From the IMG/VR virus record IMGVR_UViG_3300028844_004135: 13,377 nt of DNA. One strand, written 5' to 3'. The stretch comes from a virus. This document shows positions 1 to 13,377 of the stretch, in pieces. Position 1 is the first letter of the stretch. Each line of letters begins with the position of its first letter. The position numbers were made by a program, and so were the translations under genes. The notes beneath the pieces are model-generated. The model had not been told where the DNA came from. It did no database searches and saw only the letters and a program-made list of their open reading frames with translations.

Positions 1-144
1 TATGAATCAATAACTTAGCTAAAGTAACAAGGTGTAACATGTGTTACTAGAATGCTACCTGAGAATCATTCTCATTTGGCGGAGATTATACAGACTGGTA
101 TTCGTAGGGGGATTCATAAGTGTCTAACCCCCCTATTCGTTACT
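1..144. repeat. Direct terminal repeat, left copy (144 bp)
   Basis: Checked base by base, it is identical to 13234-13377. It contains palindromes GTAACAtgTGTTAC (34-47) and GAGAATcATTCTC (61-73), and a TAGGGGG/CCCCCTA hairpin (105-135). Confidence 0.95.
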
Positions 145-246
145 AAAACACTATATTCGTTACCTCCATATTCATCACTAAACCCCCACATTTCCCCCAT
201 ATTCTAATAGTTGCCGTAGTGTTACATTTCCCCTATGATTAACCCC
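128..246. repeat. Cluster of C-tracts (G-tracts on the coding strand) with recurring CCCC(C)-TAT/ATATTC context
   Basis: There is a C6 run at 128-133, C5 runs at 183-187 and 194-198, and C4 runs at 230-233 and 243-246. TATTCGTTAC-like units occur at 134-143 and 154-163, with ATATTC at 169-174 and 199-204. Confidence 0.8.
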
Positions 247-464
247 TAATACCTTGCTTGAGTGAGCTACCCTTTAGGGTGATGCTTGCATCATATGTGC
301 AACATATAGTGAGTGAATTGGTATTGAGAGTATTACTATTTAAAGGTGTTATATTTGGACAATAGTAGGGGGTTTTAGACGAGTTAGTATAATGTTGGTA
401 TGATTGTATAGGTAAGTTATAGGTCTTGTTAGAGAGGCTTAGAGGAGGTTTAATTAATAGGGTA

Positions 465-503
465 CAAATAAGAAAGCCCCACCTAAATAAATAGGGGGGG
501 GCT
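465..503 (-). terminator. Rho-independent terminator after the last gene
   Basis: The minus-strand RNA reads AGCCCCCCC-uauuuauuua-GGUGGGGCU followed by UUCUUAUUU. The stem includes a G8 run on the plus strand (494-501). Confidence 0.7.
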
Positions 504-507
504 ATTA

Positions 508-723
508 CTATTCTCTATATTTTGATTTGATTACTTCTACGTCTGTTTTAATAATGTTGATGTCTGATTTAATGTCACCAAGTACTGCTAATATTGTTTC
601 TATTCTGGTAACCCTAATGTCTAGTTCATCTACTTTATTAACGTATTTCCTAAGTGTCCATCCCATAAATGTGATTACAGCACCAAATAAGTAACTTAAT
701 GCTGTTCCTGTAGTTAATACCAC
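508..723 (-). CDS. Membrane-anchored coiled-coil protein (71 aa); holin- or i-spanin-like lysis candidate
   Basis: The GTG start follows AAGGAGA at 7-nt spacing. It has one N-terminal hydrophobic helix (LTTGTALSYLFGAVITFMGWTL), then a charged heptad-like C-terminus. It is the last gene, downstream of the fibre like T7 gene 17.5. Confidence 0.45.
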   Translation of the reverse strand: MVLTTGTALSYLFGAVITFMGWTLRKYVNKVDELDIRVTRIETILAVLGDIKSDINIIKTDVEVIKSKYRE

Positions 724-761
724 TTGCTATTCTCCTTAGCCTGTAATAATATGACTGTGTT

Positions 762-805
762 AGAGGGGTAGTGAGTATTACAGTACCCACATGGAACACC
801 CCTCT
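762..805 (-). other. Intergenic stem-loop after the fibre gene
   Basis: AGAGGGGT (762-769) and ACCCCTCT (798-805) form a perfect 8-bp inverted repeat, with inner pairing GTGAGTA/TACCCAC at 6 of 7 positions. Confidence 0.5.
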
Positions 806-815
806 GATTAAACTA

Positions 816-2168
816 TTATAGGCTAATCCAAGTACCAGTAGTAGTAGCTCTACCTTCTTTAAAGTAGGTCTTACCTGCAAAGGTACCACTTAGTATTAGA
901 CATACATAATGTACACGGTCAATGTCACCATTTGTTCTACTAAGGAATAGTTGTGTATGTGCACTTTGACCTACTGCATCTTCTGGAAAAGAGAAAGCAT
1001 CTCCTGCAAAAGTAGGCTGTACATTACGGTAATACCATTCAATCTTTTGTAGAGGCATGTTATTAAAAGTGGTACCACTAGGGTAAGCACCTGCTGAAAT
1101 AAGACCTGCTACTACATCATCACCAGTACCACCAATAGAAGGAGTAACAATAAGTTGAGTTTGGGTTACAGGGTCCCATACACGGTTTTGTACCACAGTC
1201 ATAACAGGTAAGTTATAACCTTCACTTAATATAATACCACCACCACCACCAGAAGATTCTAACTCAGACCATTCACCATCTTTACGAGTGTACTGTATAC
1301 CATCAATAGGAGCATCAGCAATGGAAGCATCTACCTTAGTCTTAAGTTCTGTAGTAAAAGAAGCAGTAGTATTAGTTAATACAGAGGCTTGTGGTTGTTT
1401 GTTGTTTAATGCGGCATTAAGTTGAGCATTGTCACTAGTGAGTCCAGTTAAATCTCCGAAACCTACACTAACATCAATTACAGGCTTCTTAGCATCTGTA
1501 TTATTAACTGTAACAAGGTCACCACCTACTACTTCACTAACACCACCACCAGTAACAAGAGACTCTAAGTCAGAAACTTGTTGTCTACTCATAACACCAG
1601 ATTTAGTGGTAGTAGCACTAGGTAATGATTGTAGTGCTGAGGTTTGACCACTTAGTTTAAAGAAGTAATTGTCTTGGTCAGAGTTCTGTACAATCTCAAC
1701 TATTGTGTCATCATCTAATTTAGTGTCAATACTATTACTTAAAGTAGTAAGTTCAGTTTCAAGACCTGTAATTGTGTCAATACTTTGTGAACCAGTCATA
1801 TTACTACGTGAGAAAGCATTTGCGGCCTTTCCAGTAGGGTCATATACACTAGCTAACATGTCACCAGTACCACCACCACCGCCACCTGTAGCTGTAGAGC
1901 TAATAATAGGGTTGCTAGGGTCTGTGTTGTCAATAGTAATATTGTCTCCTGCTACTACAGACATAACACCTGCGTCTACTGTAGTAACTTCACTCCAATC
2001 TGCATCTTTACGAGCATACTGTTTACCGTCAATAGGGGCTTCACCTATACCACTAGTTGGTTCTGTCCATGTGTCTAATATTTCCTCAGCTCTGTTAGCC
2101 TGTAATACTAGTTTATTCTTAGCCGCTACAATCTCAGCGGTAATTGTTTCATCTACAAATTGTGCCAT
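816..2168 (-). CDS. Tail fibre / receptor-binding protein
   Basis: It is 450 aa with duplicated motifs. EAPIDGKQYARKDADWSEV (aa 43-61) pairs with DAPIDGIQYTRKDGEWSEL (aa 285-303). GVMSVVAGDNITIDNTDPSNPII (aa 67-89) pairs with GVSEVVGGDLVTVNNTDAKKPVI (aa 209-231). It has Gly6 and Gly5 linkers and the fibre-typical motifs MLASVYDP and ATTTKSGVMS. Confidence 0.8.
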   Translation of the reverse strand: MAQFVDETITAEIVAAKNKLVLQANRAEEILDTWTEPTSGIGEAPIDGKQYARKDADWSEVTTVDAGVMSVVAGDNITIDNTDPSNPIISSTATGGGGGGTGDMLASVYDPTGKAANAFSRSNMTGSQSIDTITGLETELTTLSNSIDTKLDDDTIVEIVQNSDQDNYFFKLSGQTSALQSLPSATTTKSGVMSRQQVSDLESLVTGGGVSEVVGGDLVTVNNTDAKKPVIDVSVGFGDLTGLTSDNAQLNAALNNKQPQASVLTNTTASFTTELKTKVDASIADAPIDGIQYTRKDGEWSELESSGGGGGIILSEGYNLPVMTVVQNRVWDPVTQTQLIVTPSIGGTGDDVVAGLISAGAYPSGTTFNNMPLQKIEWYYRNVQPTFAGDAFSFPEDAVGQSAHTQLFLSRTNGDIDRVHYVCLILSGTFAGKTYFKEGRATTTGTWISL

Positions 2169-2189
2169 TATATTTATTCCTTTTATATT

Positions 2190-2208
2190 AGAGTGGAGTA
2201 CCCACTCT
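2190..2208 (-). other. Intergenic stem-loop between the 166-aa gene and the fibre gene
   Basis: AGAGTGG-agtac-CCACTCT has a perfect 7-bp stem and starts right after the TAA at 2209-2211. No U-tract follows on the minus strand, so it is not a classic terminator. Confidence 0.45.
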
Positions 2209-2709
2209 TTAGTTTATTACTTTTGAGAGAACTAGAGTATTCATAAACTCTACTCCATCAACTGCTTGTTCAAATTGTGAAAGGTTACTCCAATCAACTT
2301 CATAGAAAGCTCGGTCATTTACTATGTTTTCCTCAGCAGAGGTGTATATTAAATAACAACGTCTATAACTACTCTGTCCATTGTTTTCCCAGTAGTTAAT
2401 ACCTATAGTTGTAAAAGGGGAACCTTTAAACATAACGTAATCAGGGTCAACACTCTTACCTATACCTGTAAACCTACCTCCCTCATTAGTGTAAACAGAG
2501 GGGTCAATAACAGGGAAGTCCTGTCTAGTGTGTAGCTCTAACTCAGCCTCAATCTCTAGTCTTTGAAGGTCTGCTACAGGCTCTAGAGATGATTTAGGTC
2601 TATTTAAAGGTACTAGTTGACCTTCTCCTCTCTTATATATATAATCATCATAATCTTTACGAATAACGGTATATATATGTCTAGTTAAACCTCTTGTTCT
2701 TTTACTCAT
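2209..2709 (-). CDS. Hypothetical protein (166 aa), possibly virion or tail-associated
   Basis: It has an ATGA overlap with terL and a basic N-terminus. It lies between terminase and fibre. No family was recognised. Confidence 0.55.
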   Translation of the reverse strand: MSKRTRGLTRHIYTVIRKDYDDYIYKRGEGQLVPLNRPKSSLEPVADLQRLEIEAELELHTRQDFPVIDPSVYTNEGGRFTGIGKSVDPDYVMFKGSPFTTIGINYWENNGQSSYRRCYLIYTSAEENIVNDRAFYEVDWSNLSQFEQAVDGVEFMNTLVLSKVIN

Positions 2710-4172
2710 AGTCTTGTTCTACCTCTTATTTTACGTTGTGGACTAATCTTAATCTGAGTAGTAATCATTTTCTTAGTTAGGATGAACAGTAAATCTGCCA
2801 AAGCATCGGCTTGGTCATCGTGTACACCTCGTTTACGTACATTGAAGTCTAGAGATTCTAGTTCCTCAAAGAACTTTTTATTCCAAGGTGCATTTACTAC
2901 AAAGATTTTACGTTCTTGTGCTAATATACTAACAGGTTCAAAACGTAATGCTTTTCCTTTGTTCGTATTACATATTATAACATTAAAACCTAATCGACTT
3001 AGCTTTGATTTACAGTTGTCAGCACTTTCTTTACCTGCCGCTCCAACATCACGAGGAATACCTACTACACAACCCTTACCATCTTTGGAACCATCCTTTT
3101 CAATAGCTTGTTGTACCATAGCAGGTCTGTCTTTTAGTATAGTTACATCCTCAACCCATAGGTTACCATCTTCATCTAGACAGCCTTTAATACCTACACT
3201 AGCATCTGGGTCAGGGTTATTAGGATTAGGCTTAGTAGCCGCTCTGTCCCAAGCTCTAGCTCTACGTAAATGTTTAGGTACATCAGCAGAGTCTACCATA
3301 GTAACCCACTCTTGTTTGAATAGTGAACCACCACCAACATCAGCAAACCAACAACCTTCATAAAGTTTCATTCTCTCTACTCTAGGTAAGTTTTTAAGTT
3401 TACCAATATAACTAGGTAAGTGTTTTACAATCCATGGGTTGTCATATACGTTAGCAGAGTAGAATACAAACTTCTGTGGTTCTAATTCAGTAGTAAATTC
3501 TTCACCATATTCATCAACAAAGTCTTGGTATTCTTTTCTAAACTCTACTGTACCTGCTACTTCTGCCATGTAGGTAGTCTTACCATCCATTTCTTTAACA
3601 GGGAATCCTTTTTCATCTAAGTAACCACCTTTAATTAGCCATTGACATAAGTAAGAATTCTTCTCAGGGTTACAGGTTAACTTTAATTGGTGTTTCTTCT
3701 TAGATTTACTACGTAGACGAGAGCCTAAGTATAATACACCTTGCTCTGGTAATTGCTGTGCTTCATCTATAAGGAAACGTGTACATTGTGCTCCTTGGTA
3801 GTTGTGCTTGTCTTGTTCCTTGTCTAAAGCACCTAGTTTTAGTTTAGCACCACTTGAGAATTGGAAGTCCATAGCTTGACCACGGGGTTTAATACCAAAC
3901 TCAGAGAATAAATCACATGCACTGTCATACATACTACCTGCATTCTTCATCACTTCTTTCGTTTTACGTATAATCATAGCTCTAAATAGTGGGTCATCAT
4001 AACCACTAACTAACAAATCAATTAAACTAACCTCACTTTTTCCTGAACCAGCACTTCCTCCCCAACAACATATGTCATTAACGTCATCATTAAGGTAAAG
4101 TTCCTGTTTACGTGAAAGGGGTCTTACTAGTCTAATCTCTTTTAACTGGTCTTGTGTGTATTTATATGCCAT
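2706..4172 (-). CDS. terL: Terminase large subunit
   Basis: It is 488 aa with RBS AAGGAG. It has Walker A GGSAGSGKS, Walker B RFLIDEAQQL and the TCNP motif. The C-terminal RNaseH-like nuclease region carries AWDRAAT and VHDDQADAL acidic motifs. Confidence 0.95.
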   Translation of the reverse strand: MAYKYTQDQLKEIRLVRPLSRKQELYLNDDVNDICCWGGSAGSGKSEVSLIDLLVSGYDDPLFRAMIIRKTKEVMKNAGSMYDSACDLFSEFGIKPRGQAMDFQFSSGAKLKLGALDKEQDKHNYQGAQCTRFLIDEAQQLPEQGVLYLGSRLRSKSKKKHQLKLTCNPEKNSYLCQWLIKGGYLDEKGFPVKEMDGKTTYMAEVAGTVEFRKEYQDFVDEYGEEFTTELEPQKFVFYSANVYDNPWIVKHLPSYIGKLKNLPRVERMKLYEGCWFADVGGGSLFKQEWVTMVDSADVPKHLRRARAWDRAATKPNPNNPDPDASVGIKGCLDEDGNLWVEDVTILKDRPAMVQQAIEKDGSKDGKGCVVGIPRDVGAAGKESADNCKSKLSRLGFNVIICNTNKGKALRFEPVSILAQERKIFVVNAPWNKKFFEELESLDFNVRKRGVHDDQADALADLLFILTKKMITTQIKISPQRKIRGRTRL

Positions 4173-4193
4173 TATTTATGCTCCTTATAAACG

Positions 4194-4229
4194 AAAAAAG
4201 GAGGGCAGGGAATAAACCCATACCCTCCT
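4194..4229 (-). terminator. Rho-independent terminator or attenuator directly after the capsid gene
   Basis: The minus strand reads AGGAGGG-tatgggtttattccctg-CCCTCCT followed by TTTTTCG. The TerL RBS (AAGGAG) lies just downstream. Confidence 0.75.
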
Positions 4230-4249
4230 ATGATGTAACTTAACTTAAA

Positions 4250-5251
4250 TTAAGCTTTAATTGTTAAGTAGAATACAGAAGCAATCTCTTGTAATACTAC
4301 TAAAGTGTTTTGTTCACTTTCAGTTTCAACGTAACGGTCTTTAGGGTCACGGTATGAACTAGCGAAACGTTTAGCACCAGAAGCACCAACACCAGACAAT
4401 TTACTAACTGGACCAAAGAATACATTACCTAAAGAACCACGTGGTAATAGTACAGCTTCATCGTCAGCTAATGGTTGAACACTAGAACCTTTAACGTTGA
4501 ATACGTCATCATATTGAACTAATGTAATGTTACCGTATTGGAATGAAACATAACCGTTAGCAACTTCACCTAATTCATTACGTAGTGGAGAGTTTTGACC
4601 TGCTACTAAGTAACCTTCTTTAATACCTTCTTGACTAACGAAAGCATCGAAGAAATCAGCACCACATAACATAACATAACCACGTAAACGACCACCGTAA
4701 GTTTTCTTAATTTGGTTAGTCAATGCACGGAATTGAGATTCCATAGAAGCAGTAGCACTAAAGTCAATTTCAGAAGTTTTCTTAGTAACACCGAACTCAG
4801 AGAACATGTCGATTGTACCAAAGTTAGTAGTAGCTAGAACGCCTTTACAAAGCATGTTAGCTTGTAAGTATTCTAATGTGTTGTCATGTTGCTCAGATTG
4901 TTTCTCAAGTTCTTCTGCTACTGCACCTTCAATTGCTTGTTCAACATCAGTGTCAAAGTTACGAATACCTTTAAGCTGTTTAACAGTGATTGTACCTTCC
5001 ATCGGGTAATGTGGGATTGGTAGTAAATGAGTTTTGTACTCAGAAGCATCTACACCATTTTTCTTGTCTGTATTACGTAGGTGGTCATCAAGAACTACTA
5101 GACGAGACTCACGTTCATCAAATGTAATTGAATCAGCGTTAGAAGTTTCTTCACCAAATAATCCTAAAGCAGAGATTAGGTTAGGTTTGAATGGGATTAG
5201 AGTGATTGCTTTAGTACGGTCAACGTAAGTTGAGTTGTTTAAAATAGCCAT
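4250..5251 (-). CDS. Major capsid protein (lambda gpE-like, HK97 fold)
   Basis: It is 333 aa with RBS AAAGGAA. The blocks IPFKPNLISALGLF, LPIPHYPMEGTITVKQLKGIRNF and TLEYLQANMLCKGVL, plus the C-terminus QNTLVVLQEIASVFYLT, resemble Phage_cap_E-type capsid proteins. A strong terminator follows. Confidence 0.8.
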   Translation of the reverse strand: MAILNNSTYVDRTKAITLIPFKPNLISALGLFGEETSNADSITFDERESRLVVLDDHLRNTDKKNGVDASEYKTHLLPIPHYPMEGTITVKQLKGIRNFDTDVEQAIEGAVAEELEKQSEQHDNTLEYLQANMLCKGVLATTNFGTIDMFSEFGVTKKTSEIDFSATASMESQFRALTNQIKKTYGGRLRGYVMLCGADFFDAFVSQEGIKEGYLVAGQNSPLRNELGEVANGYVSFQYGNITLVQYDDVFNVKGSSVQPLADDEAVLLPRGSLGNVFFGPVSKLSGVGASGAKRFASSYRDPKDRYVETESEQNTLVVLQEIASVFYLTIKA

Positions 5252-5280
5252 TGTATTTATTTTCCTTTTATATTATTGTA

Positions 5281-5302
5281 ACGAACGAGATTACCCGTCC
5301 GT
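5281..5302 (-). other. Intergenic RNA stem-loop upstream of the capsid gene
   Basis: The minus-strand RNA ACGGACG-N8-CGUUCGU forms 7 bp including one G-U pair. The plus strand would have an A-C mismatch, so the structure is favoured in the sense transcript. Confidence 0.4.
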
Positions 5303-5311
5303 ATATTTGAT

Positions 5312-5569
5312 TTATGCTACTACGATTGATGCAGGTAAAGTTGAAACATCACCTGTTAATTCAGAAGCTTTAACGATCGATGGGTTACCACGAACCATAA
5401 CACGTACAATTTCACCTGTAGAACCACCAGCAGAAACGATTCCACCATCTACAATTTCACCATCTACTGCGTCTGCGGCTAAAGTTACTTCTGCAAAACA
5501 TACATCGTAACCTCCATTAACTTCCATAATCCACTGTTCTGGTGCTTTTACTGTTGCTATAACTGGCAT
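5312..5569 (-). CDS. Head decoration-like protein (85 aa; gpD/DUF2190-like position)
   Basis: The RBS is AAGGAA. It is a Gly/Val-rich beta-type protein immediately upstream of the major capsid gene. Confidence 0.4.
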   Translation of the reverse strand: MPVIATVKAPEQWIMEVNGGYDVCFAEVTLAADAVDGEIVDGGIVSAGGSTGEIVRVMVRGNPSIVKASELTGDVSTLPASIVVA

Positions 5570-5581
5570 ACTATTTATTCC

Positions 5582-5926
5582 TTATTGTTGTTTATATTTA
5601 TTTGCAAGAATTTCAGTGGCACTCAGTGCTTCAACTTCATCTTCTTGTTCATCTGTGTTTAAGTCTTGATTAGCATCTGTTTGTTGCTCATGCCAATCTC
5701 CACCACTTATAGCAGAAATCTGCTTCTCTTTAGTTTCTAACAATTCAAATACTTTGTCGAAACCATCAGTCCCATGTAACTTTGAAAATACAGGAGCTAA
5801 TTCTTTCACTAATTCATCATCGTATACTAAGGTTTTTAATACTTTAGTATAATGTGCTAGTGAATCCTCTTGAGCAGTCTCAGCACGTTTACCGTGACCG
5901 TTCATAATCTTTTCTAACCAACTCAT
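5582..5926 (-). CDS. Scaffolding-like protein (114 aa)
   Basis: It has an ATGA overlap with the upstream ORF. The composition is helix-prone with a very acidic C-terminal half (DANQDLNTDEQEDEVE). It lies between portal and capsid. Confidence 0.4.
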   Translation of the reverse strand: MSWLEKIMNGHGKRAETAQEDSLAHYTKVLKTLVYDDELVKELAPVFSKLHGTDGFDKVFELLETKEKQISAISGGDWHEQQTDANQDLNTDEQEDEVEALSATEILANKYKQQ

Positions 5927-6306
5927 TTATTTTCTCCGAATAATCCATCAAAGTCTTTCCAATCTTTACGTTTATTACCACGAATCATAATTGGAATACG
6001 AGAAGTTCCAGTCTTGTCAGCACCTTGTTTCATCTTAAGGGCTTTAAGTCTTTTCTCCATTGCTGAAATACTAAAGATTGAACTGTCTACATCACCGAAT
6101 GTTTCATCAGTAGGGTTAAGAGCATAGTAATTAATAATATTCTCTAAACAGTCAATAGCTGTTAGCATTTCATCTTGGTTATTGTTGTAGTAACTGTACT
6201 CATATATTGAGTCATCTAACAAAGGCCAATCAGGGCTAATGTCACCAACCATTAAACGAATACGGTCTACAGGGTTACTTGCTAAATTACCAGAATCAAA
6301 ACTCAT
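5923..6306 (-). CDS. Possible head-tail adaptor / head completion protein (127 aa)
   Basis: It starts directly after the portal stop (TAAATG). VDRIRLMVGDISPDWPLLDDSIYEY resembles the N-terminal motif of gp6/gp15-type connector proteins. The support is weak. Confidence 0.3.
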   Translation of the reverse strand: MSFDSGNLASNPVDRIRLMVGDISPDWPLLDDSIYEYSYYNNNQDEMLTAIDCLENIINYYALNPTDETFGDVDSSIFSISAMEKRLKALKMKQGADKTGTSRIPIMIRGNKRKDWKDFDGLFGENK

Positions 6307-7614
6307 TTACTTCTCCTTCTCTTTGCGGTCATTTAAGTCAGCCTTAGTACCACTTAATTCACGGGAAGTAGTAGTGTCTTTCTTAGGAGCATTGAACATT
6401 TTACGTACCCAATCTTCCAATTCATCATCAGCTTTAACAACACCTTCACTAACCATACGTTGCCATCCTCTACTAAAGGCTTCAAAGTCTAGTTTCTCAA
6501 CTACATCGAATTCTAAGGTAGGGTAACTACTAGTAGGTTCAACAACATTTATTTCGTAAGCTGTTTTAACTGCTTTAGTAAAGTTCTGTGAAACTGATTT
6601 AAGTATTGACTCTACAACAAGTGTTAATATATTAGTCTTTGAATCACTTAATGCAAAAGAACCACCACCATTTTGTCCAAGACTCATAATGTCTGCAAAC
6701 AAAGTCATTAGTATAGAATTCTCATAACGTCCAATGATTGCATTAGTGTCTGAATCATTACCTGCACTATTACCTAGAGTAGTAATGTCAAATAGTGTTT
6801 GTCCACCATCTGTAACATCAGAAGCAACTACAGCAAAAGGAGACTTACCACCGTGAATCAATTCAGCTTGGTCAAATAATTCTTCCATATACTTAGCGTT
6901 GTCACTAGTAGGGTCATTGTAGTAAGCGTTAATGTAATCAGCAGGTGCTTTAATCTTTAATACACCACTAAGGTTCTTAGCTACACCAATGAGTTCATAC
7001 TCACTAGCAATTTCTTTCTTCTTCCAAGGCTTATAACACCTTGCTAGTAGTGATTGACCTAACGGGTTGTCTAAGTCAGGGTTAATACGAAACATTAATA
7101 CTTTGTCACCTTTAACTTTCTGGTCTGTCTTGACGTTTCTTATAAGTAAACCGTCATTCTCAGCAGTAGTTAATTGTAATTCAGTAAGAGTGTTTCTTTC
7201 GTAAACATATTTGCTTACGTTAATAGGGTGAATGGGGCTAAAGGTTTTAAATACCTGTTCGCCACCAGTTCTTGTAAATACCATTTCAAACATACTGTGT
7301 CCATAGTCTAATTCACTTAGAATATAGTTTACAAAGTCTGTTTTAGTCATTCCTTCAAGATTACCAAGTGATTTGTTTAAACCTTTAATTAGTTTAATTT
7401 CTTCTTTAGAAGCATCCTCTGGTGTTGTAATCTTAAAGTCTACTTTATTTATTAGTGATTTGATTAGTGACATTGCACCACCTATGATTTCATCATTCAG
7501 CATTTCACGGTATGTTGTGAATGCCTTAGGTAATCTTAAGTCTGCTAATGCTAATGAGTTAACTGTATTCTCAATATGTAGAGGTTCAGTAACTTGTATA
7601 TTATGTTTTACCAC
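6307..7614 (-). CDS. Portal protein
   Basis: It is 435 aa with a GTG start after AAAGGAG, heading the scaffold/capsid cluster. The blocks YREMLNDEIIGGAMSLIKSLI, CYKPWKKKEIASEYELIGVAKNLSG and LGQNGGGSFALSDSKTNIL resemble conserved portal blocks of the Mu gp29/DUF935 type. Confidence 0.75.
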   Translation of the reverse strand: MVKHNIQVTEPLHIENTVNSLALADLRLPKAFTTYREMLNDEIIGGAMSLIKSLINKVDFKITTPEDASKEEIKLIKGLNKSLGNLEGMTKTDFVNYILSELDYGHSMFEMVFTRTGGEQVFKTFSPIHPINVSKYVYERNTLTELQLTTAENDGLLIRNVKTDQKVKGDKVLMFRINPDLDNPLGQSLLARCYKPWKKKEIASEYELIGVAKNLSGVLKIKAPADYINAYYNDPTSDNAKYMEELFDQAELIHGGKSPFAVVASDVTDGGQTLFDITTLGNSAGNDSDTNAIIGRYENSILMTLFADIMSLGQNGGGSFALSDSKTNILTLVVESILKSVSQNFTKAVKTAYEINVVEPTSSYPTLEFDVVEKLDFEAFSRGWQRMVSEGVVKADDELEDWVRKMFNAPKKDTTTSRELSGTKADLNDRKEKEK

Positions 7615-7615
7615 G

Positions 7616-7873
7616 TTAGTACTCCTTTAGGGCGATGGCTACGTTCTTGGTTAATCTCTTATACCAAGCGGTAGTTGTATAAACTGAACCACCACCATGT
7701 TTAATATATTCTTGTGATGCCCTGTAAAGGAAATGTAAATCTTCCTTGTGATTACTAATCATAAAATCTAACCATTCAGCTAGAGGTTTATTAGCAGGTT
7801 TAGTGCAACTAACGTCTTTGAATATAAATGCTAATTTGAAAGGGTCAAGTGGTATTTGTGTAGCTTTAGCCAT
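7616..7873 (-). CDS. Hypothetical protein (85 aa), first gene of the structural operon
   Basis: The ATG is preceded by GAGG. The stop lies 1 nt before the portal GTG. No family was recognised; it is a small-terminase candidate by position only. Confidence 0.5.
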   Translation of the reverse strand: MAKATQIPLDPFKLAFIFKDVSCTKPANKPLAEWLDFMISNHKEDLHFLYRASQEYIKHGGGSVYTTTAWYKRLTKNVAIALKEY

Positions 7874-7908
7874 ATAACCTCGCTTGTGTTTGTGTCTCTA
7901 TAAGGGTT

Positions 7909-7938
7909 ATTATAACACGAATAATACCATTATGTTAA
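7909..7938 (-). promoter_or_regulatory. Near-consensus sigma70-like promoter with extended -10 for the structural operon
   Basis: The minus strand reads TTAACA (7933-7938), an 18-nt spacer, then TGtTATAAT (hexamer 7909-7914). It lies in the 83-bp gap before the 85-aa gene and portal. Confidence 0.6.
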
Positions 7939-7956
7939 CTTAGATGGTAATAATTC

Positions 7957-8445
7957 TCATTTTCTTTTACACTTGTATAGAAAACATCCATTATTCACCA
8001 ATGATTTAATAGGGACCTTGTAAGACATAGTACGGTCATAGCCTTGCATACCTTTATACTTCCTATTTAGGCTTTCTGTATAAGCGGTTGTATAGACTGT
8101 AGACCAATTATTACTATTTACATATTCCTTTAGTTTACTTGCATCGAATATATACCAAGAGCTAGGAGTGGCAATAGCATATAAATCAGCTTCACATGAA
8201 ATAAAGTTACCATCTATAGTTTCAAGGTCCCTAGTCCTAATTTGTTTATATTCAAATAAAAACATATTGAACTTGTCAGCACTATGTTGTTCCTTAACAC
8301 TAACTGTTCTCTTGTCTTTACGTATAGTGCAATCAATGTCTTTATTCTGTTGTACCATAGAGGTGTTCAAGTAAGCACCACCATAATCTTCCATCAATGC
8401 ACAAAACTCTTTCTCGGCTTTCATTCCTGTTTCGTAATACTTCAT
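7957..8445 (-). CDS. PD-(D/E)xK-like nuclease (Hjc/endonuclease-like), tentative
   Basis: The RBS is AGGAGG. GMKAEKEF ... DIDCTI ... VSVKEQ follows the E / D / (D/E)xK spacing of restriction-endonuclease-fold nucleases, with Ser at the usual acidic position. Confidence 0.4.
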   Translation of the reverse strand: MKYYETGMKAEKEFCALMEDYGGAYLNTSMVQQNKDIDCTIRKDKRTVSVKEQHSADKFNMFLFEYKQIRTRDLETIDGNFISCEADLYAIATPSSWYIFDASKLKEYVNSNNWSTVYTTAYTESLNRKYKGMQGYDRTMSYKVPIKSLVNNGCFLYKCKRK

Positions 8446-8472
8446 TTAACCTCCTATATTGGATTGTTATTA

Positions 8473-8970
8473 TTATTTGTAACAGTGTTGTAACTGTTTA
8501 TGTAAATCTTTAGCTAGGATTACTTCACCATTATATAATATAGTAGCTTCTTTAAAGACTTGTGAGGCTTTTAAACCCTTTTCATCTACTACGGTGTCAT
8601 TATAAGTGAAGTCTCCTCTGAGGTGGTGTGTAATAGCCTTATTTGCACATACCAGACTATTCATCCAGTTCTTAATTGTGGTAGTTGAATATAACTTCTC
8701 CCCTGTAGCAATACGTTTTACATTGAGGTATTCAGCTACTGTAATAGTACTGATTTCATCTAACACACTAATCATACGAAATACTCTATATGAAGAAGGT
8801 GGTCTTGTTCCTGTTTGTAAGTTACCACTACCTGCTAATAAGTCATCTAACCATTCTGGTATGAAGTTAGTGAATGAATTGTAGTCATAAATGTCCTGAC
8901 CTACCTTTTGTAAGTATTCTTTTACTTCTATATTCTTTGTTACTATTACACTACCTTTAGTTCTAGCCAT
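8473..8970 (-). CDS. HTH-like DNA-binding protein (165 aa); small-terminase, regulator or initiator candidate
   Basis: The RBS is AAGGAGA. ITVAEYLNVKRIATGEKLYSTTTIKNWMN is a putative HTH segment. The size fits a TerS, but the gene is not adjacent to TerL. Confidence 0.4.
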   Translation of the reverse strand: MARTKGSVIVTKNIEVKEYLQKVGQDIYDYNSFTNFIPEWLDDLLAGSGNLQTGTRPPSSYRVFRMISVLDEISTITVAEYLNVKRIATGEKLYSTTTIKNWMNSLVCANKAITHHLRGDFTYNDTVVDEKGLKASQVFKEATILYNGEVILAKDLHKQLQHCYK

Positions 8971-9009
8971 TTTGTTTCTCCTTTATTTGGATTAATAATT
9001 TATGTACCC

Positions 9010-9960
9010 TTAACTAGGTACTGTTTGTGAGTACCTTTCTGAGACATCACCAACCTTAGTAATTATAAGATTGTTGCTTTCTTCTATTGACTCATGCTCT
9101 GTGTTGTAACCCTCAGCAAAAGGCATAATTAGCTCACCTGTTGGGTAGTCATTTGTTCTTACACCAGTTATTTCATGATTCCAATGTGTATTATTGAAAG
9201 CAGGGACACCAGAGCCTGAAATCTCACTACCAAAGGTATTGTAAGACACAAAGTCTGGGTATAGGTTTACAGTAGACCCTACTTTAACATCATCTATTTT
9301 AACATACCATTCACCTAATCCATCACGTCCATATTCTAAAGTATGAACACCAGTTTCAAGTGATTTTCTAATTGTCTGACCAAGGCTTACTACTGGAAGG
9401 ACATTACTAACTGTACCTGCGAATAGATTATATGACGTTCCTGACATAAAGACTCTGAACTGTGCACCTGATGAGTTTGACAATAAGTGGAAACTGTTAG
9501 AGCTGAACTTACCTACTAATTTATGAGAGAAAGCACCATCAATATTAAGTGGTGCAGGGAAAGCTACATAACTAGGGCTACGCATATTCCAGTACCATCT
9601 AGGTTCTTCTGGTAATAACTCAGTAGTAATAACATTGCTTGCAGTTACACCTGTGTTAGTAGTTATACTTACATTAGGTAACTCATTCCCTTCTTCAAGG
9701 TAAGAGAAACCTTCATTAGTTAGTAATACATTAAAACCATCTATAGAATAATAACCTTCTACATTAGTACCATTTGTAAAACTGAATGTTAACGCATCAT
9801 CTTCGTCACTAGCAGTGAATGTACATACAACATCACCTGCAACGGTAGTACCTTGGACTACAGTGCCATCATTAACTGTTAAATAAGTTGGTTCATCTGG
9901 TATTACATCACCGCCCTCGGCTACATATTCCCACCATTCTTTTTCATTTATAATTGCCAT
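9010..9960 (-). CDS. Putative adhesin-like protein: N-terminal cadherin/Ig-like domain plus C-terminal ConA-like lectin/LamG-like domain
   Basis: The RBS is AAGGAA. The N-terminus (GTTVAGDVVCTFTASDEDDALTFSF...YYSIDGFNVLLTNEG) has a cadherin-like pattern. The C-terminus (QFRVFMSG..., LGEWYVKIDDVKVGS) has a LamG-like pattern. This is motif-level recognition only. Confidence 0.45.
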   Translation of the reverse strand: MAIINEKEWWEYVAEGGDVIPDEPTYLTVNDGTVVQGTTVAGDVVCTFTASDEDDALTFSFTNGTNVEGYYSIDGFNVLLTNEGFSYLEEGNELPNVSITTNTGVTASNVITTELLPEEPRWYWNMRSPSYVAFPAPLNIDGAFSHKLVGKFSSNSFHLLSNSSGAQFRVFMSGTSYNLFAGTVSNVLPVVSLGQTIRKSLETGVHTLEYGRDGLGEWYVKIDDVKVGSTVNLYPDFVSYNTFGSEISGSGVPAFNNTHWNHEITGVRTNDYPTGELIMPFAEGYNTEHESIEESNNLIITKVGDVSERYSQTVPS

Positions 9961-9988
9961 GTTGATTCCTTAGATTATAAAGTATAAA

Positions 9989-10276
9989 TTAAAGGTTCCA
10001 ATCTTGAACATATAGGTTTAAAGAATGTTCACCTTCTTGTGTACAGCGAATCCATGCTTCTTTTGAGCCTGTTAGGATGACCTTAGACGGCTCTGAATTG
10101 CTCAGTGGTGTAATCACCTCACCTGCAAATGAATCGATGCTAGGCTTGGTGTCAGACAGTGCAATAACAAAGAATTTATTAGATTGATTCTGAGCTTTAA
10201 GTTGTGTTCCTACAGAGATTAGTGATTCAGTGTTAATACTAACCCAATCGTCTGTTTTATTTGTAAGTAGTGGCAT
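9989..10276 (-). CDS. Hypothetical protein (95 aa)
   Basis: It is translationally coupled to the upstream ORF (TAATG) and has a beta-rich composition. No family was recognised. Confidence 0.55.
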   Translation of the reverse strand: MPLLTNKTDDWVSINTESLISVGTQLKAQNQSNKFFVIALSDTKPSIDSFAGEVITPLSNSEPSKVILTGSKEAWIRCTQEGEHSLNLYVQDWNL

Positions 10277-10461
10277 TATTTAGTTTCCTTTTTATTGTGT
10301 AATTTGAGTTCTTGTTGAATGGCATAGTGAATAGACCTACCATCATATTTAGCCATGAGTTTTTCATATAACCATACTGGCATACCAAGGTTGTTTACTG
10401 TATAACCTTTAGCAGGACAACGCGTTACACTAATAATCTCTTGCTCGTAATTTCTTTCCAT
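10276..10461 (-). CDS. Small hypothetical protein (61 aa), possible regulator
   Basis: The ATG is preceded by AAAGGAGAG and the C-terminus is basic. The stop overlaps the next start (TAATG). Function is inferred only from the adjacent promoter and palindrome. Confidence 0.5.
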   Translation of the reverse strand: MERNYEQEIISVTRCPAKGYTVNNLGMPVWLYEKLMAKYDGRSIHYAIQQELKLHNKKETK

Positions 10462-10488
10462 AATACTCTCCTTTATTGAAAATGATTA

Positions 10489-10506
10489 ACCTACTTTCTA
10501 GTAGGT
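10489..10506. promoter_or_regulatory. 18-bp palindrome (ACCTACTttctAGTAGGT) between -10 and RBS: operator-like site or 5' stem-loop
   Basis: It has perfect 7-bp arms and a 4-nt centre. It lies about 9 nt downstream of the TATAAT box and upstream of AAAGGAGAG. Confidence 0.5.
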
Positions 10507-10514
10507 ATTCGTAT

Positions 10515-10543
10515 ATTATAACTGTTCTGTATAACTAATACAA
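10515..10543 (-). promoter_or_regulatory. Sigma70-like promoter for the middle operon (61-aa gene onward)
   Basis: The minus strand reads TTGTAT (10538-10543), a 17-nt spacer, then TATAAT (10515-10520). Confidence 0.6.
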
Positions 10544-10558
10544 TCTTATTAGGCAATA

Positions 10559-11005
10559 CTAAAAAGGTATTCCTTCACCTAACTTACTACATAATACTCG
10601 TTGTCTAGAAGCTTCAATCTCTTTAGCTACATTAATAGCAGGTAGGAATGGCATAACCTGTTTACATAATTTAATATATTCATCCTCAGAACTAAGTAGT
10701 CTTACTAAATCCATTACAGCCTCAAAGCAAACAGCACGAAAAGGGTTACCAACACTATTATAATGAATCTGTACATACTGAGTTAAATCATTCTTAACTA
10801 GAACAGCATCCTGTGTGTCTGTAGCTTCCATAAAGACGATTTTAGGTAAGGTTAATAGCATTGCATTCATCTGTCTCATACTCAACCCTAAAGCCTTATT
10901 AAGCTCCTTAAATGAATATAAGTTTTGGTTAGTTTTAAAGGGGGCTACCTCTTTACCCCAAATTACTAGTGTAGGGTAGATTGCTGTAGTTGTTTCATTG
11001 TTCAT
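10559..11005 (-). CDS. Hypothetical protein with HTH-like segment (148 aa)
   Basis: The ATG is preceded by AAGGAGA. SFKELNKALGLSMRQMNAML looks like a helix-turn-helix. No family was confidently recognised. Confidence 0.5.
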   Translation of the reverse strand: MNNETTTAIYPTLVIWGKEVAPFKTNQNLYSFKELNKALGLSMRQMNAMLLTLPKIVFMEATDTQDAVLVKNDLTQYVQIHYNSVGNPFRAVCFEAVMDLVRLLSSEDEYIKLCKQVMPFLPAINVAKEIEASRQRVLCSKLGEGIPF

Positions 11006-11046
11006 ATATTTCTCCTTATGGATTAAAGCATTATTGCTTAGGTGTT

Positions 11047-11074
11047 ACTATACTCTTATTATTATAGTATGCAA
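11047..11074 (-). promoter_or_regulatory. Sigma70-like promoter for the 148-aa gene
   Basis: The minus strand reads TTGCAT (11069-11074), a 16-nt spacer, then TATAGT (11047-11052). RBS AAGGAGA and the ATG at 11005 follow. Confidence 0.6.
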
Positions 11075-11119
11075 CACTTTATTTAAAATTATTATACTTT
11101 TCTTTACTATAAGGGCACC

Positions 11120-11142
11120 ATAATAAAAGACACCCCTATATA
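11120..11142 (+). repeat. Repeat A copy 1 (ATAATAAAAGACACCCCTATATA)
   Basis: This 23-mer recurs at 11184-11206 and, with one mismatch, at 11357-11379. Confidence 0.9.
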
Positions 11143-11175
11143 CTAGACAATAGATTACACTAAATAACAGTGGGT

Positions 11176-11206
11176 TATACTAAATAATAAAAGACACCCC
11201 TATATA
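11176..11206 (+). repeat. Repeat A copy 2
   Basis: The perfect 28-mer TATACTAAATAATAAAAGACACCCCTAT (11176-11203) is identical to 11349-11376. Confidence 0.9.
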
Positions 11207-11230
11207 TACCTTACTTAAAGTGTTCAAGAC

Positions 11231-11266
11231 TAATACCTAATGTGTGAGCGTAGCGAGTTGGTATTA
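11231..11266 (-). repeat. Hairpin unit H1 (inverted orientation relative to H2-H4)
   Basis: Arms TAATACC/GGTATTA flank a 22-nt core. The core TGTGTGAGCGTAGCGAGT (11241-11258) is the exact reverse complement of 11388-11405. Confidence 0.85.
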
Positions 11267-11293
11267 AGATTATTAATTTAATAACAGTGTGCC

Positions 11294-11311
11294 TTTGACT
11301 TTAGTCTTTTA
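11294..11311 (+). repeat. Repeat D copy 1 (TTTGACTTTAGTCTTTTA), contains a TTGACT -35-like hexamer
   Basis: It matches 17/18 in inverted orientation at 11500-11517. Both copies are followed by ATCTTTTAAAA (11321-11331; complement of 11472-11482). Confidence 0.8.
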
Positions 11312-11348
11312 ATAAAACAAATCTTTTAAAACAAAATTACTTAAATAA

Positions 11349-11379
11349 TATACTAAATAATAAAAGACACCCCTATTAT
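11349..11379 (+). repeat. Repeat A copy 3
   Basis: It shares a perfect 28-mer with copy 2 and sits immediately upstream of hairpin unit H2. Confidence 0.9.
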
Positions 11380-11380
11380 A

Positions 11381-11414
11381 TATAACTACTCGCTACGCTC
11401 ACACATCAGTTATA
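11381..11414 (+). repeat. Hairpin unit H2
   Basis: Arms TATAACT/AGTTATA flank the 20-nt core ACTCGCTACGCTCACACATC. Confidence 0.85.
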
Positions 11415-11499
11415 TGTTAGAGTACTATACTAAATAATACTATACTAAAGTGATTAAAAGATTAAGTTCTTTTTTAAAAGATTATTTTATATTAAAACC

Positions 11500-11517
11500 T
11501 AAAAGACTAAAGACAAA
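11500..11517 (-). repeat. Repeat D copy 2 (inverted); possible minus-strand promoter TTGTCT-N16-TAATAT
   Basis: The minus strand reads TTTGTCTTTAGTCTTTTA followed by ggttt TAATAT. The repeat is certain; the promoter reading is weak. Confidence 0.6.
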
Positions 11518-11556
11518 ACCAATACTATTATTACTAACGTAATGGTGTAGTACTAT

Positions 11557-11590
11557 TATAACCAGTTCACTACGTTCAATAGTGGTTATA
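11557..11590 (+). repeat. Hairpin unit H3
   Basis: Arms TATAACCA/TGGTTATA flank the 18-nt core GTTCACTACGTTCAATAG, which is related to the H2 and H4 cores. Confidence 0.8.
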
Positions 11591-11603
11591 GTGTAGAATA
11601 GCC

Positions 11604-11633
11604 CTTGACCTTAATCTCTTATTATTTAATGTA
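11604..11633 (+). repeat. Repeat D copy 3 (degenerate), TTGACC-N16-TAATGT
   Basis: CTTGACCTTAATCTCTTA resembles copy 1. If active as a plus-strand promoter, it would transcribe H4 antisense to the KilA-N 3' end. Confidence 0.45.
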
Positions 11634-11658
11634 AAACCTGTGTTAAGTATAATACTAT

Positions 11659-11695
11659 TATAACCAACTCGCTAACGCTCATACATGTGGTTATA
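11659..11695 (+). repeat. Hairpin unit H4, overlapping the KilA-N stop codon
   Basis: Arms TATAACCA/TGGTTATA flank the 21-nt core ACTCGCTAACGCTCATACATG. The right arm contains the TAA stop (11691-11693). Confidence 0.85.
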
Positions 11696-12323
11696 GGGTA
11701 ACTCTATTTTGTATAGCCTCTAGTGTACTATTAATAGCCTCAATATTCTCCTTCATCCAAGCCTTACCTAAACGAGTAATACGTAAAGAACTACCATGCT
11801 TACCATAGTTCCTATTCTTTAGTATACCACGCTCAATAAAGCTTTCTAACTGCTTAGGCTTCTTGGCAAGTTGCATGAATAAAACTATATGACTTACATC
11901 TAACATACCACAAGCGTCTCTAATAGGTGTCTCAGCGTAGTTCATCCACTTATTGTGTGAGTGAGTCTCTATAGAGGTTGTTTGTGCTAATGCTACAGCT
12001 TTCTCAACCTCACCATTACGTAAAGCAACAAAAGATTCTACTACAGTACTATAGAAGTCAAAACTAATCCACATTGCATAAGCTACTGTAGCAAGCTCAT
12101 CACCACCGATGTAAGTAGAAGTTCCTGCACCTAAGTGATTGATTTGTATAGACTGTGAATTCCCACTCTGTAGTAATGCCTTACCTGTTTGGTAACGGTT
12201 GAATTGGGAAGGACGTTTAGAATCAGGTAACGACTCTCTATTCCAAATGTCATTAAGGTTTAAGAACCCATCATCATTAGAGGTGTAGCTATTGTTATTA
12301 ATAATTATTGTAAATACTTTCAT
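11691..12323 (-). CDS. KilA-N domain DNA-binding protein
   Basis: The blocks GFLNLNDIW and LATVAYAMWISFDFYSTVVESF match the KilA-N pattern. I moved the start from the GTG at 12347 to the ATG at 12323, which follows AAGGAGA at 6-nt spacing. Confidence 0.7.
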   Translation of the reverse strand: MKVFTIIINNNSYTSNDDGFLNLNDIWNRESLPDSKRPSQFNRYQTGKALLQSGNSQSIQINHLGAGTSTYIGGDELATVAYAMWISFDFYSTVVESFVALRNGEVEKAVALAQTTSIETHSHNKWMNYAETPIRDACGMLDVSHIVLFMQLAKKPKQLESFIERGILKNRNYGKHGSSLRITRLGKAWMKENIEAINSTLEAIQNRVTL

Positions 12324-12362
12324 TATATTCTCCTTATATGGAACCACAATTGGTTTGAGAGG

Positions 12363-12391
12363 ACTATAACAAGGTCTAATATATAGTGCAA
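12363..12391 (-). promoter_or_regulatory. Sigma70-like promoter with extended -10 upstream of the KilA-N gene
   Basis: The minus strand reads TTGCAC (12386-12391), a 17-nt spacer, then TGtTATAGT (-10 hexamer at 12363-12368, TG at 12370-12371). Confidence 0.6.
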
Positions 12392-12405
12392 GTATTTATT
12401 TACTA

Positions 12406-12633
12406 TTATTCTTCTTTAGCTTCAACCTCCTTTAAGTTCTCTATAAATTTAGCTAACCAAACATCATCAGCAGTATTAGTAGTGTATTTAGTAATACGAG
12501 TAGCTAAGTCTAATAACATCCATTGCATAAACTTCTCACTCGCCATAGACATAATCATAGTGACAAGAGTCTTACCTAATTTACCTACAAGTGACTCTAG
12601 TACCCATAAGATTGGTTTCATAAATAACGGCAT
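12406..12633 (-). CDS. Hypothetical early protein (75 aa), hydrophobic N-terminal half and acidic C-terminus
   Basis: The ATG is preceded by aaaAGGAacaaat. It is the first ORF after the right-end leader. The overlapping plus-strand ORF 12386-12649 has no RBS. No family was recognised. Confidence 0.55.
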   Translation of the reverse strand: MPLFMKPILWVLESLVGKLGKTLVTMIMSMASEKFMQWMLLDLATRITKYTTNTADDVWLAKFIENLKEVEAKEE

Positions 12634-13167
12634 AATTTGTTCCTTTTAGTTGTGTAATAACCCTAATACTGAGAATTCAGCGTTAGTAGTATAATTGAAT
12701 AAAGTAATATGTAATCACCTTATTGTTATAGTATAACATATATTAATCTAATCATGGTGTATTCAGTCCCCTATAAGGTAATAATGTCTATTCTAAGGCT
12801 CGTAAACTCACCTTAGAGGAGTGATGGGACTATAGCAATGTAATCATTCGCCTACGTGAAATGGGCTGTGTAGATGGTGGAATAAATGGTCTACAGAGTA
12901 TGGTACGCCTACGTTAGTAGGAATTGGTGTAGACATAGTATAGTACATTATGTGATGGATTATTTCATCGTAGAGAGTGGTAAAACACTGTGTGGATGAT
13001 GGTCATATTGGGACGTGATTATAGTGTGAGAAATGGTTAAATTATGGTGATGTGTTAAAAACCGTTTCTACTGTATAAATAACCAGTAGTTTCAATAAAT
13101 ACAAGTACCTGACGTTAATTTCATTTTAGGATTCTATAAATAGGGCTTACGAGTACTAATTCCCACT

Positions 13168-13214
13168 GACAAATCAATAAATAATTATGGGAATCTGCTA
13201 ACGACAAATCAATA
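13168..13214. repeat. Phased 12-bp direct repeats GACAAATCAATA just inside the right terminal repeat
   Basis: Perfect copies lie at 13168-13179 and 13203-13214 (35-bp spacing). A third partial copy, GAATCAATA, begins the terminal repeat at 13237-13245. Confidence 0.85.
13184..13212 (-). promoter_or_regulatory. Candidate early promoter TTGATT-N17-CATAAT
   Basis: The minus-strand -35 TTGATT (13207-13212) lies inside the second 12-bp repeat, with -10 CATAAT at 13184-13189. It would give a ~540-nt untranslated leader, so this is tentative. Confidence 0.35.
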
Positions 13215-13233
13215 TTTCATTTGGTCAATCTCA

Positions 13234-13377: not shown

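Follow-up and report, generated by a model that had tools for sequence, protein, structure and literature searches.

Small rolling-circle plasmids prime their lagging strand at single-strand origins, of which ssoA (palA) is the type closest to the element described here. The ssoA origin spans ~160 nt and folds in its single-stranded form; RNA polymerase supplies the primer, and function is limited to one orientation. Part of the origin is the RSB box, a known recombination site (PMC5703833). A further box, CS-6, has the sequence TAGCG(T/A) (PMC4598088). Elsewhere, host proteins start DNA synthesis at hairpins in single-stranded DNA, and ColE1 has two such sites, of which ssiA serves the lagging strand and ssiB the leading one (PMC3167613). 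How the lagging or complementary strand is primed in double-stranded DNA phages during sigma-mode replication is poorly defined, and so is the start of replication in very small phages without replication genes.

The stretch of DNA analysed here (the window, 13,377 nt) is the complete genome of a mini-phage of 13,233 bp, circular or terminally redundant, with a 144-nt terminal overlap on the contig. It includes a non-coding block of ~0.7 kb in which several repeat families and four hairpins are concentrated. Because hairpins of many other phages have the same loop, as do lagging-strand origins in rolling-circle plasmids, the block is probably a site at which DNA synthesis is primed.

Genomic context of the block

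The minus strand carries all genes of the mini-phage. The block belongs to the variable early region of the genome and takes up ~5% of its 13.2 kb. Immediately upstream of it, in the direction of transcription, is a gene for a KilA-N domain protein, and immediately downstream is an orphan gene encoding a 148-aa protein, which opens a run of 16 same-strand genes (~10.5 kb) that ends with a 71-aa gene at 508-723 (Table 1). An initial annotation had described the 685-bp gap at 11006-11690 as free of open reading frames, and indeed no ORF of at least 60 aa is present, the plus strand offering ORFs of 25, 41 and 30 aa only. A coding mini-ORF within the hairpin loop (MCERSE...) was considered and rejected, as it has no ribosome-binding site and stops after 4-6 codons in H4 and H2.

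Neither the KilA-N protein nor the 148-aa protein has close relatives in IMG/VR. The former has homologues of 48-54% identity in unrelated phages, none of which carries the block, and for the latter 5.8 billion proteins yielded no homologue, nor was a DNA-binding domain detected in it. The whole 13.2-kb genome is without a recognisable replication gene, none of its proteins being assignable to Rep, HUH or any other replication family, and PDB sequence searches with the unknown proteins of the mini-phage returned no functional match. The proposal that the block is an origin lying beside the gene for its own Rep-like protein is therefore not supported, there being no recognisable initiator in the genome and KilA-N homologues occurring elsewhere without the block. 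DnaA boxes with one mismatch at most are absent from the block (10 are found genome-wide, against 24.7 expected), the GC skew of the genome shows no informative switch, and no tRNA or tmRNA gene was found in the window, the block, or the two long-form members and the MAG element of the hairpin family described below. Across the whole window, Rfam 15 gave only a sub-threshold match to the NiCo riboswitch, at 3403-3486 and outside the block.

Relatives of the mini-phage were found via the capsid protein and have in common with it the head/fibre module only; none was found in 185,579 species genomes. In their variable region, they carry another regulatory cassette, consisting of a divergently transcribed WYL-type gene and a small ORF. 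Conservation of the repeats in related genomes had been put forward as a check on function: the block is found in no sampled relative, it has no translated similarity to them, and the conserved-loop hairpins are likewise absent from all of them, including in a scan with the covariance model R1 described below. This absence counts against a core, family-wide function. An origin of the block from decayed lysis genes, an SLT endolysin being encoded at this position in the relatives, was rejected, as there is no tblastx signal.

Repeat families and AT-rich DNA

The three repeat families (A, D and H) and four conserved-loop hairpins picked out in the initial annotation are indeed present, far beyond chance expectation, and are listed in Table 1. 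All of the families are limited to the block, the remainder of the 13.2-kb genome having no copy of any of them; a second large non-coding region, of 1.1 kb at 12650-13233/1-507, is almost repeat-free. Family A had been reported as three copies in the same orientation, and this is borne out by the 18-mer AATAAAAGACACCCCTAT at 11122, 11186 and 11359 (chance expectation 0.04; no shuffle had three matches); the perfect 28-mer said to link the second and third copies lies at 11176-11203 and 11349-11376. A CRISPR-like array, suggested by the 64-bp spacing of A1 and A2, was rejected, since cas genes are lacking and the repeats are neither palindromic nor regularly spaced.

Table 1 Features of the block and the adjoining genes (window coordinates)
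Feature	Position	Strand	Remarks
148-aa orphan gene	10559-11005	-	Immediately downstream of block
Promoter-like site	11047-11074	-	TTGCAT-N16-TATAGT; upstream of 148-aa gene; read from sequence, putative
A1 (first family A copy)	11112-11145	+	Core AATAAAAGACACCCCTAT at 11122-11139; 5' part degenerate
A2 (second family A copy)	11176-11207	+	28-mer TATACTAAATAATAAAAGACACCCCTAT
H1	11231-11266	+	Stem TAATACC/GGTATTA; loop TAATGTGTGAGCGTAGCGAGTT
D1	11294-11311	+	TTTGACTTTAGTCTTTTA, with palindrome GACT-TT-AGTC
AT-rich stretch 1	11300-11360		10-12.5% G+C; between H1/D1 and A3/H2; candidate unwinding region
A3 (third family A copy)	11349-11376	+	Abuts H2 directly
H2	11380-11415	-	Stem ATATAACT/AGTTATAT; minus-strand loop GATGTGTGAGCGTAGCGAGT
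AT-rich stretch 2	11440-11500		15-20% G+C; internal AT palindrome 11458-11493
D2 (inverted D1 copy)	11500-11517	-	One mismatch to D1; chance expectation of D pair 0.04
H3	11557-11590	-	Stem TATAACCA/TGGTTATA; diverged loop, minus strand CTATTGAACGTAGTGAAC
D3 (loose third D-like copy)	11604-11621	+	CCCTTGACCTTAATCTCTTA; read from sequence, weak
H4	11659-11695	-	Stem TATAACCA/TGGTTATA; loop with 1-nt insertion, minus strand CATGTATGAGCGTTAGCGAGT
KilA-N domain gene	11691-12323	-	210 aa counted from ATG after AAGGAG; early-type

The inverted pair of family D elements (D1 and D2) was likewise correctly described, but the third copy proved only loose, and was not recovered in a search for D at up to three mismatches. 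Together with the adjoining AT-rich DNA, D2 forms with 11300-11336 a 37-nt inverted repeat that is 73% complementary. Short repeats of the ACTAAATAA type were confirmed, as were very AT-rich stretches between the repeats: there are two of these, of 10-17% G+C, with dyad symmetry around A3-H2. The description of the repeats as iterons is not supported, as they are neither tandem nor regular, with spacings of 64 and 173 bp in family A and of ~149, 177 and 102 bp in family H.

Several promoter-like sites accompany the repeats. The TATACT of A2 is the -10 of one such site (ATTACA-N16-TATACT, 11154-11181) on the plus strand, and another, also on the plus strand, lies near A3 (11325-11354). A site upstream of the KilA-N gene (TTGCAC-N17-TATAGT) is of the same type as the putative minus-strand promoter listed in Table 1. 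Promoter-like sites within the block show no enrichment over shuffles. Comparable sites of sigma-70 type were also seen in a T7-like contig (L031). Families A and D fall outside the hairpin model set out below, and may be promoters, operators or initiator sites.

A hairpin family with a conserved loop

The four H units are 34-37 nt long, with perfect stems of 7-8 bp and loops of 18-22 nt. Their G-rich (active-type) strand is the plus strand in H1, opposite to that in H2-H4. The 19-mer core ACTCGCTACGCTCACACAT is exact at 11240-11258 (minus strand, H1) and 11388-11406 (plus strand, H2), for which the chance expectation is 0.00; it has a 1-nt insertion in H4 and is diverged in H3. The long-range inverted repeat formed by H1 and H2 was confirmed and extends over 32 nt at 88% complementarity. 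H4 straddles the KilA-N stop codon, as had been noted, its 3' arm (11688-11695) covering the codon at 11691-11693. Among them, H1-H4 have stems of three different sequences in which pairing is kept (ATACC/GGTAT, ATAACT/AGTTAT and ATAACC/GGTTAT), and in H3 the inner GCGTAGC has become ACGTAGT, a change on both sides that retains the pair. Taken singly, the hairpins have little thermodynamic stability (as RNA, -5 to -11 kcal/mol; z -0.4 to -1.8), whereas the folding of the complete block is much stronger than that of shuffled sequences on either strand (z -7.4 and -6.6).

The ~20-nt loop, with the G-strand sequence YTGTYTGAGCG-N-AGCGAGTT, also caps long hairpins whose stems are unrelated to one another, in two bacterial MAGs (one of the Elusimicrobiaceae and one of the Chromatiales) and at least 15 viral contigs. 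The hairpin family defined in this analysis comprises a variable stem and this conserved loop, and is not in Rfam 15. Among 120 matches to AACTCGCTNCGCTCA read in viral contigs, 18 have perfect stems of 8-12 bp flush with the motif, the rest having 1-6 bp. A comparison of arm covariation with core conservation, as proposed in the initial annotation, was made on eight viral examples: all of the outer-stem pairs (9/9) change on both sides and the loop is invariant. Two readings were rejected on the ground that other taxa conserve the loop and not the arms, namely MITE or transposon ends with H1 and H2 as inverted terminal repeats, and a duplex binding site with palindromic arms.

Membership of the window units was assessed with R1, a covariance model built from other phages only, the window having been left out. 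R1 matches H1 (28.0 bits, E 4e-4, plus strand), H2 (23.1 bits, E 0.008, minus strand) and, marginally, H4 (18.4 bits, E 0.13, minus strand), each on the predicted strand. It does not recover H3, which is therefore a member by paralogy with H4 only. H1 and H2 belong to the family, and the family is strand-asymmetric: the G-strand folds better in 16 of the 18 members (mean -51.0 versus -42.5 kcal/mol) and forms 106 G.U pairs, or ~6 per element, against 42. Exact-pattern searches of IMG/VR with the A 18-mer, the H 19-mer and a degenerate H pattern returned no match.

The centre base of GCG-N-AGC is free, with A, G or T on the C-strand across the 18 members and two bases in H4. A variable centre base between invariant G and A is said, by Hirao et al., to be the signature of a DNA GNA mini-hairpin; the free centre base and the compensatory ACGTAGT of H3 are as a mini-hairpin of this type predicts.

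Long-form members of the family are multi-tier imperfect hairpins of 130-200 nt (seen in contigs L061, at 6215-6360, L118, L126 and L049), with conserved internal loops and termini, and as single-stranded DNA they give long hairpins whose apical loop holds the motif (z -2.1 to -7.8). The window units depart from this form in being short and in occurring as four clustered copies; other phages have one good copy per contig stretch examined. The genes that flank the element vary, and it is found in either orientation relative to them. In P2-like prophages, it lies between the small-terminase and head-tail adaptor genes with the G-strand as the sense strand of the late operon, and in L118 and L139 its G-strand is antisense to the neighbouring genes; on reading the L118 sequence, no obvious G-strand promoter was seen. 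In one MAG, the element is multi-copy and located at contig ends. A search of Rfam 15 with the block, two long-form members and the MAG element yielded only sub-threshold matches to unrelated families. An R1 scan also detected two family members in a 2-kb hairpin-dense region of the gut phage MT836516, the proteins of which offer no functional clue beyond SSB and an M15 peptidase. The initial annotation knew of no described element with the architecture of the block; this holds for the block as a whole, which is unmatched, but not for its hairpin unit, which is of a recognisable class.

Relationship to plasmid single-strand origins

Three plasmids have the loop core too: pE194 and pT181, within their ssoA/palA single-strand origins, and pC194. 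In pC194, the exact core lies in the loop of a hairpin (AAGGATTT - GAGCGTAGCGAA - AAATCCTT), and in pE194 and pT181 it is situated 48 nt downstream of the RSB box (16/17 match) and contains or adjoins a CS-6-type hexamer. In the window, the corresponding hexamer is TAGCGA in H1, H2 and H4 and TAGTGA in H3. In the Elusimicrobiaceae element, a stretch identical to the beginning of RSB over 8 nt, TTATGCCG, precedes the core by 29 nt on the same strand. At the level of sequence, the H loop is thus linked to ssoA/palA, and the best explanation is that the ~20-nt apical loop is the recognised part of the hairpin and is related to the part of ssoA/palA that contains CS-6.

Other features of ssoA were sought in the window. 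For the RSB box (TTATGCCGAGAAAATTT), which in ssoA is expected ~50-70 nt upstream on the same strand, the best upstream match to each H unit was 8-9/17, equal to background. In place of a structured single-stranded region of ~160 nt, there are H units that are short and weak, only the whole block folding well. An ssoA origin resides on a replicon with a rolling-circle (HUH) initiator and a double-strand origin; no Rep, HUH or other replication family was detected in any window protein. The predicted folds of the pE194 and pT181 ssoA origins do not present the motif as a simple apical loop, and R1 scores the plasmid sites poorly, so that the relation between the phage hairpins and ssoA is one of shared sequence boxes and not of shared fold.

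Possible functions

A replication-related region, as proposed in the initial annotation, remains the best single reading of the block, now by way of ssoA/palA and the hairpin loop of other phages; the mechanism suggested there is not supported. Quite possibly, although we put this forward tentatively, the block is a lineage-specific replication-priming or origin region made up of miniature sso-like hairpins that are served by host enzymes. Unwinding could start at the two AT-rich stretches, by transcription from the promoter-like sites, or by strand displacement in sigma-mode replication. Once the block DNA is single-stranded, each H unit would fold on its G-rich strand, with the inner GCG-N-AGC forming a compact mini-hairpin, and a host enzyme that primes the complementary strand would read the folded unit as a signal to start or to stop; in ssoA, the parallel is RNA polymerase, followed by Pol I. 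Of the four signals, H2, H3 and H4 would be on the minus strand and H1 on the plus strand and, because H1 and H2 lie face to face with AT-rich stretch 1 between them, both strands could be primed. Priming run by the host would suit a 13.2-kb genome without a recognisable replication protein. We infer that the block is the origin, that the hairpin family acts on single-stranded DNA instead of RNA and that the short-stemmed copies in the window are active. Against a role in priming, the many G.U pairs fit RNA at least as well as single-stranded DNA, the variable flanking genes and orientation of the family element are not specific to replication, and relatives of the mini-phage replicate without such an element. 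More speculatively, the H units might represent an undescribed and widespread class of strand-specific hairpins, present in the genomes of tailed phages and prophages and in a few bacteria, that serve as signals for lagging- or complementary-strand initiation in double-stranded DNA phages, the four miniature copies here, on both strands around AT-rich DNA, making up a complete origin that needs no phage initiator.

Alternatively, the hairpins could act at the level of RNA, a reading that we regard as doubtful but that deserves serious consideration. H4, H3 and H2 lie in the sense strand, after KilA-N and ahead of the run of 16 genes, and would in this case be cis-acting signals for processing or stability, for antitermination or for a loop-binding protein, or the block might encode small RNAs from the A-box promoter-like sites on the plus strand. 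Strand-specific folding and ~6 G.U pairs per element are typical of structured RNA, the conserved internal loops and termini of the long-form members and the folding of the whole block point the same way, and in P2-like prophages the G-strand is the late-operon sense strand; in L118 and L139, however, the G-strand is antisense to its neighbours, and no promoter was apparent in L118. The plus-strand promoter-like sites of A2 and A3 are suitably placed, just upstream of H1 and H2, but such sites do not exceed the numbers seen in shuffles. The loop of H1 could pair throughout with that of H2, within the longer H1/H2 match, and in part with that of H4, in the manner of the antisense RNAs P4 CI and P1 c4; as the same loop is common to plasmid single-strand origins and unrelated phages, this complementarity may reflect nothing beyond the opposite orientation of the two copies. 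Also unfavourable to an RNA element are the failure of the window, the block and two long-form members to match Rfam 15, the sequence link to plasmid elements that act as single-stranded DNA, and the variable centre base between invariant G and A.

It is unlikely that the block is a transcriptional switch, in which A, D and H would be operators or promoters for the KilA-N protein, the 148-aa protein or a 165-aa protein, turning the structural operon on and the early genes off. The block does lie exactly between the early-type genes and the remaining genome, promoter-like sites occur on both of its strands, a short palindrome is present in D, and the D/AT-rich arms show dyad symmetry about A3-H2; moreover, the variable region of the relatives has a different regulatory cassette. 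The H loop, however, is retained in unrelated phages, MAGs and plasmids without such proteins while its arms covary freely, and H is therefore not a phage-specific duplex operator. KilA-N homologues occur elsewhere without the block, and the 148-aa protein has neither homologues nor a detectable domain for binding DNA. Taken alone, A and D may be operators or promoters of this kind.

Distinctly unlikely is that H consists of selfish or decaying DNA, that is, of remnants or miniatures of a mobile or recombination-prone hairpin that entered a dispensable gap between genes, was locally duplicated and has no phage function. The absence of the element from all relatives, its diverse intergenic sites in unrelated phages and its multiple copies at the contig ends of one MAG would all be explained, as would the truncation of the window copies relative to the long form and the degeneracy of H3, and the RSB of ssoA is a recombination site (PMC5703833). 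Junk is nevertheless unlikely to occupy 5% of a 13.2-kb genome, the paralogous stems keep their pairing by compensatory changes, and the layout of the block is ordered and dyad-symmetric. The block is also 99.85-100% identical in three independent assemblies, with a sole SNP at 11373, which is a weak argument as the whole genomes are 99.8-100% identical.

Finally, it is highly improbable that the block is a packaging region of pac or cos type whose repeats bind the small terminase like the oriented R sites of lambda cosB: repeats of either orientation separated by bendable, AT-rich DNA, the terminal overlap of the contig and the small-terminase gene beside the long-form element in P2-like prophages are in keeping with this, but here the terminase gene is 6.8 kb away and no small terminase was identified, the loop is shared by phages with unrelated terminases and by plasmids that are never packaged, and pac sites do not fold in a single-strand-specific way.

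If the hairpins are sso-like, a mechanism of small Gram-positive rolling-circle plasmids would extend to tailed phages and across several phyla, the covariance model would provide a searchable marker for priming sites, and the block would be a compact candidate origin for a family of 12-14-kb phages that have head genes and no recognisable tail-tube or replication genes. If they act as RNA, the family would constitute a new structured RNA motif, common in phages.

Comparison with known systems

Several known systems bear comparison with the block. In iteron origins (lambda ori, plasmid rep-ori, P4 ori/crr and PICI ori), repeats and AT-rich DNA similarly lie beside a gene for a DNA-binding protein. 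The block, in contrast, has no tandem, helically phased iterons and no initiator gene, and its most conserved repeat is a single-strand hairpin loop instead of a duplex binding site.

The P4 CI RNA (seqA/B/C) and P1/P7 c4 systems share with the block a loop with complementary copies, a leader-like region and an antirepressor-type (KilA-N) neighbour; they differ in that the window and the block have no Rfam match, the C4/CI antisense RNA and JUMPstart being Rfam families. The 12-nt ops element, GGCGGTAGCGTG, is a tiny hairpin of the non-template DNA strand recognised by RfaH. It resembles GAGCG(T)TAGCGAG, and three of the window copies are likewise on the non-template strand, upstream of the same-strand genes that follow the block. 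Unlike the present hairpins, ops needs no outer stem and is limited to certain proteobacterial operons, whereas the hairpin family takes either orientation relative to genes; neither JUMPstart nor any other Rfam family matched the block or two long-form members.

The n'-pas sites (ssiA and ssiB) of phiX174 and ColE1-type plasmids are, like the proposed H signals, single-stranded hairpins at which host proteins start the complementary or lagging strand, and the two strands served in ColE1 have a counterpart in the presence of hairpins on both strands of the block. More than 2,100 ColE1-type plasmids have the 13-nt sequence GAGCGCAGCGAGT in their ori-proximal region, and AAGCGAAGCG is found in the F-G intergenic region of phiX174; presumably, these stretches are the mapped PriA sites. 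To our knowledge, there is no agreed sequence family for n'-pas sites. R1 gave a partial match of 11.7 bits in a ColE1-type plasmid and nothing in phiX174, and did not recover the sites as hairpins. A keyword search of the literature, within whose reach the classic n'-pas papers do not fall, found no PAS consensus, and a search by motif sequence found only primers and vector sequences, which pointed to the ColE1 match.

Closest of all are the ssoA/palA origins of the pT181, pE194 and pMV158/pLS1 family. Like the H units as proposed here, these are non-coding, function on one strand and rely on hairpin folding of that strand, and they have the G-rich box GAGCG-N-AGCGA(GTT), containing or adjoining the CS-6 hexamer; the long-form phage members are, moreover, of about the size of ssoA. 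The window differs in its 7-8-bp stems without RSB, in having four copies on both strands where ssoA has one, and in being a tailed-phage genome without a rolling-circle Rep, and the phage family as a whole differs in presenting its box as an invariant 20-nt apical loop. Whereas ssoA is known from Gram-positive plasmids, the hairpin family that shares its sequence boxes includes P2-like prophages and MAGs of other phyla.

Organisation of the repeat block

Every repeat element that the initial annotation had listed for the block was found where it had been placed (see table): three direct copies of family A, two of which have a perfect 28-mer in common; an 18-nt inverted D pair with one mismatch; four hairpin-capable H units, with H1 in reverse orientation (88% match to H2 across 32 nt) and H4 lying over the KilA-N stop codon; short repeats ACTAAATAA; and two AT-rich stretches of 10-17% G+C. 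Matches to these repeat families expected from shuffled sequence are essentially zero, and no copies of families A, D or H were found elsewhere in the window genome. Together with their AT-rich flanks, D1 and D2 form an imperfect inverted repeat of 37 nt, and H1 and H3 are symmetrically placed around the block centre, giving that centre (H1-D1-AT / A3-H2 / AT-D2-H3) a large-scale dyad symmetry. Single H hairpins are weak when each is folded alone; the very good fold of the block as a whole is due to its long-range inverted repeats.

Features of the block, its genome and compared loci (window coordinates unless another contig is named; for H units, the strand is that rich in G)
Feature	Position	Strand	R1 score (bits)	E
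A1	11112-11145
A2	11176-11207
H1	11231-11266	+	28.0	4e-4
D1	11294-11311	+
AT-rich stretch 1	~11300-11360
A3	11349-11376
H2	11380-11415	-	23.1	0.008
AT-rich stretch 2	~11440-11500
D2	11500-11517	-
H3	11557-11590	-
H4	11659-11695	-	18.4	0.13
KilA-N gene	11691-12323	-
75-aa gene	12406-12633	-
Second non-coding region, ~1.1 kb	12650-13233 plus 1-507
Elusimicrobiaceae MAG element	L049 1-148, 3438-3585; L035 1-110		41.8	1.1e-7
Chromatiales MAG, first copy			38.8	6.6e-7
Chromatiales MAG, second copy			26.2	0.0012
Gut phage MT836516, hairpin 1			24.6	0.0031
Gut phage MT836516, hairpin 2			24.1	0.0042
Gut phage MT836516.1, hairpin-dense region	L053 3350-5400
C. beijerinckii plasmid NZ_CP073654.1, locus	L050 2007-3642
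Myophage contig, family member	L118 8809-8850
Myophage contig, second hairpin	L118 2074-2117
Relatives, region compared with the 75-aa and KilA-N genes	L005 1171-2449; L009 186-1273
Relative, large non-coding region	L005 338-1171
pECO29, ori-proximal region	L175 501-559
phiX174, F-G intergenic region	L174 ~146-164

The genome and its relatives

The last 144 nt of the 13,377-base window repeat its start, giving a unit length of 13,233 bp, and the same element is present in permuted form in two further public assemblies at 99.8-100% identity; the window is thus a complete genome, circular or terminally redundant. All credible genes lie on the minus strand. In the direction of transcription, they encode a 75-aa membrane protein and the KilA-N domain protein and then, after the 685-bp gap, a 148-aa orphan, proteins of 61, 95, 316, 165, 162 and 85 aa, a Mu-type portal, proteins of 127, 114 and 85 aa, a gpE-type major capsid protein, the large terminase, a 166-aa protein, a fibritin-like fibre and a 71-aa membrane protein. 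No replication, tail-tube or integrase genes were recognisable in the window genome, nor an endolysin anywhere in it. Ribosome-binding sites of the strong AAGGAG type speak against a host from the Bacteroidota. ENA assembly ERZ27295583 has KilA-N annotated as a pair of 84-aa ORFs. Position 12070 shows a C-to-T difference there that probably introduces a stop codon, suggesting that the population in question can do without KilA-N.

Capsid searches identified relatives on contigs of 11.5-14.4 kb (capsid identity 45-48%), including one that is circular, and a 24.4-kb dimer-like contig. Common to these and the window is only the module running from the 85-aa gene to the fibre, plus the 71-aa gene in most and the 162-aa gene in some; the early region of ~5 kb differs lineage by lineage. 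The family carries portal, capsid, large terminase and fibritin-like fibre genes; tail-tube, replication and integrase genes were not recognisable in its contigs, and no member was found in 185,579 species genomes. These elements could be very small phages or never-integrating capsid-forming satellites. In two relatives (L005 and L009) an SLT-domain endolysin and small ORFs taken to be spanin-like come after the counterpart of the 75-aa gene; in the window the KilA-N gene and the block occupy that place.

The second non-coding region, which follows the 71-aa membrane-protein gene and precedes the early genes, keeps this position in relatives. Its plus strand is G-rich at 12750-13050 (GC skew up to +0.39), it has hardly any repeats and an Rfam search gave no match; it could house structured RNA, early promoters or genome ends. 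The large non-coding region of L005, unlike its repeat-poor equivalent in the window, holds several short repeats with TTGACA/TTGGACA (e.g. ttcattggaca, twice), possible promoters or iterons.

A hairpin family with a conserved loop

A search of species genomes turned up 15 loci with the H core, fewer than our own chance estimate. In each of two unrelated MAGs the exact core is part of a hairpin loop, on perfect stems of 9-11 bp that are unrelated in sequence. The Elusimicrobiaceae MAG carries several copies of a 148-nt hairpin element: two contigs have it at or close to their start, and a 97% inverted pair flanks a 3.3-kb segment holding rpsB, tsf and a pilin-like gene; in the Chromatiales MAG a second copy, diverged and inverted, lies 270 nt away. 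Every Elusimicrobiaceae copy is upstream of a pilin-like gene, with a common promoter-like stretch.

A scan of IMG/VR for AACTCGCTNCGCTCA gave at least 120 matches; among the 120 listed, 18 have perfect 8-12-bp stems flush with the motif and the others have stems of 1-6 bp, as chance predicts. Read on the G-rich strand, the loop has the consensus YTGTYTGAGCG-N-AGCGAGTT. Across eight viral hairpins, 9/9 stem pairs are altered on both sides whilst the loop is invariant (RNAalifold concurs); as these eight had been picked for having stems, the weight rests on enrichment and covariation and not on 100% pairing. At full length, the element forms a multi-tier imperfect hairpin of 130-200 nt, with one good copy per contig stretch examined and in either orientation to neighbouring genes. 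Its intergenic sites share nothing: in P2-like prophages it separates the genes for small terminase and head-tail adaptor, and elsewhere it follows an XkdN-like tail chaperone or adjoins an O-like replication gene. No family matching the long form was found in Rfam 15, and literature searches by sequence string returned nothing relevant; neither Rfam 15 nor the searchable literature thus describes the broader phage family.

To place the window units, we used a covariance model (R1) built from eight viral hairpins and containing no window sequence. All R1 matches fall on the predicted strands; the search did not recover H3 and gave no match in the mini-phage relatives. CTA precedes the stem in H2, H3, H4 and many long-form members. 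By loop and stem, the window units are thus family members, yet miniature ones (34-37 nt, four copies, both strands).

Three further loci deserve mention. In the gut 'Bacteriophage sp.' contig MT836516.1, an SSB gene and a 522-aa orphan are followed by a ~2-kb G+C-rich non-coding region dense in hairpins of several repeated families, two of these hairpins with the loop CTCGCTGCGCTC; this region may correspond to the block on a larger scale. The plasmid NZ_CP073654.1 has the 20-nt core AACTCGCTACGCTCACACAA, with no obvious flush stem, in 1.6 kb without annotated genes adjoining ParA-like and Phd genes; sequence at locus positions ~2940-3070 resembles a large structured RNA. On a Firmicutes-type myophage contig, a second hairpin (10-bp stem) has a loop starting AGCGGTAGCGA, which includes GCGGTAGCG, the core of the RfaH ops element.

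The G-rich strand is the better folder in 16 of 18 members (mean -51.0 versus -42.5 kcal/mol) and has 106 G.U/G.T pairs across the 18, against 42 on the opposite strand; the two members breaking the bias are the lowest-quality candidates. A duplex inverted repeat decaying neutrally would show no such bias between its strands; selection therefore acts on the G-strand fold as a single strand, whether RNA or ssDNA. Within the loop, the centre base of GCG-N-AGC is free (A, G or T on the C strand among the 18 members tallied; two bases in H4), and the inner loop of H3, ACGTAGT, is altered on both sides with the pair retained. The interior thus appears to follow the d(GCGNAGC) mini-hairpin, reported by Hirao and colleagues to be very stable.

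Possible functions of the block

We tentatively favour, as a possibility still short of probable, a block at which host enzymes prime DNA synthesis. Four features suggest this: the genome is tiny and lacks recognisable replication genes, its repeats all lie in the block, the two very AT-rich stretches sit within a dyad-symmetric frame, and the loop is common to elements that start complementary-strand synthesis on ssDNA. The minus strand would carry three signals and the plus strand one; as the sense strand, the minus strand would template lagging-strand synthesis if the fork travels in the direction of transcription. H1 and H2, face to face over AT-rich stretch 1, would have the geometry for loading or priming on both strands. 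The initial annotation had proposed an origin: a replication-related role draws partial support from the loop shared with ssDNA-initiation elements, whilst iterons and a Rep protein do not appear to be the mechanism. Against priming stand the lack of an RSB box in the window units, their short stems and the absence of the block from relatives.

The main rival, that the family acts as RNA, we consider unlikely, though its G.U richness and its sense orientation in the window phage and in the P2-like late operon both fit; H1/H2 complementarity and promoter-like A boxes could then provide antisense control. An operator/promoter switch is improbable, being viable chiefly for families A and D, which otherwise have no explanation here. 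Selfish or decaying hairpin DNA is more improbable still, and a packaging site can be given very little credence. The motif is widespread, easy to search for and easy to test, and it bears on second-strand priming in small and sigma-replicating phages.

Comparison with single-strand origins and primosome sites

R1 and a simple pattern search also located this core in pC194 (AAGGATTT-GAGCGTAGCGAA-AAATCCTT), pE194 (GAGCGTAAGCGAAAGTAGTAGCGA) and pT181 (TTGTTAGCGAGTTGG, with 12 consecutive bases identical to H1), all three of them classic rolling-circle plasmids. In pE194 and pT181 an RSB box (16/17 match) lies 48 nt upstream of the core on the same strand; in the Elusimicrobiaceae element TTATGCCG precedes the core by 29 nt, and the stem of P2-like members has AGGAAAATTT at the position of RSB's GAGAAAATTT. 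The sequence GAGCGCAGCGAGT, with 13-nt identity to the loop core, occurs in the ori-proximal region of >2,100 ColE1-type plasmids (e.g. pECO29), and AAGCGAAGCG, with 9-10-nt identity, in the phiX174 F-G intergenic region. We take both to be regions where PriA primosome assembly sites map, and GAGCGCAGCGAGT in pUC19 presumably belongs to the strand that leading-strand synthesis displaces. ColE1 has two signals of this kind, ssiA serving the lagging and ssiB the leading strand (PMC3167613).

AGCG-N-AGCG may be a common signature of ssDNA initiation signals. The window units differ from ssoA in giving only background scores for RSB, and the predicted folds of plasmid ssoA regions, unlike those of the phage family, do not present the motif as a simple apical loop; ssoA is therefore the closest known kind and not a family that includes the window units. 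By analogy, the hairpin unit would be a variant of the sso/ssi-type single-strand signals.
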